Below, in pieces: positions 1-64,000 of a stretch of 64,000 bases of DNA. The stretch comes from Felis catus (lineage: Eukaryota). The notes beneath the pieces were generated by a model. The model was given only the letters and a program-made list of their open reading frames with translations, was not told where the DNA came from and made no database searches. The translations under genes were made by a program, and so were the position numbers. The stretch is from positions 82,894,001-82,958,000 of the forward strand of contig NC_058374.1 in NCBI RefSeq assembly GCF_018350175.1, given 5' to 3'. Within the stretch, counting starts at the first letter, position 1. The number at the start of each line of letters is the position of its first letter.

Positions 1-499
1 TACACCCTTTCCATGTGACAGAGTCAAGTGCATGATACAGAAAAAATGTTAGGGAACTTTAGAAAATGAACCTGAGAGGATCTGACTGTGAAGGGCCATG
101 GATGCCGACTAAGGATTTAAGCCTAACTGTGGGTGGCCAATGAGGAGTTTTAAATATAATCTGAAATTACCAGATTGATTTTTTATAGAGTAACTCTGGT
201 AGCAGCTCGAAGGGCAAAGAATTGAGACTCAAGGGAAGGAGCTTAATTAGTGGCTGACAGTCCAGCTAACAAACCCCAGCAAAAACTGTATCCTCCTTAA
301 GTCTTATACCAGAGAGAAAGGAGGGAAGGGAATGAGAAATCCATGCCGTAAAATCCCAAGATTCAAGTCAAGCGACCTGCTGATCGCTAAGCTGCGCTTG
401 TTTGGGGTCTGAACTGGATGGGAAGGAAGTTCCGAAGTGAAAATGCCCTGGACCTTTCGGTTCTACCTCAAGAGTTCCAAGCCCCTTCCCATCACGACC

Positions 500-900
500 C
501 CACCCCTGCGCGAAGACCAACTGTACTGAGGGACGCGGGGAGAACAAAGGAGCATTTCGGGCAAACGGGGAACACTGCGGCACCTACTTCGGACTCGGGG
601 TGAAGAATTGCGCGTGCGCACCTAAAGCGCGTGCCCCGCCCCCTGTCTTTAAACCTGGCGGCGGGAAAGGGGACTCCGCACTTGCCAAGAGTGCACCCGC
701 GGCTCCGAAAGGACGCCATCCGCTAGAGCCCTCTCTCCCACACACTCACCCGCTCCCCGCCGGTCCTCAGGATCCCCGCGGAGCCAACGGCCCGCAGGCC
801 CCCGGCCGCAGCCTTTCCCGCCACCCGGCTCAGCGAGACCAATCCCCGCCTGCGTGGGGAGCGGGGCGGGGCGAACTGGGCTGGTGCATATGACCCCAAG
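500..900 (-). promoter_or_regulatory. TIMELESS: CpG-island promoter, probably of TIMELESS (minus strand)
   Basis: GC/CpG-rich. Contains E2F-type GGCGGGAAA (660-668) and TTTCCCGCC (814-822), NRF1-type TGCGCGTGCGCA (609-620), CCAAT (839-843) and a GC box GGGGCGGGGC (863-872). Gene identity is inferred from synteny (TIMELESS lies directly 3' of MIP); no TIMELESS coding sequence is in the window. Confidence 0.7.
750..850 (-). other. TIMELESS: Probable non-coding first exon of TIMELESS (5' end approximate)
   Basis: Strong minus-strand donor GAGCGG|GTGAGT (exon end 750, GT at 749-748) inside the CpG island; synteny. Confidence 0.55.
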
Positions 901-1133
901 CGAGCAGGGGGTGGTGGTGATGAAGTAAGGAAAAGGGAAGCGAGTACACGTACTGTTTTATCTGAGTCCATTCCCTATATTGAGCTAAGAACCACAGCGC
1001 TATGAATTTTCTGCCAACTTAAAATAATAGAAATCAAAATCCGATTAGAGGTAAATTTACAAACATTCTCTTCCCCTTCTCCTAGTCAAGTGGATTATTC
1101 CAAAGTCCCGCTGGTTAGTTAGAAAAATTAGGC

Positions 1134-1139
1134 TTTATT
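1134..1139 (-). terminator. MIP: Candidate MIP polyadenylation signal AATAAA
   Basis: TTTATT on + at 1134-1139, about 1.5 kb downstream of the MIP stop codon. Confidence 0.55.
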
Positions 1140-2622
1140 TGGGAGGAAGTGGAGTTGAGCTAAGGGCTAGAGTGGTCTTTTGTGGGCGGGGTGCCTTTCA
1201 CGCTAGAGAGATAGGCTTAAAGCTTGCGAAGCTTGCAGACGCCTAAAAGGAAGAGAACAACAGTAAATATACATTGGTAAGTTGAGAATCTCCTCTGGAC
1301 TCTGCTGGGTGTATTTTGCCCTCCTCTGATGGGTGTATTTTGCCCATGACAAAAGAAGATAGGGCTCAAACGAATAATTATCTCATGAAATATTAATCAT
1401 TTGAATAGAACGAATGGATTTCTAGGATATGAAGAGAGAATTGCTGAAGATGAAAGGACACATGAGAAAAAAGTGAAAAGACGCACACACAAAAAAAGGA
1501 AAATAAAGAAGACTATAAAACTAGGGGTAAAAGATACCATTTGAAGGGTGTTTTGAGTTCCTCTAACTAAATTAAAACTCTGAGGGTCAAAGACTCTTCC
1601 CTCCTACTGCCGCCCTCCCCCCCACCCCTCGTGATTTGCTCCCCTGCCTCATGATTTGCTCCAGGCATCAGACTTCCTGTTTTGACTTTAGGGAACCCTT
1701 CTGTGGCTTAAGTACCTTCTGCCTGAAGGCCCTTTTGGGAATGTCTGGCAGAACAGCTAAACTAGTTACTTTTTCTAGATTCTAGGCTCACCCTACCCCT
1801 TGTTTAGGTTGGGAGCTCACTGGCCCAGGGCCTCCAAAGAGATCCATCATACCAGAATGAACACAAAACCCAGCCAGTGGATGTAGACAAGTTTATGTGG
1901 CTTTACAGAACAGTTCAAACCCCAGTGTTCACTTTTCTCAGAGCTACTTCCCCACCCAAGTCCTTGGGGCAAGCATCCCTGAGATAAGTAGACTACACTC
2001 TTCGATTAACTTCCCCAAAACTTTCTGGTATAATTGCAACCTGATCTGGGGCTAATAACGCCATTTCCTCTCTCCCTGCCTCCAGCCCCTTCCTCCCAAC
2101 CCTTGAAATGCCTTGTCTCCATCTGCCTCCTGTGAAGAGTACTCCCTGCTTCCCTGCTCCTGCAGAAACCTAGGGTCATAAACTTGACTTGGCAGCAAGG
2201 TAAAGGCCGAAGCTTAAAGGTCTTGGTTCCTGTGCTCACCACACTGGGTTGGGAGAGGAAGGTAAAGGATGACACCTTTTTTCCCTTCCCTACCTCTTCT
2301 GCTGTGCCCCAAAACTTAGACACAGCCACATTCACTCACATTCATACGCACAATCATGCACACACAGCGGCGAAGAGAGGTGGGATGGAGAGGAANNNNN
2401 NNNNNNNNNNNNNNNNNNNNNNNNNNNNNNNNNNNNNNNNNNNNNNNNNNNNNNNNNNNNNNNNNNNNNNNNNNNNNNNNNNNNNNNNNNNNNNNNNNNN
2501 NNNNNNNNNNNNNNNNNNNNNNNNACATGTCCCTCCCCCAGTCTCTTTCTTCATCCAGGGGCTGGCTCAGCCCCTCTGAATAAACCCAGAAGCTTCCTAC
2601 TCCCTCTGGCCAAGTGGAGCTT

Positions 2623-6316
<3,694 letters not shown>

Positions 6317-7205
6317 GAGGGCTGGGCCCACACTTACGCATCTGTTAAAGCTGTTCGATTTTCCCTCCCTCTTCCACTGGGAGATGAGCAGAGTCATAGG
6401 TGTTAGGGTGGGGGTAGTGTCAGGGCTGGAGAGGCTCTGGGAGGAAGGGACCAAGAATAGGGGGACTATAAAAGTCTGTCCTTCCCTTTGTGTCAAAGTT
6501 GGGGTTCATGGTCCTGACTGTCATCTGTATTAGAACATTCCTCAATTCTGCTTGGAAGGTCAGTCAGACTGAGTTCACTTCATGGGGTATGAGACTGTGC
6601 TCCTGAGGACCTTCAGTCTCCTCTGAGTCGGGCAGGGGTAAGGGTGGGGGTGGGGGTCAGGAGTGGGGTCCAGCAGGGAAGTTGGATAACTGAAGAGAAT
6701 TCTTTAGTTCTCTGGGATTAGAGGGCCTTTGCCCATTGGTTGGTTTGGTCTGGAATCTGTGGACCCTGCAGCTCTGGGACAGAATAGTTCTGCTGTGTCT
6801 GGTTTTCTCGAAGCCCGGGTTCCCTACCCCCAATCCATGCCAGCACCTTCCTTTCCAAACCCTCAGCCTGGCCTTGTAAACCACAAAGACAGTTAGGAGG
6901 AAGAAGCTATCTTCCATGGATAGGCTGGGGGTATGGGCCTGAGGAGGGGGAAAAGGGTTAGTAGTTAAATTTCAGAATCAGCTTATACTTCATCTTTCCC
7001 AACTTACAAGGTCCTGGCAAGAAGTACTAAAAAGAAAGAAACTGAGTCATGACTATGAACAAGTGGGAGGGTCTAATGCCTCCTAATATGGTCGTAATCA
7101 GGACATTAGGGTCTTAAATCTTAATCCCTAGGCAAAAATCTGAGGATGGGGGTGTCTGGAGAGAGAAAAGGATAAAATGGGAAAGGAGAGCATGGGGAAT
7201 GAGGT

Positions 7206-7424
7206 TCAGTTGTGCTCAAGTTTGGTGATGAACTTGGGACCTAGAGATGAGTGCTGGGAGATGGTAGAGAAGGCACAATGGGACATACTGGTAGGCTCCA
7301 GCATCTCTATACTGTGGCAAGTCATATAGGCCACAGACTTTTCCCATGAAGCCCCAGAAGAGAGCAGAAATTTGAAGGAGAGGTCTGCAGTATTGGTCAC
7401 TAGCATTGGTCCCATCCAGTACAC
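7206..7424 (-). pseudogene. AQP14: Aquaporin pseudogene terminal exon equivalent to MIP exon 4
   Basis: VYWMGPMLVTNTADLSFKFLL...TCHSIEMLEPTSMSHCAFSTISQ...KLEHN*. It starts with the VYWxGP motif of MIP exon 4, and the acceptor reads CAA instead of CAG. Confidence 0.85.
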
Positions 7425-7699
7425 TTGTGGGGAGAGAGGAGGAACACAGATAATGGCCTATGCTCGTCTCTTCGTCCAATATCTAGCTTGGGGATAAATA
7501 GGAACAGTTACAGCAAAGGCAGAGAGTGCAACTAACCCACCCATATGTAGGAAGAGTTGCTGAGAACAGGTCAGAGGAGACTGAAGCTCCCAAATTCATG
7601 GAAGAAGAACAATCCATTAGAGATCTATGGAGTCTCTTGGGTTCTAGAAGCCCCACCAATCTCCTCACTTCAGGCCCTGTAACCCTTGTTGCACTTGAC

Positions 7700-7774
7700 T
7701 CAGAGATGCTCCCAGTTCCCAGTCACCTCTGTTAGTGAATATGCAGTGTTCACACTGCTTGTGGGAAAGGACCC
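7700..7774 (-). pseudogene. AQP14: Aquaporin pseudogene exon equivalent to MIP exon 3 (second NPA)
   Basis: cttctgtcctgtccag|GSFPTSSVNTAYSLTEVTGNWEHL*|GT versus [30 protein letters not shown]. Confidence 0.7.
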
Positions 7775-7965
7775 CTGGACAGGACAGAAGGTAGTCCTTT
7801 AACCATCATGGTGTTAAGAGCAGAGAATTTGGCAACAGATACTTTGGTTCAGATGTGGATGGGAATACAAAGTGACAGAACTAGTTATGACTCCTGGTGG
7901 GGTGTAAATTAGAATAATCACTTGGGAACACAGTATAACACCATCTTATAAGGATGAACAAACAA

Positions 7966-8923
7966 GGGTGCCCGGGTGGCTCAGTCAATTAAGCATCCAA
8001 CTTTGGCTGAGGTCATGATCTCACAGTTGGTGAGTTTGAGTCCCACATTGGGCTCTCTGCTGTCAGTGTGGAGCCTGCTTCAGATCCTCTGTCTCCCTCT
8101 CTCTGCCTCTCCCCTGTGCACATGCTCTCTCTCTCTCTCAAATAAATAAACATTAAAAAAAGATGAATAAACATACTTTCTGACCCAGGAATTTAGCTTC
8201 TCATGTATATACCCAAGAGGAACTTTTCTATACCTGCACCAGCAGACATGTACAAGAATACTGAGAGCAGCACTATTCACAATAGCAAAAAAAACTTGAA
8301 GCAACCCAAATACCCATCGATGGGAGANNNNNNNNNNNNNNNNNNNNNNNNNNNNNNNNNNNNNNNNNNNNNNNNNNNNNNNNNNNNNNNNNNNNNNNNN
8401 NNNNNNNNNNNNNNNNNNNNNNNNNNNNNNNNNNNNNNNNNNNNNNNNNNNNNNNNNNNNNNNNNNNNNNNACTATTGCAGTGATACTCAATAATAGGGA
8501 TGTATTTTAGCAATACAATATCAAGTAAAAAAAAAAAGTCCCTGATGATGATACATGGCATAACCTTTTTGTAAAGTTAAAAAAAATCAGGGCACCTGTC
8601 TGGCTCAGTTGGTAGAGCATGCAACTCTAGATCTTGGGGTTGTGCATTTGGGCCCCACATTGGATTGCAGAGATTACTTAAAAAAAACTTAGGAGGGGCA
8701 CCTGGGTGGCTCAGTTGGTTGGGTGACCGACTTCAGCTCAGGTCATGATGTCACAGTTCGTGAGTTCAAGCCCCATGTCAGGCTCTGTGCTAACAGCTAA
8801 GGGCCTGGAACCTGCTTCAGATTCTGTGGCTTCCTCTCTTTCTCTACCCCTTCCCTGCTCATGCTCTGTGTCTCTCTGTCTCTCAATAATAAATACACAT
8901 TAAAAAAAATAAAGAAAAAAAAC

Positions 8924-8954
<31 letters not shown>

Positions 8955-9912
8955 CAAAAAAACTTAGGATCTGGGGCGCCTGGGTGGCTCAGTCGGTTAA
9001 GCATCCAACTTCGGCTCAGGTCACGATCTTGCAGTCTGTGAGTTCGAGCCCCACGTCGGGCTCTGTGCTGACTGCTCAGAGCCTGGAGCCTGTTTCAGAT
9101 TCTGTGTCTCCCTCTCTCTCTGACCCTCCCCTGTTCATGCTCTGTCTCTCTGTCTCAAAAGTAAATAAACGTTAAAAAAAAATTAAAAAAAACCCAACAA
9201 CTTAGGGATGCCTGGGTGGTTCAGTCAGTTAAGTGTGTGACTCTTGATCTCAGCTCAGGTCTTGATATCAGGGTTGTAAGTTCAAGCCCTGCATTGGGCT
9301 CCANNNNNNNNNNNNNNNNNNNNNNNNNNNNNNNNNNNNNNNNNNNNNNNNNNNNNNNNNNNNNNNNNNNNNNNNNNNNNNNNNNNNNNNNNNNNNNNNN
9401 NNNNNNNNNNNNNNNNNNNNNNNNNNNNNNNNNNNNNNNNNNNNNNNNNNNNNNNNNNNNNNNNNNNNNNNNNNNNNNNNNNNNNNNNNNNNNNNGCTCA
9501 GTCGGTTGAGTGTCTGACTCTTGATTTCAGCTCAAGTCATGATCCCAGGATCATTGGATCAAGCCCTGCATTGGGCTCCACATTCAGTGTGGAGATATTC
9601 TCCTCTCTCTCTCTCTCCCCCTCCCTCCCTCTGCCCTGCTTCCCCATTCACACACTCTCTCTCTAAAATAAAATAAAATTAAAAATTAAATTAAAAAAAA
9701 AGAATAACATTTAAAAAAAAATGGGGCACCTGGGTGGCTCAGTCAGTTAAGTGTCCGACTTCAGCTCAGGTCATAATCTCATGGTTCATGGGTTTGAGCC
9801 CCACGTTGGGCTCTGTGCTGACAGCTCAGAGCCTAGAGCCTGCTTCAGATTCTGTGTCCCCCTCTCTCTCTGCCCCTCACCTGCTCACACTCTGTTTCTC
9901 TCTCAGAAAGAG

Positions 9913-9967
<55 letters not shown>

Positions 9968-10280
9968 GTAAAGTTAAAAAAATCTAAAATAAAAATATGC
10001 TTTCAGAACACATATAGATGAAATGAAACTACTACAAAAAAACCCACAAAGAATGATGAACACAGGCTTCAGGATGGTGTTTACTTCAAGTGTGTGGGAG
10101 GAGGGGATGAACTGGAATATTTACATACATACATGTAGATTTCTGTGATTTCAAAAAGGTTCCAGTTTTTCTGTTACATGGTTGGTTAGTAATGGTGCTT
10201 AATTGGAGTGCCTGGCTGGCTTAGTCAGTGGAACATGAGGTTCCTGATCTTGAGGTCATGAGTTCAAGCCCCACATTGGA
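7966..10280 (+). mobile_element. Cluster of tandem CAN-SINEs and old L1 fragments inside the pseudogene's second intron
   Basis: SINE heads near 7966, 8590, 8695, 8973, 9205, 9723 and 10205; two N gaps. Confidence 0.85.
9912..9966. repeat. (GAAA)n microsatellite in a SINE tail
   Basis: Direct observation. Confidence 0.9.
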
Positions 10281-11366
10281 TATAGAAATTACTTAAAAAA
10301 ATAATGGTGCTTAGTTTATTATTTAAAAACAAACAAACAAACTGAGGTATTCACCTTCCAATGCCCCTTCTCGGTAAAAGGAGCTTTCCTACTACTCTTC
10401 CTTTCTTATACTCTAATAAACTTTGGCCTGTTGCTTAAAAAAAAAAAAAAAAATTATGGGGAGGCAAATATAAGCCAATGAGGAGGGGATGTAATAAACA
10501 AAGGAATATTGCATGCACTTGAAATCCATAACAAACAACAGCAACAACAAACATCCTGGCTAAAGTTATCCCCATTAAATATAAATTCCAAGAGGGCAGG
10601 GATGCGTCTGATTTGTTCACCACTACAAACCCCATGCTTGACACACAGGAGACAGTAAATAAATCTTTGTTGAATAAATTAATGTAAGCTCTCCGAGCCT
10701 CAGTTTCCTCTGGATCAAATAACATAACATAGGTAAAGTCTTAATATGCTGCCTGGTACAGAATAAAGCACTTAATAAATGGAGACATTTGATGAGGGTT
10801 TTATTAACAGCAAGAACTTATCCCTAACCACCAACCCTACAGCCTCTTATAAGAAAGAACAGAAGGGCAAAGTGCAGTTAATTTGGTGCCCTTATAGACA
10901 GCAAATACAATGGTTACATTTCCTTTTTGAAGCTATCAACTTCTTTCTTTCTTTCCTTCTCCTTCTTTCCCTATCTCTGCCCAACGTGGAGCTCAAACTC
11001 ATGACCCCAAGAACAAGAGTCACATGCTCCACTGACTGAGTCAGATAGGTGCCCCAACTTCTACTCTTTATTCCTCATCAGATATTGATAAGAATCTCAT
11101 GGAGAACTGAACCCTGGTCCATTTCCTTTCATATTGGTCACTTAGCTGAATGCCAAGCTTTCAAATTCAATATGAGCTCTCAAAAACTCATTGGAGTTTT
11201 TGCATAGATTTACGTATAACTAGAATACCTACTGTTTTCTATTAACCTATCTTTAAAAACAAAACAAAACAAACAAAACAAAAACAAAAAACCCCAGCTG
11301 TGTCTCCCTTGAGGAGTGGAATCCAGCCTTCCCTACGTTCCTGCTTGGTATGGGTTGGGTTCTTAC

Positions 11367-11529
11367 CAATACCAGTGCTCCAGCAGTCACTGAGAAACCC
11401 ACTGCCAGACTGCCTGGCCCACCTGCATCCAATCACTGCTGGTGAGCCACAGCACACATGGTGAGTACCTGCTGGATAGTGGAGAAAAACTCCAAGCTCA
11501 GACCCTGGCCTATGACCCTTCCCGCTCAT
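11367..11529 (-). pseudogene. AQP14: Aquaporin pseudogene exon equivalent to MIP exon 2
   Basis: GQGLSLEFFSTIQQVLTMCAVAHQQ*LDAGGPGSLAVGFSVTAGALVL aligns ungapped over 48 codons with MIP exon 2; donor TTG|GTAAGA. The 5' boundary is approximate because the acceptor is lost. Confidence 0.85.
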
Positions 11530-11839
11530 AGATGAGACCAGAGATGCTAGGACCAGGGTGAGAGAACACAAACATCTCCCCATCTGCTCCCCCCTAGGCC
11601 CTACCATCTATCCACCAAGGAAGCTTTAAGCAAAGGATCTGCAGCAAGTCACCGAAATTCTTGAGTTGCTTGAGCCTAACTCATTGACCTATTTGCGTCA
11701 TACTGAAGGTGGCTAAATGAGAGGATGCGCAGAGCACGGGTGCCCCCTCTTTTGTTCATTCCTTAAAGTCTTATCAGCCATCCACCCTTATTACCTACCT
11801 AGTGTCACCCTATTCAGGAAGGTGGAGGCTGCTGCTTAC

Positions 11840-12169
11840 CTGGATGGCTAGCTGGGCTATAGCCACCTGGGGCAGTGCTAGGTAGAAAAGGACAGATGTC
11901 AACATGGCTGCTGTGCTCTGGGACAGGACATAGGACACCCCCCTAGAGGGGGCAAGCCAATTGGTACAGAACAGTACCAGAGTGAGGGCAGGATTTGAGT
12001 GTGGGCCCACATCAAAAATCTGCGCCATGCTCACCACCACCAGTTCTTCAGGCAAGGTTGAGGGACTGTGCCTAGCACAGAGCTACCACTGGGGCACGAG
12101 GCCCTAAGAACAGCCCCTACAAAGACCTTCAGCCTGCACATCTCTCCCAAACCCTTGGCTCTATAGGTC
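11840..12169 (-). pseudogene. AQP14: Aquaporin pseudogene exon equivalent to MIP exon 1 (first NPA)
   Basis: DL*SQGFGRDVQAE / VFVGAVLRAS... / [69 protein letters not shown]; donor CAG|GTAAGC. Confidence 0.85.
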
Positions 12170-13919
12170 TTGGGGGTACGTAGGGGAGGGAAGGCAAGAT
12201 CAGGCTGGCTGTCTGCTCCACTTTTCTCCCCCCTGGTCTCTCATATCTCTCCTTCTCCACCTCTCTCTGTCCCCCACCCCCTCAAAAAACTCTCCCAACC
12301 AGGCCTCCACCACTTCATCCTGCACTGCCCCTCCCCCAGCACCTGTTGTACAAGGAAGGAAGGACTAAAAGACAGAATAAGGGAGTGGTCAGAAAACAGA
12401 CCCCCACTGGCTTAGACTGGAATTTAACAACAGAGAAGAGGAAAGTTCTGTTTCCTCAGAAGCTTCTCAGAAGGAAGGAGTCTATGGAAAAAGATGGTGG
12501 TTTCTCCTCTCTGCAAGAATCTTATCTCCTAGATCATAGTTTTGCCAGTCAGGCTCAGAGTCTCTGTTTGGTGTCCTGCTCCAGTTTGGAGACTGCTTTT
12601 CTAGGTCTAAGTGAGTGGAGTTGGGATGAGGAGCAAGTGTTTCAGGTGCTTTTTCTGGAGGAAGAGGCAGCCAGAGAGGTGAGAGCTCTACTCTTGTGAT
12701 TAAAGAACATCTCATGTCCTCCCTTCAGCCAATAGAGAGGAACCTCATCCCTCAACCTGCTACCCCTACCCAGTCAGTGGTCTCCATAAGGGAGCCTTAG
12801 ACTTTTATACTCACACCTAAGCATCCACTATCCCCAGCTTTAGCCCTTCTCTCTCCTTATACTAAGCTCTTTCTTCCTTTTTAGCCCTCTGACCCAAACT
12901 CACTAAGTGAGCAAGAGCTTATAATGGCTTCTGTCCACCAGAGGTGCTTACAGTGAAGGTAGAGACTCATCCTTCCACTTCCTAATCATCTTTATAAACC
13001 TGGGTTTCGGGAGCCAGAGAGGTAAAGAGGAAAGCTAAACTGAGGATCTGGAAGACAATAAGAATTCTAGGGAAGGCAAGGTAAGAATATTTCCATTCCT
13101 CACCAGAAACAGAGCAAGCCAGCAAGAAAGTATCAAGGCTGAATTGGCAATCAGGCCATTGGAATCTGCAAAAGAAAGTTCCTTTGAGGAAAACTGCCTG
13201 GGAGTGGAGGGGATTCCTGGAGTCTAACACTCTTGGGATCACCCAGGACAGACCCTAATTTGTCTTCGTCTTCTTTTCTGGTTAGCTTGTTCGCTTTTTG
13301 TGTTATCACTCTACTTCATTCTTGTATTTGGGGCTCTTTTCAGGGGTTGCCAGAATTTTTAATTCTAGATTCTCTGACTTCTCTCATCTGGCCTTAAATA
13401 AGCATACAAAATTTTTGAATTTTTTTTCCTACTAAGAACTATGAAAGTGGAGAAATAGGATTTGTAAAATAACAAACTTGGAGTAATTACAAAGTTATTT
13501 TGTAACTTGTAGTAGTGATCATCCTAGAGTCTCAAATATCTCTACAGTAGACTGAATTATCTCTGGGTTACTAACAATCAGCCTTCCAACCTCTTTATAT
13601 TCCTGGGGCTAGGGATCCTAAGTTCACTATACCCTCTTCCATAAAGAAGGCTCCATTTCTCAGTCTCCTAGAGGTGCTATACGAAGTATAATCCATAATA
13701 TTAGGTAGTGAGTGCATCTATAAATCTCAGAGAATCTGCAGGCAGAGCTGTTTGTCTTGTTTCATTTCTCCACAGGGGTTTCATGTAATTACCATACCCA
13801 CCTCTGAGGTTATCCAGGACCAGTTTACTACCTCTCTGAAGTTGCTCCCTGGCCAGTCCATATCATCATGACCTAAAGAATAACCTAGGTCTGAGTTTCA
13901 TAAAAATATCTAACCTGCT

Positions 13920-14951
13920 GGGGTACCTGGGTGGCTCAGTCAGTTAAGCATCTAACTTTGGGTTTCAGCTCAGGTCATGATCTGTTTGTGAGTTTAAGCC
14001 CCACGCTGGGCTCCATGCTGACAGTGCAGAGCCTGCTTGGGATTCTCTCTCCGCCCCTCCCCCACTTGCTCAGTCTCTCTCTCAAAAATAAATAAACAAA
14101 CTTAAAAAAATATATATCTAACCTGCTGACCTAACAGGATTGTATCAGGATCAAATGAGATATACCCTGGCAATATACACATTAAGTTAGCTGCCTTAAA
14201 ATGTAAATGAACTGATTCATGAGTTAATCATATATATACATAATTTATGATTATCAAGTATGAACATCCTCTCTGGAAATTACAATGTGGGTGAATCGAG
14301 ATATGGTCCTGAGGGGTTGGGTGAACTTCCATCTCTCCATCTACCATGTGGAATCTCTATCCCAGCCCCATATTCAGAATGCCAGATCAGCATGTAACCC
14401 AGCTCCATTGTGTGGACAGTTTCATAGGACAAAGGCCCCAGCATAGCACAAGCCAGCCTAGCAGCCCCTTTGGCTAGCTCCTGAGGGCCCCCCTTCTCTC
14501 TCTTTCTCTGGTTATGCTTTGCTGACTGCTGACTCCTGGCAAAGTCCAGAACAATCACCAAGCTCTGTGCATCATCCCTCTCCCATCCATAGTTAAGGGC
14601 TCCAATTAGCACTTGGATCAGGTGAGAGCTCCCACATATTAGAAATGGGCTAATTCAAGAAACAGAATGAAAATAGACTGAAACATCCTGTACTTGGCTC
14701 CTTCTCCCCTTCTTTTCATAGGGAGTCAGATACAACTCTAAGCCAGGGAGACCAGTGCTCACTATGGTTAGGTTCTGTTCTAAGTAGTTAATAGTATGTG
14801 TGTTATCTCACGTACTGGTTTTCCCTAGGACTGCACAGTTTATTCCCTACTTATTCTATTGACATCCTATCCTTGGATGACTTCACCTATGTCTGCTCTC
14901 CCTCAAAAATTATTTTTTTAATTAAAAAATTTTTTTTCAAAGTTTATTTAT

Positions 14952-15001
<50 letters not shown>

Positions 15002-15780
15002 CCCACAAGCTGGGAGGGGCAGAGAGAAGGAGAGAACAGAATCCCAAGCAGGCTCCGCATCATCCATGCAGAGCCTGATGCAGGGCTTGAACTCATGAAC
15101 TGCGAGATCATGACCTAGCCGAAATCAAGAGCTGGATGCTTAACTAACTGTGCTACCCAGGCACCCCTCTCCCTCAAAATTTATATCTATATATTTACAG
15201 AAAATTTTCAGCTGGGTGTCCTATGGACACCTCAAATACAGCCTGTCTGAAACAGAATGGATTATCTTCCCCCCATTCAAACATGCTTTTCTTCTGTATC
15301 CAATCATTAAATCAGAAACCTATGAATCAACTTTGATTCCTTCCCCTATCCTCCCATTTTCACCTAACCAGTCACCACCAGAACTCTACCAATTCTGTCT
15401 TTTAGATGACTTAACCCACACCATGTCCCACCTGAGAACTCTATATCCTGTTTGACCCTGTTTCTGGTCTCATTCCCTCTCCAATTCATTCTCTATGTTG
15501 CTGTCAGCTTTATCTTTATAAAAACACCTGTAATTTGTCATTTCCCTGGGTCCCTTCAACAGCTCCTGAACATCTGAAAGACATTACTATGGGGTGCCTG
15601 GGTAGCTCAGTCAGTTAAGTATTTGAGGTTAAGCGCCTGACTCTTAATTCTGGCTCAGGTCATGATCTTACAGTTCCTGGGATCAAGCCCTGAGTCAGGC
15701 TCTGCACTGCCATTGCAGTTGGAATTGCAGTTGGGATTCTTTCTCTCCCTTTCTCTCAAAATAAATAAATAAACATCAAA
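13920..15780. mobile_element. Three CAN-SINEs (13920-14110 +, 14915-15166 -, 15591-15780 +) with probable L2/MIR remnants
   Basis: Consensus heads and tails visible. Confidence 0.75.
14955..14998. repeat. (GA)n microsatellite within a SINE
   Basis: Direct observation. Confidence 0.9.
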
Positions 15781-17369
15781 TTAAAATACATTACTATAAA
15801 TACAGGACTCCTCATAATTTACCCTCAACTTTTCCAACTGTTCTCCATATCTCTGCAGCATGAGGCCCTGGCAATTTTGTACTTCTTGTGGCTTCTCAAA
15901 TACTTCATTCTGTTTCATTACCCAGTGCTTTAGCAGAAGCTGTTCCCTACACCTTGAATGTCTTTTTCCCTTTCATATGTCAAGTGAAACCCTATCATTT
16001 CTTAATTATTATGCATGGAAACGTTAAGAATTAATTACTTGTACATTAGCAACGAGGTAGGTAAATCATCTCAATGACGAAGGTGAGTTTTTATCAGATA
16101 GATGGTCAGTCTGTGAAAGTAAAATAATACAACACATGACAGGCAAGAAGCTATTTCCTCAGCAGGGAATAAAGTAACAGAGGTGTATCTAAGTGACAGT
16201 GTGAGAAATCTGCAATGATTGCTTCAGCTCTCACACCTAGGATGGAAACAAAGGAGAAAAGCTACAGAAACAGAACTCAGGAACTTTCTTCTCATTACCC
16301 CCAAAATACAAAGTACTGAGAGAGCAGGACTTTTCAGAAGGAATGCTCTCCTCCATGCCTTCGCTCCTAGGCTTAGGAGGAACATAAACCACTCTTCTCA
16401 GACACATTAGGCAGGATGTGTGAAGGCTGGACCAGGCTGACCCCTGGTGGAGAGAATGAACCAGTCATTGCACTCCAAGAATGTGATCGCAACACTTTCT
16501 CCCTTTATCCTCGTTCATTTACTAATTCAAAAACAACAGTACTTACCCTGTGTTTAGGGTAAAACCGAGGCCTTAGGTCACAGAGAACAAAGGGCTTAAT
16601 CGCCATTCCTAAGATTTCTTAAGAAACCATTCTTAATTCCCATTCTTAAGAATCTAATGGGTGAGATAAGTAGCTGCCCCTTTAAATGTTCTCTTCTCGG
16701 CAGCCCTAGGGAGAGTGGGAGTCGTTAGGCGGCTAATGCAGTTAAGTAGTCCAGGGGAGAAATGTGATGGGGATTGAACGACCATCAGATATATGTGAGG
16801 GAGACAAATCCAAGGGCTTCCAGGTTTCTGGCTTGGGCAACTGGTTGGTTATGGGTTGCAGTTCACAGGGTCAGGGAACCTACGCGGAGGAGGAATGGTG
16901 TGTAAGAAGACGAAGTAAGTTTTAGACACGTTAAGTTTGAGGTCACGGGAGGGATGGGAGTGGGCTACATTCAGGTAGAAATCTCTAATAGGTTGTTGGG
17001 ATATACAAATGGGATATACAAATCAGGAAAGAAATATGGGGTAGGGATTTAAAGTCCTTCTCCAGTAACTCTGAACATATAAAAACCAACGTTTACAGTA
17101 TTTACACATTATTATAAAACAGCCTGCTACTTAACCTAGTGGTTATTTGTCAAGTTGTATTCTAGGTTATGCTCTCGTTTAATTTTTGTCAAGGTCTAAA
17201 GGGTTATTTTTTACAAATGAGAACACTTAAGGATCAGATTAAGTGATTTGCCCAAGGTCACACAGAGGAGCTAGGTTTGAATCCGATTACTGTTTAATTC
17301 TAAAATCTATACTTTCTGACGTCTTGCTACACCGTCTTTCTAAAGGTCCTACTTGGTAAAAACGTGAGC

Positions 17370-17670
17370 AGCACTGCCGGAAAAAAAACGAAATAAACCG
17401 TACCAAGCGCATGCGGACCAAGAACACATTTCACTAAGATGGCGGCTCCCCTGCTGGACGCAGGCTCCCTTACGTCATCACACTGCGCGGCCGCCTTTCG
17501 CGCACCACGTCGGAAAGTAGCAGGCGGGCAGATGGCCAGGTCCCAGGCCAGAGGGCGTGCCCTATTCATCCCTGGCGCAAGATGGCGCTGCCTTTTGCAC
17601 GTTCGCTGTTCTTGTGCCGCTGGGGAGCTAAACGATTGGGGGTAGCCGTCGCGGAAGCCCGCAGAGGTAG
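17370..17670 (+). promoter_or_regulatory. SPRYD4: SPRYD4 CpG-island promoter
   Basis: NRF1-like GCGCATGCGG (17407-17416), YY1 AAGATGGCGGC (17436-17446), CRE-like TTACGTCA (17470-17477) and ETS-like CGGAA motifs. Confidence 0.7.
17582..17666 (+). CDS. SPRYD4: SPRYD4 exon 1 (coding part)
   Basis: AAGATGG start; Arg-rich presequence-like peptide; donor GAG|GTAGG, phase 1. Confidence 0.93.
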
Positions 17671-18520
17671 GATTATCTCTTTTACTCTCTTTTATCTCCA
17701 AAATGGTTTCCGTTATTCCCGAGAGTCCCCTTGGGTCTCTCCCTGATCTGCTTTGGTCTTGAGAGTCCAAACCTGGGACACAAGCTGGCTTTTTTTTTTT
17801 TTTTTTTATCCCGAGGCTTTTCCAGTCTGAAAGCCCATATTGAAGCGCCTCACTCTTGCCCGCGTGACATTTTTTCTGTTTCCTCGTGAGCGCATGACTG
17901 TTTCAGATCGTAATACGTATATATCACTAGATTTAGGGGTTTAGCGCTCGTCATCATCTAATCTCTTTGCTCTGCTCACAGGCATCAGTTTCAAACTGGA
18001 AGAAAAAACCGCCCACAGCAGCCTGGCGCTCTTCAAAGGTGACACAGGTGTCAAGTATGGCATAGTAGGATTGGAGCCCACCAAGTTGGCCCTGAATGTG
18101 GAGCGCTTCCGGGAATGGGCCGTAGTGCTGGCAGACACAGCAGTCACCAGTGGCAGGCACTACTGGGAAGTGACAGTGAAGCGCTCCCACCAATTCCGAA
18201 TAGGAGTGGCAGATGTGGATATGTCCCGGGATAGCTGCATCGGTGTTGACGATCGTTCCTGGGTGTTCACGTATGCCCAGCGCAAGTGGCACACCATGTT
18301 GGCCAACGAAAAAGCCCCTATTGAGGGCATGGGGCAGCCAGAGAAGGTGGGGCTGTTGCTGGAGTATGAGGCCCAAAAGCTGAGCCTGGTGGATGTGAGC
18401 AGGGTTGCTGTGGTCCACACGCTACAGACAGATTTCCGAGGTCCAGTGGTACCTGCCTTTGCCCTATGGGATGGAGAGCTGCTGACCCACTCAGGGCTTG
18501 AAGTGCCTAAAGGCCTCTAG
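17582..18520 (+). CDS. SPRYD4: SPRY domain-containing protein 4, 2 exons, 207 aa
   Basis: Exons 17582-17666 (85 nt) and 17982-18520 (539 nt) sum to 624 nt; MALPFARSLFLCRWGAKRLG...GRHYWEVTVK...LEVPKGL*. Confidence 0.96.
17982..18520 (+). CDS. SPRYD4: SPRYD4 exon 2 (B30.2/SPRY domain)
   Basis: ctcacag|GC ATC AGT TTC; ISFKLEEKTAHSSL...GRHYWEV...VGLLLEYEAQKLSLVDV; TAG at 18518-18520. Confidence 0.96.
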
Positions 18521-19557
18521 TATGTGTTTCATTGGAGTGCCCAATCAAGCTCTAACTTGGGTAGCCTCCTGGTGAAACTGTCTGAAGCCTTTTAATTTTG
18601 CCGCTAAGCAACCTCCAACTCCTGCAATTCAGTGTTAGGCCCTCTGTGCAATATCTTAGTCTTTTTCCTTTCCCCTACCCTGTGAAAACTAGGCACACAG
18701 CCACCCTCTCCCCTCCCCCAATCTACTGCCAGTTTCCTAGGCTACCCTGCGTGTACTTAATGTGACTGGCTTCCTTCGGTCCCTCTGCCTCCCTGTGCCC
18801 AGACCTCAGACTGCATTCAGTCCCGGGGTCTTAGCTTTCAACTTTGAATTGATTCATCACTGTGATACCTCTGCCTCCCTCTGCCCCCATGTGATTCCCC
18901 CCTCCCCCCACCTTGGGGCTCTACAGAATCTCTCCAGAGTAAATCCTTTCTACCTCTGGCTGGAGGAGTGGTACAATGACTTGGCCCTTTCCCTGTAGCA
19001 CATGCAGAGTTGACTCTGGCTCCCCAGGAAGTTCTTTACTGTCTCTGAATGAAACAGAGCCCTTCTTTCCTAGTACCTCAGTGCCAGACTCTCAGCCCCA
19101 CACTGCTGCAGCTATCACCACCCAGAGTCCATCTGCCTTAATCTGCACATCCCTGACATCTGGTCAATCCATTATAATCATTGGGCCAGTTACAACCATG
19201 ATCAAAGGAGACCAGATACTTGTGCCACAGTTGGAACTTCCAGAGGGAGGTGGGAGGCCTGAGGTCTTGCACAATCCCTTTTTGAGCCTGCTCAGACCCA
19301 AGCCCTATTACCACCCACTCTCCCCTCCACCCCCTCCAGCAGTTGCTGTATCCTAGCAACTCTAGGATACAGTTAACCTAGAGTAGTATTTAGGGTTGAC
19401 GAAAACGTGGTGGGATGAGTATGTATGTGAAATATGTATTGTTTGGGCTCTGTCTGACCTTGTGGTTCCCTCTTATTCTACCTTTATGATGGTGACACAG
19501 CTGGATGCCCCTGTGGGAGAGAGAGAAGGAGTGGGCTTAACAATTATAATTTGTGTA

Positions 19558-19570
19558 ATTAAAGTTTATT
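19558..19570. terminator. Adjacent opposite-strand poly(A) signals: ATTAAA (+, SPRYD4) and AATAAA (-, GLS2)
   Basis: Sequence ATTAAAGTTTATT lies between the convergent stop codons at 18520 and 20067. Confidence 0.65.
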
Positions 19571-20066
19571 TGAGCACAAAATACTTTCTCTGTCTAAAAA
19601 ATTAGCAGTAGCAGCAGTACTTCCTGGCTAAGGAGGGCAGACCTCTCCAGACTATTAAAGTCTGGTGCATAGCTGTCCCACTTCCTTTGTGGATACATAC
19701 CTGTACATGGTGGCTAGGGCCCCTTTACCAGAGCATCTCTGTCTCTCTCTTGATGTTTTTTAAAGAAAGGGAGAGGGGACCTGGGTGAAGACCTGGGATG
19801 ATTTTGAGTGGGCTAAACCATTAGGCTGTACCTCGAAGAAAGTCAGAGTCTCCATGGATTGCTCTACTGCATGGGTCCACCAAGGCACTTCTCTATACTC
19901 TGTCTGCCAAGGGAATGGGGTATTTTCACTCTCACAGAAAGCAGTAGCCTAAGTCTTGGTCCCCACTGAAGCAGTGCGGCTCTCCATAGCATGTTTGGTG
20001 GTTATGGGTTAAGTGTGTGGCCAGTCATGCTATTTCTTGAGCAGGTACTGTATGTGCACCCCATGC

Positions 20067-20223
20067 TCACACCATGCTCTCTAAGTTCTCCTTGGACAGG
20101 GCCTCGGCCGCTGCTTCGGCCTGAGTCTCAGATGGTGTATAGGAGTCCTGGTAATCCTGAAGCAGTTTCACCACCTCCAGGTGGTTGAACTGCACAGCAT
20201 CATCCAGGGGAATGTTGCCCCAC
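20067..20223 (-). CDS. GLS2: GLS2 exon 18 (coding part)
   Basis: [24 protein letters not shown]...KENLESMV*; TGA at 20069-20067. Confidence 0.96.
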
Positions 20224-23200
20224 CTGAAAGGAACAAAGCCCATGATCAGGCAAAGAAGACATTGAGAACGCTATGGTTAAATAGTGACTGTGGTGGCTGG
20301 AGGGCAGTGGGAGAAAAGCTGCTGCTCAGCCGTCCTTTTACCTTAATCCTACTCACCTGTCCTTAACAAAAGGATTCACTTTGCAAGCCTCAATCAGGAA
20401 TTTAACAACTTCGATGTGTCCTAGGAATATGGGCAGAAGGAAAATGAGATGGCACAGATCCTGAACCTTTTGGTGTTAACATTAGTATAGACTTTTGGCA
20501 GCTGGAGTCTGAACCAAAATGGGAAAGGCCTCTTCCCATTTTGCTCCCTGAAGCACCCAATAATAGTTGGCCTGCAAACTGCAGGGCATCTGGACAAAAC
20601 CAGTTCCTTCCCTTGTAACCTTAAGGGCACATGCGATAGGGATTACTCTTGTTAGAAAAGAAAGGCTCTTAGGGGGTGCCTAGCTGGCTCAGTCAGTAGA
20701 GTATGCAACTCTTGATCTCAAGGTTGTGAGTTTGAGCCCCATGTTGGGAGTAGTTTACTTTAAAAAAAAAAAAAAAAGAATAAAATATAAAAAAAGAAAG
20801 GGTCTTCCCCTTTTATTTAACCTTTAGATACCTTCAGCTGCAGCAACATGCAAGGCTGTGCGGGAGTCATAATCTTTCTGTTCCATGTCCATGGCTGACA
20901 AGGCAAACCTGAGGGTGGTGGAAAATAGCTAGAGTTACCCAGATCAGCCTAGAATCACTAGTGTCTTTTCTGAAGTGGGGTCAGACTGGATGGATTCCAG
21001 AAAAAGTAAAACAGAGCTTATGGTAAGATCTGTAGACTCTGAGTAATCATGTTCTATACCCAGATGAGACTGTTACTCCTGAATCAGACGGGTGTGATGC
21101 TTCCAGAAACATCACTACCTACATGTTTGCTGATGTTGGTGATCTACTTGAGGCAAGGTCCTTAATTACTTCCAAGGATTCTGCTCTTAACACCCAGGTT
21201 AATCCTAACAGTGACTACTGTTAATTAAATTCTTATCACATGGCAGTCACTGTACTTAAAATAATCTCCTTAAAAATTTTTTTTCTTTAGTGTTTTTATT
21301 TTTGAGAGAGACAGAGCATAAACGGGGGAGGGGCAGAGAGAGGGAGACACAATCTGAAGCAGGCTCCAGGCTCCAAGCTGTCAGCACAGGGCCTGATGCG
21401 GGGCTTGAATTCACAAACCGCAAGATCATGACCTGAATGGAAGTCGGATACTTAACCAACTAAGCCACCCAAGGGCCCCTAAAATAATCTCATTTAAATG
21501 CAATCTGTGCTATTTTATCTGGCTCTAAAGCTGAAGCACTTAACTATTTTGCTGTGTTGACTCCTAATGAGATCTCTGACCAGGAGTATTTTAGTGTGTT
21601 TATTTAGTACCTTCGAAGAGCTGAGACATCTCCACTATAGGCAGCAAATAATAGGTTCACCACAGTCTTGTTCTGGAAAACAAATTATACCCACCTTAGA
21701 TTAACTGTGACTTTGAGCTCACCCATGCCCAGCTCTACCCTGTGACCCTTCTACAAAGATGCTTAGCCAAGGGTATTGCTAAAGCATTATGGAATGTTAT
21801 ATTCTGAAATATTCTTATAAGCCACCTTGGGTTTTCCTTACCCGAACTTCTCCCCCTTCACGCCGTGGGTCTAACTTCCGAGCACAATGCCTCAGGTTGT
21901 CATAGTTGTGGAAATTGAAGAGAGACACCAACTTCTAGAATCATAAGCCAAAGAGATTGTTTACTTACTCCCTGCACTTCGTAGAAGCTCAAAATTGTTT
22001 CATTTACTCATTCAAAAACATTAAGTCCTACATGCAAAGTAACTCACCTGGCAGAAGCTGATGCCCCTGTGGCTGTTCCCTAGCTTGTCCAGTGGAGGTG
22101 ACAGACACATCATTCCCATGACATTAGGTACTACTAGGAGGATGGCTCCTGACACAGCTGACTTGGCTGGCAGGCCCACCTTGGGGACAAAGTTGAAACT
22201 GAGGATAAGCTAGAGGTGCCCCCAAGTCCAGATTAATAAGTTAGTCTATCCCAAATGACTGCATAGGCAAAGCCATATCCATCTCAACCTTTTGGCTTGT
22301 TCATTAGCTTCTTTTCTTACTAATCTCCTGCCCTCTCTCCCTTAAATTAATGGCTTCAGTAAGGAAATATTTGTTGAGTGTCTATGCTGTGCCTGATGCT
22401 GCCCTAGAACTAGGACAGTATCATTTGACTTCATTCTGGTGGTAGGAGATACATCATCAACAGAGAAAAATAACCACAGCTTGTGGGAAAACACAGGAGA
22501 AATGAAGTAGGGTGCAGGGATAGAGAATGAAATGGGAGGGGGGCCTACTGGAGACAGGATGGTCAGAAAAGCCTCTCTGAGGAAGTGGCATCTAAACTGA
22601 GACCTAGAGAAGTGCCAGGCACGTGAAGAGCAGCAGCAGAGTGGCTTAGAAGCTGCAGCATCATGTATTGATGTGTTTGAGGGATTTGGTGTGTTTGACA
22701 AACTCCCCTAAGGATTCTCAGCCTAACTGCCTGGCTGGAAGCTACTGAATGACAGGCAGGAACAAGCTTCCATCCTCAACTTTGAGAGACTCCGTGTCCT
22801 CATGTCTCGGCTCTGGACTGGTGGCAAATGGATGGCAGGGCCAGCAGCACTCACATGGAAGGCAAACTGGCCTGAGAAGTCGTACATGCCGCAGGAATGC
22901 ATGAGGCTGAGGGTGTTGCGCACTGCTTCAGCGCTCAGCACGCTCTCTCCTGTGATGGGGCAGATCCCGCCATTGGCCAGGGTGGCTGCCATGACACTGC
23001 CTGACTCACAGGTCACCTCCACGGAGCACAGCTATGGAGACAAGGCAGAGGTGAGGGTGCAGTGTGGATGTGAACACTGTGCTCTTGGGTCTAGAGCAAT
23101 GTTCTTGGCATCCTGATCTTTCAAAAAGTTCCCCTGGTGTTTCTGAAGGACACCAGAACCACTGAAAAGGAGCATCCCTCTTGTGGGTGAGAGCAAGGAT

Positions 23201-24730
23201 GGCAGTCTGTCCTGTTCCTTTGGCCCGGAGCTAAACAGAAGTGTTTCCTCACCTGGAAATAGAGATCAAGGGCAGCCATCATGTCCACCCCCTTAGGAAA
23301 GCACTGTAAGAAAGAAGAAGGGAGAGCATTTCTTTTCAGGCCATCAGCAGATCCTGTCACATTGCCAGGATCTCAAGCAAAGTCCCCAGCCCCAGTTGCC
23401 CTTCCACCAGCTGCAGAATTCCCGGGGACTTGATATGCCGGCCTCTCCCAATTACCTTCTTTTCCTTTAGATAGTAGCCAATGGCATAATTCCGATCCCC
23501 TGTTTCCTTCTCTGACTGGAATCTGAAGCAAACACTGAATTTAGTACTTGATGTTTGAGGGAGGGTGTAAGGAGAGGGGAAAAATACCTTCCTTGAGAGA
23601 GACAGAACTAGATCACATATGTCAAACTAAATCAGCCCCTCTATAAATTCTCACAGTAATACTGGAGGAAACTTCTGACCCTGAGGAAACACTGGGCTAA
23701 ACTTTATTGTAAAGCATAAAAAAACAAACCAAACCCAAAATGGGTCATCTAGTTTGGGAAAACTGATGAGCATTTTGGACTTGAGGGACTTGTCAAGAAA
23801 GGGTTTAAGAATAAGCCCTCATACTGCCTCTCTTAAGTACTAAGTAGAAATGGAGGGATGCCTGGGTGGCTCAGTTGGTTAAGTGTCAGACTCTTGATTT
23901 TGGCTGAGGTCATGATCTCATGATTCATGGATTCAAGCCCCACGTCTGGCTCTGTGCTGACAGTGCAGAGCCTGCCTGGATTCTCTCTCTCTTCTCTGCC
24001 CCTCTCCTGTTCACGCTTGCGCACACACGCACCCTCTCAAAATAAATAAAAACTTAAGAAATGGAACAAGTTTTTTTACAAAGTAAACATGTCAATGAAG
24101 GGACTCTGAGGAAGCTATGTGGCCAAAATTCCCCTGGATTTCTTGCTCTTAAGATTTATCACCACCCCACCTTCTCTATCACACACATGCACACACAAAC
24201 ACACCCCACAATGTATTCATCCAATCCTATGAACAGAGCCTTACGTAGCATTGCTGAAACCCATGTATTCGTTCCCAGCCATTTTGTTCAGATACTGTAA
24301 TACCTAAAAGAGAAAAAGGAGCATGGAAGGCACCACATGAGAGAGAACCTCTACTAAACACATACTAGCCTGCCTAACTTTTTTGAACTCCTCAGTCCTT
24401 ATCATAGCAGGGACTCAAGAGGCTTTTTCCCTCTGAGGCCACAGATCTCCACACCTCTGGAAATAAAGCTTCTAGTATGGGCTGGTGCATTATCAAAGTG
24501 GGGTTAGAGCCACGCACTGGGACACCTGGAAAGGATAACATGCCATCGAGAAAAGCAGCCAGGAGCTGAGTAGCAAGGGAACTTACAAAATCAAACTTCT
24601 CTGCTTTGTTACAGTCCATCTGCAAAGAAAGAGAGAGAGAGAGAGAGAGATCAGCATTCCAAACCTAGGAGGATGACAGGAGTGCCAGGAGGACCTAGTG
24701 GAGTTAAGGTCTTAGACTGGTTTTGCTAGT

Positions 24731-24769
<39 letters not shown>

Positions 24770-27700
24770 CTGAGTCTTTTTGTATACCTGCATATCATAT
24801 CCAATGATCTTAAAAACCAAACCATTTAGATTTTAGTATCAAACAATGAGTACAAATAACCTCACCCCATCTGTGAGTTTTACTCATCCCTGAGCCTCAC
24901 TTCCATTTCCATTCTCAATCCCAGCCCTCATCTGACTCTCACTTTCCTTCTCCTGATTCCAGTCCTGTCCCCAAACCCCATTCCTATTCCTGATCCCCAT
25001 CCTCATCCCTTAGGCCCAAGCTAGAACCATACTCTATCCCTATCCCTGACTCCCATAGCTATCTCTAACTGGAGTGACAGGAATGGGATCAGGAGGTGTG
25101 TTGCATTTAATACTCAATTACATCAATTATATTGATAACTGAAATAAAGCTGAAGATTTTAGCCGAGTGTCAGGTCCAATAGGCCCACTTAGATGGGAAT
25201 GGAATGAGGCAGGTGCCAGTTACAGGGCTGTAGACAGAGCTATCCCAGGGCAAGGGGAGAGCCTGAGCCTGGTCTGGTCTCCCATTCCACCCCCACCACA
25301 CTCCATTGCTTCCTGTACATGTCAACTATAGTGTCAACACCATAGGGACTCTGACACCTGAGTCCCAGGGGGGAGGGTTCCTAACACCACCTTCCCCAGG
25401 AGGGGCTGTGATTGGCTCTGGAGTGTTGCGGCCCACACTGTTCTCAGGTTCTTGCTCAAGCCCTGGGAGACCTACAGCTGACAGACCAGCCTGATACCCT
25501 TGCTCAAGGCCAACTCACAGTTTCAGGTGACGTGAATAGCTGCCCTGGCCTGGCCATTCACCCTTCTTTCTGTGTCCCTCACCCAGAAGTGGCCAATCAG
25601 TACCCAACGGTGCTGTCCTCCCCCTGTGTCTGGCATTTGGCCCTTGGTCCTAGGCAGGGGTCAAGACCTGAAGACCTGCTCACTTCTCTAAGGGCCAGGA
25701 AGCTCTGGGCTCCAGACTCAGGGTTGGGGGCAGAGGTACAGCTCCTTTTACTAACATCTTCGACATATGTGGGTCCTTGCTGTGCCCTCACTACTTCCTG
25801 GGGACCCTCATAGGAACCAAGGCCCAGCAGTCTCCTGGAGAACTGGGCAGATATGTGGGATATAGGAACAAGGGGGTTTAGAGAACAGTACCTTCCAGAT
25901 GGCTAGGATGGCACTGACCTTGATCAGGGAGCTCACAACAATGGCACCAGCATTGACCATGGGGTTATGGGGGATTCCTGGAGAAATACAAACCACCCAG
26001 AGTTTTATTAGCTGCTGAGCAAAGCCTCCTTTACAGCTGGCCTACTCTGCAGGCTAGACAAGAAAAATTTCTTTGCTGGGGAGGATGAAATGACAGAGCT
26101 AATCAGCAAAGTCAGAGAAATAAACAAACAAGGCTGGAGGGATAGGTGGGAATAAGAAGAGGGACATCTATGAGTCTGCCCTGAGCCCTGGTAGTGCTCA
26201 CCTTCCTCATTGAGAGAGAGCTTGTTGTAACGTAGGCNNNNNNNNNNNNNNNNNNNNNNNNNNNNNNNNNNNNNNNNNNNNNNNNNNNNNNNNNNNNNNN
26301 NNNNNNNNNNNNNNNNNNNNNNNNNNNNNNNNNNNNNNNNNNNNNNNNNNNNNNNNNNNNNNNNNNNNNGGGCAGATAGGTGCCATGAAAGGGATCAGCC
26401 TATGTTCTGCACCCGTGCTCTGCCTCCCCTTCCTCTCACCCAGCATCTTACCGCTGACCATCCACAGTGCACAGGGAGACACCCCACAGGTCTGGATTGG
26501 ATTTGGCCAGCTGAGGGATGTAGGCCGCCACCTGGGCATGAGTGGGGAGACAAAACAGACAGAATGGAGATATGGATGTAGAGGGGGAACAGAGATAATC
26601 AGAGTCAGGATAAAGGTGAAAATTCTGTCTTCTGAAGGGCAATAGGGTTCCCTCCTGCCTATTGTTCTCAGGGACACCCAAGCCTTAAGTCCAAGAAGGC
26701 CTTAGCTTTCTGTAGCTCTATTCCTATAGAGATGGCTGTAAAGCCTACGGAAAGTAAAAAGAGAAAAATTCTGGGTTTTGGTTCTCAGGCTCAATTACCC
26801 TATAGGTCTCTTTCAAAGTTCGATTGAATCCTTTATGCCACTTGTCCCCTAAGAAACTTCAGATTCCTTCACCTGCTCTAGAAATCACATGTATAGAAAT
26901 ACATAAAGCATTTGTCCCCATTTTTAGAGGTTCTGCTTATCTCTCATCCATGGATTCCCAGCCCCAAGAAATTTCCAAGAAGCAAGGTATATCTGGCCCA
27001 GAGCCCTTGCCCCTCCCTTAGTCCCCTGGCCCTCACTTTGCCTCCAGTGAGCTCTTTGGCATCCTCAAAGATGCGATCCACATGGCTCGTGAACTCCTCA
27101 AAATCAGGAATGACAAACTTCTTTCGGAATGCCTGGGTCAGGAGCACAATGTTGCTGCTCACACACCTGGATCCCAGACACGATTGGGTTAGGGGGCTGG
27201 AGAGATGCAGCTGTGACTCACTCTGGAGCCATGGAAGTTGGGAATAAAGAAGGCGTGAGTGGTCATGAAGTTTGGGACCAACAGCTCTATAACCTTTGGC
27301 ATGTCACTTTATCTTTCTGGGTCTTAAGTTTCTTTTGCCTCTAAAATGAGGGGTTGTTGTAATGATGTGGAAAGATACCCCAAGACAGTGTCTTGGGATA
27401 TAAGAAAAAAATACCCATATAATATGCATAGTGGGCCACCTTTATATTTTAAGAATCCTAAGTCATATAAGTATATTTATATATATTCCTGTATGTATGT
27501 AAATGCATAGGACGTTATCTAGAAGATACCCACTAATCTGTTAACAATGTTTACTTCTGGGAAAGGGGACTGGGATTGGGGAGAGAGGGAAAGGAGAACA
27601 TGTATTTCTATATTGTTTGAACTTATTATATATAATGAGTATATGCATGTTCATATGTTACTTGTGTAATAAGTAATAAAACGAAGGGTCAAACTATCCA

Positions 27701-29596
27701 ATCCCCAAGAGCCCTCCCTGCTATTATAGTCTATGTCCACATCAGTTTTGAGAGTGGGTGCCCTTGTTTCTGGGGCCCTCACTTTTGGAAGAGATCTCGG
27801 TCCAAGAGGCCACCACTGCTGGACTCTCGAACCATGCGGCGCATCTGGCTCATGCAGTCCCGAAGCCGGGGATCTGATGTCTGCAGTCCAGTGGCCTTCA
27901 GTGCCTTTAGGGAAAAGAAGAAGCCTGGTAAGGTCAACTACAAGGACAGCAATGCAATCCTAATATTCTTTCCCAATGGATAACAACTAGCTCAATCCCA
28001 ACTACTGTAATAGGTGGAACAAATGGGTTTGCAGACTAAGAAAGGAGAGAATTGTGCAGCTATGGAGACTGATAAAGGTTTCCTGCCCTTTTTTATCAAG
28101 GAAGCTGGTTCCTGAACCCTTGGGGTCAAAGTCTCAAACCAAGAAGAATGGCTGAATCAGAGGGTTTCATCTTCCTACCCTGGTCCAGAGACTGGACTGC
28201 CTTATGAATCTAGACATCTACTACCATATTGCTACCATGGCCCGTTAGCCATCCCCCCACTTCCCAGAGATCCTGAAGATTCAGTGTTCTGAGCAGGTAG
28301 AGAGGAACTTACAGTAGTGAACTTGTGGATAGGGATTCGTTCCTGTCCCTCAGCAATAGTGTAGAAGAGCAGATCACCCAGGCGCGACAGCATGCCACTC
28401 TCTGATGAATCACTGTTTGGGGGCAGAGATAGGGGAGGAGGATAGGAACGTGAGAACTGCTCCCTGCTTCTCCTCCTAGAACATGGCCTTATAAGTAGAT
28501 AGGTGTCCTCACTCTATGCCTCCTCCCTGAACCAGCTGATCTAGCCCTATAATTCCAACTTTCACATCTGTCCTGAGAAGTCAAATCTTACTGTCTAGCT
28601 TTCTTTTGTTCCTAACCTTCAGACCTTTATTTCTAGCTGCTTTCTAGACATTTCCATTTCTAGATGTCCCATAGGGCACTGCCAAACTCAAAATGTCCAA
28701 GTGTCCAAATGTCATTTCCCCTCCCTCCCTCTGCTCCTCTTCTGTGCTTCCCATTTGGGTTAATAGCCGTATCACTCACCCAGGTGCCAACCCAGAAATG
28801 TGGAATCATTTGGATAATTCCCATACCTTATATCCATGTTCAGTTGGTAACCCACACTATGTCTCTCAAATCCACCCTGTTTTCTTCCTTTGTGCCAGCA
28901 TGGCACAGTATAAAGAACAAGAGTTTGCCCCTTAATAGCTGTGTGACCTTAATATAGATAGGAAATCAGGTTATTTAATAATGCTGAACATGCTTCCTCA
29001 TCTGTAAAATAAGGGTAGTAATATGTGCTTTACATGGATGAAGTAGGCTTAATTAACAAAACATTTAGTGGAAAATGGTCTTTTATAAAGTAAATGCTCA
29101 GTAAACCATGCTTCATCATCAGCTCCATATTGTCTGTTCCCTAACTGCTACCACCCTCCCTTGACTTCCAACCCATCTTCCACAATGTGCCAGTTAACTT
29201 TCTAAAAGTCAAATATCATTTCTCTACTCAAAAACCTTTGATAGCTCTCCAGTGCCTACACATAAATTATTTCTTGGTATGGCATTCAAGGCTCTTAAAA
29301 CCTACCAACATTCTTTTTCTATTCTCCACCATGTCCCAACACTTCAGTTACGCCAGATAACAGGTAGGTCCTTGTGGACCAGACATGGTTAGGCTTCCTG
29401 GCCTTTGCTTATGCTGCAGCTTCTGCATGAAATTACCTTTTTCTCCCTTCACTTGGAAAAGTCCTGCTCATCCTTCAAGGTCCAGATCAAATGTTACTAA
29501 TTCTATAAAGGCTTCCTCAAACCTCCCAATATTGTTTATGCTGCTGGTATGACACAACACACCATCTTACTGACAGAAGACTCCATTGCTCCACTG

Positions 29597-29642
<46 letters not shown>

Positions 29643-30066
29643 AGCATCAACATTCTTTATTTTTATTAAATTAGAAGTACAAGAGTGCCTGGGTGACTCA
29701 GTTGGTTAAGCATCCGACTGTTGATCTTAGCTCAGGTCTTTATCTCAGGATTACGAGTTCAAGCCCCATGTTGGGCTCTACGCCCAGCATGGAGCCTATT
29801 AAAAAAAAAAAAAAAGAAGTACATTGCAAAATCATAAACAGGTACGATAATATTTTGGATTACAGATTAAATTCAAAATAAAAAGATGTAGGGGTACCTG
29901 GGTGGCTCACTGGTTGTGTCCAACTTCGGCTCAGGTCATGATCTCACAGTTCATGAGTTTGAGCCCCACGTGGGTCTCTCTGCTGTCAGTGAGGAGCCTG
30001 CTTCAGATCCTCTCTCCCCTTCTCTCTGCCTTTGCCCCACCCTCATGCACTCTCTTTCTCAAAAAA

Positions 30067-30109
<43 letters not shown>

Positions 30110-33100
30110 AATTAAAAAAATAAAATGACGTAAAATTTTTAAAAAATATTTTAAGTAATCTCTACACCCAATGTGGGGCTCGAACTCACAACCTCAAGAT
30201 CAAGAGGTGCATGCTCCACTGACTGAGCCAACCAGGTGCCCCAAGATGTAAAAATTTCTAATTCCAATTTTTCTGATTTGAAATTAGAAAACACCTTAAA
30301 AAAAAAATCTCCTACCCCCCCTTACCCATTTTGCACATCCTACCATCCCCTCTCTCCAGGTCTTTGTGTTTTGGATACCTAGGTCTTCCTAACATTGAGC
30401 GAAGTCCCTAGCACACAGTGGGTCTTCAATAAAGAATTACCAAGTTACGTTTCTAGGAAGGTCCCTATTGCCCAAAATATCTCTCTTGCTGGCTTATAAT
30501 GCTTAACATTCCAGGTATTAAAAACTTCTTGGTCTTCAAGAGTTCTATTAATATGTTAACAGATTTAGAGAAATTATTTTATCAGATCATTCCAAATATG
30601 ACAGCTATTTGAGATTAAGACCCTTTAATATCTTTGATCCAACAATTTGACTTCCAGGTATTTATCTCGTAAGTGTACTTACATACCTACAAAATAACAT
30701 ATTCCCATTTATTGCATTGTTAGTAATAGTAGTACTAGAAACAATGTAAATGTGCATCAACAGGGAACTGCTTAAATTATGGTACATTCATGTAATGGAA
30801 TATTATGCAGTATAAAAAAGAAGAGATGAGAGAATTCTTTAAGTACTGATATGGAATGATCCCTAACATGTCATATTAACTAAAATAAGCCATCTGTAAA
30901 ACTGTTCATAGTATGGTACTATTTATGTTTAAAAGGAAAAAATATGTTTGCCTTTACAAGCACAAAATATTTCTGGAAGGATATATATGAAACCTGTTAA
31001 AAAATAAAAAGAAACCTGTAAGCCTGATTTACCTTCCTCTAGGGTGATGAAGCAAGTGCTGGGCAAAAGGAGTGGGAGGGATACTTCCCACTATATATCT
31101 TTTTGCATATTTTGAGCCATATGAATATGTATATATTATTTATTGAATATGGACATATTATCTATTGAAACAAGGCATTAAAAAATTAAAAGTCTCTCAA
31201 GAAGCTTGGCATAGACCAGGCATGTGTGTGTTTAGGGTCAGGGGTCAGAAAGAATACCAGGAGAGGGGTGTTTTCTTGTTTCTGAGGAAATCCAACTGTC
31301 ACAATGAGGCTAGTGCCTATAAGGAGGACAGAGTCCATCTGGTGATAGAAGAAGGGAGGAGGAAAAAGCTATATGAGGAATAACGCAAGAAGGAAATTAT
31401 GTAGGAACATTTAGAGGGCAAGTCTCTGTGCCTGGAAGCTGAGGGAAGACAGGAAATAATGCCATACCACTGAAGTATAACAAGCCTTAAGAAAATTGCA
31501 AACCCTTTGGCCCAGATAAGGATTGATCTATGATATAATGTTGAGGGGCAAAAAAGCAAGGTGCAGAACAATGTGTATACCATGATACCATTTTCATAAA
31601 AAAGAAAGGAAAAAAATATCAACATGTATTTGCTGATATATGCATACAATATCTTTAGAAGGTTATACAAGATATCGATGACAGGATGACAGGTGTCCCT
31701 GGGGAGCAAAATTTCCTAGGAATTTACTCTAAGAAATAATTGAACCGGTCCACAAGAATATGTAGTAACCAGATTGAAGACTAGTTAAATAAATTATGAT
31801 ACCTCACACAATGGAATCTTAAAATGGCTAAATAGCAGCCACTAAAATGACAATAATATCACACACACACATTCAATGGTATTAAAAGCTGTTTATAAAT
31901 GAAAAAGGTTACCAAGGAATATGAAGACTGTAATCCTATTTTTGTTAAAATTTTATATATACGTATATAGGGTATGTCTGGATATACACCACAATATTAA
32001 TGGTTACCTCTAATTTGGGATCTTTATTTTCTTCTTGATACTCTATCTTATTTTTCTTTTATAATCAGGAATAACAAAGCTAAATATTAAAAAAACAAAC
32101 AAGAACCTGAATACCAGGGCATTTTCTCTTTTCTGCCTTCCTTCTCCCCCACCCCCCAAACACAAGAAACCCTCCCCATCATGGTGTCACACTCCAGAGC
32201 CAATCCCCCTCCAGTGCTCTCAATTCCTTTTGCTTAAGGGAGAACCAGATCAAGGCTCCTACTAAGAATTGCCTGGGAGCAAAGGCAGCCATAGGCAGGA
32301 GGATCAAGGTTCCCCAAAACACTTCCATCACCAGACACCAGTGGGTAAGGAAGTATGTGTAGAAGGAACCAGGGATACTACTTGCTTCCCAGGAGGTTTA
32401 AAGGTGAGGGAGATTAAGGCTTTGCTCTATCCCACCATTTCTCCCATGGTGATTATTTGGGGAAAGTTGGAATGGAGAGTAGAATGAGACAGAGAGAGGG
32501 CTTATTCTTTAAAATTTAAATGTTCCATGTTTCCTTGAGAAGCAGCTGATGGAAAAGGACAGCCTAATAAATAATGATAAATAAATTATACCTTACTGGT
32601 CTGTTACCTGTCAGGACAGGGGCTCCAGTGGTGGTGAGGCAGTGCTGTGTCTATCTGGCTACTTTAATTATGATATGCATGTCTTTCTGAATGTCATCAG
32701 TACATGTCAATGACAGGAGAGATGGTCCATTTTCTGGTCCTGCTATGATAGTGCAGGGACTACTTGGACAGTGTCTATGTTGCCTGCTGGAAAGGACAAA
32801 ATTCCCTGCTCAGCTCCGTCTGTGTCTCGGAGAAAAGAGGCTCAGCCACCAAGTTTTCCTGGGTGGAGGAGAGAGGTGCAGCCTCTGGGGCAGAATAATA
32901 AATAGCCCAAGGGATGAGAACCCTTCAAATCAGGGAGCCTGAGCAGCACAAATAACGGCTGACTGGTTCTGGTTTGGGAAATCTGAGCCTTGTAATTTTT
33001 TACCCAATTATAACGATTTTCCTCATTTAACAACCAACTGGAAAACCACTCTCATTCTACAGATTAGGAGCCCCGATAACGCACACATCCAACACATATG

Positions 33101-33799
33101 CAAACGACACACCACGTACCTGCGCACTAATACACGCGCATCACACATTACACGCCGAGGACATGCCAAAACACAGACACACCATACAGATGGACAGACA
33201 CAAGTACACCAAGACTCGAGGAGGAGGCTGTTCCATACCCACTCATCCCCTAAAATACATCCGAGGACCTAGGAGAGGGAAGGTGAGGATGCGCGTTGCG
33301 CACACGGCCCTGCACTCAGACACGTGCACCAACCAACACGCCGCGCTTGTCTGCGTTCCCAGTTAAGTACGCACCTTGGACAGGCACCATCCCGAGGACC
33401 GACCTGCCCAAACGCCCTCCCGGGCGGACGGCATGTTACCGCCCGAGCGCGGCGGACCCAAAACCCCAGATCTAAAAGAAAAGGCATCGCAGGCTAGTGA
33501 GCGAGAAGAGAAGGGGAGATGAGGTGCGCTCTCGGGGTAAGGGTACTCCGAGCTGGCGACAACGACAGTGGGAGTGGGAGCGAGCCTGTTCCCCTGCCCC
33601 TGTCCCGCAAGCCTTACTGATCCCGGTGCTGCGGCTGGTGGCTGTGCGGCGTCTCTCTGCCCAGCGCCGCGGCCTCACTGAGGTGGTGCCGGACGCCCCC
33701 GCCAAGAAGAGGGCTCCGGCTCAGGTGACCCCAGCCTCCCAGCCAGCAGTGACTGCCGGCCCCGCTCAGCGCATTCTGCAGAGCCCTCATAGAGCGCAT
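20067..33799 (-). CDS. GLS2: Glutaminase 2 (liver-type, GAB isoform), 18 exons, ~602 aa
   Basis: 17 fully visible GT-AG exons with consistent phases plus exon 6, which is partly in an N gap. Total 1809 nt if exon 6 is 164 nt. Glutaminase domain, ankyrin repeats and C-terminal ESMV. Confidence 0.97.
20357..20420 (-). CDS. GLS2: GLS2 exon 17
   Basis: [21 protein letters not shown]; 64 nt. Confidence 0.95.
20832..20908 (-). CDS. GLS2: GLS2 exon 16
   Basis: [26 protein letters not shown] (ankyrin); 77 nt. Confidence 0.95.
21269..21479 (-). mobile_element. CAN-SINE in GLS2 intron 15
   Basis: TSD TAAAATAATCTC at 21257-21268 and 21480-21491. Confidence 0.88.
21611..21672 (-). CDS. GLS2: GLS2 exon 15
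   Basis: [21 protein letters not shown]; 62 nt. Confidence 0.95.
21842..21934 (-). CDS. GLS2: GLS2 exon 14
   Basis: [31 protein letters not shown]; 93 nt. Confidence 0.95.
22048..22179 (-). CDS. GLS2: GLS2 exon 13
   Basis: [22 protein letters not shown]...[11 protein letters not shown]; 132 nt. Confidence 0.96.
22855..23031 (-). CDS. GLS2: GLS2 exon 12
   Basis: [22 protein letters not shown]...[13 protein letters not shown]; 177 nt. Confidence 0.96.
23253..23303 (-). CDS. GLS2: GLS2 exon 11
   Basis: [17 protein letters not shown]; 51 nt. Confidence 0.95.
23456..23522 (-). CDS. GLS2: GLS2 exon 10
   Basis: [22 protein letters not shown]; 67 nt. Confidence 0.95.
23855..24055 (+). mobile_element. 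CAN-SINE in GLS2 intron 9
   Basis: Consensus head and AATAAA/A tail. Confidence 0.85.
24245..24303 (-). CDS. GLS2: GLS2 exon 9
   Basis: [20 protein letters not shown]; 59 nt. Confidence 0.95.
24587..24619 (-). CDS. GLS2: GLS2 exon 8
   Basis: [11 protein letters not shown]; 33 nt. Confidence 0.93.
25919..25977 (-). CDS. GLS2: GLS2 exon 7
   Basis: [19 protein letters not shown]; 59 nt. Confidence 0.95.
26202..26365 (-). CDS. GLS2: GLS2 exon 6 (mostly in N gap 26238-26369; start inferred)
   Basis: Visible 3' end [12 protein letters not shown] with donor AAG|GTGAGC; start assumes the usual 164 nt length. Confidence 0.8.
26452..26531 (-). CDS. GLS2: GLS2 exon 5
   Basis: [27 protein letters not shown]; 80 nt. 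Confidence 0.95.
27037..27166 (-). CDS. GLS2: GLS2 exon 4
   Basis: [25 protein letters not shown]...LTGGK; 130 nt. Confidence 0.95.
27783..27904 (-). CDS. GLS2: GLS2 exon 3
   Basis: [18 protein letters not shown]...DRDLFQK; 122 nt. Confidence 0.95.
28313..28412 (-). CDS. GLS2: GLS2 exon 2
   Basis: [33 protein letters not shown]; AG/GT; 100 nt. Confidence 0.95.
29598..29640. repeat. (TG)n microsatellite in GLS2 intron 1
   Basis: Direct observation. Confidence 0.95.
29683..30243. mobile_element. Three CAN-SINEs in GLS2 intron 1
   Basis: Heads near 29683 (+), 29890 (+) and 30243 (-); (TAAA)n tail at 30066-30110. Confidence 0.8.
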
Positions 33800-34560
33800 C
33801 CCCCCAGCGCGCCGCCAGCTCTGCCCGAGCGACCTAGGAGTCTGAGCCGTGGCTGGAGGGAGGGGCGGAGGAATCGCGAACGCCGCGAGGTGGAAGGAGC
33901 TCTATGTTGGAGTGCGGCGCCCCGGCTGTGGAGGGGAGGAGGGGCCCAGTGGGTGGGGTTGGAGCAGGAGGAGGGGCCCTAAATGTCTCCGGGTCTCTAA
34001 ATGTCTCCGGCCCCTGCCAGGTGCACTCAATCCCCACCTAGAGAGGGGATGGGCGAGGAGTGCAAGGTATCTAAGGAGAGAAAGCTGCGGAGGATAATTA
34101 GCGGGTGGAACCAGAGAGCCGTGCCCGAAGTTGGGATGGACAATGCCCAGGTCCAATCATTGGGGAAGCAAAGACCTTGGGGGCGGAGAAAAGATGAAGT
34201 TACCCAATTGAGAGCAAGGCAGTGGGTCGTCCGCAAAAGCCTTGCGGATTCTTTAGTGCCTTGACACCCTGCGGCAGCCTTGCGTACAGACGTTGAGGGC
34301 GGGAAAGCCGAGGCTTGGCGATTGCGAAGCTCCCGGAGGACGCGGCGGCTTCAGAACCATGGAATTCTCGGAGAGAGAGGAGAGCGGTACCTCTCTGCAC
34401 TCAGATAAGAGTGAGCCCTTTTCAAGAGGCCACCTAGTGACCTTCAACATTCCAAGGCCGGAACCGGCCACGGTAACCCGCCGCGTAGACCGGCACGGAG
34501 GTCCAACGAACGCGTGGTCTCCGGCACGCGGTATGGGTGAGTGAGGAGTCAGATGGCCGG
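33280..34560. promoter_or_regulatory. GLS2: GLS2 CpG island / promoter
   Basis: High CpG density spanning exon 1 and ~750 nt upstream, with GC boxes and a CCAAT at 34153-34157. Confidence 0.75.
33618..33799 (-). CDS. GLS2: GLS2 exon 1 (coding part)
   Basis: [17 protein letters not shown]...HQPQHRD; donor CA|GTAAGG; 182 nt. Confidence 0.95.
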
Positions 34561-37500
34561 AAAATACCCTGGCAAGAAACAGCCCCTGCGCACTTTAGGG
34601 AGTTCCTGAGGTGGTGAAAAGGTCACCCTGGTGGTTATTAGATTGCCTACGTTCACGTGCTATCTCTACCAATTATTTGGTGGCTGTATAGGGCGTGCCT
34701 GTTCTCGATAGAGCCTTTATACATTTTATAAGCCGTTAAGTGCTCCCAAAATTTTAGTTATTTGAACTACCACACCCTGTATTCCTCACGTAAAAGAAGT
34801 GATATAGAAAAGTAGTGGGTTTTTTTTTTTCTAAAGATTTTATTTTTGAGTAATCCCTGCATTCAACATGGAGCTCGAACTTAAAGCCCCAAGATCAAGA
34901 TTCACACGCTCCACAGACTGAGCCGACCAGGCGCCCCTAGGAGACGAATTTTGAAAGCTAAACACATTCAGGAATTTTATAATTTGCAATTAGGAAAACA
35001 CTCGTCTGTATCTTCACAGTGCCTAACATAGTATCTATATTGAGTAGAAACTCATGTAAATATTAGGTATCATCTAATGCTTGTGGTGTGCCAGCTATTT
35101 TATATAGTCCATCTCTCCCTCTTACCAGAGACCTACAAAGTAGTTATTATTAGTCCCATTTTGAAGATGAGGAAACTAAGACTCGGAAATAGGGCTTCTT
35201 TGAATAAGGTAACCCAGTTGTTATCTAATACCAGAGCTCAGAATCGGACTCAAATCTCTGACTACAAGGCTTTCTCCATCAATGCAGCTCTTCCCAAAAT
35301 TAACTGTTGACTCAGATTATCCCAGGAAATGACACCATCCCTAAAGGAAGCATTTTATGTGGAAGCATTATGATACAGTACTGGGAGTTGTCTAAGGTTG
35401 GCTGTATCACAAACCAGCACCTTTTTTTTTTTTTTAAGATTTTTAATTTTTTTGTTTTTTAAGTAATCTCTACTCCCAATGTGGGGGTTCGATCTTACAA
35501 CCCCGAGATCAAAAGTTGCACACTCTACCGTCACTTTACAGTTTTGGATTAGCGTGAACATCAGGGGTAACTGTGGGAGAAAAAATATCAAAACCATATT
35601 CTGGTGTGTTTTGTGGAAAGGCAGTTCTCCTTTGCGTTGATTAGGGCTGGAGGATTTATTTGGTTTGAAACCAGATAGAGTGACTTTTTTGTTTTTCCCT
35701 CCTGCAGTCATTCCCTATCTGCCCTATCTCACCTATTCAGACTGTCTCTCTAATTGAGGAACCCAGGCTTCCCCTGGGCTGCCTCTTGCATGGCTTCCCC
35801 ATGACTTTAAGAAAGTTCTAGTAGTATAAACTAGAGCTAACGTTAGTTTTTCCAAATGTAACAGGCTAATCTTATCCTTGTTTGACTCAGGAATGTTATT
35901 TCTTTGAAGCTTTTTAAGCCGTGGAGAGACAGGTACCATATGTTAGGGATTTCTAAACATTACCTAGAAGTCATTTGCTTCCTTTTATTTCCTACCCCTG
36001 CTTTTATGAATTAGCCTTAATTATAATCAGTGAGTGATGAGTTCCCCACTCTCTTTCTTTCCAGTTGTCTCTGATAGTAGGAACTGGTTGGTCAGTGAAT
36101 AAAATCTGCCTGTAGAAGGGGAGGTTCTTTGCTTGGAGAACTAGCCCCTAGCTGCCCTTTGACTTTTGTAGTGACTCTTCTTCCACTACAATATTGCTGC
36201 CTTTGTATGAGGAAGGAGCATGAACGAGTGACTTGGGAGGCTCACAGTTTTGTGTAAAGTATAAAATATTCAAGAAGAACAAGCTTGTCGTCCCAGGTAA
36301 TTAAAGCTTGGCAGTGTCCGATCCTTTTTTTTGTTTCAAATTTGAAAAGGACCCATCTAGTTAAATCTGTGCAAAAGTATTAGACAACTGTGACATGGCC
36401 AGCTAGAAATGAGTTTTTAATAAGTTAAAGAAATCTCTGTCATGTCTAATAGTAGGTTTTTAGGTCAGCCCTGGATGTGCCAGAGTTTTGTGGTATATGA
36501 GGGAGGATTGGTCTTAATGATTTTGAAACCTAAATCAGAAAAGCCAAATCCTCTGGGACAAAATTGGAAACTTGATGTTTAAGGAATGTTTATTATGATT
36601 TAGAGATTCTCATTTGTTCTCTTTAGATTGTAGCTAGAATGTTGATTAGTGCAAGTGACAGATTATTTCACCTTAAGGTTTTTTTCATTAATTTTTGTTC
36701 TGCTAATGTTACTATTGGTGCACATGCCTTCCTGCCTTAGTTTCTCCATTTGCAAAAGATAATCTTGTATAATTATATAAGTACTAGGAGCTCTGACATA
36801 GTCATCTTCCATTCATTCAGTGAGTATTTATTCATTGGCCTGTGGTGTGCCAGGCCTGGATCTAGGGAATCCAGAAATTAAGCAAAAACAACACCAGTTT
36901 CTGACTATTGGAAGAAATGAGAATGCAGTGTTTAAAATTAAGAAAAATGCCGAGACGAGAGATGTAGAAGGAAGTATAAACAAGAGGCCCCTGGGGCCCC
37001 TGGGTGGCTCAGTTGGTTAAGTGTCCAACTTTGGCTGAGGTCATGATCTCATGGTTTGTGAGTTCAAGCCCCGCATCGAATTTTCTGCTGTAAGTGTGGA
37101 GCTTGCTTGGGATCCTCTGCCCGCCCCCCTCTCTCTCCCTCGCTCCCTCACTCTCTCTCAAAAATAAATAAACATTAAAAAAAAGGGGTGAGGCACCTAA
37201 CCAGGGTCAGGTAAAAGGTAGCTGAGATACAGGGGAAGGAACCTCAAGAAATGTTGGGTGATGGGAGCCAACTCTTAAAGGATGAGAAGTGTTTCCCTGG
37301 ATGGAGATGAGGAAAAAGGTATTCTAGACAGAGCTCTTCCATAACATAGCATGAGAGGAACATTTGAGGGACTCTAGGTCAGTTGGTTGGAGTGAAAGTT
37401 TGGTTGGGTGTGAGAATGTGTGGATCAGTGAAGCTGAGTATATAGGTGGCGTCTCATCATAAACAGTATGTACGTATGTACGTATCTGAGTAGGCTCCAT

Positions 37501-37629
37501 GCCCAGCATGGGGCTTGAAGGATCTCCTTCTCTATTGACTGAGCCAGCCAGGCACCCCTGCATTATGAAGAGTTAAACACTATGTTAAGAATATTTACAT
37601 CCCAAAGGCAATTCCTTGTCAACCTTCTT

Positions 37630-39050
37630 CTTCTTTTTTAATTTAATTTAATTTTTTAATTTACATCCATGTTAGCATATAGTGCAACAATGATTTCAGG
37701 AGTAGATCCCATAATGCCCCATCCCCCCTCCCACAACCCCTCCAGTAACCCTCTGTTTGTTCTCCATATTTAAGTCTCTTACGTTTTGTCCCCCTCCCTG
37801 TTTTTATATTATTTTTGCTTCCCTTCCTATGTGTTCATCTGTTCTGTGTCTTAAAGTCCTCATATGAGTGAAATCATATGATATTTGTCTTTCTCTAATT
37901 TCGCTTGCACAATACTCTTCAGTTCCATCCACGTAGTTGCAAATGGCAAGATTTCATTCTTTTTGATTGCCGAGTAATACTCCATTGTGTATATATACCA
38001 CATCTTCTTTATCAATTCACCCATCAGTGGACATTTGGGCTCTTTCCATACTTTGGCTATTATTGATAGTGCTGCTATAAACATTGGGGTGCATATGCCC
38101 CTTCGAAATAGCATACCTGTATCCCTTGGATAAATACCTAGTAGTGNNNNNNNNNNNNNNNNNNNNNNNNNNNNNNNNNNNNNNNNNNNNNNNNNNNNNN
38201 NNNNNNNNNNNNNNNNNNNNNNNNNNNNNNNNNNNNNNNNNNNNNNNNNNNNNNNNNNNNNNNNNNNNNNNNNNNNNNNNNNNNNNNNNNNNNNNNNNTT
38301 GTGAATGTTAGTCATTCTGACAAGTGTAAGGTGGTATCTCATTGTGGTTTTGATTTGTATTTCCTGATGATGAGTGAAGTTGAGCATTTTTTCATGTGTC
38401 GGTTGGCCATCTGGATGTCGTCTTTGGAGAAGTGCCTATTCATGTCTTTTGCCCATTTCTTCACTGGATTATTTGTTTTTTGGGTGTTGAGTTTGATAAG
38501 TTGTTTATAGATTTTGGATACTAACCCTTTATCTGATATGTCGTTCGCAAATATCTTCTCCCATTCCATTGCTTGCCTTTTAATTTTGCTGATTGTTTCC
38601 TTCGCCGTGCAGAAGCTTTTTATTTTGATGGGGTCACAATAACTCATTTTTGCTTTTGTTTCCTTTGCCTCTGGAGATGTGTTGAGTAAGAAGTTGCTGT
38701 GGCCAAGGTCAAAGAGGTTTTTGCCTGCTTTCTCCTCTAGGATTTTGATGGCTTCCTGTCTTACATTTAGGTCTTTCATCCATTTTGAGTTTATTTTGTG
38801 TATGGTGTAAGAAAGTGGTCTAGTTTCAATCTTCTGCATGTCACTGTCCAGTTTTCCTAGCACCACTTGCTGAAGAGACTGTCTTTATTCCATTGGATAT
38901 TCTTTCCTGCTTTGTCAAAGATTAGTTGGCCATATGTTTGTGGGTCCATTTCTGGCTTTTCTCTTCGGTTCCATTGATCTGAGTGTCTATTTTTGTGCCA
39001 GTACCATACTGTCTTGATGATTACAGCTTTGTAATACAGCTTGAAGTCCA
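37630..39050 (-). mobile_element. 5'-truncated carnivore L1 (ORF2 C-terminal part + 3' UTR)
   Basis: ORF2-like peptides ([53 protein letters not shown]); T-rich tail; 14-bp TSD TTGTCAACCTTCTT at 37616-37629 and 39051-39064. Confidence 0.93.
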
Positions 39051-40578
39051 TTGTCAACCTTCTTTCAAAGATTCTCTACTTCACTTGAACTCGCCACCCT
39101 ACTGCTTCACAAAGAAATCCTCAATTTCCTGCCATTACACTTATATTCTGTGTTTATCCCTCCAGATACTATTGAAGAGGAAACCTTCCATCATTCTTGG
39201 TTAATCTCTCCACTTACTTTGCGGTATTTTTCGAATTATTTCTCTGTAATGAGTCTATCTTTCACCATTTGAATATGCTCAAGTCTTTCCATCTGCAGAA
39301 ACAGTCACTGAGTATGTTTTGACTCTGTGTTTAATTAAAATATATTTCAGTTAAGCAGCTTTATGCAATTCAGATTTTCCATCAGTATTACTCTTTTTTT
39401 TTAAATTCTTTTTTTAAAAATTGAGGGGTACCTGGGTGGCTCAGTTGATTAAGCACTGACTTTGGCTCAGGTCATGATCTCACGGTCAGTGAGTTTAACC
39501 CCCGAGTTGGGCTTTGTGCTGACAGGGCAGAGCCTGGAGCCTGCTTCGGATTTTGTATCTCCCACTCTCTCTGCCCCTCCCCTACTGGAGCTCTCTTTCT
39601 TACCTGTTTTCATTCCGCCAAGTTTTTTGAAGAGCCATTACACTTAACCACTTATCATCACTTCTCATTCTGTCTGTGATAGTGGTGAACTAAGCTGCTG
39701 CCACTGTTGTGTTACTTTGAGTTCATGGGCTTAAGGGATTCATTGGCTTTGAAAGTTTAAATAATATTATTAATCAAGGCCACTAGATCAGTTAATGTAT
39801 TTAAATATTGCTAAGTCTTCATTAGTAAGCACATGTATTTGAATAGGATTTAGATTCTGGCTAGAGTAGCACTATGGTGGGTGCACATGTTTTAACTTGA
39901 TTTTATCGACTAGACCTTCACAGAGTGAATGAAATTTTGTATAAATTCAGATGTGTCTATGATCTATCCAAATGTGCTTTTCTAATTCCTATTTAGTTTT
40001 GCAGTTACAAAACTAAATTTTGTAGGACTGAAAAAGTACAGACATGAGCATGTAAAAAAAATCACAATATATCATCATACTGGTCAAATTTATAATGCCC
40101 AATATACATTTTCTCTATTTTGCCAAATCTCTCCTGTAAATTGGTTTCTCTGGTGGCCACATGAATAGATTATAGCAAGTCTGAATCATTATAATGTGTT
40201 AAGAGAATGTAGATTTTGCCGGGGTACCTAAAAAAGATTTTAGTGCTAATTTGAAAGAATTTGAAACAGCAAAAAGAAAAAACCTTTTGCGTGTGGTTAT
40301 TGTTGATAGCATTTTAATACTTTTTTTAAGCTAAAAAACATGAAAAGTGTTTTCAGAATCTTGTGTTATCATATAGTAAACAAAACCATTCTGTAAAAAA
40401 CTAAGTAAAACTAATTTTAACCACATTCTTCTACTTGAACACTCTATAAACCTTAATTTCTCAAGATTTTACATAATTTGAACATTTTTATACATCACCC
40501 AATTTTGCCTGTCAATTTGCTAAAGGCTACTGTTCCAACCCTCTGATCTTTGGGAAATTTTTAGAGAAAACAATTTTA

Positions 40579-40756
40579 TTTTTTACTTTTTTCAAGTTCT
40601 TATTTAAATTCCAGTTAGTTAGCATAGAGTGTAATATTAGTTTCAAGTATAGAATTTAGTGATTGACCACTTACATACAACACCCACTGCTCATCTCAAC
40701 AGGTGCCCTTCTTAATACCCATCACCCACTTAACCCATCTCCCTGCCTAAATCCCC
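40579..40756 (-). mobile_element. Short L1 3'-end insertion
   Basis: L1 3' UTR-like sequence flanked by AAAACAATTTTA direct repeats (40567-40578 and 40762-40773). Confidence 0.65.
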
Positions 40757-41029
40757 TAGATAAAACAATTTTAGATTATCAGGTAATATGTACAGTAAGA
40801 AAATTTCAAGGTTAAGTATATTTACTTACATGCATTTACTATTCCAGTTTAACTTAGATGAAAAAAATCACAGTAAAAAGTACAGAAAGTGCCAAATAAA
40901 TTTATGATGTATGAACATGGTTAATATAATTGCTGTTTTGTGAGAATTACTAAGTACAGAAATTGGAAAAAAGTAATATGTACATATTTCTGTGATAGTT
41001 ATTGACAGTACTGGCACTTGATTTGAAAT

Positions 41030-42380
41030 TTTTCTTTTTTTTTCTTTTCATATTTATTTTTGGGAAAGAGAGAACATGTGCACTCAAGTGGGGGACTTGC
41101 AGGAAGAGGGAAACAATCCCTATGCTGCCCCACCGAGTGGGGCTTGAACACACCCACTGTGAGCTCCTTTCCTGAGCTTAGTCAGTCGTGATCAAGAGTC
41201 AGACACTTAACCAACTGAGCCACTCAGTGCCCCTAAATTTTTTATTAAGTATTAGTTTTGTGCAATTCTCATTCACATATTTATAGTAGAATTAAAATGA
41301 TTTAAAACTAGGGAAGTGTCTAGGATCACAATGTTTAACAGAATTATTTTTATAATTTTATTTTAAAAGTTTATTTATTTTGAGGGGCGCCTGGGTGGCG
41401 CAGTCGGTTAAGCGTCCGACTTCAGCCAGGTCACAATCTCGTGGTCCGTGAGTTCGAGCCCCGCATCAGGCTCTGGGCTGATGGCTCAGAGCCTGGAGCC
41501 TGTTTCTGATTCTGTGTCTCCCTCTCTCTCTGCCCCTCCCCCGTTCATGCTCTGTCTCTCTCTGTCCCAAAAATAAATAAACGTTGAAAAAAAAATTAAA
41601 AAAAAAATAAAAGTTTATTTATTTTGAGAGAGAGAGTGGAGGGGAGGAGCAGAGAGAAGGGCTAAGAGAAAATTGGCTCAGGTCATGATCTCACAGTTGG
41701 TGAGTTCCATCCTCTAGTCAGGCTCTGCACTGCCAGCATGGAGCTGGACGTTTAAGTTTATTTACTTATTTTGAGAGAGAGAAAGCGTGAGTGGGGTTGG
41801 GGCGGAGAGAGGAGGAGAGAGAGGGAGGGGGGGAGAGAGAGAATGAGAATCCTAAGTAGGCTCCACACTGTCAGCACAGAGCCTGACACCTGACGTAGGG
41901 CTTGAACTTACCAACTGTGAGATCATGACCTGAGCCGAAATCAAGAGTCAGATGCTTAATGAACTGAGCCACCGAGGCACCCCAGAATTTCTTTTATTGA
42001 GCGTAGAAACTCAAGCAGGGGAAAAACACAGGTCATAAAAGTGACCAATTAAAATTCATTGCTAGGACTATTTTCTTTTGCAAATTTATTTATTCATCTG
42101 AATTTTGGTTCAAAATTCAGAAGGTACAGGGGCACCTGGCTGGCTCAGTCAGTGAAGCATGTGACTCTTGATCTCAGGGTTATGGGTTTGAGCTCCACAT
42201 TGGGTGTAGAGATTACTTAAAAATAAAATCTTAAAAAAAAAAAAAAAACAACAACCCACATGGGGCACCTGAGTGGCTCAGTCGGTTAAGCGTCTGACTT
42301 CAGCTCAGGTCATGATCTCACAGTTCATGGTTTGAGCCCTGCATCATGCTGTGTACTGACAGCTCAGAGTCTGGAGCCTG

Positions 42381-42432
<52 letters not shown>

Positions 42433-43110
42433 CTTTGCCCCTCCCCCACTCATGCTCTGTCTTTCTGTCTCTCAAGAATGAATAAACGTCAAAAAAAATT
42501 TTTGGGGGGGTGCCTGGGTGGCTTATTCGGTTAAGCGGCCAACTTTGGCTCAGGTCATGATCTCACCGTCCGTGAGTTCGAGCCCCGCGTGGGGCTCTGT
42601 GCTGACAGCTCAGAGCCTGGAGCCTGTTTCGGATTCTGTGTCTCCCTCTCTCTGACCCTCCCCCGTTAATGCTCTGTCTCTCTCTGTCTCAAAAATAAAT
42701 AAATGTTAAAAAAATTTTTTTTTAATTAAAAAAAATTAAAAATAATTTTTTTAACCCACAAAATTTAGAGGGTACAAAAGGGCATATAGTGTAGTCACCC
42801 TTTTGTCTGTTCCTAGCTACCTACTTTATCCAGAAGCAAACATTGTTATCAGTTGTCTGTATATCTTTCCTGTATATATTTTATCCAAATGTAAGCAATT
42901 ATATATTTTTCTCTTTTACACAAATGGTACCATACTATAAGCACTATTTTGTATTTTTCCTCTAAGAATTTTTTTACTCTAGGGGCGCCTGGGTGGCTCA
43001 GTTGGTTGAGTGTCTGACTCTTGATCTCAGCTCAGGTCTTGATCTCAGGGTTGCAAGTTCAAGCCCTGCGTTGGGCTCTGCGCTGGGTGTGAAGCCTACT
43101 TAAAAAAAGA
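41030..43110. mobile_element. Dense nested CAN-SINE cluster
   Basis: At least eight SINEs in both orientations; the near-consensus copy at 41384-41608 has a 19-bp TSD. Confidence 0.85.
42382..42428. repeat. (TG)n microsatellite within a SINE body
   Basis: Direct observation. Confidence 0.9.
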
Positions 43111-43278
43111 AAAATTTTTTTTAATTTTTTTTACTATACATCTTGGAGAACCTTCCAAATCACTATTTAATGTTCTTCCTTTTATGGCTATGTAGTAGTC
43201 GATTGTCTGGTTTTATTGTTATTTTAGATGTCCCCTATTGGTGAGTATTTGTATTATTTTACATTTTTTTGTCATTAT

Positions 43279-43411
43279 TAGAGTGACCATATTTCCTGGT
43301 TTGCTTGATGCAGTCTCACCTGTGCCAGTTGTCCTAACTTAAATATTAATAGTACCCTCTTTCTTTTATAAAAGTGTCCCAATTTGGACAATATGTTTTA
43401 TGGTTACCCTA
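43279..43411. mobile_element. Non-autonomous hAT-Blackjack-type DNA transposon (MER94-like)
   Basis: ~133 bp with imperfect terminal inverted repeats TAGAGTGACCATA / TATGGTTACCCTA. Confidence 0.6.
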
Positions 43412-43692
43412 GCTATTACATTGCTGCAGGGAATAATATTAAAAATCTTGTCATTTTGTAGGTTTACAAATATAACTGTAGGATAAATTCCTAGAATTAG
43501 AATTGCTGAGTCAAAAGGTATATACATTTGTAATTTTGATAGATGTTGCCAAATTGTTTCTTTATCATTCATACCATTTTAGTCTCCAGTAGCATAGGAG
43601 AGCAGTAGGAGAGCACTTGTTTTCTGCCATCATCTCAGGTGATTATCACTTTTTTAAATGTTTGCCATTACAATAAGTATAAAATAATTTCT

Positions 43693-44061
43693 TTTTTAAA
43701 TTAATTAATTTCTTTATTTTGTAATTTATTTCCAAGTTAGTTAGCATATAGTGCAACAATGATTTCAGGAGTAGCTTCCTGAATGCCCCTTACCCATTTA
43801 GGCTATCCCCCCTCAACAACCCCTCCAGCAACTTTCTGTTTGTTCTCTATATGTAAGAGTCTCTTATGTTTTGTCCCCCTCCCTGTTTTTGTATTATTTT
43901 TGCTTCCCTTCCCTTATGTTCGTCTGTCTTGTATCGTAAATTCCTCGAGTGAAGTCGTATGATATTTGTCTTTCTCTAACTGTGCTTAACACAATACCCT
44001 TTCAGTGCGATCTATGTAGTTGCAAATGGCAAGATTTCATTCTTTTTGATTGCCAAGTAAA
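43693..44061 (-). mobile_element. Second carnivore L1 3' end, closely similar to 37630-37980
   Basis: Shared 3' UTR sequence; TSD TATAAAATAATTTCT at 43678-43692 and 44062-44076. Confidence 0.85.
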
Positions 44062-44089
44062 TATAAAATAATTTCTAAGTGTTTGCTTT

Positions 44090-44559
44090 TATTTTACCTT
44101 TTTTTTTAAAGGTTTTTTTTTTTAGTTTTGAGAGAGAGAGCTGGAAGAGGGGGAGAGAGAATCTTTTTTTTTTTTTTTTAGATTATTTTATGTTATTTTG
44201 TAGAGAGAAAAGAATCTTAAGTAGGCTCTACGCTCAGCACAGAGCCCAGTACAAGTCTTGATCCCATGACCCTGGGATCATGACCTGAACTGAAACCAAG
44301 AGTTGGACACTCAACTGACTGAGCCACCCAGGTGCCCCTATAGGAGTTCTTCATATATTTTGGAAATTAGCTTTCTATGAAATGAGTTACATACATTTCC
44401 TCCCCACCTTCCTGGTTTATCATTTGACTTTTGGTTTTCCTTTTGTGGTTTTTGCCAGGTAGGAATTTTTTATCTTTATATAGTTAGATTTTTTAATTTG
44501 TATTTTCTTTTGAGAGAGACAGAGTATGGGCAGGGGAGAGGGACAGAGTGGGGGAAATG

Positions 44560-44608
<49 letters not shown>

Positions 44609-45612
44609 AAGAATCTCAAGCAGGCTTCATGCTCAGTGTGGAGCCTGATGCCCGGCTTGATCCCATGACCCTGGGATCGTGATCTGAGCCAAAATCAGGA
44701 GTCTGACACTCAACCGACTGAGCCACCCAGTCGCCCCTAGATTACTTAATAAAATCTTAAAAAGAACCCAATCTAGACAGAGTTTACTGGGGGACATCTG
44801 GCTGCCTCATTTGGTGGAGCACGTGACTCTTGATCTCAGGGTTGAGTTCAAGCCCCACATTGGGTATACAGATTATTTAAAAATTTATAAAAGGGGGGGC
44901 ACCAAGGTGGCTCAGTCAGTTAAGTGTCCAGCTCTTGATTTCAGCTCAGGTCATGATACCAGGGATTGAGCTCTGTTTTGGGGCTCCATGCTGGGTATGG
45001 AGCCTGCTTGGGATTCTGTCTCTCAAAAAAAAAAAAAAAAAAAGTTGTTCAATAAGATTGTTAGATAAAAGATCAGTATCCAAAATTTAGTACTGTTCCT
45101 ATACTGAAGTAATAATTATGGCTATTTATTTACTTATTTTTTTAATGTTTATTTTTGAGACAGAAAGGGTGTGTGTGGGAGGGGAAGAAGGAGAGGGGGA
45201 CAGAGGATCTGAAGCGGGCTCTGTGCTGACAACAGGGAGCCCAACCTGGGGCTTGAACCCATGAACTGTGAGATCATGACCTGAGCCGAAGTCAGTCGCC
45301 TAACTGACTGAACCACCCAGGCGCCCCTATGCCTATTCTTCAGAAGCTACATTTATGATAGCATTACAAGCTGAAAAGTACATGTGAATAAATGTAGGAT
45401 GTACAAGAATATTATAGAGAATTTTTTTTAAGTTTATTTATGTAGAGAGAGAGTGAGCATTTGGGAGGGGCAGAGAGAGAGAGAATCCCAAGCAGGCTCT
45501 GCACTGTCAGTGTAGAGCCCTACATAGGGGTTAAATTCATGAACCGTGAGATCATGACCTGAGCCGAAATCAAGAGGTGGTCACTTAACTGACTGAGGCA
45601 CTCAGGCACCCT
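44090..45612. mobile_element. CAN-SINE cluster
   Basis: Six or more SINEs; (GA)n at 44563-44603. Confidence 0.8.
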
Positions 45613-45644
45613 AAGAAATTATTAAATGGAAAGGCATGTCACAT

Positions 45645-46122
45645 ATTGCAAACTCTAGTCTGGCTCCCATGATCCTTGCCTCTGATATTCCTGCCTTTGT
45701 TTAAGTTCCTCCTCTTGAGTATAAATGGAACCTGTGACTTCCAGCTCACAAATAGAATATGGCAGAGATAAACTGCCTTATTGGCTTTCAAGAAGCAAGC
45801 AGTCATGTTATGAGCTGTCCTCAGGGGAAGGCCACGTGGCAAGAAACTGAAGGCAGCTCCCAGCGAACACTCAGCAAGAAACTTAGGCCTTCAGTCCAAC
45901 AGCCTGCAAGGAACTGAATGCTTCCAAAATCAAGTCAGAGAAGTTGATCCTTCCAAACATGTGCCTCATGTTAGAGCTGAGCCTTGGACAACACTTTGAT
46001 TGCAGCCTAGCTAAGCCATGGCCAGACATCTGACCTATAGAAACTGTGAGAGAATAAATATATGTTGTTTTGTACCCCTAATTGGCAGTAATACTATTAT
46101 ACAGCAATAGATAATTAATACA
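45645..46122 (+). mobile_element. ERVL-MaLR (MLT1-type) solo LTR
   Basis: Typical MLT1 motifs (GCCACGTGGCAAGAAACTGA...AACTGTGAGAGAATAAAT...GCAATAGATAATTAATACA). The 5' boundary is approximate. Confidence 0.7.
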
Positions 46123-46414
46123 CCATGTTCAGTGGAGGAAAACTCCAGAGTAATTGGTAAATTCAATACAGTTCCAGTCAAAATCTCAACAGGATTTTGC
46201 ATAGAATTTATAAGAAATCTAAAAATTATTTTTAAATCTAAAATTGTTATGAAAGATAAAACAGTTTTTATAAAACTGTGTGGCAGGGGCACCTGGGTGG
46301 CTCAGTCCGGCTCAGGTCATGGTATCATGGTTCGTGAGATCCAGTGTACACATTCTCTAGCTCGCGTGTGCACGCTCTCTCTCTCTAAACAAACAAACAA
46401 CTATGTGGTAAAGA

Positions 46415-48500
46415 TGTGATTTACTTTTTAAGAAACCACCCATCCATTTTTCCAAGTGGCTGTACCATTTTACTTTTCCACCAGCAATGTATGAGGGTTC
46501 TAGTTTCTCTACATTCTCACCAATATTTGCGTGTGTGCACGCTCTCTCTCTGTCTCTCTAATTATTATAACCATTCTAGTAGGTATCTCTTTGTGGTTTT
46601 AATTTGCATTTCCCTAATGCCTAATAATTCTCAGCACCTTTTCATGTGCTTATTAGTAATGGATGTGAAGTGTCTCTTCAAGTGTTTTGCCCATTTTTAA
46701 ATTAGGTTTTTGTCTTATTGTTGAGTTATAAGAACTCTTTATATGCTCTAGATACAGGTCTTTTATCAGGTATATCATTTGTAATGTCTTCTTATGGCCA
46801 GTGACCTGTTTTTTCATTTTCTTTTTTTTTTAATGTTTATTTATTTTTGAGACAGAGAGAGACAGAGCATGAATGGGGGAGGGTCAGAGAGAGAGGGAGA
46901 CACAGAATCTGAAGCAGGCTCCAGGCTCTGAGCTGTCAGCACAGAGCCCGACATGGGGCTCGAAGTCACGGACCGTGAGATCATGACCTGGGCCAAAGTT
47001 GGACGCTTAACCGACTGAGCCACCCAGGTGCCCCTGTTTTTTCATTTTCTTGATGGTATCTTGTGAAAGTAAAAAGTTTTAAATTTTAATGAAATCCATT
47101 TTATCATGTTTTCTTTTATGGCTCATGCTTTTGGTGTTGTGTCTAAGAGCTTTGCTAGCCCAGAGTCATGAAGATTTTCTCCTATGTTTTCTTGTAGAAG
47201 ACTATGATTTTAGTTTTTACACTTAATTCTGTGACCCATTTTGAGTTAGCCTTTGTGTATTGTATGAGCTTAAGGGTCTAAGTTTTTGTTATTTGGTGTT
47301 TTTTGCATGCAGATATCCAATTATCTCAGCACTGTTGATGGAAAAATTCTTTCCTCATTGAATTGTTTTGATTCCTTTGTTGAAAATTAATTGACCATAA
47401 ATATAAGGGTTTCTTTCTGGTCTCAGTTCTATTCTATTGACCTACATTCCTGTTTTTACAGCAATACCACGTTATCTTGTTTGCTTTAGCTTTTAGTAAG
47501 CTTTTAAATCAGTTAGTATAAATCTTTCAACTTTTTTTCTTTTTTCCAACTTTTTTCTTTTTCAAAATTGTTTTGGTTCTCCTAGGTCCTTTGTATTTCC
47601 ATCAGCTTGTCAACTTCTACAGAGAAACCTGCTAAGATTTTGATAGGAATTGTCCTGAAACTATATACATATCAATTTGGGGAAAATCACTATTTTAAGA
47701 GTTACTTCTTTAATATCTCTCAGTGATATTTTATAATTTTCAGTGTATAAATCTTACATTTGCTGTGTTAAATTTATTTCTAAATATTTAATTCCTTTTG
47801 ATGCTATTATGAATGGAATTATTTTCTTAATTTCATTTCGATCTGTTTATTGCTAGTGTATAGATATACAGTTGACTTTTGTATATTGATCTTGTAGCCT
47901 ATGACCTTGCTGGATTAATTTATTCTAATAGTTTTATTGTGAGTTGCTTGGGATTTTCTACATAGACAGTTATGTTGTTTATGAATAAAGATGATTTTAT
48001 TTCTTCCTTTCTAATCTGGATGTCTGTAAGCTATTTGGTTTTGTTGTTGCTTGATTTCTTTTTCTTAGCACATTGTCTAGCAGTTCTAGCATAATGTACA
48101 GAAATTATGAGTAGACACCCTTGCCTTGATCTTACGGGGAATGCATTCAGTCTTTCAGCAGTAAGCATTATGTTAGCTGTAGGGTTTTTGTAACTGTTCC
48201 TTATCTGTCAATTAAAGCAATTCCCTTCTATTGAGAGGTTTCATCATGAGTAGATAGTAGCTTTTGTTAGTTGCTTGTTCTGCATCCACTGAGATGATCT
48301 GTGCTTTTTCTCCTATATTAATATGTTATATCATGTTACTTGATTTTTGGATGTTTAACCAGCCTTCATTCCTGGAATAAATAGCAGTTGGTCATGATGT
48401 ATAAACCCTTTTGTAAATATGTTTGAGTTCAGTTTACTAATATTTTGTTAGGGCTTTTTACATCTTTATTCATAAAGGATATTTGATATTTGTATATAGT
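46415..48500 (-). mobile_element. Old degraded L1M ORF2/3' fragment interrupted by a SINE (46820-47035)
   Basis: T-rich L1 antisense motifs (TTCCAAGTGGCTGTACCATTTTAC, TTTGCATTTCCCTAATG). Confidence 0.75.
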
Positions 48501-48514
48501 TTTTTTGTCTTAAA

Positions 48515-51500
48515 AATTTTTTTTTAATTTTTTTTTTCAATGTTTATTTTTGGGACAGAGAGACAGAGCATGAACGGGGGAGGGGCAGAGAGAGAGGGAG
48601 ACACAGAATCGGAAACAGGCTCCAGGCTCTGAGCCATCAGCCCAGAGCCCGACGCGGGGCTCAAACTCACGCACCGCGAGATCGTGACCTGGCTGAAGTC
48701 GGACGCTTAACCGACTGCGCCACCCAGGCGCCCCTTAAAAAATTTTGTTAATGTTTATTTTTGAGAGACAGCACGCAGGCAGGGAACGGGCAGAGAGAGA
48801 AGGAAACACAGAATCCAAAGTGGGCTCCAGGCTCTGAGCTGTAAGCACAGAGCCTGATGCAGGGCTTGAACCAATGAACTGTGAGATCATGACCTGAGCT
48901 GAAGTTGGACACTTAACCAAGTCACCTAGGTGCCCCAATTTTAGCATATTAAAAAAAAAAATCTTTATTCAAAAAAAGTAAAAAATAAATAATCTTTATT
49001 CAACTTTCAACCACCACTAGTGGGCACTAACATTGATTTTTTTTTTTAATTTACTCATGGTAAAAGTATACTTTAATGATTTCTAGTACATTTACAAAGT
49101 TATGCAACCATCACAACAATCTAATTTTTTTTAGGTTTATTTTGAAAGAGAGAGCAAGTGGAAGAAGGGCAGAGAGAATTCCTGTCAGCACAGAGCCCAA
49201 TTTGGGGCTGGCTCCCATGAACCCTGAGATCATGACTTGAGCGGAAATCCTAGAAGCAGATGCTCAACCTACTGAGCCATCCAGATGCCCCACAACAATC
49301 CAATTTTTTTTTAAGTAATTTCAGTGCCAGATGGGCTCGAACTGATGACTCAGAGTTGCATGCATGCTCTGTTGACTGAGCTAGCCAGGCACCCCTAATT
49401 TTAGCATATTTTCATATTCAACATATTTTAGTAAGTTGATGATAGTGACTCTAACATATAAAGAAAGAAATTTGCCATTAGCCATCTAAAATTCAGTGAG
49501 TTGGCTCTGATTATTAGGCTGCAGGTTATTAGATTTGTAGTAAAGAATAAGATGGATTTGTTAAGACAACTACCATGTTAAAATATTCAATTTGAAAAAA
49601 TTCAGTTTGAAGAAAAATGGTGGATTTGTGATATTCAACATAGTGTCATCTAAATATCAGGTATGGGTGAAAAAATACATCTTGTACTTGTAAGATGCTT
49701 TATAATTGACAAAAGTACTTTTACAATCATTATCCGATTTGTCATAATAATCCCTGAGAGATACTGTGCCCATTTTGTAGAAGGGAAAACTGATGTTTTA
49801 AAAGACTAAGATTTCGAAGTGCTTAGCTGACTCAGAACATGCAACTTTTGATCTTGGGGTTGTAAGTTTGAGCCCCATGTTGGGTGTAGAGATTACTTAA
49901 AAATCTTTAAAATTTTTGAGTTTTTCCAGTTTAACACAGAAAGTGGTAGAGCTGGCTTTAAATTTCAAACTTCTGGTCTAAATGTGTACAAATTCCATGC
50001 TTTGTTTTCCTGGTATTTGCTAAAGGTTGCATGACCTATATCACCCAGGAGGCGGCAGTGTTATCTTAATATTCATTGAGAATGCATTTTCCCATTGGAA
50101 GTAACTTAAAAGGAAGTGAAAATTGTGTTCTTTCAGTTAATTCTTTCTTCTTTTTTAAGTTTATTTATTTATTTTGAGAGAGAGAGAAAGCATGAGTAGG
50201 GGAGGCGGGGGGGGGGGGGGGGGAGAGAGAGAGAATCCCAAGCAGACTCCACATTGTCATCATGGGGCCCATGCAGGGATTGAACCTACAAACTGTGAGT
50301 TCATAACAGACACTTAACTGACTGAGCCATTTAGGCGCCCCTCTTTCAGCTAATTTTTGAGCATAAATTATGTTTGGGTGTTAAAAAAGTTAAGTTGGTG
50401 CCTCTACTGAGGAGCTCACAATCTGGGTGCAAGAAATGGGAGAGTCAAGTAGAATTAAAAGCCTACTGAGGGGCACCTGGGTGGCTCAGTCAGTTGAGCA
50501 TACGATTCTTAATTTCAGCCCAAGTCATTATCCCAGGGTCGTGGGATTAAGCCAGCCCTGTGTGTGTGTTCCCACAGGCTCGCTCACTCTCGCTCTCTCT
50601 CTCTCTCTCTCAAAGAAAAAAAAAAGCCTACTGCAATTTTGTACATAATGCTATAGGAATACAAACTTATAGTGGGCCTTTTGGTGTAGTGTCTTTTGTT
50701 TGTTTGTTTGTTTGTTTTTAGTTTTTGAGAGACACGGGGGAGGGGCAGAGAGAGCCAGAGACCCAGAATCCGAAGCAGGCTCCAGGCTCTGTTAGTACAG
50801 AGCCTGACTCGGGGCTCAAACCTATGAACCTGTGAGATCATGACTGTAGCTGAAGTCAGACTACCCAGTAGTGCCATTAGTGAATCGTAGGGTGGTTCTA
50901 TTTTTAACTTGAAATTTTTTTTGTTGTTTAATTTATTTTTTTAATGTTTATTATTAAAAAAAATTTTTTTAATGTTTATTTTTGAGCGATTCAGAGTGCT
51001 AGCAGGGGAGGGGCAAAGAGAGAGGAGACAGAATCTCAAGCAGGCTTCAGGCTCTGAGCTGTCAGCACAGCTGAGCCCCATATGGGGATCGAACTCACAA
51101 ACTGTGAGATCATGACCTCAGCTGAAGTGGGATGCTTAACCGCAACTGAGCCAGGTGCCCTTATTTTTTTAAGGTTTATTTATTTTATTTTATTTAAAAA
51201 AAAATTTTAACATTTATTTATTTTTGAGACAGAGACAGAACATGAATGGGGGAGGGTCAGAGAGAGGGAGACACAGAATCTGAAACAGGCTCCAGGCTCT
51301 GAGCTGTCAGCACGGAGCCCGATGCGGGGCTCGAACTCATGGACCACGAGATCATGACCTGAGCTGAAGTCAGCCGCTTAACTGACTGAGACACCCAGGC
51401 GCCCCTTAAGGTTTATTTTTGAGAGAGAGAAAGAGAGAGAGAGAGAGAAAATGGGAGCAGGGCAGAGAGAGTGGGGAGACATAGAATCCCAAGCAGGCTC

Positions 51501-52440
51501 CAGGATCTGAGCTGTTGGCACAGAGCCCGATGTAGGGCTCAAACCCATGAACCCGTGAGATCATGGCCTGAGCCAAAGTGGGACACTTAACTGACTGAGC
51601 CACCCAGACACCCCTGTTTTTAACTTTTTGAGGAAGCTCCATACTGTTCTCCACAGTGGCTACACCAGTTTGCATTTCCAGCAGTGCATGAGGGTTCTTA
51701 TTTCTCCACATCCTCATCCTCATCCTTGTCATTTCTTGAGTTTTTAATTTTTTTAACAGATGTGATATCTCAGTGTGATTTTGATTGGCATTTCCCTGAT
51801 AATGAGTGATGTGGAGCATCTTTTCATGTGTCTATATACAGTTGTAGTTTTATGTAAATCTTCTTGTTTCCATTATAAGTTTATTTCTAGAAATATTATC
51901 TAGTGTGCAATTTAATAGGCCAAAATATTGTTCATTACTGCTACATGAGTAGTAGCTTTATCAGAGCTGGTTTGAGGAGAATAATTAAACTTTCACCTCT
52001 GGAATCCTAGGATTATTCCTTTATTACTTCTGACCTCAAAATACATATTTATCAGAATTTTCATTTTTATTTTTTTAATTAAAAAATTATTTTAAAATAG
52101 CCTCCATGCCCACATGGGGCCTGAACTCTCAATGCTGAGATCAAGAGTCTTATGCTCCACAGACTGAGCAAGCCAGGGGCCCCTATCAGAATTTTTTTTA
52201 TTTATTTTTTTTATTTAAAAAAAATTTTTTTTTCAACGTTTTTTATTTATTTTTGGGACAGAGAGAGACAGAGCATGAGCGGGGGAGGGGCAGAGAGAGA
52301 GGGAGACACAGAATCAGAAACAGGCTCCAGGCTCTGAGCCATCAGCCCAGAGCCCGACACGGGGCTCGAACCCACAGACCGCGAGGTCGTGACCTGGCTG
52401 AAGTCGGACGCTTAACCGACTGCGCCACCCAGGCACCCCC
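48515..52440. mobile_element. Dense CAN-SINE cluster, mostly minus strand, with an L1 remnant near 51615-51830
   Basis: More than ten SINE copies, several head-to-tail. Confidence 0.8.
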
Positions 52441-54130
52441 AGAATTTTTAATTTTATAGGCAAATTAGATTGGTATGGAAAGAAGTTTGAATTGAGAGGC
52501 AGAAAGTCTGGATTCTGGTGTCAGTTATGCCATTATTTGACTCATGACCTTTGCAAGTGAGTTTACCTCTTTAGGTTTGTTTTCTCATCTGAAAATGAGA
52601 GAGGGCAAAGGAAAGGAACTATCAAGTTAATTGGTATTCTCTTTATCATCTCCACAGTCTCACAGTTTTTGCAATGTTAGGTTTAACTGTATGAAATTGC
52701 CAGTGTTTAGCTATTTGAAGACATTCATATTTGACCTCAAGAGACAACCATTTTTTCAACCTAGTTGTTAAATTCAGTTGTGGTCCCTATTGGGATCATC
52801 TGAGTTATTTATTTTAGGAATAGTTGAGACCAAGTAAAATTAATGTGTCAGGTGTGAAGGAAATATACATTTAAAGAATATAATATTACCATATAATCTA
52901 TATAGTCCATTTTGGGTATGTATAGAATCCAGTCTAGTCTGTTCTTTCTACATTGTGCTAATTTTCTGGCCTAGTGATTCTAGGTGATTTGATTCCTGCA
53001 TTTCTTTAGTGTTTGGCAGGGGAAAAGTCTACTTGAAAATTTTGGTAGGATATTCCTTACAGTAATTTTTGGCCACAAGTATCTGTTGCTATAGGAGAGG
53101 AGCACATATTATAAGTGCTGCTATCCAGCATGTGAGTTAAATAATTCTTCAGAGTTGTCTTTTTCCCTGTTTTCCAATAAATTGAGTCAAGGAGTTAAGA
53201 AGCCAGCTTTCCCCAATTTCTGGTTTTAAGCCAATTTTGTCATTCCATCCTACATCAGAAGCAGGTGGGGCTAAAATTTCTTGGTTGTTTGATGCCAATC
53301 CTTAAGTTTTCCTGCTTAAGGAAGCTGATATGTTAAATAAACTCTTTTTCACTTCTTCCTAAGGCATTATCTCATCTTTTTACCACGAAATAACTTTTTG
53401 GTATATTTCCATTACCTATTCTTTGGGCACAAAAATTAATAAAAGGGAGGAAAGATAATCCACAAGAGAATATTAATAGCTGGGTGGAGGTGGGGGTGGG
53501 GAGCATCCTCAGCCCTAATATACTTTGTTTAGTTTTCCAAACCTAATTTAGAATTTCACTAGCAAACTGCCCTGTCTCCCTGCTTTCATATGCATGTGCT
53601 ACTTCAGCCTGGCTCCCTTTGAATATCTATCTAGGGCTAGCACATCTGCAGGTAATACATTCTTTTGAGTTCTCCACCCTGACGTGGAAGGGCTGATAGT
53701 TGCATGCAGACATCTTTCAACATAAAAATCAGAGTTGATCTAGCCCCAGCCCCTTTACTTGAGACACTTACTTAAAAGTGTTGGTTTTTTGGAGAAATAA
53801 AAAAAAACAACAGTCTATCTTGAGTCAGAGGTGCAAATGTCTCTTTCCAAGAGGTTTCCAGTAACTCCTCTATTTTACTTTTTCCCCTCAAAACAACTCT
53901 TGAGGGCTGGGCCCATAAGAACCAAGAATTTGAGAGGCATTGACTAGATCTGGAAAAATGTTGCCAATATAATAGGCAAAGCAGTTGGGGGTGGGCATCA
54001 AAATAGACACAATGGAAAAAATTGGATTCTTCCTCCTCTCATATGCCTCCTGAATCTCACCATTGAACTCTGTTATATTCTCTGTCACTTCTACAAAACT
54101 CCATAACCTCCTTAAAAATATACTTACCAG

Positions 54131-56165
54131 AGGGGCGCTTGGGTGGCTCAGTCAGTTAAGCATCTGACTTTGGCTCAGGTCATGATCTCAAGGTCCATGA
54201 GTCAAGCCCTGAATCGGGCTCTATGCTGACAGCTTGGAGCCTGGAGCCTGCTTCAGATTCTGTGTCTCCCTCTCTCTCTGCCCCTCCCCTGCTCGCCCTC
54301 TGTCTCTCTCTCAAAAATAAATAAAAGCAAACAAAATAAAATTTTTTAAATGTACTTAGAATAAAGGATGTAATTTGCAGTCTTATTGGTGCTCTTTGAC
54401 ATAATTAGCCTTTAGCATCAGTTCACAAACCTAGGACATTTTACTTCTATGGCCTTGAACTTCTCAGACTACAAAAATCTAAAGTCTATTTTTTTAATGT
54501 TTTTAAAAAAAGTTTATTTATTTTGAGAGAGAGTGTGTGCACATGCAAGTGGGGGACAGACAAGGAGAGAGAGAGAATCTCAAGCATTCTCTGTGCTACC
54601 AGTGCAGAGCTGGACACAGGGCTCAAACCCACGAACCATGAGATCATGACCTGAGCTGAAACTAGGATTTGGTTGGTTAACCAACTGAGCCACCCAGGCG
54701 CCCTTTAATTGTGGAGTTTGTTCTGCCAGTCTTCAAGTCAATTTCTGGGGTATTTAGGATGATAATGATAGTTATCTAGTTGTATTCACGACATAAGCCT
54801 AGGGTCCTCCTACTCTGCCTCTATCTTCCAACCTCCTCCTGATACTGCTCCTTTTAGAGGAGAGAAATGGTATTAAATCTTAGGGTGCATGAAAATTCTA
54901 TTTTTCCTTTTTTTTTTTCTAGATCTGTTTCTATTTCTTGGAGTAGTAGGACTCTAGAGAAGTGGAGGCTGGGGTGTCTTAAATCTAATGAGCTTTGTTT
55001 CTGTATTATTTCCTTTTTTCTAGAGATAAGAAATGTTTCACTAATTTCCAGGGGATCAGAGTTAAGAAAATAATTTTTTTAATGTTTATTTATTTTGAGA
55101 GAGAGCATGAGCGGGGGAAGGACAGAGAGAGGGAGAGAGAGAATCCCAAGCAAGCTGCACAATGCCAGCACAGAGCCTGATGCAGGACTCGATGCCATGA
55201 ACTGTGAGATCATGACCTGAGCCAAAATTAAGAGTTGGACACTTAACCAACAGAGCCACCCAGGTGCTCAAGAAAAGAATTTCTGAATGATCAGATTATC
55301 CGCTTATAGAAGGTAGGGAAATAAATGAAATTGGATGGGTGATTCCTGAAATTTCATATCTAGTATTTCTAGTTATAGTTTAGCCTGCCTAGTCCTAGTA
55401 TAATCTTTTTAATGTAATCAAGATACTGGTTTTTGGAAATACTCACTTCAGATCGTTAAATCTGGGTTATACAATATCCAGAGGGGTACATGCTGGAGAT
55501 AATAGAGCAATTAATTATAACAGAGCTAATATTTGAGTGTTTACCAAGTGCCAGGGAACCTTTCTAAAAGGCTTATTATGTATTGCCTTATTTCATTTCC
55601 TGACAACATTAGGAAGTAGATACTATTTACCCTATTTTACAAATGAGAAAAATCCAGACGTGGGTTATTTTCAGTGTCATTCATTTTGTAAGTGACAGGA
55701 CTGAGCTAAAATTTAGATTTGATTCCAGAGGCTAATGAAGTAGGTATTATTTCCATTTTGCAATGAGTGAATTAGAGATGTTAAGCACCCTGGCATAAAG
55801 TCACATAAGTAGTAAGTACAAAAGTGTCAGCATTTGAACTCATGTCTGCCTCTCTCTAAAACTTATAGTTTTAACTATTTTAAATTCTAAAATACCATTG
55901 AGTGTTAAAGGATGCAGTAGGAAAACAAAACACATTGAGCATGTTAGAATTTTTTTTAATGTTTATTTATTTTGAGAGAAAGCTCACGTGCATGTGTGTG
56001 AGCTGGGGAGGGGCAGAGAGAGAGGGAGAGAGAATCCCAAGCAGGCAGGAGGCTCTCAACATGGAGCCAGATGTAGGGCTTGTTGCAGGGCTCAAACCCA
56101 CAAACTCAGACATCATGACCTAAGCTGAAATCAAGCCAGGCACTTAACTGACCACCCCAGACCCC
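54131..56165. mobile_element. Four CAN-SINEs (54131 +, 54703 -, 55268 -, 56165 -) plus MIR remnants
   Basis: Consensus heads and tails. Confidence 0.75.
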
Positions 56166-57779
56166 CGAGAATGTTAGAATTAAAAAATAATAATAAATTA
56201 GGTTGACTGGCATTATAAATCAGGCCTTAGAGATTAAGGTTTTTGTGCCACATTGTTAGGGTAAGGGAGAAGAAATCAACTAAGGGCCTAAATGGCATGG
56301 ATAACTTGGCATATAATGAATGAATATCTATGAGGGCAGAAAAGGGACTTAAAAAAATATGGTAGCGCTGAGAGATACCTTTTAGTAATTTATTTATTGC
56401 ATTTGACTGCTGTTCTTCCAATCTCAGTTGCAGTTCCCACATTGAGGCTGCTCCCACCCTTCCTGTGTCCCTTGAGCTGAGCAGGCACTTCCTGTCCTAT
56501 TGGAAATGAAAGTTAGAGTTTGGGGGTGGTATGTGATATGTGTGTATTTTTTCTGCAGAATGTTAATACTGTGGGTCCCATTATCACAGCAAAAAGGTGA
56601 CAGGAAAACTGGAATAGAGACTACTGGGACTTCATTTAAGAAAGGGTTTGGGCTTAATGTTTGTCGTGGCAAAGCCGACAAGGTTAATTTAAGAGAACAT
56701 GTATGATGGCACAAGGTGACCTGAAGAAGAGATTTGAAGGCTTTGATTCTATATCCCTGTTCCATTTGGATTGGTAAGAATTACTGGGTGTCATTCTGGA
56801 ATTTTTGGTTTCCTACAAGTTTCTTATTAAGGCTACTTCCACAGGACATTACTTTGAAACTGTTTGAGGTGAGTGTTGTCTCAACTGTGTTAGGTTCTTC
56901 TTCCCTGAGAACTTTGTATTTTTTTCTCTGTGAAGCTTATGTTTTTTTACGGTTATTTTTTTCCTACAGCTCTACAGCTCAGAGACAACTTGAAGCAAAC
57001 ATCCCAACTCTGTGAACTTCAGTTTGGGCATAAATTCCAGATTTGGTGAGTAACTCTTAACTGTTTCAGCTTCATGGACCTTGAAGACTAGAAAATGGTG
57101 GGATAAAGAATCAAACAAGATAGCTTACAGTTGTTGAAGAAAGTGCTAGGTAGGCAATTTTATCTTAATAAAGCTGGGGGGAAAGCAAAGAAATCACTAG
57201 GCACCAAGTTTCATGGCATAGTTAAGTTTGATAATTCCTTCTTAAGTGTGAAATCATGCCTGGGGGATTCTGACGCCTGGGGGAATCTGAAAAGGGGTGA
57301 GAAGCATCAGCCCATCAGCATGAGTCAAGAGGAATAGAACTATCCACAGATCTGAAACTAGTTATTTCCCCGCAGTCTGTCTCTGCTGTTTGGTGAGCTC
57401 TTCTGTTTGTTCTTTCTTCGTGTCTTAAGATCACTGTAAGTATAAAGTGTGGGAAAAGTCCTGAGCTCATCTCACATATTCTTTCTCAGTAGAGTTGTCT
57501 TCATGAGTTCTCTAAGGCAGTGTATCCCAGTGGCCCCTTTAAAATCAAACTTGAAAGCTTTTTCTAAATCTTGTAACTCTAAGGGAAAAAAAAAAAATCC
57601 TCAGTGTCTTTTCAGGAGAAACAGAACTTGTTCATATTGGAGAAGGGATGGAGTTGAAAGGGGTAGACCTAAGAACTTTTCTTTTGCTTTAACTACTAAG
57701 ACTGTGGGAAAAAATAAATAAATAACATCTTGGGCATTAGGACCCAGTGGAAGTGCCTTATTCAGACTCTTGGTTAACT

Positions 57780-57967
57780 TCTCTCAGTGACGTAAACAAG
57801 CAGCCCCAGCTCTTTCTTTCCCGCCCCCCCATCTCTCTCCCTCTTGCTCCTTTTCTCCCCCTTTTTCCTCCCCCTCCCTTTTCCCTCTCATTTTCTCTCC
57901 CCCCCCTCTCTTCCCCCTCCTTTTCCCTCCCTCCTCTCTCTCTCAGCTCCCTTACATTAAAGAGAAA
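57780..57967 (+). promoter_or_regulatory. RBMS2: RBMS2 promoter / pyrimidine-rich 5' leader
   Basis: Overlapping CRE-like TGACGTAA (57788-57795) and forkhead-like GTAAACA, a GC box, then a ~140 nt C/T tract before the ATG. Confidence 0.55.
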
Positions 57968-58033
57968 ATGCTGCTATCAGTGACTTCCAGGCCTGGGATT
58001 TCGACTTTTGGCTATAACAAGAACAACAAGAAG
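57968..58033 (+). CDS. RBMS2: RNA-binding motif single-stranded interacting protein 2, first coding exon (gene continues beyond the window)
   Basis: MLLSVTSRPGISTFGYNKNNKK matches the RBMS2 N-terminus; donor AAG|GTAGGG; synteny. Confidence 0.9.
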
Positions 58034-59170
58034 GTAGGGAAAAGTGCTTTTTTGGAATCCAGCTACTTCCTTTCCTGGGGATCCGGGAGTGCCCTTGGCT
58101 TTAACATTCTTCTTAAGAGGGGAACGGAATTCCTCTCTCTGCTCAGCGCCTCTCCCTTTTCCACCACTTCTTTCGGCATCTTTTCTCACCTGGTTTTGAA
58201 GTTCCAGCAATTTACAGTCCCTGTGTGTGAGGCCTGAGAAGGCAGGGGAATTAAAAACAAATCAAAGTTGCAAGTTTGTATCTTTGTGAAATGAAGTTAG
58301 TTTGACTTCCTGCTGATATACCCAGTCTCCACTGGGATAATAATGTCATCTCAAATCCTGGTCCTGTGCTCACTCTCTCCGAAGTTATTTTCATCTTTTT
58401 GAATAACTGTTTTTCCCCCTCTCCGGCAACCTTCCTTTCTACTCACTCAACCAGGATTATCAGGTGGGGGAATTATAGTCAGGGAAATCACAACAGCTTC
58501 ATCAAGAACAGGGTATACTCTAGACTGCCCCACCTAGCCATAGGGAAGGAGTGGTAAGAGAAGACATACTTTGGGATTAAGGCAGAAAGTTCTGTGATTC
58601 TTTGGTTTCTGCTGCTGAGCTGCTGCTTAGACCTCTGCTGATGGCCAGGCTCAGCAGGGATCCTTAGAGTTTTTGTGATTAACCCAGGGTTGCCAGAGAA
58701 TTGTGTCGTGCTTGGGGACATGGGCAGTCTAATGAGAGGTGGACAGTTATGCCCACATTCACCAGGGAGTATCCTTGGCAGTTTCTTGGCATTTCAGGGC
58801 ACACAGTGCTGATCAGGAGGAACTTCTTGCTGTAGGAGAAAGACCCTTTAGCCTCTTTCTTGGCAGTGTAACTGTTCTTTGAAGAAACAAGATGACCTAG
58901 ATGTGTAGGGATCTTTTGCCCATCTGATGGAGTGTTAGAGGGTGTGGGAAAGATTCCTGCTGCTTTCTCCTATACCTAAAGATGCTACTATAGGTAACTT
59001 AAAGTGTCTGATCAAGGCAGTTGGTAAATGTTTAGACCCAAAACACTTAGAATCAGTTTATAATGGCATTCATTCTGGTTTATATCCTTAAGAAATATGG
59101 GTACTTATATGTTTGTTGGTTATCAGTAATAGACATATACTTATGAATATGCGATTTTAAAAAAAGTTTT

Positions 59171-60118
59171 GGGGCGCTTGGGTGGCTCAATCAGTTAAGC
59201 GTCTGACTCTTGGTTTCCTCTCAGGTCATGATCTCATGGTTCATGAGTTCAAGCCCTGTGTGGGGCTCAGCACTGACAGCAAGGAGCCTGCTTGGGATTC
59301 TCTCTCTCCCTCTCTTTCTGCCCGTCCCCTGCTCATGCTCTCTCTCTCTCTCTCTCTCAAAATAAATAAATAAACTTAAAAAAAAAAAAAGGAAAAAGTT
59401 TTGTTTATTTAAGTAACTCTATACCCAACATGGGGCTTGAACCCATGACCCCAAGATCAAGAGTTGCACACTTTTACAACTGAGCCAGCCGGGTGCCCCA
59501 TGAGTATATGATTTTGATAGAAGGATATTACATCTGTTTTTGTTCCTTTTAAAATTTATATAGTACTATATGAAACTTTCCTTCTTAATTTTTTTTCTCC
59601 AAGTCTCTCAGGTTACCCACACCCATTAAAATAAAGTAAAATGAATTCTGGAAGTTAGTTTTTTTCTCTCTTAGGGGTTTCATGTATTTGATGCTGTCTA
59701 AATTAGCTCTCTTCACTCCCTTTCTGCCTTGTAGTATAGGAAATATTTAACCAGCTTCTAAATCTAGGGTAGCATAAGGGACAAAGAAGCATAATTATGG
59801 ACTTGGATTCAAATCTCATGTCTCTTCTGATAATTTGTAAGGTTTGAGAAGCCATTGAGAAAACATGGTTAGGTACATACTTACTAATGTATTTGTCAAG
59901 AATTCTTTTGGCTCATGGGGCACCTGGGTGACTCAGTTGAGCATCCAACTCTTGATTTTGGCTCAGGTCATTATTCCAGGGTTGTGGGATTGAGCCCCAT
60001 GTCGGGCTCCATGCTGAACTTATTGCCTGCTTAGGATTCTGTCTCTCCCTCTGCCCCTGTATCCTGCTTATACATATGTGCGCGCTCTCTCTCATTTTCT
60101 CAAATTAAAAAAAAAAAA
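59171..60118. mobile_element. CAN-SINEs in RBMS2 intron 1
   Basis: 59171-59395 (+), 59405-59500 (-) and 59917-60118 (+). Confidence 0.8.
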
Positions 60119-62554
60119 GAATTCTTTGGGTTTTTATAGGTCTGTGTTATGATGACATCACTTTGTAGCAATGTATATGACTCCTTGTGTAAATATGTAG
60201 GTTGGTGAATATTGGGTATATTTAAAACATTACTATGTTGTTCTTTGTCTTTGTGTTGACATGTGTTCATTTCTCTTTTAGGAAGAATGTTTGGATGGAT
60301 TTGTTCATGTAATTTGTAAATTTTTATAACCAAGGTCACATTTTTAAAATAACTTTTGTTTTTAGTAATAAATTTAAGACCTGCCCATTAAAAAAAAAAA
60401 ATTAAGCATAAAGAGGCATATAAAATAAAAAGTTAAGTCTTCCCTTCATGTCTGGAAGTTCCTTACCCAAATCCCACCCCTCAAGGAAAATAACTGGTAG
60501 CAATTTGGTGTGTGTATCCTACCAGGCTTTTCTATGACAAGATAAAGTTTTAATTTTGACTTTGGCTTATTTGCCATTTCTATTAAGAGCTGTTTCTCAA
60601 GTAGATCAAGCCTGTATAATAAAGTTCTTGGACTTGTCCAAAATGTTTAAAAAACTGAAATAACAATAAAAATTTAAACTTTTGAAAAATACAAATTATA
60701 AATATCTGCTTTTATTGTCCACCATTATGTTATACAAAAATCTAGTATAATAGATTTGTAGAGATCTGCTTTCTTTAAGGGAATTTTTACATCATAATTT
60801 ACTGTAGTCATCACTTCTAGTTTGTAGAGTAAGAATAATTGCCAGTGAGCTCAGAAAAGCCATTTTTACCTAGTGTTGTGACTTGCTTGAAAGTGTATTA
60901 ATTTTATTTACTTGACCTTAACAAGTAGGTTTGTTTTATTTTGAAACATATTCATGTACTTCATTTGTCAGGGACTTTGTTACCTGAGGAGTCTATGACA
61001 GTAGTTTTCTTACTCTTTTTTGGTTATGGTAAAAAAGGAAGACAGTCAAGGAATGTATAACTCCTAATAAAGGCAGATTCTTTCTCAAGATGTAGTGTTG
61101 AATATTCATTCTTTTCTCTAGAATTAAAATAGTCACAGAAGGGGGGAATGTGGATTTCAAAGACTGATTCTACAAAACAATGTAGTACATGTTTTAAAAA
61201 CAGCTGTTTTAATGGCCTTCACTTACTCTTTGGTTCATTAAAACTTTTTTTTTTTTATTGTTTTAAGGTAAAAAGATCAGAGTTCTAGGATCTCAACTCT
61301 TCAGTGTTAGAAAGAGTAGCTCAGTAGAGAGATTTTGAGTATAGGTGAGATTGAAAGAGGCAATGTTTGGAACTGAAGGAATCTCAGACTTGTAAAGGGC
61401 CTAACCACGCCTTCCCTGACATCATCTTCCTGGCATGTGTTATTATAATTTAACTCCTCAGAGCATCAACAACTATTTCCTGTGGAAAAAAAAAAGAAAG
61501 GAGATTGTGTTTAACTTGGGATAACTTGCCTTCCCCAGCCTATTTTGCATAAATTTCTATTTCCTCTTGATCTTAACTTATTGAAGATCAGTACGGGGGG
61601 CTGGAAGTAATGGTGAGAGTAGAACTGACTGCTGGGCATTGTCAGATCTTCACTCTGAGAAGCATGAGTTACTTGAAATTTTTGTTTACTCAGGAGAGAA
61701 GCAATACTATAATTGTTTATGTATTTGCAACAGGGAAAGATAATTTTGTGTTTACTACATATTCAGCTAGTTTCTATCAAATCAAACTTAGTAGAACTGA
61801 GGACTAAGAATGTTTAGGTCTAACATCTCTTGTCTGGGGGCGGCTATTCTGTTACTGGTAATAAAGTGGACTCGGTTAGAGTTTAGTGGTAATGTCTCTC
61901 TGTTGATTCCTCCTTTACGTTTTGAGCACTACTACACTGATTATCTTTTCTGCTGTAATACGTATCCCACATGATCTCCTTGCCTCCTGTTTCTCCACCC
62001 TCTAAATAACTTTATACTTGCTGCTGATATAGTCTTCCAACATCCCAAGGGTCTAGTGCTGAGCATTTCTTGTATAAAAACCTTTAATGGCTACGTATTA
62101 CCTGCCAAACAAAGTCCAAATCCGTAGCCCAATACTCACTATTTATCCAGCCTTTTCTTATCTTCCCCACCTACCCGCCTTGATTCCACTACCTTCACTC
62201 TGCCCCACCCAGTTGTTGTACTTGCAATTCTCTGGATATACCCTTTAGTTTACATTTTAATTCCATAAGAAAATATGCAGTAAGAAAATACAAGAAACAG
62301 GATGATAAAATATAGATGAGAATAAGAGGTCAGATGGAATTAAAATACATATGTGCAAACCATAGAGTTTTATCCTGGAAGATGAGGACTGAAGATGAGC
62401 CGTTGATTTTGTCACTACAGAGGTGGTTGATAATTTTGACGAGCAGTTTCAGAGTGGGGAGCAAAAGCAAGGTTGGAGTGGGTTGATGATTGTAAAAGGT
62501 AATGTAGTATAGATGGTGTGTATAGAGTAATCGTTGAAGAACTTTAAGATGGAG

Positions 62555-62780
62555 TCAGGGCGCTTGGGTGGCTCAGTCGGTTGAGCGTCCGACTTTGGCT
62601 CAGGTCAGGATCTCGCAGTCTGTGAGTTCAAACTCCACGTCGGGCTCTGTGCTGACAGCTCAGAGCCTGGAGCCTGCTTTGGATTCTGTGTCTCCTTCTC
62701 TCTCTGCCCCTCCCCCACGCATACTCTGTCTCTCTCTCTCTCTCTCTCTCTGTCAAAAATAAACATTAAAAAAAAAATTT
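62555..62780 (+). mobile_element. CAN-SINE
   Basis: TSD AAGAACTTTAAGATGGAG at 62537-62554 and 62781-62798. Confidence 0.9.
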
Positions 62781-62804
62781 AAGAACTTTAAGATGGAGAG
62801 CAGA

Positions 62805-63840
62805 ACCCAATTAAGAAATGGGCAAGATATGAATAGGCATTTCTTCAAAGAAGGTCTACAAATAACCATGAACAAGGTGTTCAGCATTATTAGCTATCAA
62901 GAAATGTAAATCAAGGGGCCCCTGGGTGGCGCAGTCCGTTAAGCGTCCGACTTCAGCTCAGGTCACGATCTCGCGGTCCGTGAGTTCGAGCCCTACGTCG
63001 GGCTCTGGGCTGATGGCTCAGAGCCTGGAGCCTGTTTCTGATTCTGTGTCTCCCTCTCTCTCTGCCCCTCCCCCGTTCATGCTGTGTCTCTCTCTGTCTC
63101 AAAAATAAATAAACGTTAAAAAAAAAATTTGAAGAAATGTAAATCAAAACCACAATGAGATACCACTTTGCACCCACTAGGATGGTTGTAATCAAAATGA
63201 CAGGTGATAACATGGAGTATTGGACTCTTCATACGCTGCATGTGGGAATGTTAAATGGTGCAACTTCTTTGGAAAAGAGTTTGGTGGTTCCTTAAAAGGT
63301 TAAGCACACTCCTAGGTATATACTCAAGAGAAATAAAACATGTCCACATAAAAACTGTACACCAGTGTTCATAGCAACATTGAAGGTAGAAGCAAGCCAG
63401 ATATCTACCAACTGATGAACAGATAAATAAATAAAATGTTGTATATATCCATACAGTGCAATTTTTGGAATTTTATTCATCAGTAACAAGGAATAGGGTA
63501 CTGATACATTCTACAAAATGGATGAACCTTGAAAAATATTTTGCTAGGTCAAAGATGCCACTCACGAAAGCCCACATATTTTATGCTTCCATTTATATGA
63601 AATGTCCTGAACAGGCAAATCTATGAAGACAGAAGGTGGATTAATGGTTGCCTAGGTCCAGGGGGGAGGGTGATGGTTGGGGGTAAATGGGGAGTGACGG
63701 GTATTGGGTTTCCTGTTGGGGTAATGAAAATGTTCTAAAATTGATTGTGGTAGTGGTTGTGAAAGTGTGATGTAAATACCGTTGAATTTATACTTTAAGT
63801 GGGCTAATTACATGGTGTATAAATTATATGTCAATAAAAT
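62805..63840 (+). mobile_element. Old L1M 3' end with a nested young CAN-SINE (62915-63131)
   Basis: L1 3' motifs ending TCAATAAA near 63838; SINE TSD AAGAAATGTAAATCAA at 62899-62914 and 63132-63147. Confidence 0.85.
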
Positions 63841-64000
63841 CATTACTTTAAAAAGATAAGGAGTAGAGAAATGAGATAAAGGCAGAAACAGGATGGGGGT
63901 GATATTGAGAGAATTTTCTTAAAGATGGGAGATATGGGAGCCAAAATGTAAAAAGAATCATGGCGAGGTACTTGATTCTTATTTTCTAAATATGTATGTG

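Follow-up and report, generated by a model that had tools for sequence, protein, structure and literature searches.

Which gene once occupied the DNA immediately upstream of the cat MIP/AQP0 gene, and is anything still encoded there? By translating the minus strand between 7206 and 12183 of the window (the whole 64-kb stretch of DNA that was analysed), we found six stop-free pieces of aquaporin sequence that keep gene order and jointly cover core exons 1-4 of a classical aquaporin gene, equivalent to AQP14 exons 2-5. We conclude that this relic is very probably a eutherian, putatively unitary, pseudogene of AQP14. The features of the locus on which this reading is built are as follows.

12058..12183, minus strand: core exon 1, N-terminal part (end of the N-terminus, TM1, loop A), in a frame that differs from the remainder of the exon
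12056..12057, minus strand: frameshift by a 1-nt deletion, two leftover bases standing in place of the expected Leu codon
11840..12055, minus strand: core exon 1, C-terminal part (TM2, first NPA, TM3), Pfam MIP E=5.7e-5
11367..11531, minus strand: core exon 2 (TM4-TM5), 165 nt, the same length as MIP exon 2
7775..11366, minus strand: intron between core exons 2 and 3, repeat-rich, with both N gaps inside
7700..7774, minus strand: core exon 3 (loop E hemipore), 75 nt against the usual 81 through a 6-nt deletion
7206..7424, minus strand: core exon 4 (TM6 and AQP14-type cytoplasmic tail), starting VYWMGP
2626..6170, minus strand: intact four-exon MIP/AQP0 with canonical splicing signals; exons at 6170-5811, 5300-5136, 4705-4625 and 2808-2626
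18071..18520, plus strand: SPRY-domain ORF (SPRYD4-like) flanking the relic interval on its far side, Pfam SPRY E=3.4e-12

Structure of the relic and its locus

The relic lies immediately upstream of MIP on the same strand, and 1036 nt separate its stop (7206-7208) from the ATG of the downstream tandem gene at 6170. MIP itself is readily recognised (exon 1, Pfam MIP E=6.6e-41), and the SPRY-domain ORF on the other side is presumably SPRYD4, a neighbour of MIP in human. Three introns of 308, 3592 and 275 nt interrupt the relic at conserved positions, on which ground a processed retrocopy was rejected, as the initial annotation had argued. The long intron holds carnivore SINE copies, an L1-like piece and a CTTT-type microsatellite, and about 46% of it is repeated elsewhere in the window and hence consists of interspersed repeats. 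Its two N gaps (8328-8471 and 9304-9495, the latter with repeat copies on both flanks) lie at distances of 553 and 1870 nt from the closest exon edge, so that neither crosses a relic exon or reading frame.

Core exon 1 is read in two frames. The switch falls between ...VPQ and LPEEL..., and P0001, a related unnamed ORF fragment, reads VPQLLPEEL in a single frame. The first NPA is retained, with a 6-nt deletion directly before it, and the phase 0 donor CAG/gtaagc is intact (GT at 11838-11839). From NPA to the end of the exon there are 52 codons in the relic and in wombat AQP14 versus 53 in MIP. Aligned without gaps to MIP exon 1, this stretch shares 12/52 residues (23%), at positions 1, 2, 3, 5, 18, 22, 26, 30, 38, 42, 49 and 50 counted from NPA, exactly the residues listed in the initial annotation. 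Homology begins about 15 nt further upstream than had first been given.

Core exon 2 carries two in-frame TGA codons (11526-11528 and 11433-11435) and has lost its acceptor through a change of AG to AT (cat/ for cag/), its donor TTG/gtaaga being intact. It aligns ungapped to MIP exon 2 over all 55 codons, rather than the 48 noted before, with 21/55 identical (38%). In core exon 3 the second NPA has become NTA, the pore Arg has become Tyr and the final codon, which specifies Trp in other aquaporins, is TGA (7700-7702); this exon has both splice signals (acceptor ccag/, donor /gtcaag). Core exon 4 begins with the VYWMGP already recognised from the letters and is open for 72 codons to the TGA at 7206-7208, and its acceptor is lost (AG to AA, caa/). 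The earlier claim of phase 0 splice signals at the MIP intron positions stands for the junctions, for three donors and for one acceptor, but not for the mutated acceptors of exons 2 and 4.

AQP14 of sarcopterygians has five exons, a mini-exon of 3-7 codons and four core exons (Chauvigne et al., 2019; PMC6906440). The lengths of the relic exons (165 nt for exon 2, 81 minus 6 nt for exon 3, 52 codons from NPA to the end of exon 1) and their phase 0 junctions fit this structure. The first mini-exon (3-7 codons) was not found, the lone ATG-N9-GAA/GT match, at 15918, being within chance expectation.

Membership of the AQP14 family

An AQP14 profile was compared with every stop-to-stop piece in the six frames of the window (3322 in all), and matches at E<0.01 were confined to four pieces of the relic and the four exons of MIP. 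The relic pieces are colinear on the profile (positions 17-48, 52-128, 132-155, 160-194, 179-204 and 207-266), and because of this colinearity and the restriction of matches at E<0.01 to the relic and MIP exons, the signal is above chance. The initial reading of four minus-strand aquaporin segments in order is thereby borne out by translation and profile alike, and MIP-family similarity is also detected by the Pfam model in the C-terminal part of exon 1. The individual pieces differ in strength. Two stop-free pieces of exon 2 reach E=0.003-0.006 window-wide and 22-23 bits against AQP14 references; the N-terminal piece of exon 1 (positions 17-48, at 12055-12150) is weak alone, with E=3.1 window-wide and about 0.008 when rescaled to 9 local pieces, and core exon 3 (positions 179-204) is not significant alone, its E of 1 across the window becoming about 0.03 when rescaled to the 90 pieces that lie between exon 2 and exon 4. 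All relic pieces are colinear with 120 AQP14 references.

Among 1.84 billion proteins, the 71-aa piece of exon 1 had ten matches at E<=1e-3, and all four that carry a name are AQP14, as expected from the identity first proposed. They are wombat AQP14 (XP_027710792, 54.6 bits), the platypus protein (41.7 bits) and two Gopherus entries named 'Aquaporin 14' (37.2 bits). Against solved structures, the same piece scored best with AQP4 (27.7 bits, with a 2-residue gap before NPA), followed by AQP5 (20.8) and AQP1 (17.1), AQP0 being the lowest-scoring vertebrate aquaporin (16.6). The nearest solved relative of genuine platypus AQP14 is likewise AQP4 (178 bits), and AQP14 has been described as AQP4-related, with a non-aromatic filter, and as passing water, urea, ammonia, peroxide and glycerol (Chauvigne et al., 2019; PMC6906440). 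The relic resembles AQP4 further in the GNWE of loop E; however, AQP4 attains only half the AQP14 score with the exon-1 query and has an aromatic Phe/His filter, another tail and another genome location (Finn et al., 2014; PMC4245216). The pieces of exons 2-4 scored 8-52 bits against AQP14 references and gave one weak match to AQP1 among the solved aquaporins; core exon 3 alone as query had no match among solved structures.

Relative to mammalian AQP14, 15-16/37 residues are identical in the N-terminal piece of exon 1 and 34-35/71 (about 48%) in the 71-residue piece (sugar glider 34/71). Exon 2 shares 28/55 with platypus AQP14, compared with 21/55 for cat MIP, and 30/51 with sugar glider; exon 3 shares 11-12/24 with AQP14 references (sugar glider 11/24) and exon 4 shares 27/56 with sugar glider. 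Summed from these per-piece counts over about 240-254 aligned residues, identity amounts to about 49% with sugar-glider and 45% with platypus AQP14.

The last exon scores 53.4 bits with the AQP14 profile versus 13.3 bits for MIP exon 4, 45-52 bits with individual AQP14 proteins, and 62 bits by BLASTP against wombat AQP14 (E=3e-18, 69 residues, 49% identity). The profile is covered to position 266, the tail ends with KLEHN and the stop, as in wombat AQP14, and likeness to cat MIP is confined to 21 residues of TM6. The AQP14 filter is non-aromatic, with Ala/Gly in TMD2, Ala/Thr/Val/Ile in place of His in TMD5, and Gly plus Arg in loop E (PMC4245216, Table 1). At the TMD5 site the relic has Ala, inside GFSVTAGAL, like platypus and turtle AQP14; the other sites, read by eye from the alignment, are Glu, Ser and Tyr and are decayed. 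Taken against functional AQP14 of platypus (A0A7D3Q9Z1, here P0057) and wombat (XP_027710792, here P0002), the relic matches in exon boundaries, TMD5 Ala, tail, stop and position, but it alone has a frameshift, stops, NTA, Tyr, deletions and lost acceptors.

Phylogeny, run per exon for exons 1 and 4 with cat AQP0 exons alone as outgroup, placed the relic inside mammalian AQP14, in line with the original proposal. For exon 1, the relic and two unnamed ORF fragments form one group (support 100/98), which is sister to marsupial AQP14 within mammals (99/96), in agreement with the species tree. The exon-4 tree likewise places it within the mammalian AQP14 clade (97/95). Measured from the therian node of the exon-1 tree, the relic has accumulated about 1.2 changes per column, the marsupials about 0.07.

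Death of the gene and alternative readings

At least ten independent lesions are distributed across the four exons of the relic: a single nucleotide is lost with a shift of frame, TGA occurs in frame three times, the second NPA reads NTA, Tyr replaces the pore Arg, 6 nt are deleted at each of two places, and two acceptors are lost. Of the features of a functional aquaporin, a pair of NPA motifs, the arginine of the pore and an open frame, the relic keeps the first NPA alone. With these lesions no channel can be made, and AQP14 is dead here as a channel gene. The tests establish the sequence identity, the position and the lesions of the relic, and these lesions, in a syntenic and intron-bearing locus, point to a putative unitary pseudogene. 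A simple neutral simulation with 0.30-0.35 substitutions per site gave 50-54% amino-acid identity and about 5 stops, and the probability of three or fewer stops was 0.19-0.26, so the observed state of the relic needs no selection.

Perhaps the relic is nonetheless partly active, its open last exon or its donors being kept for MIP regulation or as a non-coding RNA, or perhaps AQP14 was lost later, independently in several placental lineages. We see only a small chance for this combined reading. Late and independent losses would account for the survival of readable exons in some orders only.

Reuse in the stricter sense, with a relic dead in coding terms serving as non-coding RNA or as upstream regulatory DNA for MIP, seems quite improbable to us. 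The last exon does end near the MIP promoter, at roughly 1 kb from the start of that gene, it is stop-free, and some splice signals are left; but it is conserved no better (27/56 with sugar glider) than the other exons (34/71, 30/51 and 11/24), and the extent of decay and the number of stops agree with neutral drift alone.

It is very improbable that the relic instead arose by tandem duplication of MIP/AQP0 or some other classical aquaporin (AQP2, AQP5, AQP6, AQP4, AQP1 or AQP15) and later decayed. The two neighbours share the classical aquaporin fold, four core exons, phase 0 introns and a tandem arrangement, exon 2 is 38% identical to its MIP counterpart, and the trees were built without AQP4, AQP1, AQP2, AQP5 and AQP6 sequences. 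Against this, MIP is intact, identity to it is 23% in exon 1 from NPA while the 71-residue piece reaches about 48% with mammalian AQP14, and the exon-1 query scores 16.6 bits with AQP0 versus 37-55 bits with AQP14. In addition, the matches at E<=1e-3 in 1.84e9 sequences include no identified non-AQP14 protein, the tail is that of AQP14 to the last residue, unlike MIP, and the relic stands beside marsupial AQP14 in the tree, as in the species tree. AQP4, AQP1, AQP2, AQP5 and AQP6 are excluded on the strength of bit scores, tail and synteny. A recent MIP/AQP0 duplicate in particular was rejected, since AQP0 has the lowest exon-1 score and exon 4 shares TM6 only (21 residues); the divergence (23% in exon 1, 38% in exon 2, a tail unlike that of MIP) is too deep for one, as had been argued from the letters.

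That the gene is alive, its lesions being assembly or sequencing errors or a shortened protein still being made, is scarcely credible: there are assembly gaps nearby, the last exon is open for 72 codons to the ancestral stop and three donors and one acceptor are intact, but the gaps are intronic, the lesions (at least ten, independent, in all four exons) include channel-essential residues, the relic branch exceeds the marsupial branches more than tenfold in length, and loss across Eutheria is reported in the literature (PMC4245216; PMC6906440).

Loss of AQP14 in placental mammals

The AQP14 relic of placentals is already known as a kind, and what is new here is the felid copy and the complete lesion map only. 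Pseudogene fragments of AQP14 upstream of AQP0 have been described in eutherians, Carnivora included (Finn et al., 2014; PMC4245216; Chauvigne et al., 2019; PMC6906440), among them ferret (AEYP01080245) and Weddell seal (APMU01097947) fragments (PMC4245216) and a C-terminal dolphin fragment with a premature stop (PMC4245216; PMC6906440). These share family, locus and fate, degradation in placentals, with the cat relic. The published cases are 'exon fragments', whereas the cat relic has all four core exons in order, with lesions mapped to the base. No felid appears in the 2014 table of AQP14 fragments (PMC4245216), and the part of the 2019 supplements (PMC6906440) that was consulted holds no felid, carnivore or eutherian AQP14 entry. 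The initial annotation had AQP14 lost in therians, which is right for eutherians but not for marsupials, in which it is intact (PMC6906440; PMC4245216). AQP14 is still functional in fishes, amphibians, sauropsids, monotremes (platypus) and marsupials, and its loss is reported throughout Eutheria (PMC4245216; PMC6906440).

In all vertebrates that retain aqp14, the gene lies upstream of an AQP0 paralogue in the same orientation (PMC6906440). The eutherian unitary pseudogene proposed here would accordingly derive from an ancestral aqp14 set head-to-tail just upstream of aqp0 (MIP). We infer that its decay was neutral and already under way when the sampled placental copies split. The function of AQP14 would have been lost in the placental lineage, and in this carnivore the gene may now be no more than drifting DNA in which the four core exons are still in order.

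Exon structure and genomic setting of the relic

Our translation of the minus strand between 7000 and 12500 yielded six stop-free aquaporin-like pieces, which make up four exons in total. The initial annotation had claimed a fossil aquaporin with four readable core exons, and all four were recovered in order.

Exons of the aquaporin relic and of its neighbours
12058-12183, minus: core exon 1, first part; end of the N-terminus, TM1 and loop A
11840-12055, minus: core exon 1, second part; TM2, intact NPA and TM3
11367-11531, minus: core exon 2; exactly 165 nt, the same length as MIP exon 2
7700-7774, minus: core exon 3; 75 nt versus 81 expected
7206-7424, minus: core exon 4; 72-codon open frame beginning VYWMGP
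6170-5811, 5300-5136, 4705-4625 and 2808-2626, minus: MIP exons of 360, 165, 81 and 183 nt
18071-18520, plus: SPRY-domain ORF, SPRYD4-like; 149 aa, Pfam SPRY E=3.4e-12

Core exon 1 lies in two frames, separated by a 1-nt deletion at ~12056-12057, and ends in a canonical phase-0 donor (CAG/gtaagc, the slash marking the junction). Core exon 2 carries two in-frame TGA codons (11526-11528 and 11433-11435), reads cat/ in place of cag/ at its acceptor and has an intact donor (TTG/gtaaga). In core exon 3 the acceptor (ccag/) and the donor (/gtcaag) both remain; NTA-Tyr replaces the aquaporin NPA-Arg and the final codon is TGA in place of Trp. The acceptor of core exon 4 reads caa/. Splice signals had been claimed around all four segments: the three donors and the exon 3 acceptor bear this out, but the acceptors of core exons 2 and 4 are lost. 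The residue matches to MIP exon 1 are exact, with 12 identities at the positions claimed over 52 ungapped codons. The ungapped alignment to MIP exon 2, put at 48 codons, in fact extends over all 55, of which 21 are identical, and the last exon does begin with VYWMGP. A retrocopy is rejected, the relic bearing introns.

In sarcopterygians aqp14 has five exons, the first encoding merely 3-7 residues (PMC6906440). A pattern search of 12186-18000, upstream of the relic, did not identify this mini-exon. The sole match there to an ATG, four codons ending in Glu and then GT lies at 15902-15918 on the minus strand; it reads MKQNE/gta, with ~0.2 matches expected by chance, and resembles AQP14 mini-exons in Met and Glu only.

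The 3592-nt intron that separates core exons 2 and 3 contains two N gaps, 8328-8471 and 9304-9495, whose nearest exon edges are 553 nt and 1870 nt away, and neither is crossed by any relic exon or frame. For about 46% of this intron, copies occur at other places in the window, carnivore-type SINE copies included, and repeat copies flank the 9304-9495 gap on both sides. The SINEs probably match the feliform variant. A long CTTT/GAAA-type microsatellite adjoins SINE copies at 9900-9985 in the same intron.

MIP, the lens water-channel gene AQP0, is intact on the same strand, with all splice sites canonical, and its ATG lies 1036 nt downstream of the relic stop. Vertebrates that keep aqp14 have it in this place, immediately upstream of AQP0 and in the same orientation (PMC6906440). 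A GT/CA-type microsatellite at ~5690-5740, in MIP intron 1, translates as a VCVCVC run. The SPRY-domain ORF probably represents the principal SPRYD4 exon, and the gene order is then probably MIP, AQP14 relic, SPRYD4; the human MIP neighbourhood presumably has the same order, MIP and then the SPRYD4 side. Farther away, at 37860-38866 on the minus strand, two adjoining 175-aa ORFs resemble LINE-1 ORF2 and are interrupted by an N gap (38147-38298).

Assignment to the AQP14 family

A profile of 91 AQP14 proteins was compared with every stop-to-stop piece in the six frames of the window (3322 in total), and its matches at E<0.01 were confined to four pieces of the relic and the four exons of MIP. 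Window-wide, the matches of core exon 3 (E=1) and of the N-terminal piece (E=3.1) are weak, and both are positioned as colinear order demands. Counting only the 90 pieces that lie between exons 2 and 4, E for core exon 3 is ~0.03; counting only the 9 immediately upstream of exon 1, E for the N-terminal piece is ~0.008. The series descends from 12150 to 7209 and covers profile positions 17-48, 52-128, 132-155, 160-194, 179-204 and 207-266. Chance similarity is rejected on the confinement of the matches at E<0.01 to MIP exons and the relic and on this colinear series. Among single pieces compared with Pfam, exon 1 alone matches PF00230, at 23.4 bits and thus under the gathering score of 25 bits, and the shorter relic pieces gave no match. 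Against all solved structures, exons 2a (one of two stop-free pieces of core exon 2), 3 and 4 gave no aquaporin match and exon 2b, the other, gave one weak match to AQP1 (E=0.12). These pieces are unsupported alone because they are too short or too decayed; exons 2-4 are supported by AQP14 references and colinearity.

A phmmer search of 1.84 billion representative proteins with the 71-residue stop-free part of core exon 1 returned ten proteins at E<=1e-3. The wombat 'aquaporin-4-like' XP_027710792 scored 54.6 bits with 53% identity, and the other named matches were platypus XP_039769335 (41.7 bits) and Gopherus 'Aquaporin 14' (37.2 bits). When the tortoise protein served as seed for a homology search, AQP14 was the only family named among the best 120 relatives listed; these include curated 'Aquaporin 14' entries submitted along with the 2019 study (Chauvigne et al., PMC6906440). 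Among solved structures the same piece scored 27.7 bits with AQP4, 20.8 with AQP5, 17.1 with AQP1 and 16.6 with AQP0; AQP14 therefore scores about twice the next subfamily, AQP4. AQP4 is likewise next best for genuine platypus AQP14, as fits the sister relationship of AQP14 and AQP4 (PMC4245216).

The strongest indication of family identity comes from exon 4, which aligns with wombat AQP14 along 69 residues (49% identity, 62 bits, E=3e-18). This alignment runs through the cytoplasmic tail, where both have the same last five residues and stop, whereas cat MIP exon 4 has only 21 residues (TM6) in common with the relic exon. On the AQP14 profile, relic exon 4 scores 53.4 bits versus 13.3 bits for MIP exon 4. 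A MIP duplicate is rejected on this restriction to TM6 and on the low AQP0 score of the exon-1 piece. Exon 2 retains GFSVTAGAL and has Ala at the TMD5 filter site, which is His in all other classical aquaporins and Ala, Thr, Val or Ile in AQP14 (Table 1, PMC4245216).

Each exon piece was searched and placed in trees separately. In the exon-1 tree (35 rows, rooted on cat MIP exon 1), the relic groups with P0001 and P0003, two ORF fragments from public read assemblies (support 100/98). Wombat and sugar glider together are the sister clade of these three (99/96), monotremes branch next (90/90) and everything is nested in amniote AQP14; the exon-4 tree places the relic within the mammalian AQP14 clade (97/95). 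The clustering with AQP14 that the initial annotation had proposed as a check is found in both trees, from separate pieces, and the relic is placed in accord with the species tree, as a placental orthologue should be. Exclusion of AQP4, AQP1, AQP2, AQP5 and AQP6, absent from the trees, is based on the comparison of scores, on the exon 4 tail and on synteny. Best matches, exon 4 tail, TMD5 Ala and per-exon trees all uphold the proposed AQP14 identity.

Course of the decay

Besides one frameshift, three TGA codons, the loss of two acceptors and the loss of the second NPA and pore Arg, on which a live gene is rejected, the relic has two in-frame 6-nt deletions, one before the first NPA and one in loop E, and small indels in its N-terminal part. 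From the therian node of the exon-1 tree, the path to the relic is ~1.2 changes per column versus ~0.07 for marsupials. P0001 and P0003 are probably remnants of AQP14 from further placental species; their identity to relic exon 1 is 69% and 55%, respectively. P0001 still has the residues that the cat copy has lost by deletion, and P0003 runs in the +1 frame for ~12 residues and so has its own pair of frameshifts; therefore some lesions, at least, are lineage-specific. Several radical replacements occur in all three, such as Glu for Gly in TM2 and Asp for Gly ahead of the NPA loop, and are consistent with relaxed constraint predating their divergence. A simple neutral simulation, in which the codons of the relic itself served as substitute starting sequence, gave 50-54% amino-acid identity and ~5 stops at 0.30-0.35 substitutions per site, with a probability of 0.19-0.26 for three or fewer stops. 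The 45-49% identity and three stops seen in the relic can therefore be explained without late inactivation or selection.

Published record and significance

AQP14 was defined by Finn et al. (2014), with near-complete genes in Prototheria and Metatheria (PMC4245216). The initial account of AQP14 as a neighbour of AQP0 was right in substance and wrong on therian-wide loss, because the gene is kept in marsupials. The wombat model XP_027710792.1 lacks the second NPA hemipore: ~22 unrelated residues replace the loop-E exon and TM6 start of sugar glider and platypus, reflecting either a mis-predicted exon or AQP14 decay in wombat.

The observation of a decayed aquaporin is confirmed and its interpretation as an AQP14 relic supported. 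An AQP14 wreck beside MIP in placentals is already published, and the relic is of a known kind. The carnivores in the accession table of PMC4245216 include ferret and Weddell seal and no felid, and the accessible part of the supplements of PMC6906440 held no felid, carnivore or eutherian entry. This study adds one more carnivore lineage, four surviving core exons and a precise lesion map.

Beyond bookkeeping the significance is slight: placental AQP14 loss is seen in another carnivore lineage, with four core exons still readable after ~0.3 substitutions per site of drift. For annotation, aquaporin-like similarity upstream of MIP should be taken as a pseudogene and not as a new gene, and the base-level lesion map is usable for comparative timing and for the number of eutherian AQP14 losses.
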